Source of the DNA: Escherichia phage vB_EcoM_PTE-Eco05
Reading direction: 5' to 3' (one strand)
DNA length: 64,000 nucleotides
Sequence record: PQ306573.1
How positions within the stretch are numbered: the stretch's first letter is position 1; the number at the start of each line of letters is the position of its first letter. Made by a program: the position numbers and the translations under genes. A model generated the notes under the pieces. It made no database searches. It had not been told where the DNA came from and saw only the letters and a program-made list of their open reading frames with translations. Below are positions 1 to 64,000 of this stretch, one piece after another.

Positions 1-525
1 TATGATTTGAATAGCTTCTTAAGCATTTTGAGTCTAGTGTCTGATGATGCCGAAATTTCAATGCATACTGATGGCAATATTAAAATTGCAGATACACGTT
101 CCACAGTTTATTGGCCTGCCGCTGACAAGAGCACCATTGTTTTTCCTAATAAGCCAATTCAATTCCCAGTGGCTTCTGTGATTACTGAAATTAAAGCTGA
201 AGACCTTCAACAATTGCTTCGAGTTTCACGTGGTCTTCAGATTGATACAATTGCTATTACAAATAAAGATGGTAAAATTGTTATCAATGGCTACAATAAA
301 GTTGAAGATTCTGGACTAACTCGTCCTAAGTATTCTTTGACTCTTACCGATTATGATGGTTCTAACAACTTTAACTTCGTAATCAATATGGCTAATATGA
401 AAATCCAGCCAGGTAACTATAAAGTAATGTTGTGGGGAGCTGGTGATAAAGTTGCAGCCAAGTTTGAAAGCTCTCAAGTAAGTTATGTTATTGCGATGGA
501 AGCCGATTCTACTCACGACTTCTAA
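1..525 (+). CDS. 45: Sliding clamp gp45, 5' partial (frame runs off window start)
   Basis: C-terminal clamp sequence ending ALEADSTHDF-like; directly upstream of clamp-loader genes as in T4. Confidence 0.9.
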   Translation, partial: YDLNSFLSILSLVSDDAEISMHTDGNIKIADTRSTVYWPAADKSTIVFPNKPIQFPVASVITEIKAEDLQQLLRVSRGLQIDTIAITNKDGKIVINGYNKVEDSGLTRPKYSLTLTDYDGSNNFNFVINMANMKIQPGNYKVMLWGAGDKVAAKFESSQVSYVIAMEADSTHDF

Positions 526-600
526 GTCAAAGCTTTACGTTTATTGTGATACGATTATGGAGGAGAAATCCTCCAGTTTAATGATAATGAGGAAAATTAC

Positions 601-1563
601 ATGATTACTATCAATTCCAAAGAACACATTCTAGAACAGAAATATCGTCCTTCTTCCATTGACGAATGTATTCTGCCTGCGTATGACCATGAAACATTCA
701 AGTCTTTAGTATCTAAAGGAAAACTTCCTCATATTATTTTGCACTCTCCATCTCCTGGTACTGGTAAAACAACCGTGGCAAAAGCATTATGTAACGATAT
801 CAACGCTGAAATGATGTTCGTCAACGGTTCTGATTGTAAAATTGATTTTGTACGTGGTCCGTTAACTGCATTCGCTCGTTCAGTCTCAATGGAAGGCAAG
901 CCGAAAGTTATCGTTATCGATGAATTTGACCGTAGTGGCCTCGCCGAATCACAACGTCACCTTCGTACGTTTATGGAAGAATTCTCTAGTAACTGTTCTA
1001 TTATTATTACTGCTAACAACATCGATGGAATTATCGAACCGTTACGTAGTCGTTGTCGAGTTATCGAATTCGGACGTCCAACCGAAGAAGATAAAATCTC
1101 GATGATGAAGAAAATGATTCATCGTATGGTTGAAATCTGTAAGAATGAAAATATCGAAATCGCTGATATGAAAGTTGTTGCAGCTCTGGTTAAAAAGAAC
1201 TTCCCGGACTTTCGTCGTACAATTGGACAATTAGATCAGTACTCGTCTAAAGGTGTTCTTGATGCAGGTATTCTGTCTATCGTAACTAATGACCGTGGCA
1301 CAGTCTCTGATGTTATTGAAGCAATGAAGAACAAAGATATCAAACAACTTCGTGCATTAGCTCCAAAATATGCTGCAGATTATTCATGGTTCATCGATAA
1401 ATTAGTTTCAGAATGTTATGACCAAGTTGCACCTGGTAAAAGTATTATTTCGCTTTACGAAATTGCAGGCGAAAATAATAAGTTTCATGGATTAGCTAGT
1501 AATATTGAATTACATGTTATGTATATGCTTCTTCAATTGACTTGTGAATTGACTTGGAAATAA
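601..1563 (+). CDS. 44: Clamp loader large subunit gp44 (AAA+ ATPase)
   Basis: 320 aa; Walker [15 protein letters not shown] Walker B, SRC motif; RBS-like ggagg upstream. Confidence 0.92.
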
Positions 1564-1564
1564 T

Positions 1565-2128
1565 ATGAACTTATTCGATGATGACGTCCGGCTTAACGAG
1601 CACCAAATTGCATGGAAGTCTAATGACGCTGATGCGATTCAAAAATGTGCTGATATGTTTAAAGAAAAACCTGAGAATGAATTCTTTAAAATCATTAATG
1701 CTATTAATGAAAAGAAATCTATGTCAATTGCTCAGGTCGACTACTCAAAATTTATGGTTGAGAACTCATTATCCCAGTTCCCAGAATGTATGCCAGCTGT
1801 TTACATGATGAACTTAGTCGGTTCTGAATTAAGTGATGAAGCGCACTTCAACTATATGATGGCGGCAATTCCGCGTGGTCGTCGATTCTCTAAATGGGCT
1901 AAACTAGTCGAAGACACTTCAGAGTTACTAGTTATCAAACTGTTGATGAAACGTTACACAATCAACATGAATGATGCTACCGAGTATAAGCGGCTCCTTG
2001 AAAAAAATAACAAGTTGCCAATAGTCCTTAAAGAACTGAAGGCCATGGTCACTGATGAGTTTCTCAAAGAAGTTACAAAAAATGTGAAAGAACAAAAACA
2101 ATTTAAAAAATTAGCATTGGAATGGTAA
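1565..2128 (+). CDS. 62: Clamp loader small subunit gp62
   Basis: 187 aa; start abuts gene 44 stop; synteny 44-62-regA. Confidence 0.8.
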
Positions 2129-2130
2129 AA

Positions 2131-2499
2131 ATGATTGAAATTAAATTGAAGAACCCTGAAGATTTTCTGAAAGTCAAAGAGACTTTGACCCGTATGGGCA
2201 TCGCTAATAACAAGGATAAAGTTCTTTATCAGTCCTGTCATATCCTCCAAAAGCAAGGTAAATACTACATCGTCCACTTTAAAGAAATGTTGCGTATGGA
2301 CGGACGTCAAGTTGATATCGATGGTGAAGACTATCAGCGACGTGATTCGATTGCCCAGTTGCTTGAAGACTGGGGATTGATTGTTATTGAAGACTCTGCT
2401 CGTGAAGATCTGTTTGGCCTTACTAATAACTTCCGTGTTATCTCTTTTAAACAGAAAGATGACTGGACTTTGAAAGCAAAATATACAATTGGTAATTAA
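2131..2499 (+). CDS. regA: Translational repressor RegA
   Basis: Track ORF 2122..2499; start moved to second ATG (MIEIKLK...) giving 122 aa; position between 62 and 43. Confidence 0.8.
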   Translation: MIEIKLKNPEDFLKVKETLTRMGIANNKDKVLYQSCHILQKQGKYYIVHFKEMLRMDGRQVDIDGEDYQRRDSIAQLLEDWGLIVIEDSAREDLFGLTNNFRVISFKQKDDWTLKAKYTIGN

Positions 2500-2502
2500 A
2501 GC

Positions 2503-2522
2503 AATGGGACTTCGGTCCCATT
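2503..2522 (+). terminator. UUCG-tetraloop stem-loop (aatgggac ttcg gtcccatt) between regA and gene 43; weak T-tract
   Basis: Perfect 8-bp stem with ttcg loop seen directly; only a short T run follows, so it may be a processing or regulatory hairpin. Confidence 0.4.
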
Positions 2523-2580
2523 TGGAGTATAATAAGTTCATCAACAAACAAAAGACAATAACTCGTCTAAAGGAAATTAA

Positions 2581-5292
2581 ATGAAAGAATTTTACTTAAC
2601 GGTTGAACAGATTGGTGATTCAATTTTTGAACGTTACATCGATTCTAATGGCCGTGAACGTACTCGTGAAGTAGAATATAAACCATCACTGTTTGCTCAT
2701 TGTCCAGAAAGTCAGGCTACGAAATATTTCGATATCTACGGTAAGCCGTGTACTCGTAAGTTGTTCGCTAATATGCGTGCTGCCTCCCAATGGATTAAAC
2801 GCATGGAAGATATCGGACTTGAAGCACTTGGCATGGACGATTTCAAATTGGCGTATTTGACTGACACTTATAACTATGAAATCAAATACGACCATACAAA
2901 AATTCGTGTGGCTAACTTCGACATCGAAGTAACATCTCCGGACGGGTTCCCTGAGCCGTCACAAGCAAAACATCCGATTGATGCTATCACCCATTATGAC
3001 TCAATTGACGACAGGTTCTACGTATTTGATCTATTGAATTCTCCATATGGTAATGTAGAAGAATGGTCTATTGAAATCGCTGCTAAGCTTCAAGAACAAG
3101 GCGGTGATGAAGTTCCATCCGAAATTATCGATAAAATCATTTATATGCCGTTCGATAACGAAAAAGAATTGTTGATGGAATATCTCAACTTCTGGCAACA
3201 GAAAACTCCTGTCATTTTGACTGGATGGAACGTTGAGTCATTTGATATTCCATATGTGTATAACCGAATCAAGAATATTTTTGGCGAATCTACTGCGAAA
3301 CGTTTATCACCACATCGTAAAACTCGTGTTAAAGTTATCGAAAACATGTATGGTTCTCGTGAAATCATTACATTGTTCGGTATCTCTGTTCTTGATTACA
3401 TTGACCTTTACAAAAAATTCTCTTTTACCAATCAACCGTCGTATTCTCTGGATTACATTTCAGAATTTGAATTGAACGTCGGTAAACTGAAATACGACGG
3501 CCCTATTTCTAAGCTTCGTGAAAGCAATCACCAACGATATATTTCTTATAACATTATCGACGTGTATCGTGTATTGCAAATTGATGCTAAGCGTCAGTTC
3601 ATCAACTTGAGTTTGGACATGGGTTATTATGCTAAGATACAGATTCAATCTGTGTTTAGCCCAATTAAAACATGGGATGCTATTATCTTTAATAGCCTTA
3701 AAGAGCAGAACAAGGTGATTCCACAAGGTCGTTCTCACCCGGTTCAACCTTATCCTGGCGCTTTTGTTAAGGAACCTATTCCAAATCGATACAAATATGT
3801 AATGAGTTTCGACCTTACATCTCTGTATCCAAGTATTATTCGCCAAGTGAATATTAGCCCGGAAACAATAGCAGGAACGTTTAAAGTAGCTCCACTGCAT
3901 GATTATATTAACGCAATCGCTGAACGTCCTTCAGATGTGTACAGTTGTTCTCCTAACGGCATGATGTATTATAAAGACCGTGATGGTGTAGTTCCAACTG
4001 AAATCACTAAGGTCTTTAATCAACGTAAAGAACATAAAGGTTACATGCTTGCAGCTCAACGTAATGGTGAAATAATTAAAGAGGCCTTACATAATCCTAA
4101 TCTTTCTGTTGACGAACCATTAGATGTTGATTATCGTTTCGACTTCAGTGATGAGATTAAAGAAAAGATTAAAAAGTTGTCTGCTAAATCTCTTAATGAA
4201 ATGTTGTTTAGAGCTCAACGTACTGAAGTTGCAGGTATGACTGCACAGATTAACCGTAAATTGCTCATCAACTCACTTTATGGTGCACTCGGCAACGTTT
4301 GGTTCCGTTATTACGATTTGCGTAATGCTACTGCAATCACAACATTTGGTCAAATGGCTTTACAGTGGATTGAACGTAAAGTTAATGAATATCTGAATGA
4401 AGTTTGTGGTACAGAAGGTGAAGCTTTCGTTCTTTATGGTGATACAGACTCTATTTACGTATCTGCTGATAAAATTATCGATAAGGTTGGTGAATCTAAA
4501 TTCCGTGATACCAACCATTGGGTAGACTTCTTAGATAAGTTTGCACGTGAACGTATGGAACCAGCTATTGATAGAGGTTTCCGTGAAATGTGTGAATACA
4601 TGAACAATAAACAACACTTAATGTTCATGGACCGAGAAGCTATCGCTGGGCCTCCGCTTGGTTCTAAAGGTATTGGCGGATTTTGGACTGGTAAGAAACG
4701 TTATGCATTAAACGTGTGGGATATGGAAGGTACTCGTTACGCTGAGCCTAAACTCAAAATCATGGGTCTAGAGACTCAGAAATCTTCGACTCCTAAAGCA
4801 GTACAGAAAGCTCTTAAAGAATGTATTCGTCGTATGCTTCAAGAAGGTGAAGAATCATTACAAGAATATTTTAAAGAGTTTGAAAAAGAATTCCGTCAAT
4901 TGAATTATATTAGCATCGCGTCGGTATCTTCTGCGAATAACATTGCTAAATACGACGTAGGTGGATTCCCGGGTCCTAAATGCCCGTTCCATATTCGTGG
5001 AATTCTGACGTATAACCGAGCTATCAAAGGTAATATTGATGCACCACAAGTTGTAGAAGGTGAAAAAGTATATGTTCTGCCTTTACGTGAAGGAAACCCA
5101 TTCGGTGATAAATGTATCGCATGGCCTTCTGGTACTGAAATCACAGATTTAATTAAAGACGATGTACTTCATTGGATGGACTACACTGTTCTCCTTGAGA
5201 AGACATTTATTAAACCGCTTGAAGGATTCACATCAGCAGCTAAACTCGATTACGAGAAGAAAGCATCTCTGTTCGATATGTTTGATTTTTGA
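2581..5292 (+). CDS. 43: DNA polymerase gp43 (family B, with 3'-5' exonuclease)
   Basis: 903 aa; exo motif FDIEV, polymerase motifs SLYPSII and YGDTDS. Confidence 0.95.
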   Translation: MKEFYLTVEQIGDSIFERYIDSNGRERTREVEYKPSLFAHCPESQATKYFDIYGKPCTRKLFANMRAASQWIKRMEDIGLEALGMDDFKLAYLTDTYNYEIKYDHTKIRVANFDIEVTSPDGFPEPSQAKHPIDAITHYDSIDDRFYVFDLLNSPYGNVEEWSIEIAAKLQEQGGDEVPSEIIDKIIYMPFDNEKELLMEYLNFWQQKTPVILTGWNVESFDIPYVYNRIKNIFGESTAKRLSPHRKTRVKVIENMYGSREIITLFGISVLDYIDLYKKFSFTNQPSYSLDYISEFELNVGKLKYDGPISKLRESNHQRYISYNIIDVYRVLQIDAKRQFINLSLDMGYYAKIQIQSVFSPIKTWDAIIFNSLKEQNKVIPQGRSHPVQPYPGAFVKEPIPNRYKYVMSFDLTSLYPSIIRQVNISPETIAGTFKVAPLHDYINAIAERPSDVYSCSPNGMMYYKDRDGVVPTEITKVFNQRKEHKGYMLAAQRNGEIIKEALHNPNLSVDEPLDVDYRFDFSDEIKEKIKKLSAKSLNEMLFRAQRTEVAGMTAQINRKLLINSLYGALGNVWFRYYDLRNATAITTFGQMALQWIERKVNEYLNEVCGTEGEAFVLYGDTDSIYVSADKIIDKVGESKFRDTNHWVDFLDKFARERMEPAIDRGFREMCEYMNNKQHLMFMDREAIAGPPLGSKGIGGFWTGKKRYALNVWDMEGTRYAEPKLKIMGLETQKSSTPKAVQKALKECIRRMLQEGEESLQEYFKEFEKEFRQLNYISIASVSSANNIAKYDVGGFPGPKCPFHIRGILTYNRAIKGNIDAPQVVEGEKVYVLPLREGNPFGDKCIAWPSGTEITDLIKDDVLHWMDYTVLLEKTFIKPLEGFTSAAKLDYEKKASLFDMFDF

Positions 5293-5332
5293 TATAATGC
5301 CAAGGACGGCCAACTAATTAAATGAGAGAAAT

Positions 5333-5968
5333 ATGAAAACTACACCAATCACTATCGCTATTGACGCAATCGTAAAACAAGCTTCATCTCTTGCCACTAT
5401 GGCTAAAGTAATTAGTCAAAACCCTGCTCGGTATAATGCTATTCTTGAAACTCTTCGTCGCCCTGGACTGAGTAATTATGAAAGTCGTGTAATTATTACA
5501 GGTGTTGGTAAGAACGCTAATATCGCAACTAAAGCTTCCGAGACTTTTGCTTCACTAGGTATTCCTAGCATGTATTTGAACACTGGGCATTATTCTCATG
5601 GTGACGCAGGATTTATTGCACCTAATGATGTATTAGTTCACATCAGCCGTTCTGGTAAGACTGAAGAAATGATAGGTGTTGCTAAACATCTTCGTATGAT
5701 TCGTCCTCAGGTTAAACAGATTCTGTTACATTGTAACCCTGACATTCCACAAGAATACGAAGCTCTTTTTGATTATACGTTCTGTACTGGTATCGCGGTA
5801 GAAGTTGACGAGAACTCTTTAGCTCCGACAATGTCTACTACATTGTTGTTAGCGCTTATCGATACGTTCGCTATCAACCTTTCGTCTGAACGTGGATTTA
5901 CCTCTAATGATTTCCTTAAGTTCCATCCAGGCGGTGCACTAGGTGCCATGTTACGAGGCGAACAATGA
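5333..5968 (+). CDS. SIS-domain sugar-phosphate isomerase (KpsF/GutQ arabinose-5-phosphate isomerase-like)
   Basis: 211 aa; SIS-type Rossmann pattern (VIITGVGKN, HISRSGKTEE) and C-terminal HPGGALG typical of KpsF/GutQ-type isomerases. Confidence 0.7.
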   Translation: MKTTPITIAIDAIVKQASSLATMAKVISQNPARYNAILETLRRPGLSNYESRVIITGVGKNANIATKASETFASLGIPSMYLNTGHYSHGDAGFIAPNDVLVHISRSGKTEEMIGVAKHLRMIRPQVKQILLHCNPDIPQEYEALFDYTFCTGIAVEVDENSLAPTMSTTLLLALIDTFAINLSSERGFTSNDFLKFHPGGALGAMLRGEQ

Positions 5969-6108
5969 AAGCAATATCAATAGGACTTTTACTATTGATG
6001 CTTGTCATGACTATCTACTGGAGCTTAACGGCTCCAGTAATGATTCCAACACTTGTAATTGGATGGATTATGATTGGACTACAAGCAAAGTATGAATGCT
6101 TTAACTAG
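5965..6108 (+). CDS. Small hydrophobic membrane protein (47 aa, two predicted TM segments)
   Basis: ATG overlaps upstream stop (ATGA); highly hydrophobic MKAISIGLLLLMLVMTIYW...; below the 60-aa cutoff of the ORF track. Confidence 0.35.
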   Translation: MKAISIGLLLLMLVMTIYWSLTAPVMIPTLVIGWIMIGLQAKYECFN

Positions 6109-6149
6109 AATAGTGTACAATACTCCTACTTACCAATGAGGACTTCAAC

Positions 6150-7835
6150 ATGAAAAAAGCTGTTATTCTTGGTGCTGGACTGGCAACTCGTTTGTATCCA
6201 ATAACGCATCATATTCCTAAGGTGCTTGTTAACTATAAACAAGACACTATTCTGAGCAATTTGTATACAATTTATTCTGACCTTGGCGCAGATGAAATTA
6301 TTGTAGTAGTTCATTCAAAATTTGCTGAAACTGTTCGAGCTTATTGTGAGCAAGAAGGGTTCAATGTGACTATTCGTACAGTTGATGAAGCGTATGGTTC
6401 TGCTTATGCTCTTGCTAAATTACACAAAGATTTAGACGGCCATAATGTAATTGTTAACTGGTGTGATATTATTCCCGATTTTGGTTCATGGTCTTGGAAT
6501 GTTAACGCAATCTATGTTAAGGGTGATGAATGTCGGTATAATTTCGATGGTGAAAATATCACTAATGTAGGTGAAACAGGCGGTAATGTTGTAGGAATTT
6601 ATCAGTTCAAAGACTGGGAATTCTATATGGGTTCTACCGATGAGGAAATTCATGAATACTGCAAAGGACGTGATTTCGTAGAATTCCTTTACGGCAGCAC
6701 ATTCAATAAATCAGAGCTTATGAATCTAATTGATTTAGGTGATATGCCTAAACTTGAAAAGGCCCATGAAGTTCGTGAACTGAACCGTAGTTTTAATGCA
6801 GTTGAAATTGGCGAAGAAACTGTAACTAAATTCGCATTAACCGAACAGGGTCGAGCTCTTCAGAAAGATGAGATTTCGTGGTATTTGAAAGTGAAATCAG
6901 ATTCAGTTCCTCAGTTAGTTTCTGTTAATGAAAATAACTTTGAAATGGAACGCATTAAAGGTAAGCCGGCATTTGAATATATTAAATCAAAATCAAGTCT
7001 TGCTCGTCCACAAATTATTGATGCAATTTTAGATGCACTGAAATTCAGCACAGACACTTATTTTGTAAGTCCTGAAACTGTTCGTCGTGATTTCACTAAA
7101 GAATTCTATACGAAAGTTATTGATCGTTGTGAAAGCATTCAACCATTGATTGATTCATTTGGTAAAATCACACATGTGAACTACACTAAGATTGGACGTC
7201 TGAAGCCAATGCTGAAACAAGCTTTAGAACACCTTATTCGTTATCATAACCGTTCTCAGGGACAGTACTCTGTTATTCATGGTGACCCGAACTTCAGTAA
7301 TACTATGATTACTGATAACGGCGAAGTCAAGTTTATCGACCCTCGTGGATATTTTGGCGAAACCAAGATTTACGGGCCAAAATTGTATGATGAAGCTAAA
7401 GTGCTTTACGCTGTTTCAGGTTATGATGAATTCAATGCTAATCCGACCTGGGGACAGTTTACTATTGATGAAACAACTTGTAATGTGACTATTAACATCA
7501 ATCCATTAGTTTACAAATATGGAAAGATGAGTTCGTTTAACGAGTATCATCATTTGGCAGTGGCAATTATCTGGATTGCATTAGGTGGTTATTTCAAGAA
7601 TAATCCACTTAAAGCGGTAGCCGCATATTATAAAGGTATGGAACTTCTGACTAAGCAATTACGTAATATGGGCCGTGTACTTCAAGACGGCTCTATTAGT
7701 TATGACGTAGCAGAACCTGTAACGGCTACTCTGATTACAAAAAATCCTGGTAAATGGGTACTAACTGATAAAGAAACTGGTGTTTCCTATCGTCCAATCG
7801 GTGGCGATATCACTCATCAATGGGAACGAATCTAA
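6150..7835 (+). CDS. Bifunctional sugar-1-phosphate nucleotidyltransferase (N-terminal) / APH-choline-kinase-fold sugar kinase (C-terminal)
   Basis: 561 aa; N-terminal MKKAVILGAGLATRLYPIT..PK.LV nucleotidyltransferase signature; C-terminal HGDPNFSNTMI...FIDPRGYFG kinase catalytic loop (Brenner HGD..N plus D). Confidence 0.7.
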   Translation: MKKAVILGAGLATRLYPITHHIPKVLVNYKQDTILSNLYTIYSDLGADEIIVVVHSKFAETVRAYCEQEGFNVTIRTVDEAYGSAYALAKLHKDLDGHNVIVNWCDIIPDFGSWSWNVNAIYVKGDECRYNFDGENITNVGETGGNVVGIYQFKDWEFYMGSTDEEIHEYCKGRDFVEFLYGSTFNKSELMNLIDLGDMPKLEKAHEVRELNRSFNAVEIGEETVTKFALTEQGRALQKDEISWYLKVKSDSVPQLVSVNENNFEMERIKGKPAFEYIKSKSSLARPQIIDAILDALKFSTDTYFVSPETVRRDFTKEFYTKVIDRCESIQPLIDSFGKITHVNYTKIGRLKPMLKQALEHLIRYHNRSQGQYSVIHGDPNFSNTMITDNGEVKFIDPRGYFGETKIYGPKLYDEAKVLYAVSGYDEFNANPTWGQFTIDETTCNVTININPLVYKYGKMSSFNEYHHLAVAIIWIALGGYFKNNPLKAVAAYYKGMELLTKQLRNMGRVLQDGSISYDVAEPVTATLITKNPGKWVLTDKETGVSYRPIGGDITHQWERI

Positions 7836-8221
7836 TGCACCGTGTAGAAAACATGCTTAATCTTTGTTTTGATGTCGATGATTGTATAACAGAGTGGAAT
7901 AACAATCGTGATTACGTGAACTTCAAACCAGACGTCGAAATGGTGTCTGCCATTAATGCTCTGTATGATGCAGGGCATACCATAACGCTTTACACTGCTC
8001 GCGGTATGAAGTCAGTAGGTCCTGGTCGTATAGCAATTGACATTCTCCCAAGTCTGATTCAGAACTTGGCAAACATTGGCTTGAAGTACCATAATTTGCT
8101 AACACATAAACCAGTATATGATTGGATTATCGACGACAAAGCTATGCGTCCTGACGAATTCAAAGCTCTTATGAATAAAGGCGAATTCGAAACATTTAAA
8201 TCGTATAAACCGAATCTATAA
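7820..8221 (+). CDS. HAD-superfamily phosphatase (KdsC-like small sugar-phosphate phosphatase)
   Basis: N-terminal FDVDDCIT (DxDx[TV] motif I of HAD enzymes); start may instead be the ATG at 7835 overlapping the upstream stop (TAATG). Confidence 0.6.
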   Translation: MGTNLMHRVENMLNLCFDVDDCITEWNNNRDYVNFKPDVEMVSAINALYDAGHTITLYTARGMKSVGPGRIAIDILPSLIQNLANIGLKYHNLLTHKPVYDWIIDDKAMRPDEFKALMNKGEFETFKSYKPNL

Positions 8222-8269
8222 TAATTTAAGTAAGACCTGCAAAAAAACCATCGCATCAATTAACGCGAG

Positions 8270-9439
8270 ATGCAAAAAATGAATACTTTTAAAATCGGAA
8301 CGAATTTTGATTTAGCTCTTCTTGATAAAATCGTAGAGCTCAATAAAACTTATCCTAATAGCTTGATAAATGAAGTATACGGCTCTACAAGAGAAATGGC
8401 TTTTGTAGCAGCCAGACCTGATTTTAGGCTTCCTGACGTTGACAAAAAGATGTTAGAAGATTACGTTAAACGTTGTAACGAATTAGGTATTTGCTTTAAC
8501 TATACACTCAACACGATAAATCCTGGTTCAAAAAGAGAACTAGTTGAGTGGAAGAAGAAAGCTATTCAGGATTATGTTCAGTATCTTTGGTCAATAGGCG
8601 TATGGCGTATTACTATCGCTAACCCTGTTGTTATGGAAATTGTTCGTGAAGTCAATAAAGACATTGAGATTGAAGTTTCAACAATTCTACATGTCGATGC
8701 TGTAACTCAAATCAAATACTTGCATGACCAGTATAATATCAAAAAGGTCTGCTGTGGAATTCATAAGAACCGTTCAGTTTCTTTCCTGAAGCGTGCAGCA
8801 GAGTTTTGCAATAAGAACAATATAATATTTGAAGTTCTTGTAAATGAGTTCTGTTCTAATGCTGGTAAAGGGTATACAACACATTGTAGCTATCGTGACT
8901 CTTGCTATATTTTCCATAGTACTGATGTTACAGCTGATGATGCTAAATCCTTAAACGGATATCCTATGCAGCACTGTATTAAAGCTCGTGATACAGACCC
9001 ATTTAACTGGTTGAGAACTCGTTTTGTTCGTCCTCAAGATTTGAAACTTTATAATGATATTGGTATCACTCAATTCAAAGTTTCAGGACGTACAGGTAGC
9101 ACAGACTACATTTTGAAAGTTCTTGAAGCATACGCTTCTGAAAAGTTTGAAGGTAATTTGTTAGAACTGTGGAAGCCTTTAGAGACTATTTTCACTCTTG
9201 AAAACGAAACTGAGTTTTCACATACAGTAAATATTGAAACCTCTTTGTTAGATGGCTTTTTAGAAAAAAGGTGGTTCAGACATCCAGATTTCGATTGTGC
9301 TAATGAAATCTGCGGGACGACGTGTACATATTGTGAAAGATATTATAAACGTCAATTATCTAAAAACGGGTTAGCAGAAAACTCTATATCTATTATTGAT
9401 ATAACTAACTCTGATGACGCTTTGAGGTACCCGGAATGA
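8270..9439 (+). CDS. Cys-rich protein, possibly a TIM-barrel Fe-S enzyme (U32-peptidase-family-like); function unknown
   Basis: 389 aa; alternating beta/alpha-like N-terminal pattern, conserved Cys clusters (EFCSNAGKGYTTHCSYRDSC; CANEICGTTCTYCERYY); family assignment tentative. Confidence 0.5.
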   Translation: MQKMNTFKIGTNFDLALLDKIVELNKTYPNSLINEVYGSTREMAFVAARPDFRLPDVDKKMLEDYVKRCNELGICFNYTLNTINPGSKRELVEWKKKAIQDYVQYLWSIGVWRITIANPVVMEIVREVNKDIEIEVSTILHVDAVTQIKYLHDQYNIKKVCCGIHKNRSVSFLKRAAEFCNKNNIIFEVLVNEFCSNAGKGYTTHCSYRDSCYIFHSTDVTADDAKSLNGYPMQHCIKARDTDPFNWLRTRFVRPQDLKLYNDIGITQFKVSGRTGSTDYILKVLEAYASEKFEGNLLELWKPLETIFTLENETEFSHTVNIETSLLDGFLEKRWFRHPDFDCANEICGTTCTYCERYYKRQLSKNGLAENSISIIDITNSDDALRYPE

Positions 9440-9675
9440 TTTCTAGAAAAACTTTTAACCACCAACTTAATGAAGAGATTTTGACTATGAAACTGAACAC
9501 TAACGAACAAATTCTTAAAAGGGCCCTGATGGGCCTGTTTGAAACTAAAGCGGCTAAAGTGATTAAAGAACCTGTTCAATTGGAATACTACGCTGATGCA
9601 TTTCTTCATAGTGTTCTTGGAAGTATCGGTGCTGAAGCTTTACGTTATATCAACATTGTCAAGAAATTCAAATAA
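9436..9675 (+). CDS. Hypothetical protein (79 aa)
   Basis: ATG overlaps upstream stop (ATGA); in-operon position. Confidence 0.45.
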   Translation: MISRKTFNHQLNEEILTMKLNTNEQILKRALMGLFETKAAKVIKEPVQLEYYADAFLHSVLGSIGAEALRYINIVKKFK

Positions 9676-9698
9676 GCTTTACGAATTGAGTATATAAT
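9675..9698 (+). promoter_or_regulatory. Candidate MotA-dependent middle promoter upstream of gene 42 (AGCTTTA box, about 11 bp, TATAAT)
   Basis: aagctttacgaattgagtaTATAAT seen in sequence; MotA-box match imperfect (A for T at first position). Confidence 0.35.
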
Positions 9699-9717
9699 AA
9701 ATTGTATTGAGGTAAAC

Positions 9718-10434
9718 ATGGGAAAACATAACACAATGAAATATATCAAAGCCGCAGATTTTCAAGCCGCATTTAAAGCAGTCAATCGTGAAATTTTAGA
9801 AAACCCGGAATTCGTAACTGATTCTCGTATTGGACGTTGTAATGAAATTGGGTCTATGACAGTAGTTGTTGACACTCCATCATCATTCAAAATGACCGAC
9901 CCACGTATTAACCGCATCTCTTATGAATATGCCGAAGACTTCTGGAAGTTTATGATTTCTGGTGGTACCAACGCAGAAGAAGCGTTTAAGGCATATCCTA
10001 ATGTCGCTAAATTTATTTCTAAACCAAAATCAGATGTTTTGCCGGCGAACTTCAACACTTTCTATGGTCCTCGCATTGCGGCCCAATTACCAGCTCTTCT
10101 AAAAGAACTTAAAGAGAAGCCTAACTCTCGAAGAGTTGTGTTCCAAATTCTAGAAAGTTCTGATCAGGCTTTGCTTGATTCAGACGAAACGCTTGAATAT
10201 CCATGTACTGACTCAGTGACTTATTATATCCGTGATGGTAAGCTTTATACCCACTGTCATATGCGTTCTCAGAACTGCGCTGTTGTTATGCAGTTGGATT
10301 TTTATCTCCAAGGAAAATTACTTCATTATATCGCTAACGAATGCGGTGTAGAAGTTGGTGATTATACTCATACCATGGTAAGTGCCCATGTGTTTGAACG
10401 TGATTTTGATTATGTTAAAGGATTCCTTGACTAA
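9718..10434 (+). CDS. 42: dCMP hydroxymethylase-like enzyme (thymidylate synthase superfamily), gp42 position
   Basis: 238 aa; TS-fold catalytic region YPCTDSVTYYIRDGKLYTHCHMRSQN (active-site Cys, RSxD-like); located between gene 43 block and uvsX as T4 gene 42. Confidence 0.7.
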   Translation: MGKHNTMKYIKAADFQAAFKAVNREILENPEFVTDSRIGRCNEIGSMTVVVDTPSSFKMTDPRINRISYEYAEDFWKFMISGGTNAEEAFKAYPNVAKFISKPKSDVLPANFNTFYGPRIAAQLPALLKELKEKPNSRRVVFQILESSDQALLDSDETLEYPCTDSVTYYIRDGKLYTHCHMRSQNCAVVMQLDFYLQGKLLHYIANECGVEVGDYTHTMVSAHVFERDFDYVKGFLD

Positions 10435-11333
10435 TGGCTATTTTCCGCGTACCAATCTTGAGTATGCGGTCTTATGAAACTGGACAGTATGCTATCCTTA
10501 AGGATGGCAACTTCCAACTTCATTTGCACCGTGCTAATCCGGGTGATGTGATTACATATCCACGTAATGCATCTGATATTAAAGAATGCGAACGTCTTTT
10601 TCCAGAATTTAAGTTTGTTCCATTATGGTATAAAGATAACGCGTATAACACTCGTAAATATTTCTGGTCTGAAAATGAATTTGTGGTTGATTCATTAATT
10701 GCTTATTATGATTGTGATTTTCTAATCACAGATATCACTGGATATGACGGCGCTTTTGATGTGGAATTCAATTTCAATATCACTGCAGACCCTAATAAAC
10801 CACGTTTTTATATTGACGAATTCTTAAAAACTGATATGTTGTCGGTTAATCGTTCACTTCAAACTACTGTGTTGAATGAACGTCAAAAAGAAGTGCTGGT
10901 TAACGCAGGTGCAGATGGTAATAAGATTATCGTAACGCAGAAAGTTATACGTCCTTCCATCATGCAGCGTCTTGTAGGTGATTTGGCTCCTATTTATCTA
11001 GATGGTATTTTTCATCCATTTCGAATTAGTGACCCGTGCTATCGTTTTGAACAAGTGGTTGAATGTGCAATTCAATTAGGCCAACCGCTTTATATAACCG
11101 ATCCAAATAATAGCTTCGACAGAAATAAGTATCCTGAAGAAGCGCTGATTCGAATTTTTAAACCAACTAAAACAGAGTACTATCAAATTCTTAAAGGGCG
11201 TCCTAAAATTCAATATTTCGAAAATCCTGAAGAAGTATTCCATCCAGGTCTTGGTGAGTTCATCTACTTTAATGCTTTAATTTCTTCGCCGTATAATATA
11301 CCTAAATATGAAGATGTCGTAATCGAGGAATAA
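10434..11333 (+). CDS. Hypothetical protein occupying the T4 beta-glucosyltransferase slot; candidate DNA-modification enzyme
   Basis: 299 aa; start overlaps gene 42 stop; no similarity to T4 beta-gt that I recognise. Confidence 0.55.
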   Translation: MAIFRVPILSMRSYETGQYAILKDGNFQLHLHRANPGDVITYPRNASDIKECERLFPEFKFVPLWYKDNAYNTRKYFWSENEFVVDSLIAYYDCDFLITDITGYDGAFDVEFNFNITADPNKPRFYIDEFLKTDMLSVNRSLQTTVLNERQKEVLVNAGADGNKIIVTQKVIRPSIMQRLVGDLAPIYLDGIFHPFRISDPCYRFEQVVECAIQLGQPLYITDPNNSFDRNKYPEEALIRIFKPTKTEYYQILKGRPKIQYFENPEEVFHPGLGEFIYFNALISSPYNIPKYEDVVIEE

Positions 11334-11334
11334 A

Positions 11335-11883
11335 ATGGCTAAAATTATTTTAGTAGATGGCCCAGATAATGCTGGTAAAACAACTTTCATTAATGACATA
11401 ATGGAAATTAGTGAAAGATATGTAAAGATTGATTTCCCTAAACGAACAGTTGATGGGCGTTTCGATGTTAAGTCTCGAAATGAAGTTGGCTGCTTCGAAA
11501 CGATGTTGAATTATTTAGACCCTACTAAGATTTATCTGTTAGACCGTGGATATATTAGTAACTGGGTTTATGGACGTATTCGACAAGATGCGGACTCGGT
11601 TCTTGACGTTTATGAACAGGATTATGTTCGTCTTTGCCAAAACCATGATGTGTTCACAATTATTTTAACACGTAACGAAATGACTGAAAGTTTTGAAGAC
11701 GACCTTATTACTTTGTCCTCATTCGGTTTTAATACAGTCATTTCACATTTTGAAGAGTTTGCAATTCATAACAAAATCCAAACGTATCAATTACTTAATC
11801 ATGATGGTGCTAACAAAGTTATAGGATTTAATGCAAGCGAACGTAATTATTTGATTACAGAAATTATCAAATGGGCTCGTTAA
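11335..11883 (+). CDS. P-loop kinase, thymidylate-kinase/dNMP-kinase-like
   Basis: 182 aa; Walker A GPDNAGKTT and a DRGY motif resembling the TMK DRY motif. Confidence 0.55.
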   Translation: MAKIILVDGPDNAGKTTFINDIMEISERYVKIDFPKRTVDGRFDVKSRNEVGCFETMLNYLDPTKIYLLDRGYISNWVYGRIRQDADSVLDVYEQDYVRLCQNHDVFTIILTRNEMTESFEDDLITLSSFGFNTVISHFEEFAIHNKIQTYQLLNHDGANKVIGFNASERNYLITEIIKWAR

Positions 11884-11903
11884 GAGCCATTTAAAGTTTT
11901 AAA

Positions 11904-11928
11904 TGCTGTATAACCCTTAGTATATAAT
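11904..11928 (+). promoter_or_regulatory. Candidate middle promoter upstream of uvsX (TGCTGTA box, then TATAAT)
   Basis: aaatgctgtataacccttagtaTATAAT; MotA-box-like with correct spacing to the -10. Confidence 0.3.
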
Positions 11929-11981
11929 CATCTTATCTTTTAAACATGAGTAAAATATAATGATGCCTATGGAAAAATACA

Positions 11982-13154
11982 ATGTCTGATTTAAAATCTC
12001 GTCTGATTAAAGCTTCTACTTCTAAAATGACTGCAGACTTGACTAAGTCTAAGCTGTTTAATAATCGTGATGAAGTCCCTACTCGTATTCCGATGTTGAA
12101 TATTGCACTAGGTGGTGCACTGAATGCCGGGTTGCAATCAGGCTTAACTATTTTTGCTGCTCCTTCTAAACACTTTAAAACATTGTTTGGGCTGACCATG
12201 GTTGCAGCATATATGAAGAAATATAAAGATGCAATCTGTTTGTTTTATGACTCAGAATTCGGTGCTTCAGAATCTTATTTTCGTTCAATGGGTGTTGATT
12301 TAGACCGTGTAGTTCATACTCCGATTCAATCTGTCGAACAACTTAAAGTTGATATGACTAATCAGCTTGACGCGATTGAACGCGGTGATAAAGTTATTAT
12401 CTTTATCGATTCAATCGGTAATACTGCATCTAAGAAAGAAACCGAAGATGCGTTGAACGAGAAAGTTGTAGGTGATATGTCTCGTGCTAAGGCACTTAAA
12501 TCTCTGTTCCGCATTGTGACTCCTTATCTGACTATTAAAGATATTCCATGTGTTGCAATCAACCATACAGCAATGGAAATCGGCGGATTGTATCCTAAAG
12601 AGATTATGGGCGGTGGTACCGGTATTCTTTATTCTGCCAACACGGTATTTTTTATCTCTAAACGTCAGGTTAAAGAAGGTACAGAATTGACCGGTTATGA
12701 CTTCACGTTGAAAGCAGAAAAATCTCGTACAGTTAAAGAGAAATCTACTTTCCCAATCACGGTTAATTTTGATGGCGGTATTGACCCATTCAGTGGCTTG
12801 TTAGAAATGGCAACTGAAATTGGATTTGTTGTTAAGCCTAAAGCCGGTTGGTATGCTCGCGAATTCCTTGACGAAGAAACAGGTGAAATGATTCGTGAAG
12901 AAAAATCATGGCGTGCTAAAGCTACTGATTGTGTAGAATTCTGGGGACCTTTGTTTAAACACAAACCTTTCCGAGATGCAATTGAAACTAAATATAAACT
13001 AGGTGCTATCTCTTCTATTAAAGAAGTTGATGACGCTGTTAACGACCTTATTAATTGCAAAGCAACAACTAAAGTTCCGGTTAAAACTTCTGATGCTCCG
13101 TCTGCAGCAGATATAGAAAACGACCTTGACGAAATGGAAGATTTCGATGAATAA
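11982..13154 (+). CDS. uvsX: Recombinase UvsX (RecA/Rad51 family)
   Basis: 390 aa; RecA-fold P-loop GAPSKHFKT, acidic C-terminal tail. Confidence 0.92.
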   Translation: MSDLKSRLIKASTSKMTADLTKSKLFNNRDEVPTRIPMLNIALGGALNAGLQSGLTIFAAPSKHFKTLFGLTMVAAYMKKYKDAICLFYDSEFGASESYFRSMGVDLDRVVHTPIQSVEQLKVDMTNQLDAIERGDKVIIFIDSIGNTASKKETEDALNEKVVGDMSRAKALKSLFRIVTPYLTIKDIPCVAINHTAMEIGGLYPKEIMGGGTGILYSANTVFFISKRQVKEGTELTGYDFTLKAEKSRTVKEKSTFPITVNFDGGIDPFSGLLEMATEIGFVVKPKAGWYAREFLDEETGEMIREEKSWRAKATDCVEFWGPLFKHKPFRDAIETKYKLGAISSIKEVDDAVNDLINCKATTKVPVKTSDAPSAADIENDLDEMEDFDE

Positions 13155-13488
13155 TCTCGATGATTTGAATCTAGAAATCGTTGATGAATCCCCTTCTTCG
13201 GAAGGGGAGGACATTCGCAAAGAACGAGTGTTTAATGAATCTCTTAAAATTATCCGTTCAGCAATGGAAAATGTCATTCAAGAGATTCTGATTACACTTG
13301 AAGACGGTTCCCATCATATAGTCTATATTACAAAACTAGACTGGGTCGATGGTAAAATCGTAATGGACTTTGCAGTTCTTGACCAGGACAGAAAAGCAGA
13401 ACTTGCACCACATGTTGAAAAATGTGTTACAATGCAAGTACAACAAGCTTTTAATGAACGAACCAAGAAAAAATTTAAATTCTTTTAA
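13147..13488 (+). CDS. 40: gp40-like protein (head vertex assembly factor position)
   Basis: Track ORF 13126..13488 trimmed to the ATG overlapping the uvsX end; about 113 aa; synteny uvsX-40-41. Confidence 0.55.
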   Translation: MNNLDDLNLEIVDESPSSEGEDIRKERVFNESLKIIRSAMENVIQEILITLEDGSHHIVYITKLDWVDGKIVMDFAVLDQDRKAELAPHVEKCVTMQVQQAFNERTKKKFKFF

Positions 13489-13497
13489 GGAGTTATC

Positions 13498-14940
13498 GTG
13501 GTAGAAATTATTTTGTCTCATCTAGTATACGACCAGGCTTATTTTTCTAAGGTCTGGCCTTATATGGATTCTGAGTATTTTGAGCGTGGACCGGCAAAAA
13601 ACGTCTTTAAAATTATAAAGAGCCACGTTAACGAATATAATGCAATGCCATCTATCAATGCATTAAAGGTGGCTTTAGATAACAGTTCTTTAACTGAAGC
13701 CGAATATAAAGGAACTTCAGACCTAATTGAAAAATTGGCTGATACTCCTGAAGACCACGAATGGTTGGTTAAAGAAACTGAGAAATATGTCCAGCAAAAA
13801 GCGATGTATAATGCTACGTCCAAAATCATTGAGATTCAGTCTAATGCTGAACTACCTCCAGAACAACGTAACAAGAAAATGCCTGACGTAGGAGCTATTC
13901 CTGATATTATGCGTCAAGCACTTTCAATTTCGTTTGATAGTTATGTTGGACATGACTGGATGGAAGACTACGAAGCACGCTGGCTTTCTTATCTAAATAA
14001 AGCACGTAAGGTCCCGTTCAAATTAAACATTCTGAATAAAATCACTAAAGGTGGTGCTGAAACCGGTACACTAAACGTTTTAATGGCAGGTGTTAACGTC
14101 GGTAAATCTTTAGGCCTTTGTTCACTTGCTGCAGATTATCTTCAAACAGGTCATAATGTTCTTTATATTTCCATGGAAATGGCTGAAGAAGTTTGTGCTA
14201 AGCGTATAGATGCAAACATGCTTGACGTATCACTCGATGATATCGATGATGGTAACGTATCTTATGCTGAATATAAAGCCAAGATGGAAAAATGGCGTTC
14301 AAAATCCACATTAGGACGTTTAGTAGTTAAACAGTATCCTACTGGTGGAGCTAATGCTAATACATTTCGTGCATTGCTTAATGAGTTAAAACTTAAGAAG
14401 AACTTTGTGCCATCTGTAATCATGGTTGATTACTTAGGTATTTGTGGGTCTTGTCGTATCAGAGTTTACACTGAAAATAGCTACACATTAGTTAAAGCTA
14501 TCGCAGAAGAACTTCGTGCATTAGCAGTAGAATCTGAAACAGTTCTATGGACTGCAGCTCAAGTAGGACGTGCAGCATGGGATGCTTCAGACATGAACAT
14601 GAGTGATATTGCAGAATCAGCAGGTTTACCAGCAACGGCAGATTTCATGTTGGCCGTAATTGAAACCGAAGAACTTGCACAAGCTGAACAACAACTTATC
14701 AAACAAATCAAATCACGATACGGTGATAAGAATAAGTGGAATAAATTCCTGATGGGTGTACGTAAAGGCAACCAGAAATGGATTGAGATTGAGCAAGAAG
14801 GCATGAACACACCTAACACAGTAAATGAAAACGCAGGTGCTCAGATGCGTCAGGCAGAGGTGAATCGTACGGAACGCGTAGGTAAAGCCAAAGCAACACG
14901 TGCTGACCTAGATAGCTTAGCCAATGAGTTAAAATTTTAA
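13498..14940 (+). CDS. 41: Replicative DNA helicase gp41 (DnaB-like)
   Basis: 480 aa; GTG start after aaggag RBS; Walker A GVNVGKSLGL; DnaB-family motifs. Confidence 0.92.
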   Translation: MVEIILSHLVYDQAYFSKVWPYMDSEYFERGPAKNVFKIIKSHVNEYNAMPSINALKVALDNSSLTEAEYKGTSDLIEKLADTPEDHEWLVKETEKYVQQKAMYNATSKIIEIQSNAELPPEQRNKKMPDVGAIPDIMRQALSISFDSYVGHDWMEDYEARWLSYLNKARKVPFKLNILNKITKGGAETGTLNVLMAGVNVGKSLGLCSLAADYLQTGHNVLYISMEMAEEVCAKRIDANMLDVSLDDIDDGNVSYAEYKAKMEKWRSKSTLGRLVVKQYPTGGANANTFRALLNELKLKKNFVPSVIMVDYLGICGSCRIRVYTENSYTLVKAIAEELRALAVESETVLWTAAQVGRAAWDASDMNMSDIAESAGLPATADFMLAVIETEELAQAEQQLIKQIKSRYGDKNKWNKFLMGVRKGNQKWIEIEQEGMNTPNTVNENAGAQMRQAEVNRTERVGKAKATRADLDSLANELKF

Positions 14941-14945
14941 TAAAA

Positions 14946-14968
14946 AGGAGACTTCGGTCTCCTTTCGG
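14946..14968 (+). terminator. Rho-independent terminator after gene 41 (aggagac ttcg gtctcct)
   Basis: 7-bp stem, UUCG loop, followed by ttcggggttt. Confidence 0.6.
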
Positions 14969-14969
14969 G

Positions 14970-14999
14970 GTTTACATCTTCCTCTAGGCATGATATGAT
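14970..14999 (+). promoter_or_regulatory. Early-type promoter (GTTTACA, about 17 bp, TATGAT)
   Basis: -35 GTTTACA and -10-like element upstream of ORF 15029; spacer tcttcctct is complementary to the downstream RBS agaggaa. Confidence 0.5.
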
Positions 15000-15028
15000 G
15001 TACTTACACCAACCAAGAGGAAAACATT

Positions 15029-15403
15029 ATGAATATGTCTCAAGCAATTTTTACTGCAATCACCGAAAACACAACTGTTGAAGTAGTTTCTCCGCTGGCA
15101 ACCTACGTTATTCTTGCTCCTAAAACTATTGTATCTCGTATGGAAAACATGGGCAAACGTATCGTACAAATTGTTGGAGCCGGAAATCAAAAACTTGATT
15201 ATCTGCGAACCATCAAAGCTTATGAACATTTCCAGCTCGAAAAAGGTTCTCCTATCCAGGTAGAACTCGTAAATGGTGATATCGTTCGAGCAATGTTCCA
15301 TCATTTCTATGCATTGAATGACCCATCTAAAGCGGTTCGTTTGATTGCATATGACGCAAACCAAAACGAAATCAACGCAGATATATCTAAATTACGTTTT
15401 TAA
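15029..15403 (+). CDS. Hypothetical protein (124 aa)
   Basis: ATG with agaggaaaa RBS. Confidence 0.55.
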   Translation: MNMSQAIFTAITENTTVEVVSPLATYVILAPKTIVSRMENMGKRIVQIVGAGNQKLDYLRTIKAYEHFQLEKGSPIQVELVNGDIVRAMFHHFYALNDPSKAVRLIAYDANQNEINADISKLRF

Positions 15404-15436
15404 GTTTACTTCTCCAGTAGTTGTGTTATTATAGAC
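15404..15436 (+). promoter_or_regulatory. Early-type promoter (GTTTAC, spacer, TATTATAGACC)
   Basis: Part of a recurring GTTTAC(A), about 17 bp, TAtAGaCCTATCA architecture; embedded in a 14-bp inverted repeat. Confidence 0.5.
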
Positions 15437-15458
15437 CTATCAACTACTGGAGAACAAA

Positions 15459-15776
15459 ATGAAAACCATCGATTGTAAAGCAGAATTTAAGATTTTTTAT
15501 CACGGTTCAAGTAGTTCAGCTAACATCGAAAACATGCTTTGTCCTCCTGAAGAAACAGGAGTTCTGTCTGAAACTGGACGTAAGAAAAACTTGGATCGTG
15601 TATTCTTTACTGAAGATATCGGTTTAGCAAAGATTTATGCAGGACGAGCAGCACGCTCTTATGGAGGTGAACCACGTCTCTATCGAGTAATTTCTCCGGT
15701 AGATGTAGTTCAAATGAATGATACTAAAGGTGCTACAGTTTATCACGCTGAATGGGCATTTTGCGAGGAAATATGA
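15459..15776 (+). CDS. Hypothetical protein (105 aa)
   Basis: ATG 5 nt after ggagaa RBS. Confidence 0.55.
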   Translation: MKTIDCKAEFKIFYHGSSSSANIENMLCPPEETGVLSETGRKKNLDRVFFTEDIGLAKIYAGRAARSYGGEPRLYRVISPVDVVQMNDTKGATVYHAEWAFCEEI

Positions 15777-15961
15777 GCAAATTAACTAAAGTTACTTTTA
15801 TTGGCTGGTTTAAAAGCGGTGAGATGTTCACTAAAGATATCATGTTATCAGGTGATCGTGAAGAAATCGAGTGGGTTGCGGTACAACTTGCTGAAGTGAA
15901 CAACGCATTAGTTAAAGCATTTGTTAATGACGAGAAAGTTTTCGAAGCAGATTTTCGATAA
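15773..15961 (+). CDS. Hypothetical protein (62 aa)
   Basis: Track ORF 15752..15961 trimmed to the ATG overlapping the upstream stop, with gaggaa RBS. Confidence 0.45.
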   Translation: MSKLTKVTFIGWFKSGEMFTKDIMLSGDREEIEWVAVQLAEVNNALVKAFVNDEKVFEADFR

Positions 15962-15974
15962 TTTTAAAATAACT

Positions 15975-16006
15975 GTTTACAAGCCCCACATACTGTGTTA
16001 CTATCT
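15975..16006 (+). promoter_or_regulatory. Early-type promoter (GTTTACA, spacer, TTACTAT)
   Basis: GTTTACA 52 nt upstream of ORF 16033. Confidence 0.45.
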
Positions 16007-16032
16007 TTCTATCAACTACAGAGGAAATTGAA

Positions 16033-16401
16033 ATGAAAAAATTAATCGCTTTAGCAATGGTATTTGGATTAACCGGATGTGGTGCTCATGGCTTTATCCC
16101 TAATAACGTTGGCCAACTGATTTACAATCCGAATGTTAAACAATATGAACAACCTAAAGTTGAAGTGGAAGACCCGGTTACTGTAGGTAATCGAATGATT
16201 CAAGCTGATGCTCATGCTCAACGTTATCGTGATTCTGATACTGTAGCATTGTCAAAAGAACAACGCGTTAAAGAACATTGTCTACAGGCTACTGAAATCG
16301 CATTCATTCGCTATGTTGAAACAACTGGTAAAGAGCCTACCCAGAAACAAATCGCGAATAACTACGTCCAGTGTATTGAACGTTTAAACAAATTTAATTA
16401 A
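16033..16401 (+). CDS. Predicted lipoprotein (122 aa)
   Basis: Signal peptide with lipobox LTGC (MKKLIALAMVFGLTGCG). Confidence 0.6.
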   Translation: MKKLIALAMVFGLTGCGAHGFIPNNVGQLIYNPNVKQYEQPKVEVEDPVTVGNRMIQADAHAQRYRDSDTVALSKEQRVKEHCLQATEIAFIRYVETTGKEPTQKQIANNYVQCIERLNKFN

Positions 16402-16404
16402 TTG

Positions 16405-16440
16405 GTTTACACCAAAGTTAAAATAAGATACTATAAACAT
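16405..16440 (+). promoter_or_regulatory. Early-type promoter (GTTTACA, spacer, TACTATAAA)
   Basis: GTTTACA and -10-like element upstream of ORF 16463. Confidence 0.45.
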
Positions 16441-16462
16441 AACAAATCAAGAGGAAATTAAC

Positions 16463-16711
16463 ATGGAATTATTCGTAGCTAGTTCAGTAGCAGTTTTAAT
16501 CGCAGGTATTGGTTCAATCATCATTTACATGTTGCCTTGGGTAATCGCACTTATTCGTGGCACAAAAAGCACAACAGCAATCTTCTTTGTATCTTTGCTC
16601 TTTAACTGGACGATGATTGGTTGGATTGGAACTTTAATTTGGTCTATCGTTGCCGAAAAGAAATCTGCTCAGCAGCCTCAACAAGTAATTATTATTCGCG
16701 AAAAAGAATAA
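16463..16711 (+). CDS. Small inner-membrane protein (82 aa, two predicted TM helices)
   Basis: Hydrophobic segments VAVLIAGIGSIIIYMLPWVIALI and IFFVSLLFNWTMIGWIGTLIWSIV. Confidence 0.55.
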   Translation: MELFVASSVAVLIAGIGSIIIYMLPWVIALIRGTKSTTAIFFVSLLFNWTMIGWIGTLIWSIVAEKKSAQQPQQVIIIREKE

Positions 16712-16715
16712 ACTT

Positions 16716-16750
16716 GTTTACATTATAGATGGACTATAGTATAGTAGTCC
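16716..16750 (+). promoter_or_regulatory. Early-type promoter (GTTTACA, spacer, TATAGTAGTCC) overlapping palindrome GGACTA/TAGTCC
   Basis: Seen directly; same extended -10 block recurs at about 36781, 37293 and 57015. Confidence 0.5.
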
Positions 16751-16774
16751 TATCAAATCAACTAAGGAGTTAAA

Positions 16775-17068
16775 ATGAAAAAGTTATCATTGGCAGCAAT
16801 CTTACTTGCAGTATCATGTGCACCGGCTCCAGTTACGGCAGGTTATGATAAAGACCTCTGTGAGTGGTCAATGACTGCAAATCAAGAAGATGTTGAACAA
16901 CAAATCTTCTCTGATATCATGAACATCACTAAACGAGACCGTCCTAATATGGTTAATAAAGTTGTTGAACAACTTAAGTCTGGCGGTATCATGCAGTACA
17001 ACTATGTTTTGTATTGTGACCCTAATTTCGATAACAAAGATATCGTAACCGAAATCACAGGTGAATAA
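16775..17068 (+). CDS. sp: Secreted periplasmic protein, Spackle (sp)-like superinfection exclusion factor
   Basis: 97 aa with cleavable signal peptide (MKKLSLAAILLAVSCAPAPVTA); size and position between 41 and 61 match T4 sp; identity from memory, not verified. Confidence 0.55.
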   Translation: MKKLSLAAILLAVSCAPAPVTAGYDKDLCEWSMTANQEDVEQQIFSDIMNITKRDRPNMVNKVVEQLKSGGIMQYNYVLYCDPNFDNKDIVTEITGE

Positions 17069-17069
17069 T

Positions 17070-17720
17070 ATGATTTATTACATGCACAAAAACGCACCAT
17101 TTAAATATGGTAAATTTCCTAATGCACAATGTTATAATATAACGCCGAATGAAAATAATAACGGATACCATATTGGTGTAATTTTTGTAATTGTTAAAGA
17201 TAACGAAATTGTTGCCTGGGCAGATTTTAAAGGTACAACATATGATGTTAATCCTGTGCCTTTCACATATTACAATATAATGGATTTGGCATATGATTAT
17301 AATTGGTTTAATCATGACACGTTGGCTCATATTGAAGGTGTAGGATTTGACATCTCTTATTCTAGCTATTCATTATGTCCTATGAGCCGAGCTCACGGTA
17401 AAGATGTATCATATCTTTCAATTCGGAAACGTGTAAACTTCAAACGCAGTACAGAGTATGTTGGTGGACTCTTTGTTAAAGATAATAAAATAACCCGTAT
17501 TAGTTATCCTTTAAGTGTAGGTCAAAAAGATGTTGATGTTGATTTAGACTTAACTGAAAGTAACATTAATCGTATTGCTTCTGTATATTTTGATATCGAT
17601 GAAAAAATTGTAGTGTGTGGATACGAATTACCACCTGAAGAAAAGGCTGAAACAATTGAAGTCGAATTAGAAATTTCTGTTGATGACCAAATATTTAATG
17701 CATTTATGAATCGAGGTTAA
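17070..17720 (+). CDS. Hypothetical protein (216 aa)
   Basis: Track ORF starts at a GTG at 17061; ATG at 17070 follows aggtga RBS. Confidence 0.5.
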   Translation: MIYYMHKNAPFKYGKFPNAQCYNITPNENNNGYHIGVIFVIVKDNEIVAWADFKGTTYDVNPVPFTYYNIMDLAYDYNWFNHDTLAHIEGVGFDISYSSYSLCPMSRAHGKDVSYLSIRKRVNFKRSTEYVGGLFVKDNKITRISYPLSVGQKDVDVDLDLTESNINRIASVYFDIDEKIVVCGYELPPEEKAETIEVELEISVDDQIFNAFMNRG

Positions 17721-17721
17721 A

Positions 17722-17919
17722 ATGACTACTGCAATTTGCACTGGTTCTAAAATTAGTGTTTTTACAAGTTTTGAAGATTATGAAGTTGTTTCAAAACACC
17801 AATGCCATATTAGCGTAAAAGCTAATGATGGTGTAATTTGGAATATTCCACATTATGAAGACACTACATATGAAGTCACAGATGCGAACGGTGATAAAGC
17901 GATCTTTGTGATTGATTAA
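17722..17919 (+). CDS. Hypothetical small protein (65 aa)
   Basis: ATG immediately after upstream stop. Confidence 0.45.
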   Translation: MTTAICTGSKISVFTSFEDYEVVSKHQCHISVKANDGVIWNIPHYEDTTYEVTDANGDKAIFVID

Positions 17920-17938
17920 ATATACTCAGGAGGTACCT

Positions 17939-18406
17939 ATGGGTATTATTAACACTGCAATAGATTCAGTTTATGCATATAAGTTTATTCGACTAATGCA
18001 AAAACCTTTTACAGAATGGAAAGCGTACGAAGCCAAAATAATCGACGAACGTGGAAGTGTTCTTAAACGTCCTTCTACTCCTGAAGAGAAAGCGGCTTAT
18101 ACACCTTTTCATGCTTCAGTTCGTTCAATGAAGCGAATGATGAGCACTGTTCCGGGTCTTAATGGAATGGCCTCAATGATGTCTGCTTGGAGTGCTGTAG
18201 CTTCACGCTATAACATTACTGAAGAACAACAGAAAGAAATATTTAAAGAACTCCCTTTATTTGAGGATATGGTTGCTGGTGATTCAGGCGGCAGTCCTCA
18301 AGTTATTGCATCAGGAACAACTACAGGTGCAGTCGTAAATAAAGGTCCAGAACAAATTCCTTCCAAGAAAAGAAAGCGAATTAAAGTAAATATTAATAAG
18401 TTGTGA
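17939..18406 (+). CDS. Hypothetical protein (155 aa)
   Basis: Track ORF 17912..18406 trimmed to the ATG preceded by strong RBS caggaggtacct. Confidence 0.5.
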   Translation: MGIINTAIDSVYAYKFIRLMQKPFTEWKAYEAKIIDERGSVLKRPSTPEEKAAYTPFHASVRSMKRMMSTVPGLNGMASMMSAWSAVASRYNITEEQQKEIFKELPLFEDMVAGDSGGSPQVIASGTTTGAVVNKGPEQIPSKKRKRIKVNINKL

Positions 18407-18445
18407 TAAGATGGCCTTATTAATTTAAGGCCTCTGGAGAATACT

Positions 18446-19468
18446 ATGGCTGAATGGATAGATAATGAATTTGCTTATCGTGCGTTTTCTCACCTACCTC
18501 GTTTTAGACAAATCAATAATTCAAGCACATTTAAATTAACATTTCGTTGTCCAGTTTGTGGCGACTCCCAGACAGATGCAATGAAAGCTCGCGGTTGGTA
18601 TTATGGCGGTACTCCTGGTAATGTACATTGCTATAACTGTCAATACCACAATACAATTTCCGGATACTTAAAGGAGTATGATGAAGAGCTTTATCGCGAA
18701 TATCTAATGGAAGTTCGTAAAGAAAAAGCTAGAATGGAACCAAAGATTGAAAAGGTTCCTGAACATAAACCAGAACCGGAGAAAAAGACTATAAATTCTT
18801 TGCCGTCTTGTTCTCGTCTGGACAAGTTGCCTGAAGAGCATCCTATTGTGAAATATGTTAAGTCTCGGTGTATTCCTAAAGAATCATGGAACAGATTATG
18901 GTTCACATTAGAATGGCCTAAATTGGTCAACAAGATTCAACCTGGTACGTATAAGAAAGAGATTCCCGAACCACGTTTAGTGATTCCTATTTTTAATAAA
19001 GATGGGAAGGCCGAGTCATTCCAAGGACGTGCACTTCGTAAAGATGCTCCTCAGAAATATATCACTATTAAAGCGTTTGAGTCTGCAACAAAAATTTATG
19101 GTGTTGAACGTGTTAAGGAAGGGGACGTCTGGGTAATGGAAGGCCCTATTGATAGTTTATTCATACCAAATGCAATCGCTATTACAGGCGGCTCGATAGA
19201 TTTAGATGTGGTACCATTTAAAGAACGTCGGGTATGGGTAATGGATAACGAACCTAGGCATCCGGATACTATAGCTCGCATGAAGCGATTAGTTGATGCA
19301 GGCGAACGTGTCATGTTCTGGGACCGAGCTCCATGGAGATCAAAGGATGTGAACGATATGGTAATGAAAGAAAATGCAACACCACAAGAAATTTTAGAAT
19401 ATATGAAACAGAATATTTCAAGTGGGTTGCATGCTAAAATGAGATTATCTCGTTATTCGAAGATTTAA
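18446..19468 (+). CDS. 61: DNA primase gp61
   Basis: 340 aa; N-terminal zinc ribbon CPVCGD...CYNCQYH; Toprim-like core; position after gene 41 region. Confidence 0.88.
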   Translation: MAEWIDNEFAYRAFSHLPRFRQINNSSTFKLTFRCPVCGDSQTDAMKARGWYYGGTPGNVHCYNCQYHNTISGYLKEYDEELYREYLMEVRKEKARMEPKIEKVPEHKPEPEKKTINSLPSCSRLDKLPEEHPIVKYVKSRCIPKESWNRLWFTLEWPKLVNKIQPGTYKKEIPEPRLVIPIFNKDGKAESFQGRALRKDAPQKYITIKAFESATKIYGVERVKEGDVWVMEGPIDSLFIPNAIAITGGSIDLDVVPFKERRVWVMDNEPRHPDTIARMKRLVDAGERVMFWDRAPWRSKDVNDMVMKENATPQEILEYMKQNISSGLHAKMRLSRYSKI

Positions 19469-19662
19469 ACAAGCCCTATAATAGCAAAGGCTAAATCAAC
19501 TACAGTATCCAATGGAACAGAAGGAACTATAATACCATGGGCAACTAACAATGGTGCAATCCCGAAGTTCCATGAAATAATGCCACCTACAACTATTGCA
19601 GCGATAGCAGTTTTCTTTTTATTGCCTTTAATAGCGTTGATTAACGATGGAAGTTTAAACAT
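19465..19662 (-). CDS. Small hydrophobic membrane protein (65 aa) on the opposite strand
   Basis: Strong RBS aaggagat 6 nt upstream on the minus strand; hydrophobic sequence. Confidence 0.45.
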   Translation of the reverse strand: MFKLPSLINAIKGNKKKTAIAAIVVGGIISWNFGIAPLLVAHGIIVPSVPLDTVVDLAFAIIGLV

Positions 19663-19751
19663 AATATCTCCTTAGTTACCTATTATTTATTACGCTTTAT
19701 AAAATTAATGTTAGAATTAAACTCTCTTATACTGAATTGAAAGGAAAAATA

Positions 19752-20273
19752 ATGGCGCACTTTAACGAATGTTCACAACTTATTTCTGGTGTTGATAAAG
19801 CAGAAGAAGCTTATTTTAATGCTCTGATTCACGAAGATAAAGACCCACTGCAGGTAATGCTTGATATGCAGAAATCTTTACAGGTTCGTCTGGCAAATGA
19901 CAAGCCTGAACATAACAAACATCCTGATGAATTAGCTACCGCCGGTGATGTTGTTGATTGGCTGCGTAATCAGAAAGATTATATTGATGATGAATTCCGT
20001 GAACTGCTGACTTCACTTGGCGGTATGAGCAATGGTGAAAAAGCTGCCAGCAGTGTATGGAAGCCATGGAAAGCACAACATGCTGAATATCGTAATCGTC
20101 GTATCGATGAACTGTCTCCTGAAGACCAGCTCGAAATTAAATTCGAAATGATTGATATTCTGCACTTCGTTCTGAACATGTTCCAAGGTCTGGGTCTTTC
20201 TGCTGAAGAAATCTTTAAACTGTATTACCTGAAAAACCAACACAACTTTGAACGCCAGGATAATGGTTACTGA
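19752..20273 (+). CDS. 56: dCTP pyrophosphatase gp56 (MazG-like)
   Basis: Track ORF 19737..20273 trimmed to ATG after aaggaaaaata; 173 aa; helical MazG-like sequence; T4-syntenic position. Confidence 0.75.
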   Translation: MAHFNECSQLISGVDKAEEAYFNALIHEDKDPLQVMLDMQKSLQVRLANDKPEHNKHPDELATAGDVVDWLRNQKDYIDDEFRELLTSLGGMSNGEKAASSVWKPWKAQHAEYRNRRIDELSPEDQLEIKFEMIDILHFVLNMFQGLGLSAEEIFKLYYLKNQHNFERQDNGY

Positions 20274-20279
20274 TTAAGT

Positions 20280-20287
20280 TATAAATA
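20280..20287 (+). promoter_or_regulatory. Late promoter TATAAATA upstream of soc
   Basis: Exact TATAAATA 32 nt upstream of the soc start codon. Confidence 0.5.
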
Positions 20288-20318
20288 CACCTGTAATTAA
20301 ACAACAAAGGAGTTAATT

Positions 20319-20555
20319 ATGGGTGGTTATGTAAACATCAAAACCTTTACGCGTCCTGCTGGTGAAGGTAAAGAAGTTAAAGGTATGGAAGTTTCTGTGC
20401 CGTTTGAGATTTATTCAAACGAACATCGGATTGCAGATTCTCATTACCAAATCTTTCCGTCAGAAAAGGCAGCTTATTCTGATGTCGTTTCTGATGCAGC
20501 AACTTGGAAAACTAAGAACGCTGCAATGTTTACCCCTACGCCAGTAAGTGGTTAA
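20319..20555 (+). CDS. soc: Small outer capsid protein Soc
   Basis: 78 aa; ...GYVNIKTF... resembles T4 Soc N-terminus as I recall it; late promoter upstream and strong terminator downstream. Confidence 0.6.
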   Translation: MGGYVNIKTFTRPAGEGKEVKGMEVSVPFEIYSNEHRIADSHYQIFPSEKAAYSDVVSDAATWKTKNAAMFTPTPVSG

Positions 20556-20562
20556 ATAATTT

Positions 20563-20591
20563 AAGGAATCCTTCGGGATTCCTTTTTTTTT
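20563..20591 (+). terminator. Rho-independent terminator (aaggaatcc ttcg ggattcctt followed by T8)
   Basis: 9-bp stem, UUCG loop and an 8-9 nt T tract seen directly. Confidence 0.85.
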
Positions 20592-20600
20592 GTTTCCACA

Positions 20601-20636
20601 GTTTACAACCACTAAAAACTGTGTTAAGATATTTTT
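20601..20636 (+). promoter_or_regulatory. Early-type promoter (GTTTACA, spacer, TAAGATAT)
   Basis: GTTTACA immediately after the terminator. Confidence 0.4.
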
Positions 20637-20658
20637 ACTTACTCAAGAGGAGAACAAT

Positions 20659-20886
20659 ATGTTAAATCGTTGGATTAAACCTAATAACACATTAGGTGCT
20701 TTGATTGCTCAAGAAGTTTCATTAAAGTACGGTCTTGGATACTATGATGATGTAGTCGTACACTCATTCATGATGGATGGTGAAGACGTCAAATTTAATG
20801 CCGAAATCCGTTGGGATGATGGTGGTGTTCGTTTTGTTCGAGGAACAATTAATGCTTACGATGCTGAAGAAATTGTTTGCTGTTAA
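20659..20886 (+). CDS. Hypothetical protein (75 aa)
   Basis: Track ORF 20590..20886 trimmed to ATG after agaggag RBS. Confidence 0.5.
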   Translation: MLNRWIKPNNTLGALIAQEVSLKYGLGYYDDVVVHSFMMDGEDVKFNAEIRWDDGGVRFVRGTINAYDAEEIVCC

Positions 20887-20901
20887 ACCAGGCGAAGGTA
20901 T

Positions 20902-21100
20902 GATGCCTATTCCTGATACACACGAAAAAAGTTGGGAATATATCGGTGACGGAATGATGGAAGAAGTTATTCGTCCAAAAACAAAACAGGTTAACGCTTC
21001 AAGCTCTTCAAGTTATAATCATTCATACGTATCGTCTTGGCCTGGTGATTCTGGGTCAAGTTATTCTGATTGTGGTTCAAGCTCAGGGAGCTGCGAATGA
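20902..21100 (+). CDS. Hypothetical Ser-rich small protein; start uncertain (alternative ATG at 20863)
   Basis: Open frame with Ser-rich C-terminus (NASSSSSYNHSYVSS...GSSSGSCE). Confidence 0.3.
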
Positions 21101-21276
21101 ACAAGATAGTTAAATGGTTTAAAAGCTGGAATGATGGAGTCGGACCAGAAGATTGGTTAGATGTTCTTGAAGAGAATATGGCTAAAGAATTCCAGAAACA
21201 TGAAGAAAAACTCGTCGAAGATGAAGGCGAACGTATTGTAAAACTTTATATGGGTGAACCATCGAGGAAATTATAA
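21097..21276 (+). CDS. Hypothetical small protein (59 aa)
   Basis: ATG overlapping upstream stop (ATGA). Confidence 0.35.
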   Translation: MNKIVKWFKSWNDGVGPEDWLDVLEENMAKEFQKHEEKLVEDEGERIVKLYMGEPSRKL

Positions 21277-21740
21277 TGGATGCTATGTTATTTAAAATGT
21301 ATTTGCTTGAAGCCAAGTCGTTTAAACATATACCAGTAGAAGATAAGACTCCACTAGAAATAGCTATTCTCATTAACAAAAGTCTAAATAATCCGCAATA
21401 TATCGTAGAAGAATTCTGCAAATTGCAGATTCCTAAAGGTTACAAAATTCGTGTAGAGCGAGTTGGAGCTATTACTCGTTCTAAAAATTCTCCGTTTAGT
21501 CTTGAAGAAGGCATAAAGGACTTAGGTTATGAATCTACGGAAAATGCCGTTTATGTGAATCCTGAAAAGCGTTTAGACTTGTTTGAAAAGCGAGACCACA
21601 AGTATTTTGCCAAAAAATACTTTATTACATCATTAGCAGATTTAATCCATTTGCAACGAGCTATTTGGAAATTTTTTAAGACAAAAGGTGTAGCGATAGA
21701 AACATTCTCCGAGCAGCCTAGTTTTTATTTAGGTGAATAA
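21276..21740 (+). CDS. Hypothetical protein (154 aa)
   Basis: ATG overlapping upstream stop (TAATG). Confidence 0.5.
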   Translation: MDAMLFKMYLLEAKSFKHIPVEDKTPLEIAILINKSLNNPQYIVEEFCKLQIPKGYKIRVERVGAITRSKNSPFSLEEGIKDLGYESTENAVYVNPEKRLDLFEKRDHKYFAKKYFITSLADLIHLQRAIWKFFKTKGVAIETFSEQPSFYLGE

Positions 21741-21741
21741 T

Positions 21742-21921
21742 ATGGACCTTATGAGTATGTTTGACGAGCCTGAAGTTGAGGCTCCTAAAGTTCATCGTAG
21801 TGAACTTGTTGATGAACTAGATAGTATTATACAACGACACGGCTTTAGTTTACCTGTTGAAGCCCTGAAAGACCTTGCCTCTTATTATGACGACCCTCCA
21901 CCATGGAGTCCTTGGAAATGA
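21742..21921 (+). CDS. Hypothetical small protein (59 aa)
   Basis: ATG after aggtgaataat RBS. Confidence 0.4.
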   Translation: MDLMSMFDEPEVEAPKVHRSELVDELDSIIQRHGFSLPVEALKDLASYYDDPPPWSPWK

Positions 21922-22082
21922 AAGAGAAATTTAAAGAGAAATTCTTACTAGAAATCAAGGAAAAAGACTTTGAGACATGGTATCGAATGGTGAAAGGGTT
22001 GACATTGCTTTTTAAAGCATCGTTATTCATGTTAGAACAACCTGGCCCTGATGGTCCTTTAGTAGGAAAGCTTAAAAAGTAG
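21918..22082 (+). CDS. Hypothetical small protein (54 aa), below ORF-track cutoff
   Basis: ATG overlapping upstream stop; uninterrupted frame up to the next promoter. Confidence 0.3.
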   Translation: MKEKFKEKFLLEIKEKDFETWYRMVKGLTLLFKASLFMLEQPGPDGPLVGKLKK

Positions 22083-22113
22083 TTTACATTCCCTCCTCTC
22101 GTGTTATGATAGG
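22082..22113 (+). promoter_or_regulatory. Early-type promoter (GTTTACA, spacer, TTATGATAGG)
   Basis: GTTTACA 55 nt upstream of ORF 22138. Confidence 0.45.
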
Positions 22114-22137
22114 CTTATCTTTAAATGGAGGTCTATC

Positions 22138-22719
22138 ATGATATGTCAATCTGAACTTCAAGAACGCGAATATCTCGCAGCACTAATTGATGATAAATTC
22201 ACTAAACAAGAACAAAACATTCTCTGGGCTTGCACCGATTCTAAGGAAGACCCGGATTTCCACTATGAATTAGACCATCTTGTTCGTAAGCATATGACTT
22301 CTACAGTACCAGTAGAACTCTACCGCGGTGTAACTCCAGAAGAAGTAGAACGTCTTTCACTTCTTTCTGTTGGATGCCATTGGTCTCCTGGACGAGTAAC
22401 ATCGTTCACAACTGATTTCAGTACAGCTCGTCAATTCTCTGGGAGTTGGGAATATCAGACGTATACTATTCTTAGTCTCAGGAATGCTCCATTCATTTTT
22501 GATTACTACCAAAACATGGTTAACATTGTACTCGCCGGAAAGAACCCTAAGCATGTTATAGAAGAAAAGCGTGTTGACGTCCTAGATATGATTGAATCTG
22601 AACAAGAGTACATGGTCTCAGGTATCTCTAGATTTGAGATTGTGGAAATTGAAGACTTAGAATATGACCCTTTATCTCGATTATACAAAATCATTCATTT
22701 GAAAATGTTGAATTTTTAG
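22138..22719 (+). CDS. Mono-ADP-ribosyltransferase (ModA/ModB-like), copy 1
   Basis: 193 aa; R-S-ExE architecture: YRG, S-T-A-R, and EQEYMVSG. Confidence 0.55.
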   Translation: MICQSELQEREYLAALIDDKFTKQEQNILWACTDSKEDPDFHYELDHLVRKHMTSTVPVELYRGVTPEEVERLSLLSVGCHWSPGRVTSFTTDFSTARQFSGSWEYQTYTILSLRNAPFIFDYYQNMVNIVLAGKNPKHVIEEKRVDVLDMIESEQEYMVSGISRFEIVEIEDLEYDPLSRLYKIIHLKMLNF

Positions 22720-22752
22720 TGTACAAACTCTTCCGATGATGATACTATAGAC
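22719..22752 (+). promoter_or_regulatory. Early-type promoter (GTGTACA, spacer, TACTATAGACC)
   Basis: Variant -35 with the conserved TATAGACCTATCA block. Confidence 0.4.
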
Positions 22753-22776
22753 CTATCAACCAGAGGAGAAACCAAA

Positions 22777-23385
22777 ATGTTTATGCCGTATAACGAGTGT
22801 GAAATTGAAGAAATGGTTCGTCGTGCTCAAAACCCCGAATATCAAGATGTATTGCAGTACGAAATTGATAGTCAATTCAACGATAATGAACAAAGCATCC
22901 TTTGGCAGTGTATGGAAAACAAGCCAGACTGTATTCAACAGGAGTTAAGTTCAATCGTTCGTAGAAATTGGACGTCTTCTGTTCCTGAGACAATGTATCG
23001 TGGAATCTCTAAGAAAACTATGGCCACACTCGATGATAAAGGCATTGGTAGTATTATTAAATTTGACAGAGTAATGAGCTTCAGCCCAGTGTTCGGTGTA
23101 GCACGTAACTTTGCTTCATATAATTTTTACGGAACATTTAATATGTTCTGCATCAAAGATGCGCCATTTGCTTTCAACTTCCGTGAACATATGCTTAACA
23201 TGATTCTGGCTGCGCCATCTTGTGAGTTCAATGGAGCTTTCCCTGAAGCGACAAGACGGTCTAATGCTAGACTTATATCTGACGAATGTGAATTTATGCT
23301 CCCTATAGGGACTACACTGCGTGTAGATTCTATTATTCAAGATGGACGTTATACAATCTGGAATCTGTCTATTGTCAGTTACTGA
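22777..23385 (+). CDS. Mono-ADP-ribosyltransferase (ModA/ModB-like), copy 2
   Basis: 202 aa; YRG ... FSPVFGVAR ... DECEFML pattern paralogous to the upstream ORF. Confidence 0.55.
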   Translation: MFMPYNECEIEEMVRRAQNPEYQDVLQYEIDSQFNDNEQSILWQCMENKPDCIQQELSSIVRRNWTSSVPETMYRGISKKTMATLDDKGIGSIIKFDRVMSFSPVFGVARNFASYNFYGTFNMFCIKDAPFAFNFREHMLNMILAAPSCEFNGAFPEATRRSNARLISDECEFMLPIGTTLRVDSIIQDGRYTIWNLSIVSY

Positions 23386-23459
23386 CTGAATTGGAATAAC
23401 CGGATGGAACTCAGAACCATTATAACACATAAAAAATTAAAGCATTTTACGAAAAAAGA

Positions 23460-23492
23460 GTGTACACTACCTGAGGGCATGATATTATAAGC
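23460..23492 (+). promoter_or_regulatory. Early-type promoter (TGTACAC, spacer, TATTATAAG)
   Basis: -35-like and -10 elements upstream of ORF 23538. Confidence 0.35.
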
Positions 23493-23537
23493 TTATCAAC
23501 TAAATGACCTAACGTCCGTAAGACAGAGGAAAATATT

Positions 23538-24284
23538 ATGTTATCAAATAATAAAATTAACAAAATCAATCGTCGTCTTGACCACACCAGAGCTTCTGCG
23601 AAGAGACGCTCTAAGGATTTTAACTTAGACTTTAATTACCTTAAAAACATTCTTGATCAAAAGGTCTGCGCTTACTCAGGTGAATCTTTTAATAACTCTG
23701 TTGAAGGTGAGAAATTATCCTTAGAACGTTTTAATAATGATATAGGCTACATTAAAGGTAATGTTATCCCGGTTAAGAAAAAATATAACACGGCTCGTTC
23801 TGATTTAACATTAGAAGAACTTATTGAGAAACGTGATGCCATTGCAAGACGTATCGCTAATCCTTCTGCCCGTAAAGTAGAGAAACTTAATCTCGATGAG
23901 AAGAAATGGGCCCAAATTAAAAAGGTTTATGGTACTATTTTAAAAATCCGAGCAAAACGTGAAAATCGTGTTAAGCATATGGCGAACATGATGAAAAATC
24001 AACCTTTATCTAACGAATCTAAACTTAGAATTGTTGCTTTGAAAGCACGCATTAATGGCTCGCATCAAGCAGAAGGCCATGAACTTACTAAACTCAACGT
24101 TCTTCTTAAAGGTTCTGACTGGAAAACTAAAACTAAATTAACTGACGCTGAATCGCTTTTCGATACATATGATAAAGTTATCCAAGGTCTGCAACGTTTT
24201 GAAAAGATTGGTTTCATTGGTAAATTAAAATTGAAACGCGGCTTACCACTTAGCGCATCATTATTCCAACTGATTAAAGGTTAA
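23538..24284 (+). CDS. Basic protein (248 aa), Srd-like by position and size
   Basis: Position between ADP-ribosyltransferases and dda matches T4 srd; identity not verified. Confidence 0.4.
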   Translation: MLSNNKINKINRRLDHTRASAKRRSKDFNLDFNYLKNILDQKVCAYSGESFNNSVEGEKLSLERFNNDIGYIKGNVIPVKKKYNTARSDLTLEELIEKRDAIARRIANPSARKVEKLNLDEKKWAQIKKVYGTILKIRAKRENRVKHMANMMKNQPLSNESKLRIVALKARINGSHQAEGHELTKLNVLLKGSDWKTKTKLTDAESLFDTYDKVIQGLQRFEKIGFIGKLKLKRGLPLSASLFQLIKG

Positions 24285-24286
24285 TT

Positions 24287-24598
24287 ATGGTTTATGTATA
24301 TGCAATAGTTTATCGAGATATGGAAGGATTTACTGTCCCGGTTCCACTTGATGAGCATCGTCCTGCAGTATTTTTTAGAAAGGATATTGCAGATAAAGTT
24401 TTCGATACTTTGAAAACACAGTATAAAACAGATTTAAAAATGGGAGTTCTAAGAATGGTCGAAACTCCGCGTAAGTTCTGGTTTAATAAGCTTGAAATGA
24501 AACACGTTAAACTAGATGCGGAGACGCAAAGATTGTATCAACGAATCCTGGACACAGGCCGTATTGTTAGTATTCCAATTGCAGGGACTTTACGATGA
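24287..24598 (+). CDS. Hypothetical protein (103 aa)
   Basis: ATG 3 nt after upstream stop; end overlaps dda start. Confidence 0.5.
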   Translation: MVYVYAIVYRDMEGFTVPVPLDEHRPAVFFRKDIADKVFDTLKTQYKTDLKMGVLRMVETPRKFWFNKLEMKHVKLDAETQRLYQRILDTGRIVSIPIAGTLR

Positions 24599-25908
24599 CA
24601 TTTGATGATTTGACTGAAGGCCAGAAAAACGCCTTCAACGTTGTTATGAACGCTATTAAAGAAAAGAAACATCATGTAACTATTAACGGGCCCGCTGGTA
24701 CAGGTAAAACAACCCTTACTAGATTCATCGTTGAAGCCCTTATTTCTTCTGGAGAATCAGGTATTATTTTAGCAGCCCCTACACATGCTGCTAAAAAGGT
24801 TCTAAGCAAACTTGCAGGTCAAGAAGCATCGACTATTCATAGCATTCTTAAAATCAACCCAACTACATACGAAGAAAACGTATTGTTTGAACAGAAAAAG
24901 GTTCCCGACTTAGCCTTGTGTCGTGTACTGTTATTTGATGAAGCGTCAATGTGCGACCGTCCTCTGTTTAAAATAATGTTAGCTAGTATCCCTAAATGGT
25001 GCACAGTAATTGGAATTGGTGACCGATGCCAGATTCGACCGGTAGACCCAGGCGAATCAACTGCGTATCTAAGTCCTTTCTTCACTCACAAAGACTTCGT
25101 GCAATGCAACCTTACAGATGTTAAACGTAGCAATGCACCAATTATTGATGTTGCGACTGATATTCGTAATGGCAAATGGATTTACGATAAAGTAGTTGAC
25201 GGCCACGGTGTTCATGGATATACAGACCTTAAATCGTATATGACGAACTATTTTAATGTCGTTAAAACTCCTGAAGACCTTTTCGAAAATCGAATGATGG
25301 CATTCACAAATAAGTCAGTGGACAAGTTAAATTCAATTATTCGCCGAAAACTTCTTGAAACAGAAAAACCATTTATTAAAGACGAAGTCATTGTTCTACA
25401 AGAGCCATTTACTAAGACATATAAGCTAGACGGTAAAAATATGACCGAAATGCTTTTCAATAATGGGCAATTCGTTCGTATTAGAGATGCTGTAGAAACG
25501 TCTACATTCGTTAAAGCACGTGGTGTTTCAGGCGAATATATGATACGATACTGGAATCTTACAGTAGAAACATATGGGGATGATGAAGAATACATCCGCG
25601 AAGATATAAAGGTTATTTCTTCTGAAGAAGAGCTTTATAAATTCAATTTGTTTTTGGCTAAGACCGCAGAAACATACAAATTCTGGAATAAAGGTGGTAA
25701 AGCTCCATGGAGCGAATTCTGGGATGCTAAACGTATGTTCACTAAGGTGAAGGCACTACCAGTATCAACCTTCCATAAGGCCCAGGGTATGTCTGTTGAC
25801 ACGGCCTTTGTTTATACACCGTGTATCCATTATGCCGATTCAGAACTAGCTAAACAGCTATTGTATGTCGGCACAACTCGTGGTCGTTTTGACGTCCATT
25901 TTATTTGA
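24595..25908 (+). CDS. dda: DNA helicase Dda (SF1B)
   Basis: 437 aa; Walker A GPAGTGKTT, DEASM Walker B. Confidence 0.85.
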   Translation: MTFDDLTEGQKNAFNVVMNAIKEKKHHVTINGPAGTGKTTLTRFIVEALISSGESGIILAAPTHAAKKVLSKLAGQEASTIHSILKINPTTYEENVLFEQKKVPDLALCRVLLFDEASMCDRPLFKIMLASIPKWCTVIGIGDRCQIRPVDPGESTAYLSPFFTHKDFVQCNLTDVKRSNAPIIDVATDIRNGKWIYDKVVDGHGVHGYTDLKSYMTNYFNVVKTPEDLFENRMMAFTNKSVDKLNSIIRRKLLETEKPFIKDEVIVLQEPFTKTYKLDGKNMTEMLFNNGQFVRIRDAVETSTFVKARGVSGEYMIRYWNLTVETYGDDEEYIREDIKVISSEEELYKFNLFLAKTAETYKFWNKGGKAPWSEFWDAKRMFTKVKALPVSTFHKAQGMSVDTAFVYTPCIHYADSELAKQLLYVGTTRGRFDVHFI

Positions 25909-25917
25909 GAGAAAATT

Positions 25918-26595
25918 ATGAGCACTGATGTTATTATAGATTTTGAAACATTCGGCAATACATCAAAAGCGGCTGTTATTGACCTTGCGGTTATTGCATA
26001 TAATTCCGACCCTGAAGTTGTTGAATCATTTGAAGAACTTGTTCAACGAGGTAAGCGAATTAAATTTAATTTAGCTTCTCAAAAAGGGAAGCGAGTTTTC
26101 GCTAAATCCACTATGAAATGGTGGAAAGAACAATCGGCTGAAGCGCGTAAAAACTTGGCTCCGTCTGAAGACGATGTCACTACGCTTGAAGGCATTAAAA
26201 TCTTTTTAGATTATTGTCGAGCTAATAAAGTTGACCAATGGAAATCACAGATGTGGTGCCGTGGTATGAGCTTTGACTTCCCAATCTTGGTCGATTTGAT
26301 TCGTGACCTCTATCGTGATGAAGGTGTTCTTGAACCAGAGATTGATACTGATAAATTAGAACCGGTTAAATTCTGGGCTCAACGCGATATTCGTACGGCA
26401 ATCGAAGCTTACTCGTTGACACGAGGATTAAGTATGTGTCCATTACCAATGGGTACGCTAAAAGGATTCGTTGCCCATGATAGTATTCACGATTGTGCTA
26501 AAGATATTTTGATGTTAAAATATGCTCAGCGTTATGCGCTTGGCCTTGAAGATGTCCCTGAGAATCCTGACCCGTTAAGTGTAAAACAGCGATAA
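25918..26595 (+). CDS. dexA: Exonuclease A (DexA), DEDD 3'-5' exonuclease
   Basis: 225 aa; N-terminal IIDFETFG exo motif I; position after dda. Confidence 0.8.
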   Translation: MSTDVIIDFETFGNTSKAAVIDLAVIAYNSDPEVVESFEELVQRGKRIKFNLASQKGKRVFAKSTMKWWKEQSAEARKNLAPSEDDVTTLEGIKIFLDYCRANKVDQWKSQMWCRGMSFDFPILVDLIRDLYRDEGVLEPEIDTDKLEPVKFWAQRDIRTAIEAYSLTRGLSMCPLPMGTLKGFVAHDSIHDCAKDILMLKYAQRYALGLEDVPENPDPLSVKQR

Positions 26596-26600
26596 AATCA

Positions 26601-26630
26601 GTTTACAACCAAGGATGGTTGGAGTATAAT
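26601..26630 (+). promoter_or_regulatory. Early-type promoter (GTTTACA, 17 bp, TATAAT)
   Basis: Near-consensus GTTTACA and TATAAT seen directly. Confidence 0.55.
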
Positions 26631-26660
26631 GAATTCAACTTAAACAAAGAGAGAAAAAAT

Positions 26661-27125
26661 ATGATTAATATTGGTGAAATTAAACGTGTATCGACAGCGT
26701 CTCGTTCTAAAGCTGCAGGAAAGCTGGTTGAAGTAGTAGGACTTCGTACTAATGGCATGGGCCGTATTAAAGAAGTTAAAGTTCGAATCATTCCTAGTTC
26801 TGGAAAAACTGAAACTCAGTTCGCCTATGTAAGTCCTAAATTCTTTGAAACTCGTGTAAGTGCCCACTTTGCTTCAAGCGATATCGTTGAGCCTACTACA
26901 CAGTTCAAATGGGCCCTTTGCAAAGGCGTTGAATTTATAACCGATAAAGAATTTGATTACATCGACGAATACGGCTATCCAAGCACAACTGATACCATGT
27001 GTGGCTTCATTAGTGACCAATGGGTTGAAGATGGTGAAAAGTTATACAATATCGTATTCTTAGGTGACTTCCGAGTTGTTAAAGAATCTGAAATCACTCG
27101 CTATGTGTCTCCTCGTAAAGCTTAA
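26661..27125 (+). CDS. Hypothetical protein, paralog A of a tandem pair
   Basis: Track ORF 26619..27125 trimmed to ATG after gagaaaaaat; shares SRSKxAGKLVEV and GFISDQWVEDGxKLYNIVF blocks with the next ORF. Confidence 0.55.
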   Translation: MINIGEIKRVSTASRSKAAGKLVEVVGLRTNGMGRIKEVKVRIIPSSGKTETQFAYVSPKFFETRVSAHFASSDIVEPTTQFKWALCKGVEFITDKEFDYIDEYGYPSTTDTMCGFISDQWVEDGEKLYNIVFLGDFRVVKESEITRYVSPRKA

Positions 27126-27134
27126 GGAATTATT

Positions 27135-27554
27135 ATGAATATTGTAAATCTCTCTACAGGTAATTACGTATATGTATCTGTTGCTTCTCGCTCTAAAGTT
27201 GCCGGGAAGTTGGTTGAAGTTCTTTCTGTGAGTGATCCGGTTTTTGGACGTAACGAAGTTAAAGTTCGTGATGCTAATGGTAATATTGGCTACGTCTCAA
27301 GCCAGTTCATTGAGCCAGAAGAACGTGCGTTCAAATGGAAACTGTGCAGGTCTGTTTTAGTTGTAAAAGACCATGAATTTACTATTGCTGCTGCAACTGA
27401 CGGGTCTCCATGGACAACGAATCAAGTTGCTGGTTTTATTTCGGACCAATGGGTAGAAGATGGTGTTAAGCTTTATAACATCGTTTTCGCTGGACAGTTC
27501 ATGGTAGTTCCTGAGTTCCAAATCAAAAAATATTGTCCAGCATCTTTTGCATAA
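27135..27554 (+). CDS. Hypothetical protein, paralog B of a tandem pair
   Basis: 139 aa; same conserved blocks as the upstream ORF. Confidence 0.55.
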   Translation: MNIVNLSTGNYVYVSVASRSKVAGKLVEVLSVSDPVFGRNEVKVRDANGNIGYVSSQFIEPEERAFKWKLCRSVLVVKDHEFTIAAATDGSPWTTNQVAGFISDQWVEDGVKLYNIVFAGQFMVVPEFQIKKYCPASFA

Positions 27555-27558
27555 AGTT

Positions 27559-27590
27559 GTTTACTTCTCCTCCGGTTTTGATATTATAAC
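27559..27590 (+). promoter_or_regulatory. Early-type promoter (GTTTAC, spacer, TATTATAAC); spacer ttctcctc complementary to downstream RBS gaggagaa
   Basis: Seen directly; 8-bp perfect complement between 27565..27572 and 27602..27609. Confidence 0.5.
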
Positions 27591-27613
27591 CATATCAACC
27601 AGAGGAGAATAAT

Positions 27614-28081
27614 ATGTTAGTTTACCGCGTAGAACGTAGTTTTTGTACTCAACGTGAATCATTACCAGGAATTGCTATCGAAGATGGTAAAGCCGTCAGA
27701 ATTTGGGAAACCTCTTGGAATAAAGAACCTCGTTCGCCATACGGTTGGTCGGGCACCGACAACTCTGAAGAAACATGGGAGTTCCTTGATAAGCATGGAA
27801 TACTCTCAGGTAACTTCTACCATCACGGCGACAACTATAATGTCCCTAATCGTCCTACAGTAAATGAAGACAAACTCCTTGAACAAAATATCTTAAGATA
27901 CTATAGAATTGAGCACACATTTGAATTGAGTGAAGATTGGGCTCAAGGGTTCTATTTTGGATTTGAAAGTGTTGACGCGGTTTATGCATGGTTTGATGAC
28001 CAGGTGGATGTTGAACTCTTGAAAGCTAAAGGATACTACATCGCGGTCTATGAAGCACCTGATTTCATCCTCGGAAGTTGA
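27614..28081 (+). CDS. Hypothetical protein (155 aa)
   Basis: ATG after gaggagaataat RBS. Confidence 0.55.
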   Translation: MLVYRVERSFCTQRESLPGIAIEDGKAVRIWETSWNKEPRSPYGWSGTDNSEETWEFLDKHGILSGNFYHHGDNYNVPNRPTVNEDKLLEQNILRYYRIEHTFELSEDWAQGFYFGFESVDAVYAWFDDQVDVELLKAKGYYIAVYEAPDFILGS

Positions 28082-28138
28082 CAATTAATGTTTAGACGTT
28101 CATTGGCAGAACAAGTTGATTTTATTTTGCTAAAATGA

Positions 28139-28172
28139 TGTACAACAACTATGGTCTATGATACTATAGACC
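28139..28172 (+). promoter_or_regulatory. Early-type promoter (TGTACAA, spacer, TACTATAGACC)
   Basis: Conserved TATAGACCTATCA block; partial palindrome ggtctat/atagacc. Confidence 0.4.
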
Positions 28173-28195
28173 TATCAAAACAAGAGGAGAATATT

Positions 28196-28423
28196 ATGAA
28201 ACGTCAAATCATTAAAAACGTAACTACTGATTCAAACATCGATGAGTTTGAAGATGTTCTGTTTAATCCTGATTTAGTTGTTGTACAGAAAAACTGGACT
28301 GAATTTTTATGCTACACTGAAGTGGTTTACGTTTACGAAAAACTCGGCGATGAAATGCCTATCTATGGTATCTTCCGTGAAATCACTGAAAACGGTACAA
28401 CTTATTGGAAGGAAACTTACTAA
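28196..28423 (+). CDS. Hypothetical small protein (75 aa)
   Basis: Track ORF 28151..28423 trimmed to ATG after aagaggagaatatt. Confidence 0.45.
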
Positions 28424-28833
28424 TGGCTAATAAATTCCGCGTTAACTCATGGTACCAATTTAAAGATAAACGTGCCCAAGAAGAGTTTATTAAAGACCAC
28501 ACTGATAATGGGATTTATGCACGACGTCTTGGCATGGAACCATTTAAAGTATTAGATGTTGACCATCTTGGTCGTCCTACTAAAATTGTGACATCTACTG
28601 GCATGGTTGGATACGCAACAGGCGGTGATATCCTTGATGAAAACTTTATCTGGCTCTCCACGAATGAAGCAGAGTTCTTTGACGAAGTTGGAAATCCATA
28701 TCAAGAGTCTGAAGAGCAAGATTCTAGTGAACTTGACGAATTGTCTGAATTTCCGGTGATGACGATTACTATCGAAAATAACGTCCAGGCATGGTCTTTG
28801 TATCAAATGTTGAAAGCACATTTTAAGGAATAA
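28423..28833 (+). CDS. Hypothetical protein (136 aa)
   Basis: ATG overlaps upstream stop (TAATG). Confidence 0.5.
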
Positions 28834-28835
28834 TA

Positions 28836-29015
28836 ATGCCGTTATACGACTATAAATGTCAATCTGAAGATTGTGGCCATGAATATGAAAAAATTAAAAG
28901 GATTTCTGAACGAGAAAACGATGTTTGCCCTGAATGTCATCGTCTGTCTACTCGTCGGGTTTCTGCTCCTAAACATGTGAACGGTGGTTTTTACGACTTA
29001 CTTAAGAAGGGTTAA
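28836..29015 (+). CDS. Zinc-ribbon small protein (59 aa, CxxC...CxxC)
   Basis: MPLYDYKCQSEDCGHE...CPECH; two CxxC pairs; below ORF-track cutoff. Confidence 0.4.
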   Translation: MPLYDYKCQSEDCGHEYEKIKRISERENDVCPECHRLSTRRVSAPKHVNGGFYDLLKKG

Positions 29016-29017
29016 TT

Positions 29018-29443
29018 ATGGCTTTTAAAGGTTTTGAAGTTGGTAAGAAATATCGTATTATCAAAGGTCAAGAAGATAATTTCTTGAGAATTCTTAATAC
29101 GACTGGTAAACGTCTTAATACTAATCTGCATACTACTTTATTGTCCAAAGATTTTATTGTGGAAGAGATGATTGGTTACGGTGTTTCGGTTATTGCTGTA
29201 GAAGCCGTAGGCGATTATGGCCGAACTATTCATAGTATGCAAGGTGATATTCTGCTTTATGGTGCAGAATTTAAATTCTTTGAAGAAGTTCAGGAACCAG
29301 ATACAGCTGTCGATTTCAAAAAAGGCTCTATAGAATTTGTTGATGGTTCGGTGATCGTATCAGGCGATGTGGTCATTACAGTTAAAAGTGAACAAGGGCG
29401 TTTGGCTGCAATTGATGCACTTCAGAAAATTAAATTTAAATAA
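29018..29443 (+). CDS. Hypothetical protein (141 aa)
   Basis: ATG 2 nt after upstream stop; followed by terminator. Confidence 0.55.
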   Translation: MAFKGFEVGKKYRIIKGQEDNFLRILNTTGKRLNTNLHTTLLSKDFIVEEMIGYGVSVIAVEAVGDYGRTIHSMQGDILLYGAEFKFFEEVQEPDTAVDFKKGSIEFVDGSVIVSGDVVITVKSEQGRLAAIDALQKIKFK

Positions 29444-29460
29444 GGGCTTCGGCCCTTTTT
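29444..29460 (+). terminator. Rho-independent terminator (gggc ttcg gccc followed by T5)
   Basis: GC stem, UUCG loop and T tract seen directly. Confidence 0.65.
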
Positions 29461-29484
29461 GCTTTAGATTTCGGATGATAGAAT
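29460..29484 (+). promoter_or_regulatory. MotA-dependent middle promoter candidate upstream of gene 39 (TTGCTTTA box, 11 bp, TAGAAT)
   Basis: tttTGCTTTAgatttcggatgaTAGAAT matches the (a/t)(a/t)TGCTT(t/c)A MotA box with correct spacing to TAnnnT. Confidence 0.5.
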
Positions 29485-29506
29485 ACCTTCATAACGAGGA
29501 GACAAC

Positions 29507-31324
29507 ATGATTAAAAATGAAATTAAGGTATTGTCAGATGTAGAACATATTAAGAAACGTAGTGGTATGTATATTGGTTCTTCTGCTAAAGAAGCACATG
29601 AGCGTTTTTTGTTTGGTAAATATCAACAAGTTGAATATGTTCCTGGTCTGGTTAAATTAATCGATGAGATTATTGACAACTCGGTTGATGAAGCTATTCG
29701 TACATCATTTAAGTTTGCAAATAAAATTGATGTGCAAATTAAAAATAATCAAGTTTCGGTGGAAGATAACGGACGTGGTATTCCTCAAGGTTTAGTTACC
29801 GACCAAACAGGTGAACAAATTCCTGGGCCTGTAGCAGCCTGGACTATTCCAAAGGCTGGTGGTAACTTTGGTGATGATTCTGAACGCAAGACTGGTGGTA
29901 TGAACGGCGTCGGGAGTAGTTTAACTAATATCTTCTCTACGTTGTTTACAGGCATCACGTCAGATGGCGAAAATGAAATCACTGTTAACTGTTCAAACGG
30001 AATGGAAAACAAATCATGGTCTTCTAAGAAATCTAAAGGTAAAGGCACTAAAGTAATCTTCACTCCTGATTTCACTTCATTTGAAGAGCATAATTTATCT
30101 CAAATTTATTTAGATATTACTTTAGACCGACTTCAAACATTGGCAGTCGTTTATCCTGATATCAAGTTCACATTTAATGGTAAAAAGGTTGATGGTAATT
30201 TTAAACGATTTGCTAAACAATTTGGTGAAGATAACATCATTCAAGAAAATGATAAAGTCTCTATAGCATTCACAACATCACCCGATGGCTTCCGTCATTT
30301 AACTTATGTGAATAACATCCATACTAAAAATGGTGGTCATCATGTTGAATGTGTAATGGATGATATCTGCGAACATCTTTTACCGGGTATTAAAAAGAAA
30401 TATAAGGGTATTGAAGTCACTAAAGCTCGTGTTAAAGAATGCCTCACAATGTTGATGTTTATTAGAGACATGAGCAACATGCGTTTTGATTCTCAGACTA
30501 AAGAACGTTTAACGTCAACGTATGGTGATATTCGTAATCATATCCAATTAGATGCTAAAAAAATTGCTCAGGCACTTCTTAAAAACGAAGCCTTGATTAT
30601 GCCTATTGTTGAAGCAGCATTAGCTCGTAAATTGGCAGCAGAAAAGGCTGCAGAAACTAAAGCAGCTAAAAAGGCAACTAAAGCTAAGGTTCATAAGCAT
30701 ATTAAAGCTAACCAATGTGGTAAAGATGCAGATACGACATTGTTCTTAACAGAAGGTGATTCTGCAATTGGTTATCTCATTGATGTTCGTGACCGTGAAC
30801 TACACGGTGGATTCCCATTACGTGGTAAGGTGATGAATAGCTGGGGTATGTCATATGCTGATATGATGAAGAACAAAGAGCTCTTCGATATCTGTGCTAT
30901 CACAGGTCTTATTCTTGGTGAAAAGGCAGAGAATACGAACTATCGTAATATTGCAATTATGACCGATGCCGATCACGACGGTCTTGGAAGTATTTATCCT
31001 GCTTTGCTTGCTTTCTTTAGTAATTGGCCCGAATTGTTTGAACAAGGACGTATTCGCTTTGTTAAAACACCTGTAATTATTGCACAAATTGGCAAAACTC
31101 AAAAATGGTTTTATACTGTAGCTGAGTATGAAGAAGTTAAAGATACACTGCCTAAGCATAGTATTCGATACATCAAGGGATTAGGCTCCCTTGAAAAGTC
31201 AGAGTATCGTGAAATGATTCAGAACCCTGTGTACGACGTAGTTAAACTTCCTGAAAATTGGAAAGAACTCTTTGAAATGTTGTTGGGTGATGATTCAGAA
31301 CTTCGTAAAGAATGGATGTCCTAA
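29507..31324 (+). CDS. 39: DNA topoisomerase II large subunit, unsplit gp39 (GyrB-like ATPase plus Toprim plus C-terminal segment)
   Basis: 605 aa; GHKL ATPase N-terminus, Toprim LFLTEGDSA and MTDADHDG, C-terminal YIKGLGSL...ELFEMLLGD (GyrB tail) all in one ORF. Confidence 0.9.
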   Translation: MIKNEIKVLSDVEHIKKRSGMYIGSSAKEAHERFLFGKYQQVEYVPGLVKLIDEIIDNSVDEAIRTSFKFANKIDVQIKNNQVSVEDNGRGIPQGLVTDQTGEQIPGPVAAWTIPKAGGNFGDDSERKTGGMNGVGSSLTNIFSTLFTGITSDGENEITVNCSNGMENKSWSSKKSKGKGTKVIFTPDFTSFEEHNLSQIYLDITLDRLQTLAVVYPDIKFTFNGKKVDGNFKRFAKQFGEDNIIQENDKVSIAFTTSPDGFRHLTYVNNIHTKNGGHHVECVMDDICEHLLPGIKKKYKGIEVTKARVKECLTMLMFIRDMSNMRFDSQTKERLTSTYGDIRNHIQLDAKKIAQALLKNEALIMPIVEAALARKLAAEKAAETKAAKKATKAKVHKHIKANQCGKDADTTLFLTEGDSAIGYLIDVRDRELHGGFPLRGKVMNSWGMSYADMMKNKELFDICAITGLILGEKAENTNYRNIAIMTDADHDGLGSIYPALLAFFSNWPELFEQGRIRFVKTPVIIAQIGKTQKWFYTVAEYEEVKDTLPKHSIRYIKGLGSLEKSEYREMIQNPVYDVVKLPENWKELFEMLLGDDSELRKEWMS

Positions 31325-31340
31325 GCTCCTTCGGGAGCTT
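31324..31340 (+). terminator. Stem-loop (agctcc ttcg ggagct) after gene 39, weak T tract
   Basis: 6-bp stem with UUCG loop, followed by cattttaatttt. Confidence 0.45.
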
Positions 31341-31366
31341 CATTTTAATTTTAATAAGGCTTAATT

Positions 31367-32467
31367 ATGAAAGTTATGTTTATCCCATCTCGCGCAGTCC
31401 CATTTAACCCAGAACGTGTACAAGGTGGTCTTGAAGCAGTACATTTAAATGTGTTGAAATATTTAGTTTCTATCGGTGCCGATATTGATTATATTGGTTT
31501 TGATAATGACACGTTTGGTGACTGGAAAGTTAATCATCATCCTGTTGGTCATCTGACTAAATTCAGTCTAGGTATGAGTTATACTATGGCTCGTAAGATT
31601 GTTGAACTAGCCGGCATTAATGAGTACGATTTCGTTGTTACAATGGAACCGACCAAACTAACCGTTCAGGCAATTAAAGACGCAGGTCTCTCTAAAGTTC
31701 ATAAGAATTTTATGGCAACACCATTTGAACCAGTATCTCGTGGCATTGTTCAAATTTGGGACCAGACTATTCAAATTCGTAAGAACGGTGGTAAGAGTTA
31801 TGCTCCTACTAAAGCCTTCCGTGAATTTGAACGCAAATATTGTTATATGACTTCAGGTCTGACTGACAAAATTGATTATGATTATTGGCGAGCAAATCCG
31901 TTGTTTGAAACCGAAGATTATCCGGTTATTTGTTTGAATGAGAAACCTGAAGTTCTTCCGGCGACTGATCTGATTATTAGTGCACAACGTTATGACACTA
32001 AAATGCGTCGTACTGATGTTGCTCTTGAAGCGATTAAAGCACTAGGCGAAAATGGTGTAGGATACTGTCCTAGTAAATGGGCACCACCGGCTAAGTATCC
32101 TGTTATTATTGATGCTCCACACAGTGAAATCATGGAACGTCTTAAAACAGCTAAAGCACTTATCAATACGTGTCCTGACACGGGTACGGTAGAGAATAGT
32201 TCTATTGAAGCCATCTCTAAAGGTGTCCCTGTGATTCAGTTAGTTTTTAAGGATTATCCGCACGCGACATTCGAATACGACCCAGATACTGTGCGTGTAG
32301 AAATTGATTCCTCTACTCCTAAGAAAGAAGTAGTTGCGCTTTACACAAAAGCTGTATTAGAATTCACTGACACATACGAAGCTCGAGTTAAACGTGCTGA
32401 AGCCGTATGGAAGAAGTATAACCGAGATGCAGTTGTTGCGATGTGGGATAAAATCTTCACAGCGTAA
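31367..32467 (+). CDS. GT-B fold glycosyltransferase (GT4/GT5-like); candidate DNA sugar transferase
   Basis: 366 aa; N-terminus MKVMFIPSRAVPFNPERVQGGLEAV resembles the xGGL donor-binding start of GT4/GT5 enzymes; C-terminal TGTVENSSIEAISKGVPVI resembles the E-x7-E/PVI motif. Confidence 0.6.
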   Translation: MKVMFIPSRAVPFNPERVQGGLEAVHLNVLKYLVSIGADIDYIGFDNDTFGDWKVNHHPVGHLTKFSLGMSYTMARKIVELAGINEYDFVVTMEPTKLTVQAIKDAGLSKVHKNFMATPFEPVSRGIVQIWDQTIQIRKNGGKSYAPTKAFREFERKYCYMTSGLTDKIDYDYWRANPLFETEDYPVICLNEKPEVLPATDLIISAQRYDTKMRRTDVALEAIKALGENGVGYCPSKWAPPAKYPVIIDAPHSEIMERLKTAKALINTCPDTGTVENSSIEAISKGVPVIQLVFKDYPHATFEYDPDTVRVEIDSSTPKKEVVALYTKAVLEFTDTYEARVKRAEAVWKKYNRDAVVAMWDKIFTA

Positions 32468-32483
32468 ATCCTGAATCGCCTGA

Positions 32484-32534
32484 GGCACTATTACACATAA
32501 GATGATAGATTATATGGTCTTTAGTAATAGTGCC
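32484..32534 (+). repeat. 11-bp perfect inverted repeat (ggcactattac ... gtaatagtgcc) with 29-nt loop
   Basis: Seen directly between the glycosyltransferase gene and the next ORF. Confidence 0.6.
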
Positions 32535-32559
32535 CTAGGAATCTACTGAAGAGAATATT

Positions 32560-32760
32560 ATGAGAACATATAACGTGGACTTGGAACTTTTTGATAAAGC
32601 AGTGCTCCGGGAATTCCGGCTTATCCAAAGATTTTTTGATATCGAATCAGCAGAGTCCTTTAAAGAACGCTTTAAAGAAATTCGATATAAAATACAAACC
32701 GATACAGCTACTAAAGAAGAACTTCTTGAAGTAGCAGAAATTTTTAAACGTAACTTGTGA
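32560..32760 (+). CDS. Hypothetical small protein (66 aa)
   Basis: ATG after gaagagaatatt; upstream of rIIA. Confidence 0.45.
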   Translation: MRTYNVDLELFDKAVLREFRLIQRFFDIESAESFKERFKEIRYKIQTDTATKEELLEVAEIFKRNL

Positions 32761-32772
32761 TGAGAGAAAAAT

Positions 32773-34986
32773 ATGATTATTGAAACGGCTAAAGAAACGA
32801 TTATTGGTTCAGGCGGTAAGAGCACAGCATTCACTATTCAAGGCAATAGCAAAGTTTATAAGATTTTGTCTAATGACCTTTATACAAACAAAGAATTGGC
32901 TTGTGTACGTGAATTAATCACAAACTGTATTGATGGACAAATTCTTAATGGTTGCACTGATAAGTTTATTGTTCAGGCTCCAGGTCGTTTAGACCCACGT
33001 TTTGTAGTTCGAGACTTTGGTCCTGGTATGAGCGATTTCACCATTCGAGGTAATGACGAAGAGCCAGGAATCTATAACTCATATTTTGCTTCAACTAAAA
33101 CATCGAGTAACGATTTCATTGGTGGATTCGGACTCGGCTCTAAAGCTCCACTAGCATATACTGATACGTTTAACCTTACGTCTTATCACAACGGTGAAGT
33201 TCGTGGTTACGTAATCTACCAAGATGACACGGGTCCCCAGATTAAGCCGACCTTCGTAGATAAGATGGGTCCTGATGACCGGACCGGCGTTGAAGTAGTT
33301 GTGCCTGTTAACCCAGAAGATTTTGAAAAGTTCGCATCCGAAATTGCTTATGTTATGCGTCCTCTCGGCGATATTGCAGAAGTTCGTGGTGTTAAAGATA
33401 TCAAATACTTCCCGGAATTCGATGATGTTTATTTAGCCAAGGAAGCTCCATGGGGTGAACGTGGTAATATCATGGCTGTTTATGGTGGTATTGTATATCC
33501 AATCGGAAGTGTTATTAAAGAACAAACATGGATGATGACGCGATGCACTACAGCTTATATTAAATTCCCTATGGGTGAACTAGATGTAGCCCCGTCTCGT
33601 GAAGCATTGTCATTTGATAAACGTACAGTAGCAAATATCCATAAACGTGTTGCAGAAATCGATGCAAAATTATTTGCTGAAGATTCTAAGAAATGGATTG
33701 ATTGTAAATACCCACGCCATGTGTTCCGTGAAATTGATTCTCTTGGTTATACCGCTCGTAAATACATGGAAAAGGCTGGGTCTAATATTGAATCACTGAA
33801 ATACTCTAAAGAACAGCTAACTTATTCCGAGTTGTACAAACGTTTTAAAATGGGACCTGAGTGGTGTAATCTTGGCATCGTATACGATATCGTTGAATCC
33901 CCTCGTCTTCGTCGTATTCGTGAAAGTGGTAGCTCATCATCAACCATTTCAATTAACAGCCTGATTGGCATTAACATTAAAAACGTTGAAATTGTTATTG
34001 ACGACGTTAAGGGACGCGTTCCATTAATGCGAGCTCTTAATTCAATTGAAATGTCTAAAGACGAGGTTAAATTAACCGGTAAAGTTCCACGCGGTTTTGG
34101 TAAAAGCGTACTATTCGTTGACCCTACAGACGAAGATGCAATGAAACTTCTGGAACGCCTTAAAGTTATCTTTGATGGCGATAACATTAACATGTACAAG
34201 ACTTCAGAGCTTTTACAAATCGTTAAGCCATGGATTGAAGTCAGGAAACGAACTAATGAGCCTCGTCCTAAATCCCCAAGTGCTCATCGGTTCTTTAAGA
34301 ATGAAAACGATGTTTGGGTATCGGAAGATCTCTTTATTCCAGCGAGTGAAGCTGATGAAATCCAAGGTTATGCTATAGTTCGTAATCGTTCTAATGCTGA
34401 ATGTCTTGACGCAGATAAAGGTTGGTTGAACTACGACTCTAATTTCTTGACCCGTATTGCCGATTTGTCAGGTATTAAAGAGTTCACTGTAGTCCGTCCA
34501 CAGATTGCTAAGAAAGTTCGTAAACTTGGTGAAGTAGAATGTTTGTTTGAAAAATCAATTAATGACTATATTATGCTAATCGATAAAGTAGATTATGATG
34601 AGTATGTATCACCAAGTCGTAGAGCACAGCCTTATTTGAATCATATTACTCGTAATGAAGAGCTTAACTTCCTTAGTAAGTATTTTAGCTCTAAGAACAA
34701 AGAAATCAGTAAAGACTTTGCAAAACTCTCAACAGTAAATAATCGTTGGGGATGGAATCGATTCGCAGGTGCTACTAATACAGACCTGAATAAGAAGTTA
34801 GAATTGTGTGCTAAAATTTTCGATAAGCTTAAAGATAATGCTTATGATAATGATAATAAAATGGTTATTGAATTCGAAACCAATTATCATATTGTGTCAG
34901 AATACATGGGACGACGTGGTACTCTTTCAAAAGAACAGGTCGCTCAAATCGTTAAATTCATGAAGGCCGTGGAAGCGGCCAAATAA
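32773..34986 (+). CDS. rIIA: rIIA protein (membrane-associated lysis-inhibition / exclusion-escape factor)
   Basis: 737 aa; N-terminal GHKL-like ATPase fold (ELITNCIDG, GGFGLGSK); paired with rIIB. Confidence 0.8.
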   Translation: MIIETAKETIIGSGGKSTAFTIQGNSKVYKILSNDLYTNKELACVRELITNCIDGQILNGCTDKFIVQAPGRLDPRFVVRDFGPGMSDFTIRGNDEEPGIYNSYFASTKTSSNDFIGGFGLGSKAPLAYTDTFNLTSYHNGEVRGYVIYQDDTGPQIKPTFVDKMGPDDRTGVEVVVPVNPEDFEKFASEIAYVMRPLGDIAEVRGVKDIKYFPEFDDVYLAKEAPWGERGNIMAVYGGIVYPIGSVIKEQTWMMTRCTTAYIKFPMGELDVAPSREALSFDKRTVANIHKRVAEIDAKLFAEDSKKWIDCKYPRHVFREIDSLGYTARKYMEKAGSNIESLKYSKEQLTYSELYKRFKMGPEWCNLGIVYDIVESPRLRRIRESGSSSSTISINSLIGINIKNVEIVIDDVKGRVPLMRALNSIEMSKDEVKLTGKVPRGFGKSVLFVDPTDEDAMKLLERLKVIFDGDNINMYKTSELLQIVKPWIEVRKRTNEPRPKSPSAHRFFKNENDVWVSEDLFIPASEADEIQGYAIVRNRSNAECLDADKGWLNYDSNFLTRIADLSGIKEFTVVRPQIAKKVRKLGEVECLFEKSINDYIMLIDKVDYDEYVSPSRRAQPYLNHITRNEELNFLSKYFSSKNKEISKDFAKLSTVNNRWGWNRFAGATNTDLNKKLELCAKIFDKLKDNAYDNDNKMVIEFETNYHIVSEYMGRRGTLSKEQVAQIVKFMKAVEAAK

Positions 34987-34995
34987 GGAAACATT

Positions 34996-35922
34996 ATGTA
35001 CAATATCAAATGCTTGTCCAAAGAAGAACAGTTAGAAGCTTACAGACTGGTTGAATCAGATCAATGGACCCGTCGGGAAATTGCTGATTACTTCGACATT
35101 TCAACAGATACTCTTCGTAAGATTGTTAAGAATTTTAAAGCCGAAGATGAGACTTCGAAAGTTGAAGAAGTTCCAGAAAATGATGAACCTATTATCGGCG
35201 GCCATCGTCCTGAAATCGTATGGAATGCGTCATCTAAATTTATTTCAATTATTGAAGGACGCGTAGCATACAATGCGACTCCATCAAGTCATGCAAATTT
35301 TGAAGAAATTAAAGCTAATCTGGTCGCAGGAAACCTTAGTAAAGCTGTCGAACTTATTAACATCAAGAAAGCTATTAGTAAGTTTGTTGACGGTAATGTT
35401 GTTATTGAAGGTGGTAGTTTATTTTATCAAGGTATAGAAATTCGTTCAGGACTGGTTAATCGTATTATTGATTCTATGGAAAAAGGCGAAGACTTTAAAT
35501 TCTATCTGCCGTTCCTTGAAAACCTGTTAGAAAACCCAAGCGAAAAAGCTGTACAACGTTTATTCGACTTCTTGGTTGCAAACGATATTGAAATCACTGA
35601 AGATGGGCATTTCTATGCGTGGAAAGTAGTTCGTAAGGACTATTTAGACTGCTATAGTGGTACATTTGATAACTCCCCAGGTAAAGTTGTTTCAATGCCT
35701 CGTACTCGAGTTAACGACGATGATACTCAAACCTGTTCTCGCGGTCTCCATGTTTGTGCTAAATCTTATATTCGCCACTTTGGTTCAAGCTCAGATAAAG
35801 TTGTGAAAGTTAAAGTTCATCCACGTGATGTTGTATCCATCCCGGTTGACTATGGTGATGCTAAGATGCGTACATGTCGTTATGAAGTAATTTCAGACGT
35901 TACTGAATTGTTTGCAGAATAA
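34996..35922 (+). CDS. rIIB: rIIB protein
   Basis: 308 aa immediately downstream of rIIA; size and synteny. Confidence 0.75.
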   Translation: MYNIKCLSKEEQLEAYRLVESDQWTRREIADYFDISTDTLRKIVKNFKAEDETSKVEEVPENDEPIIGGHRPEIVWNASSKFISIIEGRVAYNATPSSHANFEEIKANLVAGNLSKAVELINIKKAISKFVDGNVVIEGGSLFYQGIEIRSGLVNRIIDSMEKGEDFKFYLPFLENLLENPSEKAVQRLFDFLVANDIEITEDGHFYAWKVVRKDYLDCYSGTFDNSPGKVVSMPRTRVNDDDTQTCSRGLHVCAKSYIRHFGSSSDKVVKVKVHPRDVVSIPVDYGDAKMRTCRYEVISDVTELFAE

Positions 35923-35927
35923 TAATT

Positions 35928-35950
35928 GGGGACTTCGGTCCCCTTTTTTC
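35928..35950 (+). terminator. Rho-independent terminator (ggggac ttcg gtcccc followed by T6)
   Basis: Seen directly after rIIB. Confidence 0.8.
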
Positions 35951-35963
35951 TTTAGGGGTAATT

Positions 35964-36251
35964 ATGATTCATCCATTTGACGTATCAGAATCCAAAATTG
36001 CTAATCTTCGTGGTCATCATAAGTGTAAATCAGTTTATTGTGCTAAATTGGTAAAACATCCTGGCGATGCACACTACGGCTGGTTAGAATGCGACGAAGT
36101 TGTTATTGAAATTCCGCCTGTAGATGCAGAATATCTTGAAGAAGGTGACCGCATTTATTTTGGCGAACTACACATCAGAGGTATCTATGGTAAAGACGAA
36201 CTTGGGGCTGTTGAGGCTGAAGAGTCTTCCGACATTTATCCTGTCGAATGA
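35964..36251 (+). CDS. Hypothetical protein (95 aa)
   Basis: ATG after aggggtaatt RBS just downstream of the terminator. Confidence 0.5.
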   Translation: MIHPFDVSESKIANLRGHHKCKSVYCAKLVKHPGDAHYGWLECDEVVIEIPPVDAEYLEEGDRIYFGELHIRGIYGKDELGAVEAEESSDIYPVE

Positions 36252-36267
36252 GTTTTTGACTAGCGAA

Positions 36268-36744
36268 ATGAAGGTTAAGATCGCTGATACTGCTCGGTAC
36301 TCGTTGAAACAAGATCCAGGTCAAATAAAAGAAGACGTTGTTCGACGTTGTAAGGTTGCAGTCTTTGCAGAGTATGTAGTAGCAAATTGGCTAGACGGAT
36401 ATGTTAATAAAGGTAATGAAGACGTAGAAGACCCGTACACGTATGCATGGGACGTTTTAGCTCATCCTAAGTACTGTGGTCTACGCGTAGAAGTAAAGAC
36501 CCATCAGATGGATTCGAAATGGATTTCGGTTACCACAGGATACAGTGGTGATTATCCGGGTGGTAATGGAATCAATATAGGGCCCTTCTTGAACCATCGA
36601 GTCGCAGATTGCATTATTATATTAGATGTCAAAGAAACCTCACCTGACGTCTTCTCTTATTCTATAAAGTTCGTGGGAGACCATGAAGACCTAAAGAAAA
36701 TCGTCCGCAAGAGCAACTACAACGGGTGGTATCTTCATCTTTAA
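36268..36744 (+). CDS. Hypothetical protein (about 158 aa); start uncertain
   Basis: Track ORF 36124..36744 overlaps the upstream gene; first ATG downstream of the upstream stop is 36268. Confidence 0.4.
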   Translation: MKVKIADTARYSLKQDPGQIKEDVVRRCKVAVFAEYVVANWLDGYVNKGNEDVEDPYTYAWDVLAHPKYCGLRVEVKTHQMDSKWISVTTGYSGDYPGGNGINIGPFLNHRVADCIIILDVKETSPDVFSYSIKFVGDHEDLKKIVRKSNYNGWYLHL

Positions 36745-36756
36745 TTTCATAAAAGT

Positions 36757-36790
36757 GTTTACAACTAAGTAGGACTATGATATAGTAGTC
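36757..36790 (+). promoter_or_regulatory. Early-type promoter (GTTTACA, spacer, TATAGTAGTCC) with palindrome AGGACTA/TAGTCCT
   Basis: Seen directly. Confidence 0.5.
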
Positions 36791-36812
36791 CTATCTAAAA
36801 GAAGATAACATC

Positions 36813-37076
36813 ATGAAATTTAAATTTTTCTACGCAAAACATAAAGTAACAGGCGAATTTGTTTCAATGTGCAACACTGCAGATGACGAAGGGATGATTT
36901 ATACCCATTTGGGTCTATCTCATTGGGACTCGGACGTGCCTTATATGTCATCTGAAGCCGAAATAACTCGTTTAGTTAACGGACATATGAACGACCATTT
37001 TGGTATTATTCTTTCTAAAGACCTTAAAGAGGTTATCAACAAAGGATATATGGAACTCGCGGAAGTTGAGATATGA
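36813..37076 (+). CDS. Hypothetical protein (87 aa)
   Basis: ATG after aagaagataacatc. Confidence 0.5.
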   Translation: MKFKFFYAKHKVTGEFVSMCNTADDEGMIYTHLGLSHWDSDVPYMSSEAEITRLVNGHMNDHFGIILSKDLKEVINKGYMELAEVEI

Positions 37077-37268
37077 GCTCTAAAATGTGGATAGGAATAT
37101 GGTTGCTTAGTATCCCAATGATTTGTATAATATTTTCAATTGTGTTGAGGTACTTATGAAAAATGCACTTCTTATTGTACTAAGAACAATTTGTGATGCG
37201 TGGTTTTACATCGCATGTTCGTTCACTGGAACATGGTTGGCTTTAACATATTTTAATGTAATTTAATT

Positions 37269-37302
37269 GTTTACAACAAGGTAGGATTATGGTATAGTAG
37301 TC
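37269..37302 (+). promoter_or_regulatory. Early-type promoter (GTTTACA, spacer, TATAGTAGTCC) with palindrome GTAGGA/TCCTAC
   Basis: Seen directly. Confidence 0.5.
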
Positions 37303-37326
37303 CTACTGAAACATGAGGAACACAAA

Positions 37327-37527
37327 ATGGCTAAGCTTTTTAAAGATGTTGAAATTGGTGAAAAATTTGTTCTGAATAACGGTCAGCAGCTTATTCGTGT
37401 AGCTTCTATCGCCGGACAAACTCATAACTGTATCGCCCCAACGTGTTGGACTCGATTCTTTATTGAAGATGACACTGAATGTTTAACTGTTGAAGAGCTT
37501 TTTGAACGTTCTGATATAGCCGAATAA
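37327..37527 (+). CDS. Hypothetical small protein (66 aa)
   Basis: ATG after catgaggaacacaaa RBS. Confidence 0.5.
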   Translation: MAKLFKDVEIGEKFVLNNGQQLIRVASIAGQTHNCIAPTCWTRFFIEDDTECLTVEELFERSDIAE

Positions 37528-37529
37528 AA

Positions 37530-37560
37530 TTGTACAAACTCTTGAGAGCAGAGTATAATG
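37530..37560 (+). promoter_or_regulatory. Early-type promoter (TTGTACA, 18 bp, TATAAT) inside palindrome gagagc/gctctc
   Basis: Seen directly upstream of ORF 37606. Confidence 0.45.
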
Positions 37561-37605
37561 CTCTCATGGATTACAAAAAAACATTAATCAATTGAGGAAA
37601 TTAGC

Positions 37606-38052
37606 ATGTCCAAATATTTAACTCGTAAAGACCTTCTGGCAGTTGGCGGTGAAGTTGTTGCAGTAGTTCGTAATGGCGAATACGGTTCTGAAGTTTCTAA
37701 AGAGTTTCGTTCTCGTGAAGGTTTTTACTTCTTCGTTAAAGGTTCATCTGATTGGCGACAAGTAGCAGCACGATTCTTTGTAGGACGTCAACGTTCTAAA
37801 CAAGGGTTGGATGCAATTCTTTCTCACATTCGTCAAGGCCGTTCGCAACTAGCCCGTACCATGGGCACTAACAATATTGAATATGATGTAATCTTTGTTG
37901 CAGCTAAGAACATGAAACCACTGACCACTGGTTATGGTAAAGGTCAATTGGCTCTGGCATTCACTCGCAACCATACATCAGAATATCAAACACTCACTGA
38001 AATGAACCGTCTTCTGGCTGATAATTTCAAATTCATTCTGCAGAGTTACTAA
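37606..38052 (+). CDS. Ndd-like nucleoid disruption protein (tentative)
   Basis: 148 aa, basic; position between rIIB and gene 52 and size match T4 ndd; identity not verified. Confidence 0.45.
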
Positions 38053-38104
38053 TTTATACAGGCCTATTAAGTTAGGCCTTTAATTTATTTTTGAGGTAAT
38101 TAAA

Positions 38105-38251
38105 ATGGTATCATGGATTATTGCATTGTTGTGTTGGTCGTTTTTATTCGTTAACACTTTAGTTACAGGCGAAACAACGGTATTTCAACAGGCCGTATCA
38201 CAAGGCACCTTAGCGGTCTTAGCTCTTCTTAACGTGTTAAAAGGCGAGTAA
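38105..38251 (+). CDS. Small hydrophobic peptide (48 aa)
   Basis: MVSWIIALLCWSFLFVNTLV...; below ORF-track cutoff. Confidence 0.3.
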   Translation: MVSWIIALLCWSFLFVNTLVTGETTVFQQAVSQGTLAVLALLNVLKGE

Positions 38252-38391
38252 TGATTAAGAAAATCTTAGCAGGAGCCTTCGGGCTCTTGTTGTTGCTTAC
38301 GGTTCTGTACTACGGTGTGATGTTTGGACTAATCCAAGTAGTGCTTTTCATTTCAGATGTTATAATGGTTATTCGTTCATTAATATGGTGA
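38251..38391 (+). CDS. Small hydrophobic peptide (46 aa)
   Basis: MIKKILAGAFGLLLLLTVLYYGVMFGLIQVV...; start overlaps previous stop. Confidence 0.3.
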   Translation: MIKKILAGAFGLLLLLTVLYYGVMFGLIQVVLFISDVIMVIRSLIW

Positions 38392-38395
38392 AAAT

Positions 38396-39721
38396 ATGCA
38401 ATTGAATTCTCGTAATCTAAAAAGTATTATTGATAACGAAGCCTTAGCATATGCGATGTACACCGTTGAAAACCGTGCAATCCCAAACATGATTGATGGA
38501 TTTAAGCCGGTTCAACGTTTTGTGGTTCATCGTGCGTTAGATTTGGCTCGTGGTAATAAAGAAAAATTTCATAAACTTGCGTCAATTGCAGGAGGTGTTG
38601 CAGATTTAGGTTATCACCATGGTGAATCTTCTGCACAAGATGCAGGTGCATTGATGGCTAACACATGGAACAACAACTATCCACTGTTAGATGGCCAAGG
38701 CAACTTTGGTTCTAGAACAGTCCAAAAAGCTGCAGCATCTCGTTATATTTTTGCTCGTGTAAGTAAAAATTTCTATAACGTATATAAAGACACTGAATAT
38801 GCTCCAGCTCATGAAGATAAAGAACATATTCCACCAAAATTCTATCTTCCTATTATTCCGACAGTTCTTTTGAATGGTGTCTCTGGTATTGCAACCGGTT
38901 ACGCAACAAATATTCTGCCTCATAGTTTTAAATCAGTCAAAAAGGCTGTATTACAAGCTCTTCAAGGTAAAAATGTCACTAAGCCAAAAGTTGAATTCCC
39001 GGAATTCCGTGGTGAAGTACATGAAGTTGATGGGCGTTATGAGATTCACGGAACATATAAGTTCACGTCTCGCACTCAAATGCAGATAACTGAAATCCCA
39101 TATAAATTCGACCGTGAAACGTATGTGAGTAAGGTTCTTGACCCGTTGGAAGACAAAGGTCTAATCTCATGGGAAGATGATTGTGGTGAACACGGCTTTG
39201 GGTTTAAGGTGAAGTTCCGTAAAGAGTACTCGCTTCCTGATGATGAAGAGCTACGTCATGAAAAAATCATGAAAGATTTTAGTCTCATCGAACGTCGTTC
39301 ACAAAACATCACAGTGATTAATGAAAAGGGTAAATTAGCGGTCTACGATAACGTAGTGGACTTAATCAAAGATTTTGTTGAAGTCCGTAAGACTTACGTT
39401 CAGAAACGTATTGACAACAAAATCCTTGAATCTGAAAAAGCATTTAAACTGGCTTTTGCTAAGGCGCACTTCATCAAAAAAGTTATCAACGGTGAAATTG
39501 TGATTCAAGGCAAGACTCGTAAAGCTTTGACTGAAGAGCTAGCACAAATCGAAATGTATAAAGAACATGTCGATAAACTGGTAGGTCTTAACATCTTCCA
39601 TATCACTTCCGATGAAGCACGTAAATTAGCAGAAGAAGCTAAAGCTAAGAAAGAAGAAAATGAGTATTGGAAGTCTACTGATGTTGTGACAGAGTACACT
39701 AAAGACTTGGAGGCACTTTGA
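38396..39721 (+). CDS. 52: DNA topoisomerase II medium subunit gp52 (GyrA-like N-terminal domain)
   Basis: 441 aa; GyrA-type N-terminus (AYAMYTVENRAIPN..DGFKPVQR) and active-site region. Confidence 0.9.
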   Translation: MQLNSRNLKSIIDNEALAYAMYTVENRAIPNMIDGFKPVQRFVVHRALDLARGNKEKFHKLASIAGGVADLGYHHGESSAQDAGALMANTWNNNYPLLDGQGNFGSRTVQKAAASRYIFARVSKNFYNVYKDTEYAPAHEDKEHIPPKFYLPIIPTVLLNGVSGIATGYATNILPHSFKSVKKAVLQALQGKNVTKPKVEFPEFRGEVHEVDGRYEIHGTYKFTSRTQMQITEIPYKFDRETYVSKVLDPLEDKGLISWEDDCGEHGFGFKVKFRKEYSLPDDEELRHEKIMKDFSLIERRSQNITVINEKGKLAVYDNVVDLIKDFVEVRKTYVQKRIDNKILESEKAFKLAFAKAHFIKKVINGEIVIQGKTRKALTEELAQIEMYKEHVDKLVGLNIFHITSDEARKLAEEAKAKKEENEYWKSTDVVTEYTKDLEAL

Positions 39722-39797
39722 GTGCCCTAGCCTTAGGATTTCTCGGTGCAATAGCTGCACTAGTGATTTGGCTGTATTGGTTGGACAAACATGATTA

Positions 39798-39817
39798 GGG
39801 AGCTTCGGCTCCCTTTT
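39798..39817 (+). terminator. Rho-independent terminator (gggagc ttcg gctccc followed by ttttg)
   Basis: Seen directly after gene 52. Confidence 0.7.
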
Positions 39818-39841
39818 GTGCATTTTTTTCCTCACAAAACA

Positions 39842-39874
39842 GTTTACATGTGCTTCAAACATGATATTATAGAC
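39842..39874 (+). promoter_or_regulatory. Early-type promoter (GTTTACA, spacer, TATTATAGACC); contains a TGCTTCA MotA-box-like heptamer
   Basis: Seen directly upstream of motA. Confidence 0.5.
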
Positions 39875-39909
39875 CTATCAAAACAAAACAACCAAATTGG
39901 AGAAATAAA

Positions 39910-40542
39910 ATGTCTAAAGTTACTTACATCATCAAAGCTTCTGAAAACGCTCTGAATGAAAAAACTGCTGCAATAATGGTTTATATCATTAAGAACAACT
40001 TCACCACTGCTGCCAATGTCCGTGAAGCTCTGGAAGCGGAATACAACGCATCGGTTGTTAACTCTAACATTGGTGTATTGATTAAGAAAGGTTTAGTCGA
40101 AAAATCCGGTGATGGACTTGTAGCAACAGGCGAAGCAATGGATATTATCCAAAAAGCTGCAGACCTCTTTGCCCAAGAAAATGCTCCAGAACTTCTTCAG
40201 AAACGTAACACTAGAAAAGCACGTGGAGTTACTCCTGAAATGCATGAATTAGCAAACTTTGTTTTTGAAAATATTAAAGATAAAGTTGAAGTTAAAGAAA
40301 TTGGTGAAAACCGTAGTAACTTGGAAGTTCGATTTGCAAAACGAGTTCTAGGTATTCGTCAGATCGAAATTCGTCGAGATGGTTCTCTTAGAATCTTTGC
40401 ATACAACATGTCAGAAACTGAATCAAAGCTGTTTACTTCTCTTGAAAATGATGTTAAGATTAAGATCGGTGGTAAATATACTTACATTGACTTCCCTAAT
40501 GTGTCCAAAGAAATCATTACCCTTGTAACTAATGTACTGTGA
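39910..40542 (+). CDS. motA: Middle-transcription activator MotA
   Basis: 210 aa; size and position next to gene 52 and asiA. Confidence 0.75.
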   Translation: MSKVTYIIKASENALNEKTAAIMVYIIKNNFTTAANVREALEAEYNASVVNSNIGVLIKKGLVEKSGDGLVATGEAMDIIQKAADLFAQENAPELLQKRNTRKARGVTPEMHELANFVFENIKDKVEVKEIGENRSNLEVRFAKRVLGIRQIEIRRDGSLRIFAYNMSETESKLFTSLENDVKIKIGGKYTYIDFPNVSKEIITLVTNVL

Positions 40543-40552
40543 GGAATACATA

Positions 40553-40882
40553 ATGAATAAGCTGAATATTATTAACGAACTTCGTAAATGTGCAGAACCT
40601 ACTCAGGAAGGATGGGATATTTGGTACCACGGGGCTTATTTAGGGACAATTGTAAAGATTAAAGCAGGCCAATATACGGTTATTCGTGAAAATAATGACG
40701 CACCATTTGGCCTTCGTAAAAACTACATGGCAGCGATCAGTTCATTTGTTGATGCAGCTTACGAAATCTATAAAGAAGATTATAAAGAATATCAGCAGTC
40801 ACAACCGGTTATTCGTTCGATTGGTGTAAATAAACAAGCACAAAAATCTATTTGGCAACGTATTAAAGGATGGTTTAAATGA
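40553..40882 (+). CDS. Hypothetical protein (109 aa)
   Basis: Track ORF 40532..40882 trimmed to ATG after gaggaatacata. Confidence 0.5.
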
Positions 40883-41340
40883 AAACTTTTAAAGAACGTT
40901 TAGCTCTGTTAGATAAAGCTTTGTCGCGTGAGACTCCGGAAAGTCTGGCTGCTAAATTAGCTTCTTACGGCGGCGAATATACAGAACAAAATGTTTTAGA
41001 TGAAGTTCCTGAAATCTGTTGGCAGACTCTGTATTGGGATGAAAACCAAAAGTATCAACGTCGAATTGTCTGTGCAGCCAACCGTTTTAAATTAAAAGAT
41101 GGACGAACTCTTATTATTCCAGGTGCTCGTCATTATTCTAAAGATATGGCAGAAGTTTTAGATGTAGTTAAACCTCAATTAGTTACTCAACAAGTTTGTG
41201 GTGACGACCAAGGCTTTATCGACCAATATAGTAATTATTGGACACGTGAAGAAGCAATGATTATTGCAACTTACGCTGGACAAGTACGTATTGAACGTGG
41301 TGGTAATGAAAAAGAACTTTACTCTGAGGACCTTTACTAA
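40879..41340 (+). CDS. Hypothetical protein (153 aa)
   Basis: ATGA overlap with upstream gene. Confidence 0.5.
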
Positions 41341-41621
41341 TGAATCTTAAACAACTCCAGATTGATGCTATTGAAGCCCACATTAATCATATCAAACGCC
41401 TGAATGCTATGATGGAAGAAAATTATGGTATGTATGCTAATCAGCCTGGTTGGGATGCTTTAGACCATCCTTATTTGGTTAATTTATGTAAAGGTGATAC
41501 GTTAGCAATTATTCGTGATGGGTTAAAACCTTTCTTGCGCGACATGTATATTAAAATGAACGAAGAAATTATTAGCTCGTTGCAATATCAATTAAGGAAA
41601 TTAGATGATGAGAATAATTGA
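41340..41621 (+). CDS. Hypothetical protein (93 aa)
   Basis: TAATG overlap with upstream gene. Confidence 0.5.
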   Translation: MNLKQLQIDAIEAHINHIKRLNAMMEENYGMYANQPGWDALDHPYLVNLCKGDTLAIIRDGLKPFLRDMYIKMNEEIISSLQYQLRKLDDENN

Positions 41622-41823
41622 TTCTAAAGCAGATTATTTTAATTCTGTTAATGATAAGAATAAAGCTTTAATTCGCCACTTTATTACTGAGATGGGATAT
41701 ACCGACTCTAAAGATTTGAAAGAGCACATTATCGAATGTTCTGTGGCTAAAAAGTTTTCTTTCACAGACAAATGTTTAAACGAGGTTATAAATCATTATG
41801 AACAATCTTGTAGCAAAACATGA
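41605..41823 (+). CDS. Hypothetical small protein (72 aa)
   Basis: Overlapping start within the upstream gene end. Confidence 0.4.
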   Translation: MMRIIDSKADYFNSVNDKNKALIRHFITEMGYTDSKDLKEHIIECSVAKKFSFTDKCLNEVINHYEQSCSKT

Positions 41824-41906
41824 TTTCAATAAGGCTTCTGTTCATAAGGACAAGAAGAAATCGGAACTTCAATCTAAACGCAAACAAAAACATAAGGGTA
41901 AAGACT

Positions 41907-42194
41907 ATGCTTACTAAAATCAAAGAAAATCCTGCCACTGAACTTGTTATTCGATGTGAAGAACTTGCAGAGCTTTATCAGGTTAACCGAGAAGTGTATC
42001 GTAGTGTTGTTGTAGATATGGCAGACGAAGTATGTTCTCGTATTCCTTTTAGTGTCGATTTCAATCACATGAAGCCTGGTGAAATCACTATCGTCTTTGG
42101 TTCTGACTATACTGAAGAACGGGCTCTTAATGTCCTAGAATATGAAATGTCATTCTTTGACATACAGGACTACATTGATAGTTATAAGGAATGA
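41907..42194 (+). CDS. Hypothetical protein (about 95 aa); start uncertain
   Basis: Track ORF 41820..42194 has an odd basic N-terminal extension; ATG at 41907 follows aagggtaaagact. Confidence 0.4.
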   Translation: MLTKIKENPATELVIRCEELAELYQVNREVYRSVVVDMADEVCSRIPFSVDFNHMKPGEITIVFGSDYTEERALNVLEYEMSFFDIQDYIDSYKE

Positions 42195-42195
42195 T

Positions 42196-42357
42196 ATGAG
42201 CCATAATCTTCAGAACGTAGTAGAGGCAGAACGTGAGCGTGAGGCTTTAGTCTATAATGAACTATTAGCCACGTTCTTGGCCTTACACTCGTATGAACAG
42301 GAAGACTACACTGATTACGTTAAAAGTGTAGAAAAAGCTGTTTACAATCAACACTGA
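42196..42357 (+). CDS. Hypothetical small protein (53 aa)
   Basis: Track ORF 42142..42357 trimmed to ATG after ataagga. Confidence 0.35.
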   Translation: MSHNLQNVVEAEREREALVYNELLATFLALHSYEQEDYTDYVKSVEKAVYNQH

Positions 42358-42372
42358 TAATGGTACTATACT
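42340..42372 (+). promoter_or_regulatory. Early-type promoter (GTTTACA, spacer, TACTATAC) upstream of asiA
   Basis: Seen directly. Confidence 0.5.
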
Positions 42373-42403
42373 CATATCAACTAAATGGAATGAATAAAAC
42401 GTT

Positions 42404-42676
42404 ATGAATAAAGATATTGAAATTGTACGTGAAATTATTACGGTTGCTTCTATTTTGATTAAATTCTCGAGGGAAGATATTGTTGAAGACCGAGCAAATT
42501 TCATCGGATTCTTGAATGAGATTGGAATTAAAAAAGATGGTCGGCAGCTAAATCAGAATTCGTTCAGAAAACTAATTACAAATTTAACCGCCGAAGAAAA
42601 GAAAACACTGATTAGTGAATTCAATGAAGGTTTTGAAAATATTTATCGCCATTTGACGATGTATTCTAACAACTAA
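42404..42676 (+). CDS. asiA: Anti-sigma-70 factor AsiA
   Basis: 90 aa; size and sequence resemble T4 AsiA as I recall it; adjacent to holin t in opposite orientation as in T4. Confidence 0.8.
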   Translation: MNKDIEIVREIITVASILIKFSREDIVEDRANFIGFLNEIGIKKDGRQLNQNSFRKLITNLTAEEKKTLISEFNEGFENIYRHLTMYSNN

Positions 42677-43336
42677 TTATTTAGCCCGCCCTAATATCCT
42701 TGCTGCTTGGTTGCATATTGCAGCCAAGCGTTCTTCATTTAACACATCCGACCCCTTATACCAATACATAGAAACAGTTCCAGCATATATGTTATCCAAA
42801 TTGAAGTAAGGACAACTATACATATACGCCAGTTCCGGAGTTTTTGATTTGGTAGGTAAGAAAGCAAAATCTGTTTTAGAAGTAAAGTGAAGTCCACTTA
42901 AATGGACCGAATATTCTGCTGTCGTTTTATCAACAGGAAATCCTCCCATAGATTTTTCAGTTACTGTGCTAGGTAACTTACCTTCATACGCAATAAGGTC
43001 GACGAAATAATTTAGATTTTTAGGTCTGAAAGAATACACCGAACTAAAATCCGCCCTTGATGTGACGTGGACTATTTGTAGTTGTTCTAAAGCCGCAGAT
43101 TCAAATCGTGTATTTCTTTCTTTTTGAATTACTTCTGTGTAAGTATCATATTTCGACCTCACGTAATAATCCATAAAAATATTCCCTTTGTACCATATTA
43201 GTGCCATTAGGAACAAAAGAACTACAACAGCAACTCTTGAAATAAGAATATTTCCGGAGGCGTTATCTTTGAAAATGCGGTCTAGCAACCCAAATAAAAT
43301 ATCACTAGGCGAAAATGATACTTTTGGTGCTGCCAT
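42677..43336 (-). CDS. t: Holin T (class III holin, lysis-inhibition sensor)
   Basis: Track ORF 42677..43348; second ATG (MAAPKVSFSP...) chosen because the first ATG lies inside the gggagg RBS; single N-terminal TM helix. Confidence 0.85.
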   Translation of the reverse strand: MAAPKVSFSPSDILFGLLDRIFKDNASGNILISRVAVVVLLFLMALIWYKGNIFMDYYVRSKYDTYTEVIQKERNTRFESAALEQLQIVHVTSRADFSSVYSFRPKNLNYFVDLIAYEGKLPSTVTEKSMGGFPVDKTTAEYSVHLSGLHFTSKTDFAFLPTKSKTPELAYMYSCPYFNLDNIYAGTVSMYWYKGSDVLNEERLAAICNQAARILGRAK

Positions 43337-43355
43337 ATTACCTCCCATTTATCAA

Positions 43356-43363
43356 TATTTATA
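43356..43363 (-). promoter_or_regulatory. Late promoter TATAAATA for holin t (minus strand)
   Basis: Plus-strand tatttata is the reverse complement of TATAAATA, about 20 nt upstream of the t start. Confidence 0.5.
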
Positions 43364-43381
43364 ATTGAGAGGTATTATCGT

Positions 43382-44155
43382 TTAAATCCAGGAGCCGTAG
43401 ATTGTGCCTGTAGCACCCCATGACGGTGAACTTCCGAATACTGCTCTGCCAGGAGAACCACCGCCGGATCTAGATAAGTGTTTACCCCATCCATCTCCGC
43501 CCCGACCTCCAGCATCACCGCCATTGCCTCCGCCGTATTGGGAAGTGTAACCGGCACTGCCCGGGGCGTCATAACTAGCATTACCGCCAGGCCAATTAAC
43601 GCCACCGCCGCCGAGGCCAAATGGTCTGCCGCCACCGCCACCTGCTGTAGCATTTGGCGCCCAGCTATTCTGTAATGACACTGCACCACCACCACCACCA
43701 CCTGATGCAATAACGCCATAGTTCCAAATACGAAGTCTTCCGCCGATATCATTTTGGATTACATCGCCACCATTTGTGCCTGGGTTTCCGTTTACAGTAC
43801 CGTTACCACCTCGTCCCCACATATGAACTCCACCATGAATATTCAAAGTAACATATTCATTTGGCGTATCGCCATACATAAAGAATAATGGAACATCTTT
43901 ACTATATGATACTAAATTTCCAGTGATATTAAACACTATAGGTGCACTACCTGCCTCAAAACATCTATCTCGGAACCATTGACCATTGAAGTTATGGTCT
44001 GCTCCAAGTGTGTGAATTACTTCAACAGATCGACCTATCATATTACTCATCCAAAACGGAATTCCCATTCTCAATCTCTGTGCGGCACCACCCATCCAAT
44101 TTTGTCCTGTATTAACTACTGCAGACGATCCTACCCACGGTCCTGTTACTGCCAT
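43382..44155 (-). CDS. 38: Tail-fibre adhesin gp38, T2-type (glycine-rich, tip-bound receptor-recognition protein)
   Basis: 257 aa from ATG after ggagg RBS (track ORF begins at a TTG at 44167); conserved N-terminus plus poly-Gly blocks (GGGGGG, GGGGG) separating short variable segments. Confidence 0.8.
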
Positions 44156-44185
44156 ATAAACCTCCAAGGGCCGAAGCCCCTCTTA

Positions 44186-47100
44186 TTATTTTAACAATGA
44201 TTTAACTAATGCTTTAAGTTCTTCAATTTCTGATTTAAGTTCCGCAATTTCTGTAGTATGTTCATTTATTGCAGCTGTATTTAAACCAATTACACCGTTA
44301 TAGTTCAAACGAAGTAAAGCTTCGCCATCGGGGTCACCTTCAACTAATTCTGGTAAAATAGCTTGAACTTCTTGGGCTATCAAACCGGCGTTAGGTTCCC
44401 ATTTCTGATTGCCTTCTTCGTCCGTTCCACGTTTCTGCATATAAGTGTAACCGTTAATTTTAGAAAGCTTCTCAGAAGCATTTTCAAATTTAACAAGGTC
44501 TTTTTTAACACGAATATCAGAACGGACATAAACATCACGGACAAACGTTGAATAACTATCATTTGCCTGAACGAGATGCCCATGAGAAACGATAGCTCTT
44601 CCAACTTCTGTCCAAAAAGCACCGGTTGAATCCCAAAGCCCAGGATGAGATTGATAGCCTGCTCCCCAGTTTGCAATATGTATACCATTGGCAACCATAT
44701 TGATTCGGCCGTCACCACCATGAACTAATCCGGTGTCATTATCACCAATAACAACACATGCGCCTGTCCATGCAGGGTCACCTCCACCAGCTGATATTCT
44801 TACTCCAGCTTTAACCATGTCAGGAACGTACATGTTTCCATTATGGTGGAATTCGAAGATAGCTTGTGGGTCGGAACCGTTTTCCTGATTACCTACACGA
44901 ATAATACCTTGTGCCCAGTTATTAGGAATGCGTCGCATACCAAAATCAACACCAGATACGTATCCATCATTCGTAATAACAGATTTTCCTTTGATAATTG
45001 GATAATAACTATCATTACCGACGTAGCCAAAATCCACAAATACGGGAGCTTCCTGGCGCCATTGATTTCCCCAATCGCCGGCCTGGTGTGCGGTCCAGAC
45101 CGACCCATTTATATAAATTCGGTCCCTATTAAAATTAAAAGTGGCAGTCCCTTCCGGGTTTAAAGCAATATCACCACCATTATTAACATATATGCCTGAT
45201 CTATTTTGGAAACTATAAAACGATATGGCATTATCAGCACCACCATTACCTACATACCAGTTATCAACGCCTGCTTTTTGTCCTTTCAAATAGCCAGATT
45301 CGGTTGCCGTGCTATTAATAACGATGGCATCAGAGTTTGCATTAAGAGTTAAGCGACCTGTCATCGTGTCGCCTTCTTTAGAAACACGGGTAGCTATTGC
45401 ATCGCGAATATTTGTAGTGTCTCCTGCTGAAGTAAACGATTTCCAAATATCCGAGAAAATATTACCATTACGAGCAATAGTAGCTTCACCGCCGCCGACC
45501 TGAACGTTATCTGGGAAGTTAACAGTACCGTCTTGATTAAAACGAGACGTATGGCCTTGTGAACCATCTTCTTTCAGATGATGAATAACGAATGTACCCG
45601 AACTAATTTCAGTACCTAAAGACCAAACAGCTTTACCATTTAAAAACTTCTGTTTAACAATAGGATAATATTTGCTTACAGCATCATCATCAATTTCCTG
45701 GAAAATAGGAGCCGCTTGAGCATATTGAATATCATAACCACCAGCGCCTGCGCCATGACCAGTAAATTTAATATAGCCGTTTGCTGCGAACGTATTGTAA
45801 CTTGATTGTAAATCTGGAATAGTAACTTTACCAGTATCTAAAGCCATACTAAACGGGCGAAGTGGACCGATATCACCATTTTTGCCTTCACCATAAGCAG
45901 TCGGAATAATATGAAGACTACCTTCTGAACGTCTAAAAATGGCTCCATAATCTGCGTTCCAAATACGAAGCGCATTCACTGCTCCAGATGAAATTTCGCC
46001 TGTTGTGTGAACTCCTCTATTTCCAGCAGTAACACCAGATGATTCAAATGAACCGTTAACGTTCATTTCTACTTCACCTGTTGTAAGTCTTTGAATATAG
46101 CTCATCCAACTAGTTGCATCAGAAATTTCCATGACGTTTTTACGATTACCTACACTAGGATTAGTAAACGTATTGCCCCACACAGAAATTGTCATATTAT
46201 CAACTGAACTAGCTCCGGTCGTGTTACCTCTAAACATCAGTGTAGAAGCATTATTTCTACCATCGATATTAACAGAACCACCAATAACGTCAATATTACC
46301 AGGAGTAACTAACAAACCGCCGTGAGTATTAATGTTTGTGGTACCCTTGCCGCGGAAATAATGATGATAGTTACCGCCTTGATAATATCCTAAAAGAGTC
46401 TGACCATCTCCAAACGCGTTATTATCGTGATATGTCACGACAGTAGCGAGAGCATAGTTTTCAGTTGGAGGAGTAGTTAAATCGGTTCCGTTAGTAGAAT
46501 ATCCAGCTACAAATTTTCTTAGGCTAGTTGTTTCGCTGGGACTAAATAAAAATGTTTTCGTTCCATTATTAACGCTAAAATAATATCCATCTTGATGCCA
46601 TTTAAATCCAGTATCATTATCGCCAAGAGAAATTGAAGCAGTCCCTAATTCAGAGTATCCTTTATTGCCACCAGGAGTACCAACAGAAATAGAATGGCCT
46701 GCTTTCAATCCACCTGACCAGGTAAACGACCAAAGATAAGTGTCTAAGCCATCTCCAGTATACCAAGTTATTCCATCATTATCTTTAACTTCATGGAATA
46801 CACCAGCGCCTACAGCATTGCGCATAACACGGAGATGATTAATAGCAGTAGTGCTTTCAGACAATGGAACGTTGTCTGCCATAGAATAAATGTCATAATC
46901 GCTCGTAGATTTATTATTAGTAATAACTCTATTTGTCAAAATCTGAGGAGTTGACATAGATTTCCATGCTGATACTTCAGGTGAAGTAAATAGTCCACTG
47001 CCCGAAAATGCATAGGTGCTTTCATCACCAGCGGCGTAGTCTTTAACGCGGATATTAACTACTTGCGTAGTTAATCCATCATTAGCCGGTGCATAAATAA

Positions 47101-47497
47101 TGCCACGTTCACGATCAGCCGAATCATGAAAACGAACATGTGCTGTACCTGAACTTTTTGTAATAAGTTCACCGCCTTCGGTCATAATCTGCCCAGCGGC
47201 AATAATATCACGAGTTACTCGAGCAATACCGGTTAAATTAAAATTACCTGTCTGAGTGAAGGTGCCATTTAAAGTATAATCGCCAGTTTGGTTATAATTG
47301 CCAGTATGAATAACATTCCCGTCAATACTACCACCTTTAGCAAAACCCAGATCAATAATATTTCCTTGGTCATCTTTAGTAAAAAGTACACGGTCTTTTA
47401 AGTTTATAGCCAATTCACCTTCGGCTAATACTGAAGCGGCAGGACGTGCTCCTGCAGTTTTGCTTCTTTTAAATTGTATTTGTTTTAAAGTAGCCAT
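44186..47497 (-). CDS. 37: Long tail fibre distal subunit gp37 with C-terminal intramolecular-chaperone-like domain
   Basis: 1103 aa; N-terminus MATLKQIQFKRSK...; C-terminal roughly 110 aa ...DIRVKKDLVKF...NYNGVIGLNTAAINEH...EELKALV resembles autoproteolytic chaperone domains. Confidence 0.88.
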   Translation of the reverse strand: MATLKQIQFKRSKTAGARPAASVLAEGELAINLKDRVLFTKDDQGNIIDLGFAKGGSIDGNVIHTGNYNQTGDYTLNGTFTQTGNFNLTGIARVTRDIIAAGQIMTEGGELITKSSGTAHVRFHDSADRERGIIYAPANDGLTTQVVNIRVKDYAAGDESTYAFSGSGLFTSPEVSAWKSMSTPQILTNRVITNNKSTSDYDIYSMADNVPLSESTTAINHLRVMRNAVGAGVFHEVKDNDGITWYTGDGLDTYLWSFTWSGGLKAGHSISVGTPGGNKGYSELGTASISLGDNDTGFKWHQDGYYFSVNNGTKTFLFSPSETTSLRKFVAGYSTNGTDLTTPPTENYALATVVTYHDNNAFGDGQTLLGYYQGGNYHHYFRGKGTTNINTHGGLLVTPGNIDVIGGSVNIDGRNNASTLMFRGNTTGASSVDNMTISVWGNTFTNPSVGNRKNVMEISDATSWMSYIQRLTTGEVEMNVNGSFESSGVTAGNRGVHTTGEISSGAVNALRIWNADYGAIFRRSEGSLHIIPTAYGEGKNGDIGPLRPFSMALDTGKVTIPDLQSSYNTFAANGYIKFTGHGAGAGGYDIQYAQAAPIFQEIDDDAVSKYYPIVKQKFLNGKAVWSLGTEISSGTFVIHHLKEDGSQGHTSRFNQDGTVNFPDNVQVGGGEATIARNGNIFSDIWKSFTSAGDTTNIRDAIATRVSKEGDTMTGRLTLNANSDAIVINSTATESGYLKGQKAGVDNWYVGNGGADNAISFYSFQNRSGIYVNNGGDIALNPEGTATFNFNRDRIYINGSVWTAHQAGDWGNQWRQEAPVFVDFGYVGNDSYYPIIKGKSVITNDGYVSGVDFGMRRIPNNWAQGIIRVGNQENGSDPQAIFEFHHNGNMYVPDMVKAGVRISAGGGDPAWTGACVVIGDNDTGLVHGGDGRINMVANGIHIANWGAGYQSHPGLWDSTGAFWTEVGRAIVSHGHLVQANDSYSTFVRDVYVRSDIRVKKDLVKFENASEKLSKINGYTYMQKRGTDEEGNQKWEPNAGLIAQEVQAILPELVEGDPDGEALLRLNYNGVIGLNTAAINEHTTEIAELKSEIEELKALVKSLLK

Positions 47498-47505
47498 AAG
47501 TCCTC

Positions 47506-48162
47506 TTAATAATAGCCGAAATCTTGAACAGAATCCTTAATAACAATTTGGTCAAATCGTGGAACATGTGAGGGTTGAGATGCAGGATTCTGTGAGAAAA
47601 AGTTTGGGGCAGTTAGCGCGCCGGTCATCGTATCTCCTGAACGGAGTACACGACTGTTTGCATTAGCATTAACTGTATTTATTTGACTATCAACATAATC
47701 TTTGCGAGTAAGGTCGTAATTATTTAAAGGTGCTAACGTTGTGGCTCTGAATTGAGATGCTTCAATAACGCCTTTAGAACTTATATTACCGGTGCGAGTA
47801 TCAATTACAACAGTTCTTTCACCTGTACCTTGAGATGATTTAAACCCAATACCATACCACGAAACAATATCCATGTTTGTTTGGTCGAATGTCGCGGCGT
47901 CAGCACCACCAGAAAAAATACCATTCGTTTGGTCATCTGCTGTTTTGACTGCAACACCTTCGTTAAAGATTACCTTTTTGAGATATGTCCCACCATTTGC
48001 TTTAGATACGAAATCGTTATCAGCCGCTTTTGGCTTGTTATATTCGGTGTATAATTTAAATGTTTTATATAGGATGTCATCGCCAGCTGGCATTAAAGGA
48101 AAATTGCCTTGATGCCATATGACGGAACCACCAACTGTACTTCCGGCTTTTAAATCGGCCAT
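47506..48162 (-). CDS. 36: Long tail fibre hinge connector gp36
   Basis: Track ORF 47506..48213 trimmed to ATG (MADLKAGS...) after aaggaga RBS; late promoter upstream. Confidence 0.8.
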   Translation of the reverse strand: MADLKAGSTVGGSVIWHQGNFPLMPAGDDILYKTFKLYTEYNKPKAADNDFVSKANGGTYLKKVIFNEGVAVKTADDQTNGIFSGGADAATFDQTNMDIVSWYGIGFKSSQGTGERTVVIDTRTGNISSKGVIEASQFRATTLAPLNNYDLTRKDYVDSQINTVNANANSRVLRSGDTMTGALTAPNFFSQNPASQPSHVPRFDQIVIKDSVQDFGYY

Positions 48163-48188
48163 TTCGTGTCTCCTTATTAATATTAAAG

Positions 48189-48196
48189 TATTTATA
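48189..48196 (-). promoter_or_regulatory. Late promoter TATAAATA for gene 36 (minus strand)
   Basis: Reverse complement of plus-strand tatttata lies between the gene 35 stop and the gene 36 RBS. Confidence 0.5.
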
Positions 48197-48221
48197 CGCG
48201 AAAAGGAGACCAAAGTCTCCT

Positions 48222-49346
48222 TTATTCTGTGTACTCTTTAAATTCCTGCCCAAATACCTTACCTGTGTCGTTAGATAACTGAGTAGGCAAGTCCATTATA
48301 TCATTACCGGTTAATGATTCATCAATGTAATTAACACGAATACCGTTTATACCAAACTCGGCGGGTTTTGCTATACTTCCGTTACATGATACTTCAGTGA
48401 AAATAACATTTCTTAGTCCACCTTGACCGACTGAGGCCGTACGGTAACAATATACTGTAAAGCCATCAGCTTCAGCTGGTATTTCAACGTATTCTTCATA
48501 TAGCTTCCACTCCCGGGCAGTTCCATCAAAGTTTATATCTTTAGATGATATAGGAGAGCTAGATGGAGACTTAAAGAAACGAATTGAAAGTCTTGTGGTT
48601 CCTTCCTCTAATAATTCTTCATCAGCCATTAATTGAAATTTCAAATAAAGAAAATCTGTAGGCTTTAATCCATAGTTTGCGATAGGAGTAACAAGGGATG
48701 ATGTAGGCATCCTTTTTATTTCATTGTTAGTTCCTCCAACAGGAGATAAAAACGTTTCTAGAGCTTCATATGTACGTCTAGGATAGCCGGTAGCACCTAT
48801 ATCAGCAATAGAGTCATATACAATATCTAATGGAGTTGCGTAATCAGAAATTGTTTTCTTATTACTGTATTTTATGTGTTCTAATGCAATAGTATTTTTA
48901 CCTGAAACATAAAACGCTGAATATGAAATATCAACAAGACTAGCAACTTCAATCGACGGTATAACTGAACTCCCAGCAGCTTTAAACCATTCAATTATTT
49001 CTGGCGGCAAATTAAATTTGTTATTAGAAATAAATGCGAAAATGAAATTATCTGCGTATGTGTTAACAAACGAAATAAATGCAGCTGAAGTTGCATTATT
49101 TGTAGGCGCAAAATTGTATAATTTACTATCAACTATAGTTCCATTTTCCGGATTTATCACCCTAACATTTAGTCCAATACCAAAAGACTGCAACCCTAAA
49201 GGCTCATTTTGGAATAAAATATACGGATTAGTTGTTGAAAGCGGGCATGAACCCGCTATACTTAGCTTAAATCTAACTGAATTGCTTTCCGATAAAAACG
49301 GCGTTTGGACGTATCCCTGTCCAAACCTTGCCATAAATTTTTCCAT
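48222..49346 (-). CDS. 35: Long tail fibre hinge connector gp35
   Basis: 374 aa; MEKFMARFGQGYVQTPFLSES... start; synteny 34-35-36-37. Confidence 0.85.
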   Translation of the reverse strand: MEKFMARFGQGYVQTPFLSESNSVRFKLSIAGSCPLSTTNPYILFQNEPLGLQSFGIGLNVRVINPENGTIVDSKLYNFAPTNNATSAAFISFVNTYADNFIFAFISNNKFNLPPEIIEWFKAAGSSVIPSIEVASLVDISYSAFYVSGKNTIALEHIKYSNKKTISDYATPLDIVYDSIADIGATGYPRRTYEALETFLSPVGGTNNEIKRMPTSSLVTPIANYGLKPTDFLYLKFQLMADEELLEEGTTRLSIRFFKSPSSSPISSKDINFDGTAREWKLYEEYVEIPAEADGFTVYCYRTASVGQGGLRNVIFTEVSCNGSIAKPAEFGINGIRVNYIDESLTGNDIMDLPTQLSNDTGKVFGQEFKEYTE

Positions 49347-49354
49347 ATAACCTC

Positions 49355-52300
49355 TTATTCAACCCATATAAATTTAACTGTTTTGTTAACCGGGTCTGGA
49401 ACAATTCTCACATTTCCTAATTGTAAGAAGTCTCGAACAGTAAGGTTTCCAATAACAGCATTATCAGATGGGATAGCACCGACATCGCTAGGTGAAGGTG
49501 GGTTGCCACTATCAAATACCATTGCAAATGAAGTCCAAGCATCTTTATTTTTCTGCCAGGTACGAGTATAACGAATACTACCACCATTTGCACCTGTAGG
49601 ATAACAAATCCAATCCTGATAAAGCGAATCTAAGCTATTGCCGAATTGAGTCAAAGTACCAGGATATTTAATTTCTTGGTCACGGTTACCTTTGTTATCA
49701 CGCGTCCAGTATCCAGGGAATTGGCTATATACAGCAGAATCGTTAATGTCAATAGACCAAAAACCTACAGTAGAAGCTGTTGGTTTATCGGTATAAACAG
49801 TGGCAGTTTGAACGCCGTTAGAAATAATTCTGTTATTTACAGTTAACCCACCGGTAGTTATTGTTGCACCACTTGTGATTTGAACACCATTGTCAAGACG
49901 AACTAAGCCTGTGGCGTTGTTAATCGTGATCGGGCGTAAGTTATTAAACGTCCCGGTCTGGTCACCTGAGTTAGTTAATGCAATATAAGAACTGTTACCA
50001 GCGTTATAAAGCATAACACCATAGTTACCGTTAATAGCTCTGAATGCAATAGGAGAACTAGAAACAATTTCGCCTGTAGCACTAATAGGCCCGGTAAAAG
50101 TAGAAACACCTGTAACATTTAATCCATTTGTAGAAACAATACCTGTTGAATAAAGTGTTCCATTAATATTAAATGATACTTTATTATCAGCAGCGCGCTG
50201 AGAATAGAAATGGTATCCGGTTTCGTCACCCGCTTCAAATACTGTATCACGGGCACCATCTGTAGCGCTATTGCCCCATGCTCTAACAACGAAATTCTCT
50301 TTATTACTAAGAGATTGGGTTCCTTTAGTGAAAACTATTTCGGAACCGCTAGAGTCATTAAGAGTTAATCTACGAGTAACAGATGCTTCGGAACCAAAAG
50401 AAGCAGTGCTTGTAGATACTAAAGGAGCACTCAGGTTGGTCTGTTTAGTAAGACTTAAAGAACCATTAACCGTCTGGTCGATGTCTCTACGGATGAACTG
50501 AAGAGAATCTAGACCATCTAACAAATTACTATCAGCTGCTTTAGCTTTCAACGGTAAGTAGTTAGCAAGTACACGGTTTAATTCATATGGAGAAATAGCA
50601 TAACTATTTTTCTCATAAAGATTCAAATCCTGGGTATTACCTTGAGTATCGTCACCGACAAATGTAATAGAACCAGATGAAGTTTTAACGAATCCACGAA
50701 TTGCCGTAGTAGCAGTCCATGATGGTTCTGATTGAACAATCCATTTTAAATTCTTAGGTGATACAGCAGTATTAGCAGAAGTTCCCGTTACAGTTTCATC
50801 TTGAGTAGCAACCTTAATCACGCCTTCAGACGTTTCAGTGGACTTAGTCCCTAAAAGCTTTTTAGGAGTAATAAGAACATCATCTAAAGTTCCTGCATTA
50901 GATTCTGCCTGGGTCGCTACGCGAAGTGTACCGCGTTGTGTTTCATTTGCTTTAGAAATATCAAGAGTATAATGGTTCCACAAGGTTCCTTCTTCAATAA
51001 GTCCGGAATCAGAATTAACACTGGTACGGTCAGAAGAATCAAAATGAGTTTTAATTTTCAGTGGAGACGAGATACGAGTATCGTCAGTTCCAGTATCAAA
51101 TTCAACTTGCGTAGCAATTTCGGCTATGCCAGATAATCCTTCCGTAGCTTTCCTATCATTTAACGTCTTAGGCGTTACTGCTCTAGTATAATCAGTTCCA
51201 GTGTTAGTTTCTGCTTGCGTAGCAATTTCAATTAAACCAATACGACCATCAGTAGAAGTTTTCTTATGCAGAGTTTCAGGGGTCACTACAGCATTAGCCC
51301 AACCGGCTTGTGATTCGCCAGCGATAACTTCACTTTCAATAGCAAGAATTACTGCACCCTGCTGAGTAGGGGTAGCTTTATACTGGTCAAGAGCCTTTGG
51401 AGAAATAGTTAAATTATCTACGGCTTTGTTATAAACGTTAGTCCCAGCATTACCGCGAATAGTAGCAGCTGTAGTACCAGTCGTAGATGTGTATTTTACA
51501 ATACCAGATAAAACTTCAGAACCTTGACGGGCATCCAATTTCTTAGGAGTAATAATAGTGGTATCATCTGTGCCAGCATTAGTTTCAGCCTGAGTTGCAA
51601 CTTCAGCAACACCTCTACGGGTTTCAGTTGCTGTACGTTCATTCAATTTCTTAGGAGAAATAATCAAATCATCCTGGAATGCAAAATCGGTATTCTGGTT
51701 AACTTGTGCAGTTGTTGCAATACGAGCAATACCACGACGAGTTTCAGTTGCTGTACGATTTGCTAATGTTTCTGGAGTAATAGCCAGTTCTTTACCAGGA
51801 GCATTTTCTAAATCAACATTTGCTTGCGCTTGAGAAGCAAGAGCAATAACACCTAAACGAGCTCGAGTTGTATTGCTCGATGCATCGACTCGTTCGACGG
51901 TTACAGTGTTTTGTTGAACTACCCAATATTTTGTTTCAGATGAATAATCTTCTATATAAGCTAACTCAAGTACAGGTACATACGAAGTATCACCATTAAA
52001 TTCCAGCTCACTAACAGAAACCCATTGTGCATCAGGTGGATACTCCGAACGTTTTGGGAACTGTAATAAAGAAATACTGCTAGCAATTGTATCGCCTTCA
52101 GCAGCTTTAATTTTTACAGTTTGCCCTTTACGCATGTAATTCAACGATATTTTAACAGTATCGCCAGACAAAATATCTGTAGGCAAAGTAAGATTTACCG
52201 TCGAGATTGTATTATTATCAGTTCCAAAAACAAGAACTTCTTCATTAGGGTGTAAATCAGTATCATTACGAACTATACGTAAACGAGATTTCTGGTCACC

Positions 52301-53188
52301 TTCCCAAACTCTCCACAAACTAGATGCTGCATCAAAAATAAAAAGAGCATCAGCAAAATTACGTCCTTCTGCTACATGAACACCGGCTTCTCGTATAGAA
52401 GTTGTATCATCGTAAGTTTTGACAATTGTGTGATATAATGGGTTTAATTTGTCTAAATCCACTAAATTAATAATATCGCCATTATTAGCATTACGAGGCA
52501 ATGTAATATTAATAGGAGCGGCTGATGTAAAACGTCGAATGATAAAATCATTAGGTTGCGCTTGATATGGCGTAGCAGGAGTTACTGTGACTGCATTACG
52601 TTCGTAATCAGAAACATACATTTGCCATAGGCGGTTGCTAAAAATGAAGACCATTTTAGATTTTGGGTGCGTCATTAAAACTGAACGAACCTGTTGTCCT
52701 CTAAAGTTTACAATACTTTGAGCCGCTGCAGTAATTTGAACTTTTACATAGCCTACTCTACCGCCAATATCAGACAAAATAACTGTATCGCCATCTAAAG
52801 GATTTTGAGGCAAAGTGAAATTAATATCAGTGCCAGCTGAAGTATCAACCGCAATAGAGTTACCTACTGATAATTGGAAATCTCCGCCTTGAACTGTAAT
52901 CCATTCTGCATCAGCACGAGTTGCCTTCCATTTAGCCAAAGAGAAAGGGCCTGCCGGAGCTGGAATATCGCTTAAAGCTTGATAAAAACGATTATTATAA
53001 AGAACAATAAAATCTTTTGTATACGCGCGCGTCTCGTCATAATTCTGTACGGTGTTTTCTTGCACCAAAAAGTCAACGTTCACGCCATCGGTGCCAACTG
53101 TGCGGTCGGCAAGCGCAACGTTAACTATCTTATCACCGCCTGCGTCAAGACCATCTTCGGCCCTGAACTTACGTTTGATGTCAACCAT
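49355..53188 (-). CDS. 34: Long tail fibre proximal subunit gp34
   Basis: 1277 aa; repeated ...TPKKL...ATETRRG... motifs; late promoter upstream. Confidence 0.9.
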   Translation of the reverse strand: MVDIKRKFRAEDGLDAGGDKIVNVALADRTVGTDGVNVDFLVQENTVQNYDETRAYTKDFIVLYNNRFYQALSDIPAPAGPFSLAKWKATRADAEWITVQGGDFQLSVGNSIAVDTSAGTDINFTLPQNPLDGDTVILSDIGGRVGYVKVQITAAAQSIVNFRGQQVRSVLMTHPKSKMVFIFSNRLWQMYVSDYERNAVTVTPATPYQAQPNDFIIRRFTSAAPINITLPRNANNGDIINLVDLDKLNPLYHTIVKTYDDTTSIREAGVHVAEGRNFADALFIFDAASSLWRVWEGDQKSRLRIVRNDTDLHPNEEVLVFGTDNNTISTVNLTLPTDILSGDTVKISLNYMRKGQTVKIKAAEGDTIASSISLLQFPKRSEYPPDAQWVSVSELEFNGDTSYVPVLELAYIEDYSSETKYWVVQQNTVTVERVDASSNTTRARLGVIALASQAQANVDLENAPGKELAITPETLANRTATETRRGIARIATTAQVNQNTDFAFQDDLIISPKKLNERTATETRRGVAEVATQAETNAGTDDTTIITPKKLDARQGSEVLSGIVKYTSTTGTTAATIRGNAGTNVYNKAVDNLTISPKALDQYKATPTQQGAVILAIESEVIAGESQAGWANAVVTPETLHKKTSTDGRIGLIEIATQAETNTGTDYTRAVTPKTLNDRKATEGLSGIAEIATQVEFDTGTDDTRISSPLKIKTHFDSSDRTSVNSDSGLIEEGTLWNHYTLDISKANETQRGTLRVATQAESNAGTLDDVLITPKKLLGTKSTETSEGVIKVATQDETVTGTSANTAVSPKNLKWIVQSEPSWTATTAIRGFVKTSSGSITFVGDDTQGNTQDLNLYEKNSYAISPYELNRVLANYLPLKAKAADSNLLDGLDSLQFIRRDIDQTVNGSLSLTKQTNLSAPLVSTSTASFGSEASVTRRLTLNDSSGSEIVFTKGTQSLSNKENFVVRAWGNSATDGARDTVFEAGDETGYHFYSQRAADNKVSFNINGTLYSTGIVSTNGLNVTGVSTFTGPISATGEIVSSSPIAFRAINGNYGVMLYNAGNSSYIALTNSGDQTGTFNNLRPITINNATGLVRLDNGVQITSGATITTGGLTVNNRIISNGVQTATVYTDKPTASTVGFWSIDINDSAVYSQFPGYWTRDNKGNRDQEIKYPGTLTQFGNSLDSLYQDWICYPTGANGGSIRYTRTWQKNKDAWTSFAMVFDSGNPPSPSDVGAIPSDNAVIGNLTVRDFLQLGNVRIVPDPVNKTVKFIWVE

Positions 53189-53221
53189 GGTAGTCCTCTT
53201 ATCATTATGTGTTCTATTTTA

Positions 53222-53229
53222 CTATTTAT
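53222..53229 (-). promoter_or_regulatory. Late promoter TATAAATA for gene 34 (minus strand)
   Basis: Reverse complement of plus-strand tatttata, about 35 nt upstream of the gene 34 start. Confidence 0.55.
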
Positions 53230-53308
53230 AAATGAGTAAAAGACTATTTACGCTTTCGAACTAGTATGTTACTATGGTCTAAGTTGACTAACTGAACAAG
53301 AGGTTCAT

Positions 53309-54226
53309 ATGGATTTAGAAATGATGTTGGATGAAGATTACAAAGAAGGTATTGCGCTTGCAGACTTTAGTAACATTGCATTGGCAGCTGCATTAAACAA
53401 CTTTGAAGACGGCGATAAAATTACTGTTCCGATGGTTCGCCATGTAATCTTGAATTCAATTCGTAAAAACGTAGTGATGTTCCGTAAGCAAGGCTATACA
53501 AAATTTGTATTGTGTATGGATAATGCTACTTCAGGTTATTGGCGTCGTGACTTTGCTTACTATTACAAGAAAAATCGTAAAACCGATCGTGAAGCTTCAA
53601 AGTGGGATTGGGAAGGATATTTTACTGCACTCCATCAAGTTGTTGATGAGATTAAGAAATACATGCCATACGTTGTAATGGATATTGACAAGTATGAAGC
53701 GGATGACCATATCGGTGTATTAACTAAATATTTGTCATTAGCCGGTCATAAGGTATGTATTGTTGCATCAGACGGTGACTTTACACAATTACACAAATAT
53801 CCTAACGTTAAACAGTGGTCGCCACCACAGAAAAAATGGGTTAAAATTAAGAATGGTTCTGCTGAAATTGATTGCATGACTAAAATTCTTAAAGGTGACC
53901 GTAAAGACGGCGTTGCATCTGTTCGAGTTCGTGGCGACTTCTGGTTTACCAGAGTTGATGGTGAACGAACTCCGAGCATGAAAACAACGATTATTGAAGC
54001 AATTGCCAATGACCGTTCTCAATCTGAAGTATTATTAAGTGCAGAAGAATATAAACGGTATCAAGAAAATTTGGTTCTCATTGATTTTGATTATATCCCT
54101 GATAATATTGCTTCAACCATTATAGAGTATTATAACTCATATAAACCACAACCTAAAGGCAAGATTTATTCATACTTTGTAAAATCCGGTCTTTCTAAAT
54201 TAACAAGTGTAATTAATGAATTCTGA
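53309..54226 (+). CDS. rnh: RNase H (5'-3' exonuclease / flap endonuclease)
   Basis: 305 aa; FEN-family acidic clusters (DNATSGYWRR, YEADDHIG, ASDGDFTQL); position before dsbA-33-59-32. Confidence 0.85.
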   Translation: MDLEMMLDEDYKEGIALADFSNIALAAALNNFEDGDKITVPMVRHVILNSIRKNVVMFRKQGYTKFVLCMDNATSGYWRRDFAYYYKKNRKTDREASKWDWEGYFTALHQVVDEIKKYMPYVVMDIDKYEADDHIGVLTKYLSLAGHKVCIVASDGDFTQLHKYPNVKQWSPPQKKWVKIKNGSAEIDCMTKILKGDRKDGVASVRVRGDFWFTRVDGERTPSMKTTIIEAIANDRSQSEVLLSAEEYKRYQENLVLIDFDYIPDNIASTIIEYYNSYKPQPKGKIYSYFVKSGLSKLTSVINEF

Positions 54227-54233
54227 GGTAAAC

Positions 54234-54503
54234 ATGGCTAAGAAAGAAGCAGTTGAATTTAATCAAGATGTGCATGGTGAAGAACTGGCTAAACTAGTCA
54301 AGGAAGCTTCCGATAACAAACTTAAAATTTCTGGTTATAATGAACTGATTAAAGACATTCGTACTCGTGCTAAAGAAGAGCTTGGTGTCGATGGAAAAAT
54401 GTTTAATCGTTTGTTAGCTCTTTATCATAAAGACGCTCGTGACCAATTTGAAGCTGAAAACGAAGAGGTAGTCGAGCTTTATGACACAGTTTTCACTAAG
54501 TGA
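54234..54503 (+). CDS. dsbA: dsDNA-binding protein DsbA
   Basis: Track ORF 54216..54503 trimmed to ATG after gaggtaaac; 89 aa; synteny. Confidence 0.65.
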   Translation: MAKKEAVEFNQDVHGEELAKLVKEASDNKLKISGYNELIKDIRTRAKEELGVDGKMFNRLLALYHKDARDQFEAENEEVVELYDTVFTK

Positions 54504-54819
54504 TATTAAACCGGTTGATGAGGCCGGTTTATCTGAACAAGAATTAGCAGTAAAACACGATAAAGATGATATCGCTAAATTGCTTGATCGGCAAGAAAAC
54601 GGATTTATTATCGAATCCATGGTTGAACAATTTGGTATGTCTTATTTAGAAGCAACAACTGCTTTCTTGGAAGAAAATTCTATTCCAGAAACACAATTTG
54701 CTAAATTTATTCCTACAGGAATTGTTGAAAAAATTACAAGCGAAGCAATTGACGAAAACATGCTTCGCCCATCAGTTGCTCGTGGTGAAAAAACTAATAC
54801 GTTAGATTTCTTATTATGA
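54481..54819 (+). CDS. 33: Late-transcription co-activator gp33
   Basis: 112 aa; position between dsbA and 59. Confidence 0.75.
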   Translation: MTQFSLSDIKPVDEAGLSEQELAVKHDKDDIAKLLDRQENGFIIESMVEQFGMSYLEATTAFLEENSIPETQFAKFIPTGIVEKITSEAIDENMLRPSVARGEKTNTLDFLL

Positions 54820-55469
54820 TTAAAATACGCATGCCTCCTGATGGAGAACGTTATATTAACGGAAAATCGGTATACAAACTATACTTGATGTGCAAACAAC
54901 ATTTTAATGGTCGGTATGACGTAATCAAATATAACTGGTGCATGCGTGTTTCGGATAATGCGTACCAAAAACGCCGAGATAAATATTTCTTTGAAAAACT
55001 AGCAGAGAAATATAAATTGAAGGAACTCACCTTGATATTCATAAGCAACTTAGTTGCTAACCAAGACGCATGGATTGGTGAGATATCAGACGCTGATGCA
55101 TTAGTTTTCTATAGGGAATATATTGGACGTCTCAAACAAGCCAAGGAGACGTTTGCTGAAGATGTACGTAACATCTACTATTTCAGTAAGAAAGTTGAAG
55201 TTAGTGCGCTTCAAGAGATATTTGATTATAATAACAACGTTCAGTCGAGCTACATATTCAAATTGCTACAAAGCAATATAATTTCATTTGAGACTTTCTT
55301 ATTGTTGGACTCATTTTTGAATATTATAGATAAGCACGACGAACTCACCGATAACTTAGTCTGGCAAAATTATTCTACCAAATTAAAGGCATATCGAAAA
55401 ATACTTCAAATCGATGGAAATGCTGCTAAGAAATTGTTCATAGAAACAATCAAATCATGTAAGTATTAA
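54816..55469 (+). CDS. 59: Helicase loader gp59
   Basis: 217 aa; MIKIRMP...KYNWCMRVSDNAYQKRRDKYFF; position before gene 32. Confidence 0.85.
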   Translation: MIKIRMPPDGERYINGKSVYKLYLMCKQHFNGRYDVIKYNWCMRVSDNAYQKRRDKYFFEKLAEKYKLKELTLIFISNLVANQDAWIGEISDADALVFYREYIGRLKQAKETFAEDVRNIYYFSKKVEVSALQEIFDYNNNVQSSYIFKLLQSNIISFETFLLLDSFLNIIDKHDELTDNLVWQNYSTKLKAYRKILQIDGNAAKKLFIETIKSCKY

Positions 55470-55498
55470 GCTTTATTTCTTGTGTGTTAAAATTACTT

Positions 55499-55506
55499 TA
55501 TAAATA
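55499..55506 (+). promoter_or_regulatory. Late promoter TATAAATA upstream of gene 32
   Basis: Exact TATAAATA 80 nt upstream of the gene 32 ATG. Confidence 0.45.
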
Positions 55507-55516
55507 AATCATACCA

Positions 55517-55586
55517 GCTACGAGGTATAAGTGTCGTAGCAACCAACTGTAAAATTTAATTAATAATCTAAATAAAGGCAAATAAA
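55517..55586 (+). promoter_or_regulatory. Gene 32 mRNA leader: hairpin (gctacga/tcgtagc) followed by unstructured A/U-rich tract; candidate autoregulatory translational operator
   Basis: Stem arms 55517..55523 and 55534..55540 seen directly, then about 40 nt A/U-rich sequence up to the ATG; matches the known architecture of the T4 gene 32 operator. Confidence 0.45.
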
Positions 55587-56486
55587 ATGTTTAAACGTAA
55601 AAGTACCGCAGACCTCGCAGCTCAGATGGCTAAACTGAATGGTAACAAAGGTTTCTCTTCAGAAGATAAAGGTGAATGGAAGCTGAAACTCGACGCATCC
55701 GGTAATGGCCAAGCGGTAATTCGTTTCCTGCCGGCAAAAACAGATGACGCACTTCCGTTTGCAATTCTTGTTAACCACGGGTTCAAGAAAAATGGCAAAT
55801 GGTATATTGAAACCTGTTCATCTACACACGGCGATTATGACTCTTGTCCTGTATGTCAGTACATTAGTAAAAATGACCTGTACAATACCAACAAAACTGA
55901 ATATTCTCAACTGAAACGTAAAACTTCTTATTGGGCTAATATCCTGGTTGTTAAAGACCCTCAAGCTCCAGATAATGAAGGTAAAGTATTCAAATATCGT
56001 TTCGGTAAAAAGATTTGGGACAAAATCAATGCAATGATTGCAGTCGATACTGAAATGGGTGAAACTCCTGTTGATGTAACTTGCCCGTGGGAAGGTGCTA
56101 ACTTTGTGCTGAAAGTTAAACAGGTTTCTGGTTTCAGTAACTACGACGAATCTAAATTCCTGAATCAATCTGCGATTCCAAACATTGATGATGAATCTTT
56201 CCAGAAAGAATTGTTCGAACAAATGGTTGACCTTTCTGAAATGACTTCTAAAGATAAGTTCAAATCGTTTGAAGAATTGAATACTAAATTTAATCAAGTT
56301 CTTGGTACTGCCGCTCTGGGCGGTGCAGCAGCTGCCGCAGCTTCTGTTGCAGATAAAGTTGCTTCTGACCTTGACGATTTTGATAAAGACATGGAAGCCT
56401 TTAGTTCTGCAAAAACTGAAGATGACTTCATGAGTTCCTCGTCTTCTGACGATGGCGACCTCGATGACCTGTTAGCTGGTCTATAA
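55587..56486 (+). CDS. 32: Single-stranded DNA-binding protein gp32
   Basis: 299 aa; zinc-binding H..C..CPVC region; acidic Ser/Asp-rich C-terminal tail. Confidence 0.9.
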
Positions 56487-56492
56487 TAAATT

Positions 56493-56515
56493 GGGAGACT
56501 TCGGTCTCCCTTTTG
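56493..56515 (+). terminator. Rho-independent terminator (gggagac ttcg gtctccc followed by tttt)
   Basis: Seen directly after gene 32. Confidence 0.8.
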
Positions 56516-56541
56516 AGTATCTGTAAATTGCCGAAAAAGTT

Positions 56542-56575
56542 GTTTACTTCTTCCCTGGATGTGTTAGTATAGACC
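56542..56575 (+). promoter_or_regulatory. Early-type promoter (GTTTAC, spacer, TAGTATAGACC)
   Basis: Seen directly upstream of ORF 56600. Confidence 0.5.
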
Positions 56576-56599
56576 TATCAACAACATGAGGAAATCAAA

Positions 56600-56992
56600 A
56601 TGGAAATCGGAAAATCTTATATCATTAACCCTTTATTTAAAGATGACTTTGTTCAAGAAGCACCACACAATAACGCTAAGATGTTAAAATTGATTGAACT
56701 CCACGGGCCTAGTTTTGTTGTAAACGGAATGAAACCTGATTATGATAGCGATACGTCAAACGTAGTAAGTGTAACTATGGAAGATGGTACTGTATGTTCT
56801 GCCGGTGGTGAAATTGAAACTTATTTTGAGATTTATTATGATGAGTTCAAATACTTTACTGAGGTAGATTTAGTAAAGCCTCAACCTACTAACGAAGGTA
56901 TAACTTTAGGTATAACAAAAATCCATTGTATCGTAGATGAAACTAACGTCGACGAAATCATCAAACTTTTGCAAAAAACTTTTAAAAAGTAG
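56600..56992 (+). CDS. Hypothetical protein (130 aa)
   Basis: ATG after catgaggaaatcaaa. Confidence 0.55.
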   Translation: MEIGKSYIINPLFKDDFVQEAPHNNAKMLKLIELHGPSFVVNGMKPDYDSDTSNVVSVTMEDGTVCSAGGEIETYFEIYYDEFKYFTEVDLVKPQPTNEGITLGITKIHCIVDETNVDEIIKLLQKTFKK

Positions 56993-57025
56993 TTTATAAC
57001 AAGATAGGGCTATGTTATAGTAGTC
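56992..57025 (+). promoter_or_regulatory. Early-type promoter (GTTTATA, spacer, TATAGTAGTCC)
   Basis: Seen directly. Confidence 0.45.
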
Positions 57026-57054
57026 CTATCAAATCAAAAGTGAAGGAGAATAAA

Positions 57055-57303
57055 ATGAGATTGCAACGCCAGAGCATCAAAGATTCTGAAGTTAGAGGTA
57101 AATGGTACTTCAACATCGTTGGTAAAGATTCTGAACTTGTTGAAAAAGCTGAACATCTTTTACGCGATATGGGATGGGAAGATGAATGCGATGGATGTCC
57201 TCTTTATGAAGACGGAGAAAGCGCAGGATTCTGGATTTACCATTCTGACGTCGAGCAGTTTAAAGCTGATTGGAAAGTTGTTAAGAAAAATCTGAGGAAA
57301 TAA
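57055..57303 (+). CDS. Hypothetical protein (82 aa)
   Basis: Track ORF begins at a GTG at 57040; ATG 57055 follows aaggagaataaa. Confidence 0.5.
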   Translation: MRLQRQSIKDSEVRGKWYFNIVGKDSELVEKAEHLLRDMGWEDECDGCPLYEDGESAGFWIYHSDVEQFKADWKVVKKNLRK

Positions 57304-57305
57304 AA

Positions 57306-57893
57306 ATGCTTAAATTAGTATTCGCATGTGCTCCGACTAAAACAGTTGATGATAAACTGGAATATGCTTTTGGATTAGGTGATGGACTTCCATGGAAGCA
57401 TATCAAACAAGATATGAGTAACTTTGTTGCTCGCACTAAAAACACTGTAATGGTTATGGGTGCTAAGACATTTGCATCATTACCTCGTCTACTCCCAGAT
57501 CGTACTCATGTGGTTGTCACTGATATGGCCAGAGAACTGCCTAGGACCAAAACCAACGAACTTGCGCGTTTCTATATCACCCAATCTGAATTTATTACCT
57601 TGGTAATGGGTGGTGAAATTAACCTGTTTAGCACTGCAACTGACGTACCATTTAAACTTTCTACTGAACATGTTGATGTATCTGTTATTGGTGGCCCTGC
57701 TTTATTGAAACAAGCATTGCCTTATGCTGATGAAATCGTGATGACTAAAATCATTAAGAAATGTCGTGTTAATTCCGATGTTCAACTTGATAAAGATTTC
57801 GTCCAAGATATTATGCTTCAACGTTCTATGGTAGAATCTCATTACTACAGAATCGATGAACTCACCGAAATTACTGAGAGCGTTTATAAATGA
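57306..57893 (+). CDS. frd: Dihydrofolate reductase
   Basis: 195 aa; DHFR-like N-terminus (FACAPTKTVDDKLEYAFGLGDGLPWKHIKQDM) and position directly upstream of td. Confidence 0.8.
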   Translation: MLKLVFACAPTKTVDDKLEYAFGLGDGLPWKHIKQDMSNFVARTKNTVMVMGAKTFASLPRLLPDRTHVVVTDMARELPRTKTNELARFYITQSEFITLVMGGEINLFSTATDVPFKLSTEHVDVSVIGGPALLKQALPYADEIVMTKIIKKCRVNSDVQLDKDFVQDIMLQRSMVESHYYRIDELTEITESVYK

Positions 57894-58438
57894 AACAATA
57901 CCAATACCTGATTAAAGATATCTTAGAAAATGGCTACGAAACAGACGACCGTACAGGTACAGGCACTATTGCCCTGTTCGGAACTAAATTGCGATGGGAT
58001 CTGACTAAAGGATTCCCTGCGGTAACAACTAAGAAATTAGCATGGAAAGCTTGTATTGCCGAGTTACTGTGGTTCATGTCTGGCTCTACCAATGTTAATG
58101 ATTTGCGTATTCGTACTCATGGTAGTCTTATTCAAGGTAAAACTATTTGGGACGACAACTATGAAAATCAGGCAAAAGACCTTGGATATCATAGCGGCGA
58201 ACTTGGTCCTATTTATGGTAAGCAATGGCGTGATTTTGGTGGTGTAGACCAATTGGTCAAAACTATCGACCGTATTAAAGCTCTTCCTAATGATCGTCGT
58301 CAAATAGTTTCTGCATGGAACCCGGCTGAAATTGACCAAATGGCTCTTCCTCCTTGTCATATGTTCTATCAATTTAATGTGCGTAATGGACATCTTGATT
58401 TACAATGGTACCAACGCAGTGTTGATGTTTTCTTAGGT
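57890..58438 (+). CDS. td: Thymidylate synthase, exon 1
   Basis: TS motifs (RTGTGT, PPCH); coding sense ends at ...QRSVDVFLG and is followed by the canonical td intron 5' sequence taatt.aggcct. Confidence 0.9.
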
Positions 58439-59454
58439 TAATTTAGGCCTAGGTATAAGGTGACTTATACTTGTAATCTATCTAAACGGGGGACCTCTCT
58501 AGTAGACAATCCCGTGCTAAATTGTAGGACTACCCTTTAATAAATACTTCTATATAAAAAGAGGTGTTTATGAAAAGCGGAATTTATCAGATTAAAAACA
58601 CTTTAAACGGTAAAGTGTATGTTGGAAGTGCTAAAGATTTTGAGAAAAGATGGAAGAGGCGTTTTAAAGACCTTGAAAACGGTGTTCACTCTTCTATAAA
58701 ATTTCAAAGGTCTTTTAATAAACATGGTAATGTTTTTGAATGCTCTGTACTGGAAGAAATTCCATATGAGAAAGATTTGATTATTGAACGAGAAAATTTT
58801 TTGATTAAAGAGCTAAATTCTAAAATTAATGGATATAATATTGCTGATGCGTCTTTTGGCGATGTGCTTTCAAATCATCCATTAAAAGAAGAAATTGCTA
58901 AGAAACGAGCTGAAACTGTTAAAGCTAAGATGCTTAAGCTTGGTCCTGACGGTCGGAAAGCTCTTTATGGTAAACACGGAAGTAAAAATGGCCGATGGAA
59001 TCCAGAAAACCACAAGTTTTGTAAATGCGGTGTTCGCATACCATCTTCGGCCGATACTTGTGGAAAGTGCCGAAAACGTTCAGGTGAAAATAACCCGTTC
59101 TTTAATCACAAACATTCAGAAAAAACTAAAACTAAACTATCTGAAAAGATGAAAGGCAAAAAGCCAGCTAACATCAAAAAGATTTCATGCGATGGGATTA
59201 TTTTTGAATGTGCAGCCGATGCGGCTAGACATTTTGAAATTTCATCAGGATTAGTTACTTACCGTGTAAAATCTGATAAGTGGAATTGGTTCTACATAAA
59301 TGCCTAACGACTATCCCTTTAGGGAGTAGGGTCAAGTGACTCGAAACGATAGACAACTTGCTTTAACAAGTTGGAGATATAGTCTGCTCTGCATGGTGAC
59401 ATGCAGCTGGATATAATTCCGGGATAAGATTAACGACCTTATCTGAACATAATG
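58439..59454 (+). mobile_element. Group I self-splicing intron in td (1016 nt) carrying a homing endonuclease ORF
   Basis: Exon 1 ends in U (..cttaggt); intron ends ..ataatg; 5' and 3' core segments (gtgacttatacttg..., ...gggataagattaacgaccttatctgaacataatg) flank the ORF; spliced product restores ...FLG-LPFNIASY. Confidence 0.85.
58570..59307 (+). CDS. GIY-YIG homing endonuclease, I-TevI-like (intron-encoded)
   Basis: 245 aa from ATG after agaggtgttt; N-terminal GIYQIKN...GKVYVGSA GIY-YIG module; Cys4 zinc finger and C-terminal DNA-binding domain. Confidence 0.88.
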   Translation: MKSGIYQIKNTLNGKVYVGSAKDFEKRWKRRFKDLENGVHSSIKFQRSFNKHGNVFECSVLEEIPYEKDLIIERENFLIKELNSKINGYNIADASFGDVLSNHPLKEEIAKKRAETVKAKMLKLGPDGRKALYGKHGSKNGRWNPENHKFCKCGVRIPSSADTCGKCRKRSGENNPFFNHKHSEKTKTKLSEKMKGKKPANIKKISCDGIIFECAADAARHFEISSGLVTYRVKSDKWNWFYINA

Positions 59455-59766
59455 CTACCGTTCAACATTGCCTCGTACGCTGCCTTGACGCATATTGTAG
59501 CGAAGATGTGTAACCTTATCCCAGGTGATTTAGTGTTCTCAGGCGGCAACACGCATATCTACAGCAATCATGTAGAACAATGCAAAGAAGTTCTTCGTCG
59601 TGAACCTAAAGAGTTGTGTTCTCTTGAAATTAATTGGCCTAGTAATTTTGAGAATTGGCCTACAAAAATCCAAATGGACTGGGTTACTGGAACGATGACA
59701 CATTCTGATTTCGTTCTTAAAAATTACGAATCTCATCCAACTATCAAAGCTAAAATGGCGGTATAA
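59455..59766 (+). CDS. td: Thymidylate synthase, exon 2
   Basis: Begins LPFNIASYAALTHIV... (TS C-terminal core); joined exons give about 286 aa. Confidence 0.88.
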   Translation, partial: LPFNIASYAALTHIVAKMCNLIPGDLVFSGGNTHIYSNHVEQCKEVLRREPKELCSLEINWPSNFENWPTKIQMDWVTGTMTHSDFVLKNYESHPTIKAKMAV

Positions 59767-60021
59767 ATGATTTTACGTTTTATTAATTCATATGGCACCA
59801 CAATTTTTGAAATGAAAAATCCAAGTGAACTGGATATCCCTTCACCGAATAGTGAAATCACAGTTAAAGGTGAACGATTCATTTGTTATTCACATGAACG
59901 AATTTATGAATATCGTGAATTTTGTGGTGGTTACGGTATGGAAAAAGAACCATTGGTTTATTTCGATATCACGGTCTTGACACCTAAAGAATACGAAGAA
60001 ATTATTGCTGAGGATAATTAA
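59767..60021 (+). CDS. Hypothetical protein (84 aa)
   Basis: ATG directly after td stop. Confidence 0.45.
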   Translation: MILRFINSYGTTIFEMKNPSELDIPSPNSEITVKGERFICYSHERIYEYREFCGGYGMEKEPLVYFDITVLTPKEYEEIIAEDN

Positions 60022-60108
60022 CGCTTCAGTTTAAAAGTGTATAATAAATTAACGGGATAAATACTATCCCGTTTGGAGTAATGTCTATCAACCTATACTG
60101 AGGAATAT

Positions 60109-61533
60109 ATGCAAGTAACTAAGAGCAGTGGTGTATCCCAAAATTTTGATGCACAGAAAATTATTCAAGTCTTAACTTGGCAATGTGAAGGAACACAAAT
60201 TGACCCATATGAATTGTACGAAGAAATTAAGACCCATCTTGTCGACGGGATGAGCACCAAAGATATCCAGAAGATTTGTATTAAAGTTGCAGCTAACTCG
60301 ATTTCTGTCGAAGAACCTGATTATCAGTATGTCGCCGCCAAAGGGCTAATGTTTGCACTTCGTAAAGATGTATATGGGCAGTTTGAACCGCCTGCTTTTA
60401 TCGACCATATTTCTTATTGTGTTAATGAAGGCAAATATGACCCTGAGCTGTTGTCTAGATATTCTGCAGAAGAAATCATTTATCTTGATTCTCGGATTAA
60501 ACATGAGCGAGATTTTGACCTGACTTATGCTGGTGCTATGCAGCTTAAAGAAAAATACCTGGTTAAAGATAAAACAACTGGGAAGATTTATGAAACTCCA
60601 CAGTTTGCTATCATGGCTATCGGTATGGCCTTACACCAAGACGAAACTCATGACCGTTTGAAACATATTATTCGTTTTTATGATGCCGTTTCTACTCATC
60701 AAGTTTCATTGCCAACCCCAATTATGGCAGGTGCTCGTACTCCAACTCGCCAGTTCTCTAGTTGTGTAGTTATTGAAGCCGGTGATTCGTTAAAATCTAT
60801 TAACAAAACTTCAGCATCAATTATTGAATATATTTCTAAACGAGCTGGTATTGGTATCAACGTTGGTATGCTTCGTGCAGAAGGTTCTAAGATTGGTATG
60901 GGTGAAGTTCGACATACAGGTGTTATTCCATTTTGGAAACATTTCCAAACTGCAGTAAAATCTTGTTCTCAAGGTGGTATTCGTGGTGGTGCTGCTACAG
61001 CGTATTATCCGATGTGGCACTTAGAAGTAGAGAACCTATTAGTTCTGAAAAATAACAAAGGCGTGGATGAAAACCGTATTCGACATATGGACTACGGAAT
61101 TCAGATTAATGACCTCATGATGGAACGCCTTGGTAAAAATGATTATATTACTTTATTTAGCCCTCACGAAATGTCAGGCGAACTATACTACTCGTTCTTT
61201 GAAGATCAAGATAAATTCCGTGAGCTTTATGAGAAAGCTGAAAAAGACCCAACAATCAGAAAGAAAAGAATCAAAGCACTAGAACTCTTTGAATTGTTCA
61301 TGACTGAACGTTCTGGTACTGCTCGAATTTATCCACAGTTTGTTGATAACACGAATAACTACACTCCGTTTATTCGTGAAAAAGCTCCAATTCGTCAGAG
61401 TAACTTATGTTGTGAAATCGCTATTCCAACTAATGATGTGAATAGCCAACAAACCCGTTTAATCAAAATTAAGAAGTCGGATGTAGCTAAGTTTTATGAA
61501 GCTAATCCTGGCGGTATAATTCAAAGCAAATAA
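60109..61533 (+). CDS. nrdA: Ribonucleotide reductase large subunit, N-terminal fragment (NrdA-a)
   Basis: 474 aa; class Ia NrdA through active-site SNLCCEIAIPT..NDVN, then about 30 non-homologous residues and a stop. Confidence 0.85.
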   Translation: MQVTKSSGVSQNFDAQKIIQVLTWQCEGTQIDPYELYEEIKTHLVDGMSTKDIQKICIKVAANSISVEEPDYQYVAAKGLMFALRKDVYGQFEPPAFIDHISYCVNEGKYDPELLSRYSAEEIIYLDSRIKHERDFDLTYAGAMQLKEKYLVKDKTTGKIYETPQFAIMAIGMALHQDETHDRLKHIIRFYDAVSTHQVSLPTPIMAGARTPTRQFSSCVVIEAGDSLKSINKTSASIIEYISKRAGIGINVGMLRAEGSKIGMGEVRHTGVIPFWKHFQTAVKSCSQGGIRGGAATAYYPMWHLEVENLLVLKNNKGVDENRIRHMDYGIQINDLMMERLGKNDYITLFSPHEMSGELYYSFFEDQDKFRELYEKAEKDPTIRKKRIKALELFELFMTERSGTARIYPQFVDNTNNYTPFIREKAPIRQSNLCCEIAIPTNDVNSQQTRLIKIKKSDVAKFYEANPGGIIQSK

Positions 61534-61578
61534 AGTACACAGACCGTTAATAAATAATCCATAACAAGAGGAAAAGTT

Positions 61579-62289
61579 ATGGATTATTCTAAAATTTACA
61601 ATAACCTTATTTCTAAAGCTAAGAATAGAAAATTAGATTGCTATACCGAATCACACCATATTATACCTCTGTGTATTGGTGGTTCTGATACAAAGGAAAA
61701 CCTGGTAGATTTGACACCAGAAGAGCATTACATAGCTCATCAATTATTAGTAAAGATATATCCAGATAATCATAAATTGATATTTGCCGCTAATATGATG
61801 TGTGTTTATTCTAAAGATAATATTGAACGAAAGAACACCAATAAACGCCATGGGTGGCTTAGAAGAAAATTGGCTATTTCTGTATCTGAAAATAATAAAG
61901 GCAAACCAGCTTGGAACAAAGGTATTCCTATGTCTCCAGAAGTTAAATCTCGACTTCAAACATCTTGGGTGTTTACATTTCCGGATGGTCATGAGGAAAT
62001 TCATCGAGGTCTTAACGAATTTTGTAAAGAGCATAATTTAAATCCATCTGCAATGTCAGCCGTTTGTAAAGGTAAACGGGCGCATCACAAAGGATTTAAG
62101 TGTAAGAAATTGGATAAGATTTCAGAGCTTGATAATTTAGTTTTCGTCAGTAAACCTCATCCAAAGGGATTAAAACCCCATAACTTAATTGCTGTAAAAA
62201 TAAACGGTATAGAATATCAATCAATACATCGAGCATCTAAAGCTTTAGGAATTACTAGAAAAAAGGTAGAAGAATTAAATGAATATTGA
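61579..62289 (+). CDS. HNH homing endonuclease inserted within nrdA
   Basis: 236 aa; HNH motif ESHHIIPLCIGGSDTKENLVDLTPEEHYIAH; C-terminal putative DNA-binding modules; own RBS aagagga. Confidence 0.8.
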   Translation: MDYSKIYNNLISKAKNRKLDCYTESHHIIPLCIGGSDTKENLVDLTPEEHYIAHQLLVKIYPDNHKLIFAANMMCVYSKDNIERKNTNKRHGWLRRKLAISVSENNKGKPAWNKGIPMSPEVKSRLQTSWVFTFPDGHEEIHRGLNEFCKEHNLNPSAMSAVCKGKRAHHKGFKCKKLDKISELDNLVFVSKPHPKGLKPHNLIAVKINGIEYQSIHRASKALGITRKKVEELNEY

Positions 62290-63268
62290 TTATGAATTTG
62301 TAGATGAATTTTACGAAGATGATGAGTATACTACAATAAAAGTTATTGAAAACAAGGGAGAAGTGGGGCTTTGTACTCTCTCTGCATTCGTATTAGATAA
62401 ATTTGATTGGCAAGACCAAGATAAAATTAATGAACTTGCTGAAGTACAAGTACGTGCACTTGATAACCTGTTAGACTATCAAGATTATCCGGTTCCAGAA
62501 GCTTTAAAAGCTAAAAAGCGTCGTAATCTTGGTGTTGGTGTTACGAACTATGCTGCATGGTTAGCTTCTAACTTTGCTTCATATGAAGACGCTAACGATT
62601 TGACTCATGAATTGTTTGAGAGATTGCAATATGGCCTTATCAAAGCATCAATCAAACTCGCCAAAGAAAAAGGATGTTGCGAGTATTATTCAGACACTAA
62701 ATGGTCTAGAGGCGAATTACCTATCGACTGGTACAATAAAAAGATTGACCAAATCGCAGCCCCGAACTACGTCTGTGACTGGGAAGAACTTCGAGCTGAA
62801 CTCAAAGAACATGGAATTCGTAACTCAACGTTGTCTGCACTCATGCCTTGTGAGTCAAGCAGTCAAGTATCGAACTCTACAAACGGGATTGAGCCCCCAC
62901 GTGGTCCAGTAAGTATTAAAGAATCTAAAGAAGGCAACTTCCGACAGGTTGTTCCTAATATCGAACATAACATGAGTCTTTACGACTACGCGTGGAAACT
63001 TGCTAAGAAAGGTAATAAACCTTATTTGACCCAAGTTGCTATCATGTTGAAATGGGTGTGCCAATCTGCTTCTGCTAATACTTACTACGACCCTGCAGTA
63101 TTTGAGAAAGGTAAAGTGCCAATGTCAGTAATGCTTGACGATCTGCTTTACTTCTGGTACTTTGGCGGAAAAAACCTCTACTATCATAACACCCGTGATG
63201 GGTCAGGTACAGATGACTATGAATTAGAAACACCTAAAGCTGAAGATTGCTCTGCTTGTAAGCTTTAA
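62279..63268 (+). CDS. nrdA: Ribonucleotide reductase large subunit, C-terminal fragment (NrdA-b)
   Basis: 329 aa; resumes at ...GEVGLCTLSAF and contains SALMPCESSSQ and C-terminal CSACKL; start overlaps endonuclease gene end. Confidence 0.85.
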   Translation: MNIDYEFVDEFYEDDEYTTIKVIENKGEVGLCTLSAFVLDKFDWQDQDKINELAEVQVRALDNLLDYQDYPVPEALKAKKRRNLGVGVTNYAAWLASNFASYEDANDLTHELFERLQYGLIKASIKLAKEKGCCEYYSDTKWSRGELPIDWYNKKIDQIAAPNYVCDWEELRAELKEHGIRNSTLSALMPCESSSQVSNSTNGIEPPRGPVSIKESKEGNFRQVVPNIEHNMSLYDYAWKLAKKGNKPYLTQVAIMLKWVCQSASANTYYDPAVFEKGKVPMSVMLDDLLYFWYFGGKNLYYHNTRDGSGTDDYELETPKAEDCSACKL

Positions 63269-63313
63269 GACTTTTGATTATAATTTACTCATGGATGAGT
63301 TAATAACTAAGTG

Positions 63314-64000
63314 AGAAAATATAATGAGTACAGTTTTTAATACACAACAAGTCGATGTTTTGAACGAACCGATGTTCTTTGGTTCTGGTCTTGGTCTTGC
63401 ACGGTATGATATTCAGCGTCATAAAGTTTTTGAAGAACTTATAGAAAAATCCTTGTCATTTTTCTGGCGCCCCGAAGAGGTAAACTTAATGTTGGACTCT
63501 GCACAGTTCAATAAGCTTCCTCAGTTCCAACAGGACATCTTTACAAACAATCTTAAGTATCAATCATTATTGGATTCTATCCAAGGCAGGGCCCCATCTG
63601 CGGTACTTATGGCACTGCTTTCCGACCCTTCATTAGATACGTGGGTTGCAACATGGACATTCAGTGAAACTATTCACTCTCGTTCATATACTCATATTAT
63701 GCGAAATCTTTATACCGATCCATCCAAAGTATTTGATGAGATTGTATTAGACGAAGCAATCATGAAACGAGCTGAATCAATAGGTAAATATTACGATGAT
63801 GTTCTAGTCAAGACTCGTAATTGGGAAAATGCTAAAGAATTTGTAGAACTAGCTAAAGAATCTCCTGATGCCGACTTTCGTTTAAACCGAGCTATTAAAC
63901 AAGAAGCCGAAGCTAAACGTGCTTTAATGAAATCTCTTTACCTCTGTTTGCACGTTATTAATGCCTTAGAAGCTATTCGTTTTTATGTATCTTTTGCGTA
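63314..64000 (+). CDS. nrdB: Ribonucleotide reductase small subunit NrdB, 3' partial (runs off window)
   Basis: MSTVFNTQQVDVLNEPMFFG... with ferritin-like diiron motifs; no stop before window end. Confidence 0.85.

Follow-up and report, generated by a model that had tools for sequence, protein, structure and literature searches.

Our analysis makes it very probable that the nrdA of a Mosigvirus-type T-even coliphage has received, in its active-site loop, a copy of a mobE-family cassette, and that the separately translated NrdA fragments would assemble without splicing. The locus lies in a 64,000-nt stretch of Escherichia phage vB_EcoM_PTE-Eco05 (PQ306573.1), called the window here. Judged by its sequence, it is an Aeh1-type mobE 'genes-in-pieces' cassette, and the phenomenon is already known rather than new, the Aeh1 mobE genes-in-pieces cassette reportedly being the subject of a study by Friedrich et al. 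in PNAS in 2007.

Three genes follow one another on the plus strand, in the order and, to the base, at the coordinates proposed by a sequence-only reading of this DNA: nrdA-a (60109-61533), encoding a 474-aa N-terminal fragment of the class Ia ribonucleotide reductase (RNR) large subunit; a mobE-like free-standing HNH homing endonuclease gene (61579-62289, 236 aa); and nrdA-b (62279-63268), encoding a 329-aa C-terminal NrdA fragment. The two nrdA genes were delimited by ORF and domain scan, the endonuclease gene by ORF and homology. The spacer between the nrdA-a stop and the HNH ORF start is exactly 45 nt, and the last 11 nt of the HNH ORF also belong to nrdA-b, in agreement with the earlier estimate of about 45 nt before the endonuclease ORF and none after it. 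Stop codons and a change of frame separate the ORF of nrdA-a from that of nrdA-b. The endonuclease had also been credited with its own ribosome-binding site, and GAGG is indeed found 7 nt upstream of its ATG. The mobile cassette as a whole (61448-62359, plus strand, 912 nt) comprises the coding sequence of a tail, a leader, mobE, and the coding sequence of a head, and stands in place of 8 nt (CTGATGCT, Pro-Asp-Ala codons) in intact T4-type nrdA. The 5' part of nrdB, for the small subunit, begins 56 nt 3' of nrdA-b (63325-64000, plus strand), and the nrdA-nrdB spacer in the window holds no mobE, unlike that of T4, which has mobE at that place. An assembly artefact was ruled out, because the identical arrangement is present in 34 independent phage records. 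For annotation pipelines this means that two nrdA genes, not pseudogene calls, are to be expected here.

NrdA-a contains the ATP-cone, the all-alpha domain and the part of the barrel corresponding to positions 1-221 of the 523-position Pfam profile, and NrdA-b supplies positions 219-523 of that profile. NrdA homology in the first ORF stops at ...SNLCCEIAIPTNDVNS (S446), and a search with the NrdA-a protein returned nearly exclusively near-identical T4-type full-length proteins. When aligned with E. coli NrdA, the first fragment matches residues 403-455 and the second picks up at residue 454. This puts N437, C439 and E441 on one polypeptide and C462 on another and upholds the earlier proposal that the catalytic residues are divided over two chains. 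As read from the translations, NrdA-a carries C219, N432, C434 and E436, and NrdA-b carries C32 (= E. coli C462), the Tyr-Tyr pair in LYYHNTRD, and the C-terminal CSAC, ending in CSACKL. The break thus separates the N/C/E active-site triad from the second redox cysteine, as is also seen in the alignment with T4. Between them the two fragments have the features of a class Ia NrdA, namely the three domains, equivalents of C225, N437, C439, E441 and C462, the YY pair, and the C-terminal Cys pair.

Each fragment carries an extension at the break. The tail of NrdA-a is basic, with 28 residues (QQTRLIKIKKSDVAKFYEANPGGIIQSK) encoded, together with the stop codon, at 61447-61533 (plus strand); the 33 residues that follow IPT in NrdA-a have a net charge of +3 and a pI of 9.7. 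The head of NrdA-b is acidic, with 26 residues (MNIDYEFVDEFYEDDEYTTIKVIENK) encoded at 62279-62356 (plus strand), including a conserved FYEDDEYTT motif, and has a charge of about -7 over these 26 residues by direct count, or -8 with a pI of 4.1 over the first 30. These lengths accord with the sequence-only reading, which had put about 30 non-homologous codons at the end of the first ORF (we count 28 extra codons, then TAA) and had the second ORF regain NrdA homology before GEVGLCTLSAF, which 26 extra residues precede. The basic-tail/acidic-head pattern was found in all five endonuclease-bearing loci measured, the window and PEC04 carrying near-identical copies of one cassette. In alignment to Aeh1, the NrdA-a match continues through the tail and the NrdA-b match begins in the head, and the motifs LxKxKKS(D/E)VxKF and FYEDDEYTT are common to the window, lineages L011 and L013, and Aeh1, the latter with the conservative variant VYEDEEYTT. 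A tblastn search with the head was weakened by the low-complexity filter, which masked acidic residues 1-17. By these alignments and motifs, the NrdA-a tail and the NrdA-b head are homologous to the Aeh1 tail and head.

The protein encoded between the two fragments is a putative HNH homing endonuclease of the MobE/I-HmuI-like kind. It aligns with Aeh1 MobE along its entire length (227 aa, 45% identity, E 1e-57) and also matches PHROG 655, 'homing endonuclease' (E 4.7e-59). It has both an HNH catalytic motif and a NUMOD-type DNA-binding module, with an I-HmuI_NUMOD-like Pfam match of 37.5 bits (cut-off 27) and a Pfam HNH match of 18.2 bits, under the gathering score of 21.4. Its SHHIIP...ENLV...EH motif lines up with T4 MobE; the two proteins share 46% identity over 127 aa in the N-terminal HNH domain, whereas their C-terminal (DNA-binding) halves are unrelated.

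The leader of mobE combines a hairpin over the translation start with a nearby late-promoter-like box. The RNA hairpin (61553-61588, plus strand) has a 13-bp stem and a 10-nt loop, with a folding energy of -13.8 kcal/mol (z -4.1; equalled by 0 of 200 shuffles); the mobE AUG (61579) lies within its 3' arm and the Shine-Dalgarno GAGG (61568-61571) within its loop. Two compensatory pair changes distinguish it from its L011 counterpart, and by this covariation the hairpin is upheld across lineages. The box AATAAATA (61549-61556, plus strand) overlaps the 5' arm and has one mismatch to the T4 late promoter TATAAATA, of which no exact copy was found in the cassette; equivalent hairpins and (N)ATAAATA boxes are present in L011, L013 and Aeh1. 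By hiding the mobE AUG, the hairpin would curb translation of the endonuclease from read-through (early) mRNA, and the box, lying within the 5' arm, would start a late transcript unable to form the hairpin. Late expression of mobE from this candidate promoter is suggested by analogy with Aeh1.

The distribution of the cassette points to recent movement. It was found in 34 of 50,697 phage records, JM17, fPS-2 and HY01 being among its carriers, and is 98-100% identical across Mosigvirus and Tequatrovirus backbones in which the flanking nrdA is just 66-86% identical. Between the window and PEC04, dS is 0.19-0.35 within the cassette and 2.4-2.8 in the flanks. The close relative vB_EcoM_G2285 (97.9% identical) has an intact nrdA and no cassette. 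The gene is also intact in relatives whose nrdA is 97-98% identical, and one uninterrupted protein of 751 aa shares 99% identity with the NrdA-a core. Since the cassette is near-identical in divergent backbones and absent from close relatives, it moves laterally, and on these comparisons it has been transferred recently between phage genera. Compared with Tequatrovirus phage fPS-2, the window differs at only 6 positions of the cassette (61448-62359), and on either side the match is perfect as far as 61432 and 62392. The 33 nt of nrdA at 62360-62392 (plus strand), identical by alignment to those of cassette-bearing fPS-2, form a co-converted flank and contain 5 of the 6 clustered differences (62359-62389) from the nearest intact relative, G2285. 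Homing, with cleavage of cassette-free alleles and super-Mendelian inheritance, is suggested by this identity, the co-converted flank and the presence/absence polymorphism; the cassette would spread among co-infecting phages by break-induced gene conversion, taking a short piece of the donor's nrdA with it. The endonuclease, the leader and the assembly tails move between phage genera as one unit. The carriers are genetically tractable phages of E. coli, Shigella, Yersinia and Salmonella and provide a natural system for studying homing, co-conversion and the idea of a 'self-neutralising insertion' in T4 genetics.

We postulate that nrdA-a and nrdA-b would be translated separately from a single nrd transcript, nrdA-b using a Shine-Dalgarno-like site within mobE's 3' end, and that neither RNA nor protein splicing would take part. 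The composite large subunit would have C219, N432, C434 and E436 on one chain and C32 on the other, and with NrdB the fragments would form an active (alpha-a/alpha-b)2 beta2 reductase in which, by analogy with Aeh1, tail and head would be required for dimerisation and NrdB binding. Assembly, enzyme activity, the roles of the tails and the timing of expression are all extrapolated here from the Aeh1 experiments. Purifying selection across lineages is seen directly, with pN well under a saturated pS for both NrdA halves, the tail, the head and MobE. Because the cassette is so recent, selection after insertion is not measurable in the coliphage lineage, and constraint is seen only across older lineages.

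Alternatively, the insertion may merely have inactivated nrdA, leaving non-functional fragments and a phage that depends on host NrdAB or on phage NrdD. In the T4 system, phage nrdA is dispensable in nrd+ hosts, and in hosts with their own NrdAB activity is therefore not guaranteed. Phage nrdA is likewise given as non-essential in nrd+ hosts in a published table (PMC5931544), and decay might not show yet because the cassette is very young in these coliphage backbones. Both ORFs are nevertheless intact in 34 of 34 cassette records. In the older lineages L011, L013 and Aeh1, whose synonymous sites are saturated, no catalytic residue has been lost, both halves and their tails are conserved, and pN is well under pS. 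A lineage without the endonuclease (L015) still has both halves with their extensions, and the Aeh1 enzyme is fully active; taken together, these observations make simple inactivation improbable in our view.

Another alternative, a self-splicing intron (group I or other) that carries the HNH ORF, with splicing of the mRNA restoring a normal NrdA, would be in keeping with T-even phages, which have such introns in td, nrdB and nrdD. One of these, the td intron, is present 2 kb upstream in the window (Intron_gpI, 59176-59406, E 1.6e-6). A permissive Rfam scan of 57000-64000 that did detect this td intron found no ribozyme core (P3-P8) in 61447-62359 at E values up to 10, in line with the prior judgement that a group I core was unlikely. 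Moreover, there are just 45 nt ahead of the ORF and none behind it, each fragment comes with a stop or start codon of its own and bears a conserved extension on which purifying selection acts, and the mature proteins of the homologous Aeh1 system retain their tails (PMC3045599). We thus give an intron very little credence. Just as improbable is a (degenerate) split intein with the tail and the head as its halves, joining the fragments into one NrdA by trans-splicing. Split-intein 'fractured' nrdA genes are known, in Yersinia phage TG1 and among metagenomic proteins, whose break at C439 lies just 11-15 codons upstream, and the possibility that the tails derive from a degenerate intein was brought up by Crona et al. 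(PMC3045599). A 28-aa tail and a 26-aa head are much too short, and no intein signature was found in the cassette by Pfam scan (no Hint/intein match), terminal residues or half lengths. The head is followed by Gly (...IENK|GEV) instead of a Cys/Ser/Thr nucleophile, true C-inteins at C439 (...ILVHN|C) are unlike it, and by mass spectrometry the Aeh1 tails are unprocessed (PMC3045599). The arrangement best fits a free-standing HNH insertion that leaves a split but presumably functional RNR, as the sequence-only reading had favoured, in a cassette homologous to Aeh1 nrdA-a/mobE/nrdA-b.

As to the origin of the extensions, the published proposal is that the tails are random foreign DNA brought in with mobE. 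An uninterrupted insertion of about 55 residues is found in the same NrdA loop of Acinetobacter T4-like phages (ZZ1, KARL-1). The L013 tail and head, when concatenated, align in one piece with ZZ1-type NrdA (exactly 122 aa, 49% identity, E 5e-33), a BLASTP search with the loop only gave a match that spans the split point (E 4e-7), and with a tail profile the ZZ1 loop scored 13.8 bits, which none of 2000 shuffles attained. The window's own tail has a marginal similarity to the Acinetobacter-phage loop (z 2.5), and heads alone had no significant similarity to it. Nor was any similarity to the tails detectable in the loops of Vibrio phage vB_VmeM-32 or Xanthomonas phage XacN1. The resemblance of the NrdA-a tail to a contiguous loop suggests that the tails are halves of a native loop and not random foreign DNA. 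It is tempting to speculate, and we hold the chances to be even, that the original landing site of mobE was a loop domain of a donor NrdA, dispensable and able to associate with itself. Both parts of the loop, as co-converted donor exon sequence, would then accompany the endonuclease, and the cassette would bring its own 'assembly bracket' to a loop-less nrdA (T4, Mosigvirus, Aeh1 relatives). Or, in reverse, the contiguous loops may be healed scars of lost cassettes. No statement of a tail/loop homology was found in the searchable literature, and the resemblance is possibly new; if the tails do come from a native NrdA loop split in two, the origin published for the assembly peptides would need revision.

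Several known systems resemble parts of this locus. In T4, the free-standing HNH gene mobE separates nrdA from nrdB (Edgell, Gibb, Belfort 2010, PMC2988022); it shares with the window the operon, the free-standing homing endonuclease and a related N-terminal HNH domain, but it sits in an intergenic spacer, empty in the window, and splits nothing. The T4 mobA cassette, by which topoisomerase II is divided into gp39 and gp60 (Bonocora et al. 2011; bioRxiv 10.1101/2022.08.31.505936; cryo-EM, PMC11461880), likewise places an HNH mob gene inside an essential enzyme gene; the target gene differs, and that cassette includes a 50-nt ribosomal bypass, to which nothing comparable was seen in the window. 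The 'fractured' nrdA genes with split inteins (Dassa et al. 2009, PMC2677866) are likewise divided in two within the same active-site region, and a homing endonuclease often lies in the gap. Their break is at C439 and the protein is rejoined by trans-splicing, whereas the window has no intein blocks and, going by its homology to Aeh1, would involve no ligation.

The closest counterpart is Aeh1 nrdA-a/mobE/nrdA-b, a genes-in-pieces class Ia RNR (Crona et al. 2011 NAR, PMC3045599) also treated by Gibb & Edgell (2007), in which two separate polypeptides that retain their tails form a fully active (NrdA-a/NrdA-b)2 NrdB2 enzyme (PMC3045599). Both systems have the insertion between the NxCxE motif and the C462 equivalent, the same gene order, full-length homologous MobE proteins (45%), a basic tail, an acidic head, a hairpin over the mobE translation start and a late-promoter-like box. 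The Aeh1 spacer and overlap are 46 and 14 nt, against 45 and 11 nt in the window, and the hairpin buries the AUG in the window but the Shine-Dalgarno sequence in Aeh1. The phages differ in genus (Mosigvirus/Tequatrovirus coliphages here, Cinqassovirus for Aeh1), and nrdA in the window is in the usual td-nrdA-nrdB position, whereas the Aeh1 nrdAB cluster, at 40-45 kb of the Aeh1 genome, is about 160 kb from td. Aeh1 has the biochemistry; the window member gives direct evidence of recent inter-genus transfer, and extends the sole experimentally studied case, from an Aeromonas phage, of an essential enzyme rebuilt from endonuclease-split polypeptides.

The window is T-even coliphage DNA, its locus being most closely matched by the Escherichia phage JM17 (Mosigvirus; 98.3% identity over 3.4 kb), and its nrdA is carried as two ORFs with an HNH ORF between them, exactly as the sequence-only reading had described. 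Of the 523 positions in the RNR barrel profile, the first ORF, nrdA-a (60109-61533; 474 aa), covers 1-221, in addition to encoding an ATP-cone and the all-alpha domain, and nrdA-b (62279-63268; 329 aa) covers 219-523. The endonuclease ORF (61579-62289; 236 aa), here called mobE, is separated from nrdA-a by a 45-nt spacer and overlaps nrdA-b by 11 nt; it shares the reading frame of nrdA-a, with two stop codons between them (61531 and 61555), and nrdA-b lies in a different frame. NrdA-a matches T4 NrdA up to ...SNLCCEIAIPTNDVNS and closes with a tail of 28 unrelated residues and a stop, in agreement with the roughly 30 non-homologous codons first noted. NrdA-b opens with a head of 26 unrelated residues before T4 NrdA similarity resumes at GEVGLCTLSAF and, as had also been proposed, continues to the C-terminal Cys pair (CSAC). 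Aligned to the solved NrdA of E. coli, the first fragment stops at residue 455 and the second restarts at 454, which places the equivalents of N437/C439/E441 and C225 on NrdA-a (N432, C434, E436 and C219) and that of C462 on NrdA-b (C32, together with the Tyr-Tyr pair and CSAC); the predicted distribution of catalytic residues over two polypeptides thus holds.

We judge that interpretation to be right and the finding real. The split nrdA adds one more member to a system characterised before and does not represent a new one. GenBank annotation of coliphages with the cassette shows nrdA as a pair of genes, plus a homing endonuclease, and no description of these members was found in the literature searched. 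Our analysis adds precise limits for the cassette, clear evidence that it passed between genera recently and that its presence/absence is polymorphic, covariation that supports a leader hairpin, constraint over the long term on the extensions, and a testable lead on their origin.

The limits of the cassette were set by aligning the window with T4 and with the nearest intact relative, vB_EcoM_G2285, whose nrdA is a contiguous 751-aa gene 97.9% identical to that of the window: 912 nt (61448-62359) are inserted and 8 nt (Pro-Asp-Ala) of the intact gene are replaced. In the Tequatroviruses fPS-2 and 236Ecol005PP, the cassette is 98-100% identical to the window's but the flanking nrdA only 66-86%, and synonymous divergence from PEC04 is 0.19-0.35 in the cassette against 2.4-2.8 in the flanks. 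Relative to fPS-2, the cassette (61448-62359) has six mismatches; its flanks are free of them as far as 61432 on one side and 62392 on the other, and beyond these points a mismatch occurs every few bases. Immediately right of the cassette, six differences from G2285 cluster at 62359-62389, and the 33 nt at 62360-62392 are identical between the window and fPS-2; judging by these alignments, that stretch is a co-conversion tract. Of 50,697 phage records, 34 contain the full cassette, which comes in two variants (at least 99% identical in 16 records and 90-95% in another 16), and the window-type nrdA backbone occurs at 95-99% identity in about 143. Among the best 25 matching records, nrdA is uninterrupted in 22 and holds the cassette in three (JM17, AV111 and ZQ3); an uninterrupted protein of 751 aa that shares 99% identity with the NrdA-a core stands for 251 database sequences. 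Near-identity of the cassette in divergent backbones, the co-conversion tract and this presence/absence pattern together bear the hallmark of a homing element that has been spreading recently.

In Pfam comparisons the endonuclease ORF scores above threshold for an I-HmuI NUMOD-like domain and just below it for HNH, and it matches PHROG 655 'homing endonuclease' (E 4.7e-59). Identity to Aeh1 MobE is 45% over 227 aa; likeness to T4 MobE is limited to the N-terminal HNH half (46% over 127 aa), the C-terminal half bearing no resemblance. The middle of mobE (61929-62144) is about 70% identical in the PEC04/HY01/F2 cassette variant, both cassette ends are near 100%, and F2 combines a window-type backbone with the variant middle block, a pattern that indicates a mosaic endonuclease, possibly generated by exchange of a DNA-binding module.

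Could the interruption instead be an intron, an intein or the debris of a dead gene? A group I ribozyme had been considered unlikely at the outset, and this is borne out: a permissive Rfam scan was empty in the cassette, yet picked up the group I intron of td 2 kb upstream, and only 45 non-coding bases are available. That td intron, just upstream of nrdA (58564-59307 and 59176-59406, the latter being the Intron_gpI hit, 36 bits, below the gathering score, E 1.6e-6; td exon 2 at 59452-59766), encodes an intact 247-aa I-TevI-type GIY-YIG endonuclease with all four I-TevI Pfam domains. About 7 kb thus hold three homing endonuclease genes, counting the nrdB intron endonuclease just past the window end, as annotated in the near-identical JM17. 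An intein is contradicted by the lack of an intein domain and of a nucleophile after the head, and by the extensions being much too short; the nrdA fragments of genuine split inteins, among them that of Yersinia phage TG1, look quite different and break at the C439 codon, where a C-intein (...ILVHN|C) opens the NrdA C-terminal fragments P0010 (Yersinia phage vB_YenM_TG1), P0011, P0018, P0041, P0053, P0117, P0120 and P0121. The break in these 'fractured' genes lies 11-15 codons upstream of the mobE site, so that one active-site stretch is the target of two different mobile elements. Decay of the gene is opposed by the older cassette lineages that are informative here (Aeh1 and the metagenomic loci L011 and L013), among which synonymous sites are saturated (pS 0.51-1.0) and pN is much lower in the head (0.12-0.32), tail (0.20-0.53) and MobE (0.24-0.42), as well as in both NrdA halves. 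Across lineages the tail stays basic (pI about 10) and the head acidic (pI 4.1), and the motifs LxKxKKS(D/E)VxKF and FYEDDEYTT are maintained. Another split locus, L015 (ENA ERZ27315285 k141_73620, 2478-5008), has lost the endonuclease gene and retains two nrdA genes 77 nt apart, the tail being basic and the head acidic, and the split state thus seems to persist after endonuclease loss.

Database searches by Crona et al. turned up nothing matching the Aeh1 tails, which they proposed to be foreign DNA gained with mobE or a degenerate intein (PMC3045599). A contiguous insertion of ~50-55 residues occupies exactly this loop in the NrdAs of the Acinetobacter T4-like phages ZZ1 and KARL-1, Vibrio phage vB_VmeM-32, Xanthomonas phage XacN1 and others; it is contiguous in all 45 matches listed, of about 67 Acinetobacter-phage records matching the query region. 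Joined end to end, the L013 tail and head align with ZZ1-type NrdA in one piece of ungapped length (49% identity and E 5e-33, 122 aa to 366 nt), and a match spanning the break point over 36 residues persists in BLASTP (E 4e-7) after removal of all conserved flanks. A four-tail profile scores 13.8 bits on the ZZ1 loop, equalled by none of 2000 shuffles. The similarity lies in the tail (z 9.8 for L013; marginal, z 2.5, for the window), that of the heads alone to the Acinetobacter-phage loop not being significant; the head end VIENKGEVGLC resembles the native loop of TG1 NrdA (AIENKREIGLC), which fits a donor-exon origin. Comparison with intact relatives of the window, T4 and Aeh1 revealed no such loop. 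On these similarities, it is about an even call that a donor NrdA had a native loop domain into which mobE at one time inserted, and that the loop halves now travel with mobE as donor exon sequence; the contiguous loops may, in the reverse direction, be healed scars.

The 45-nt spacer and first mobE codons form a leader hairpin (61553-61588) with a 13-bp stem (-13.8 kcal/mol, z -4.1; none of 200 shuffles as good), the mobE AUG lying in its 3' arm and a GAGG in its loop. Relative to L011, two stem pairs are altered on both sides (C-G to U-A and A-U to G-C), one of these paired changes coinciding with MobE Asp2-to-Asn, and hairpins of unrelated sequence but equivalent position cover the Shine-Dalgarno sequences of L013 and Aeh1. 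In all four lineages a (N)ATAAATA box, late-promoter-like and reading AATAAATA at 61549-61556 of the window, lies at or just before the 5' arm. Hairpin and box match the scheme described for I-TevI and Aeh1 mobE, in which the hairpin stops translation on early read-through mRNA and a late promoter fires inside it, freeing the start site (PMC2988022); we infer late promoter use in the window. Every lineage has a Shine-Dalgarno-like element for nrdA-b in the last 20 nt of mobE, and NrdA-b translation therefore need not depend on that of MobE. A sigma-70-like match (TTGTAA, 17 nt, TATAAT; 63256-63284) over the nrdA-b end, just upstream of nrdB, is reminiscent of T4's separate nrdB promoter.

The arrangement is that of the published 'genes-in-pieces' RNR of Aeromonas phage Aeh1, with proteins of 473 (nrdA-A), 237 (mobE) and 323 aa (nrdA-B), a 46-nt spacer and a 14-nt overlap, and homology extends to the non-NrdA parts: the NrdA-a alignment runs on into the tail (QQTRLIKIKKSDVAKF vs KEKMLFKVKKSEVDKF in Aeh1), and that of NrdA-b begins at head residue 3 (IDYEFVDEFYEDDEYTTIKV vs IEHERIYEVYEDEEYTTVEI). 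In Aeh1, the separate fragments retain their extensions, form a heterodimer that dimerises with dATP, bind NrdB and are fully active; without the two extensions the heterodimer stays intact but no longer dimerises or binds NrdB, and activity falls ~2000-fold (PMC3045599). By homology, the window's enzyme most likely works in the same way: NrdA-a and NrdA-b would be produced separately, keep their extensions and pair as an alpha-a/alpha-b heterodimer, which would dimerise with dATP and, on binding NrdB, become the fully active enzyme. Unlike Aeh1, whose nrdA-a/mobE/nrdA-b/nrdB cluster (40-45 kb) is far from td (about 204 kb), the window retains the canonical td-nrdA-nrdB order. The nrdA-nrdB spacer holds mobE in T4, nothing in the window and, in 236Ecol005PP (4686-5477 of its locus), a gene annotated as a DNA adenine methylase between nrdA-b and nrdB. 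In KARL-1 (locus positions 1-3607), nrdA is cut elsewhere, more N-terminally; gp058 and gp060 are its two parts and flank gp059, a hypothetical gene of 299 aa. Outside RNR, the closest analogue is the topoisomerase II split by T4 mobA, in which cryo-EM revealed an extra insertion acting as an 'assembly bracket' (PMC11461880).
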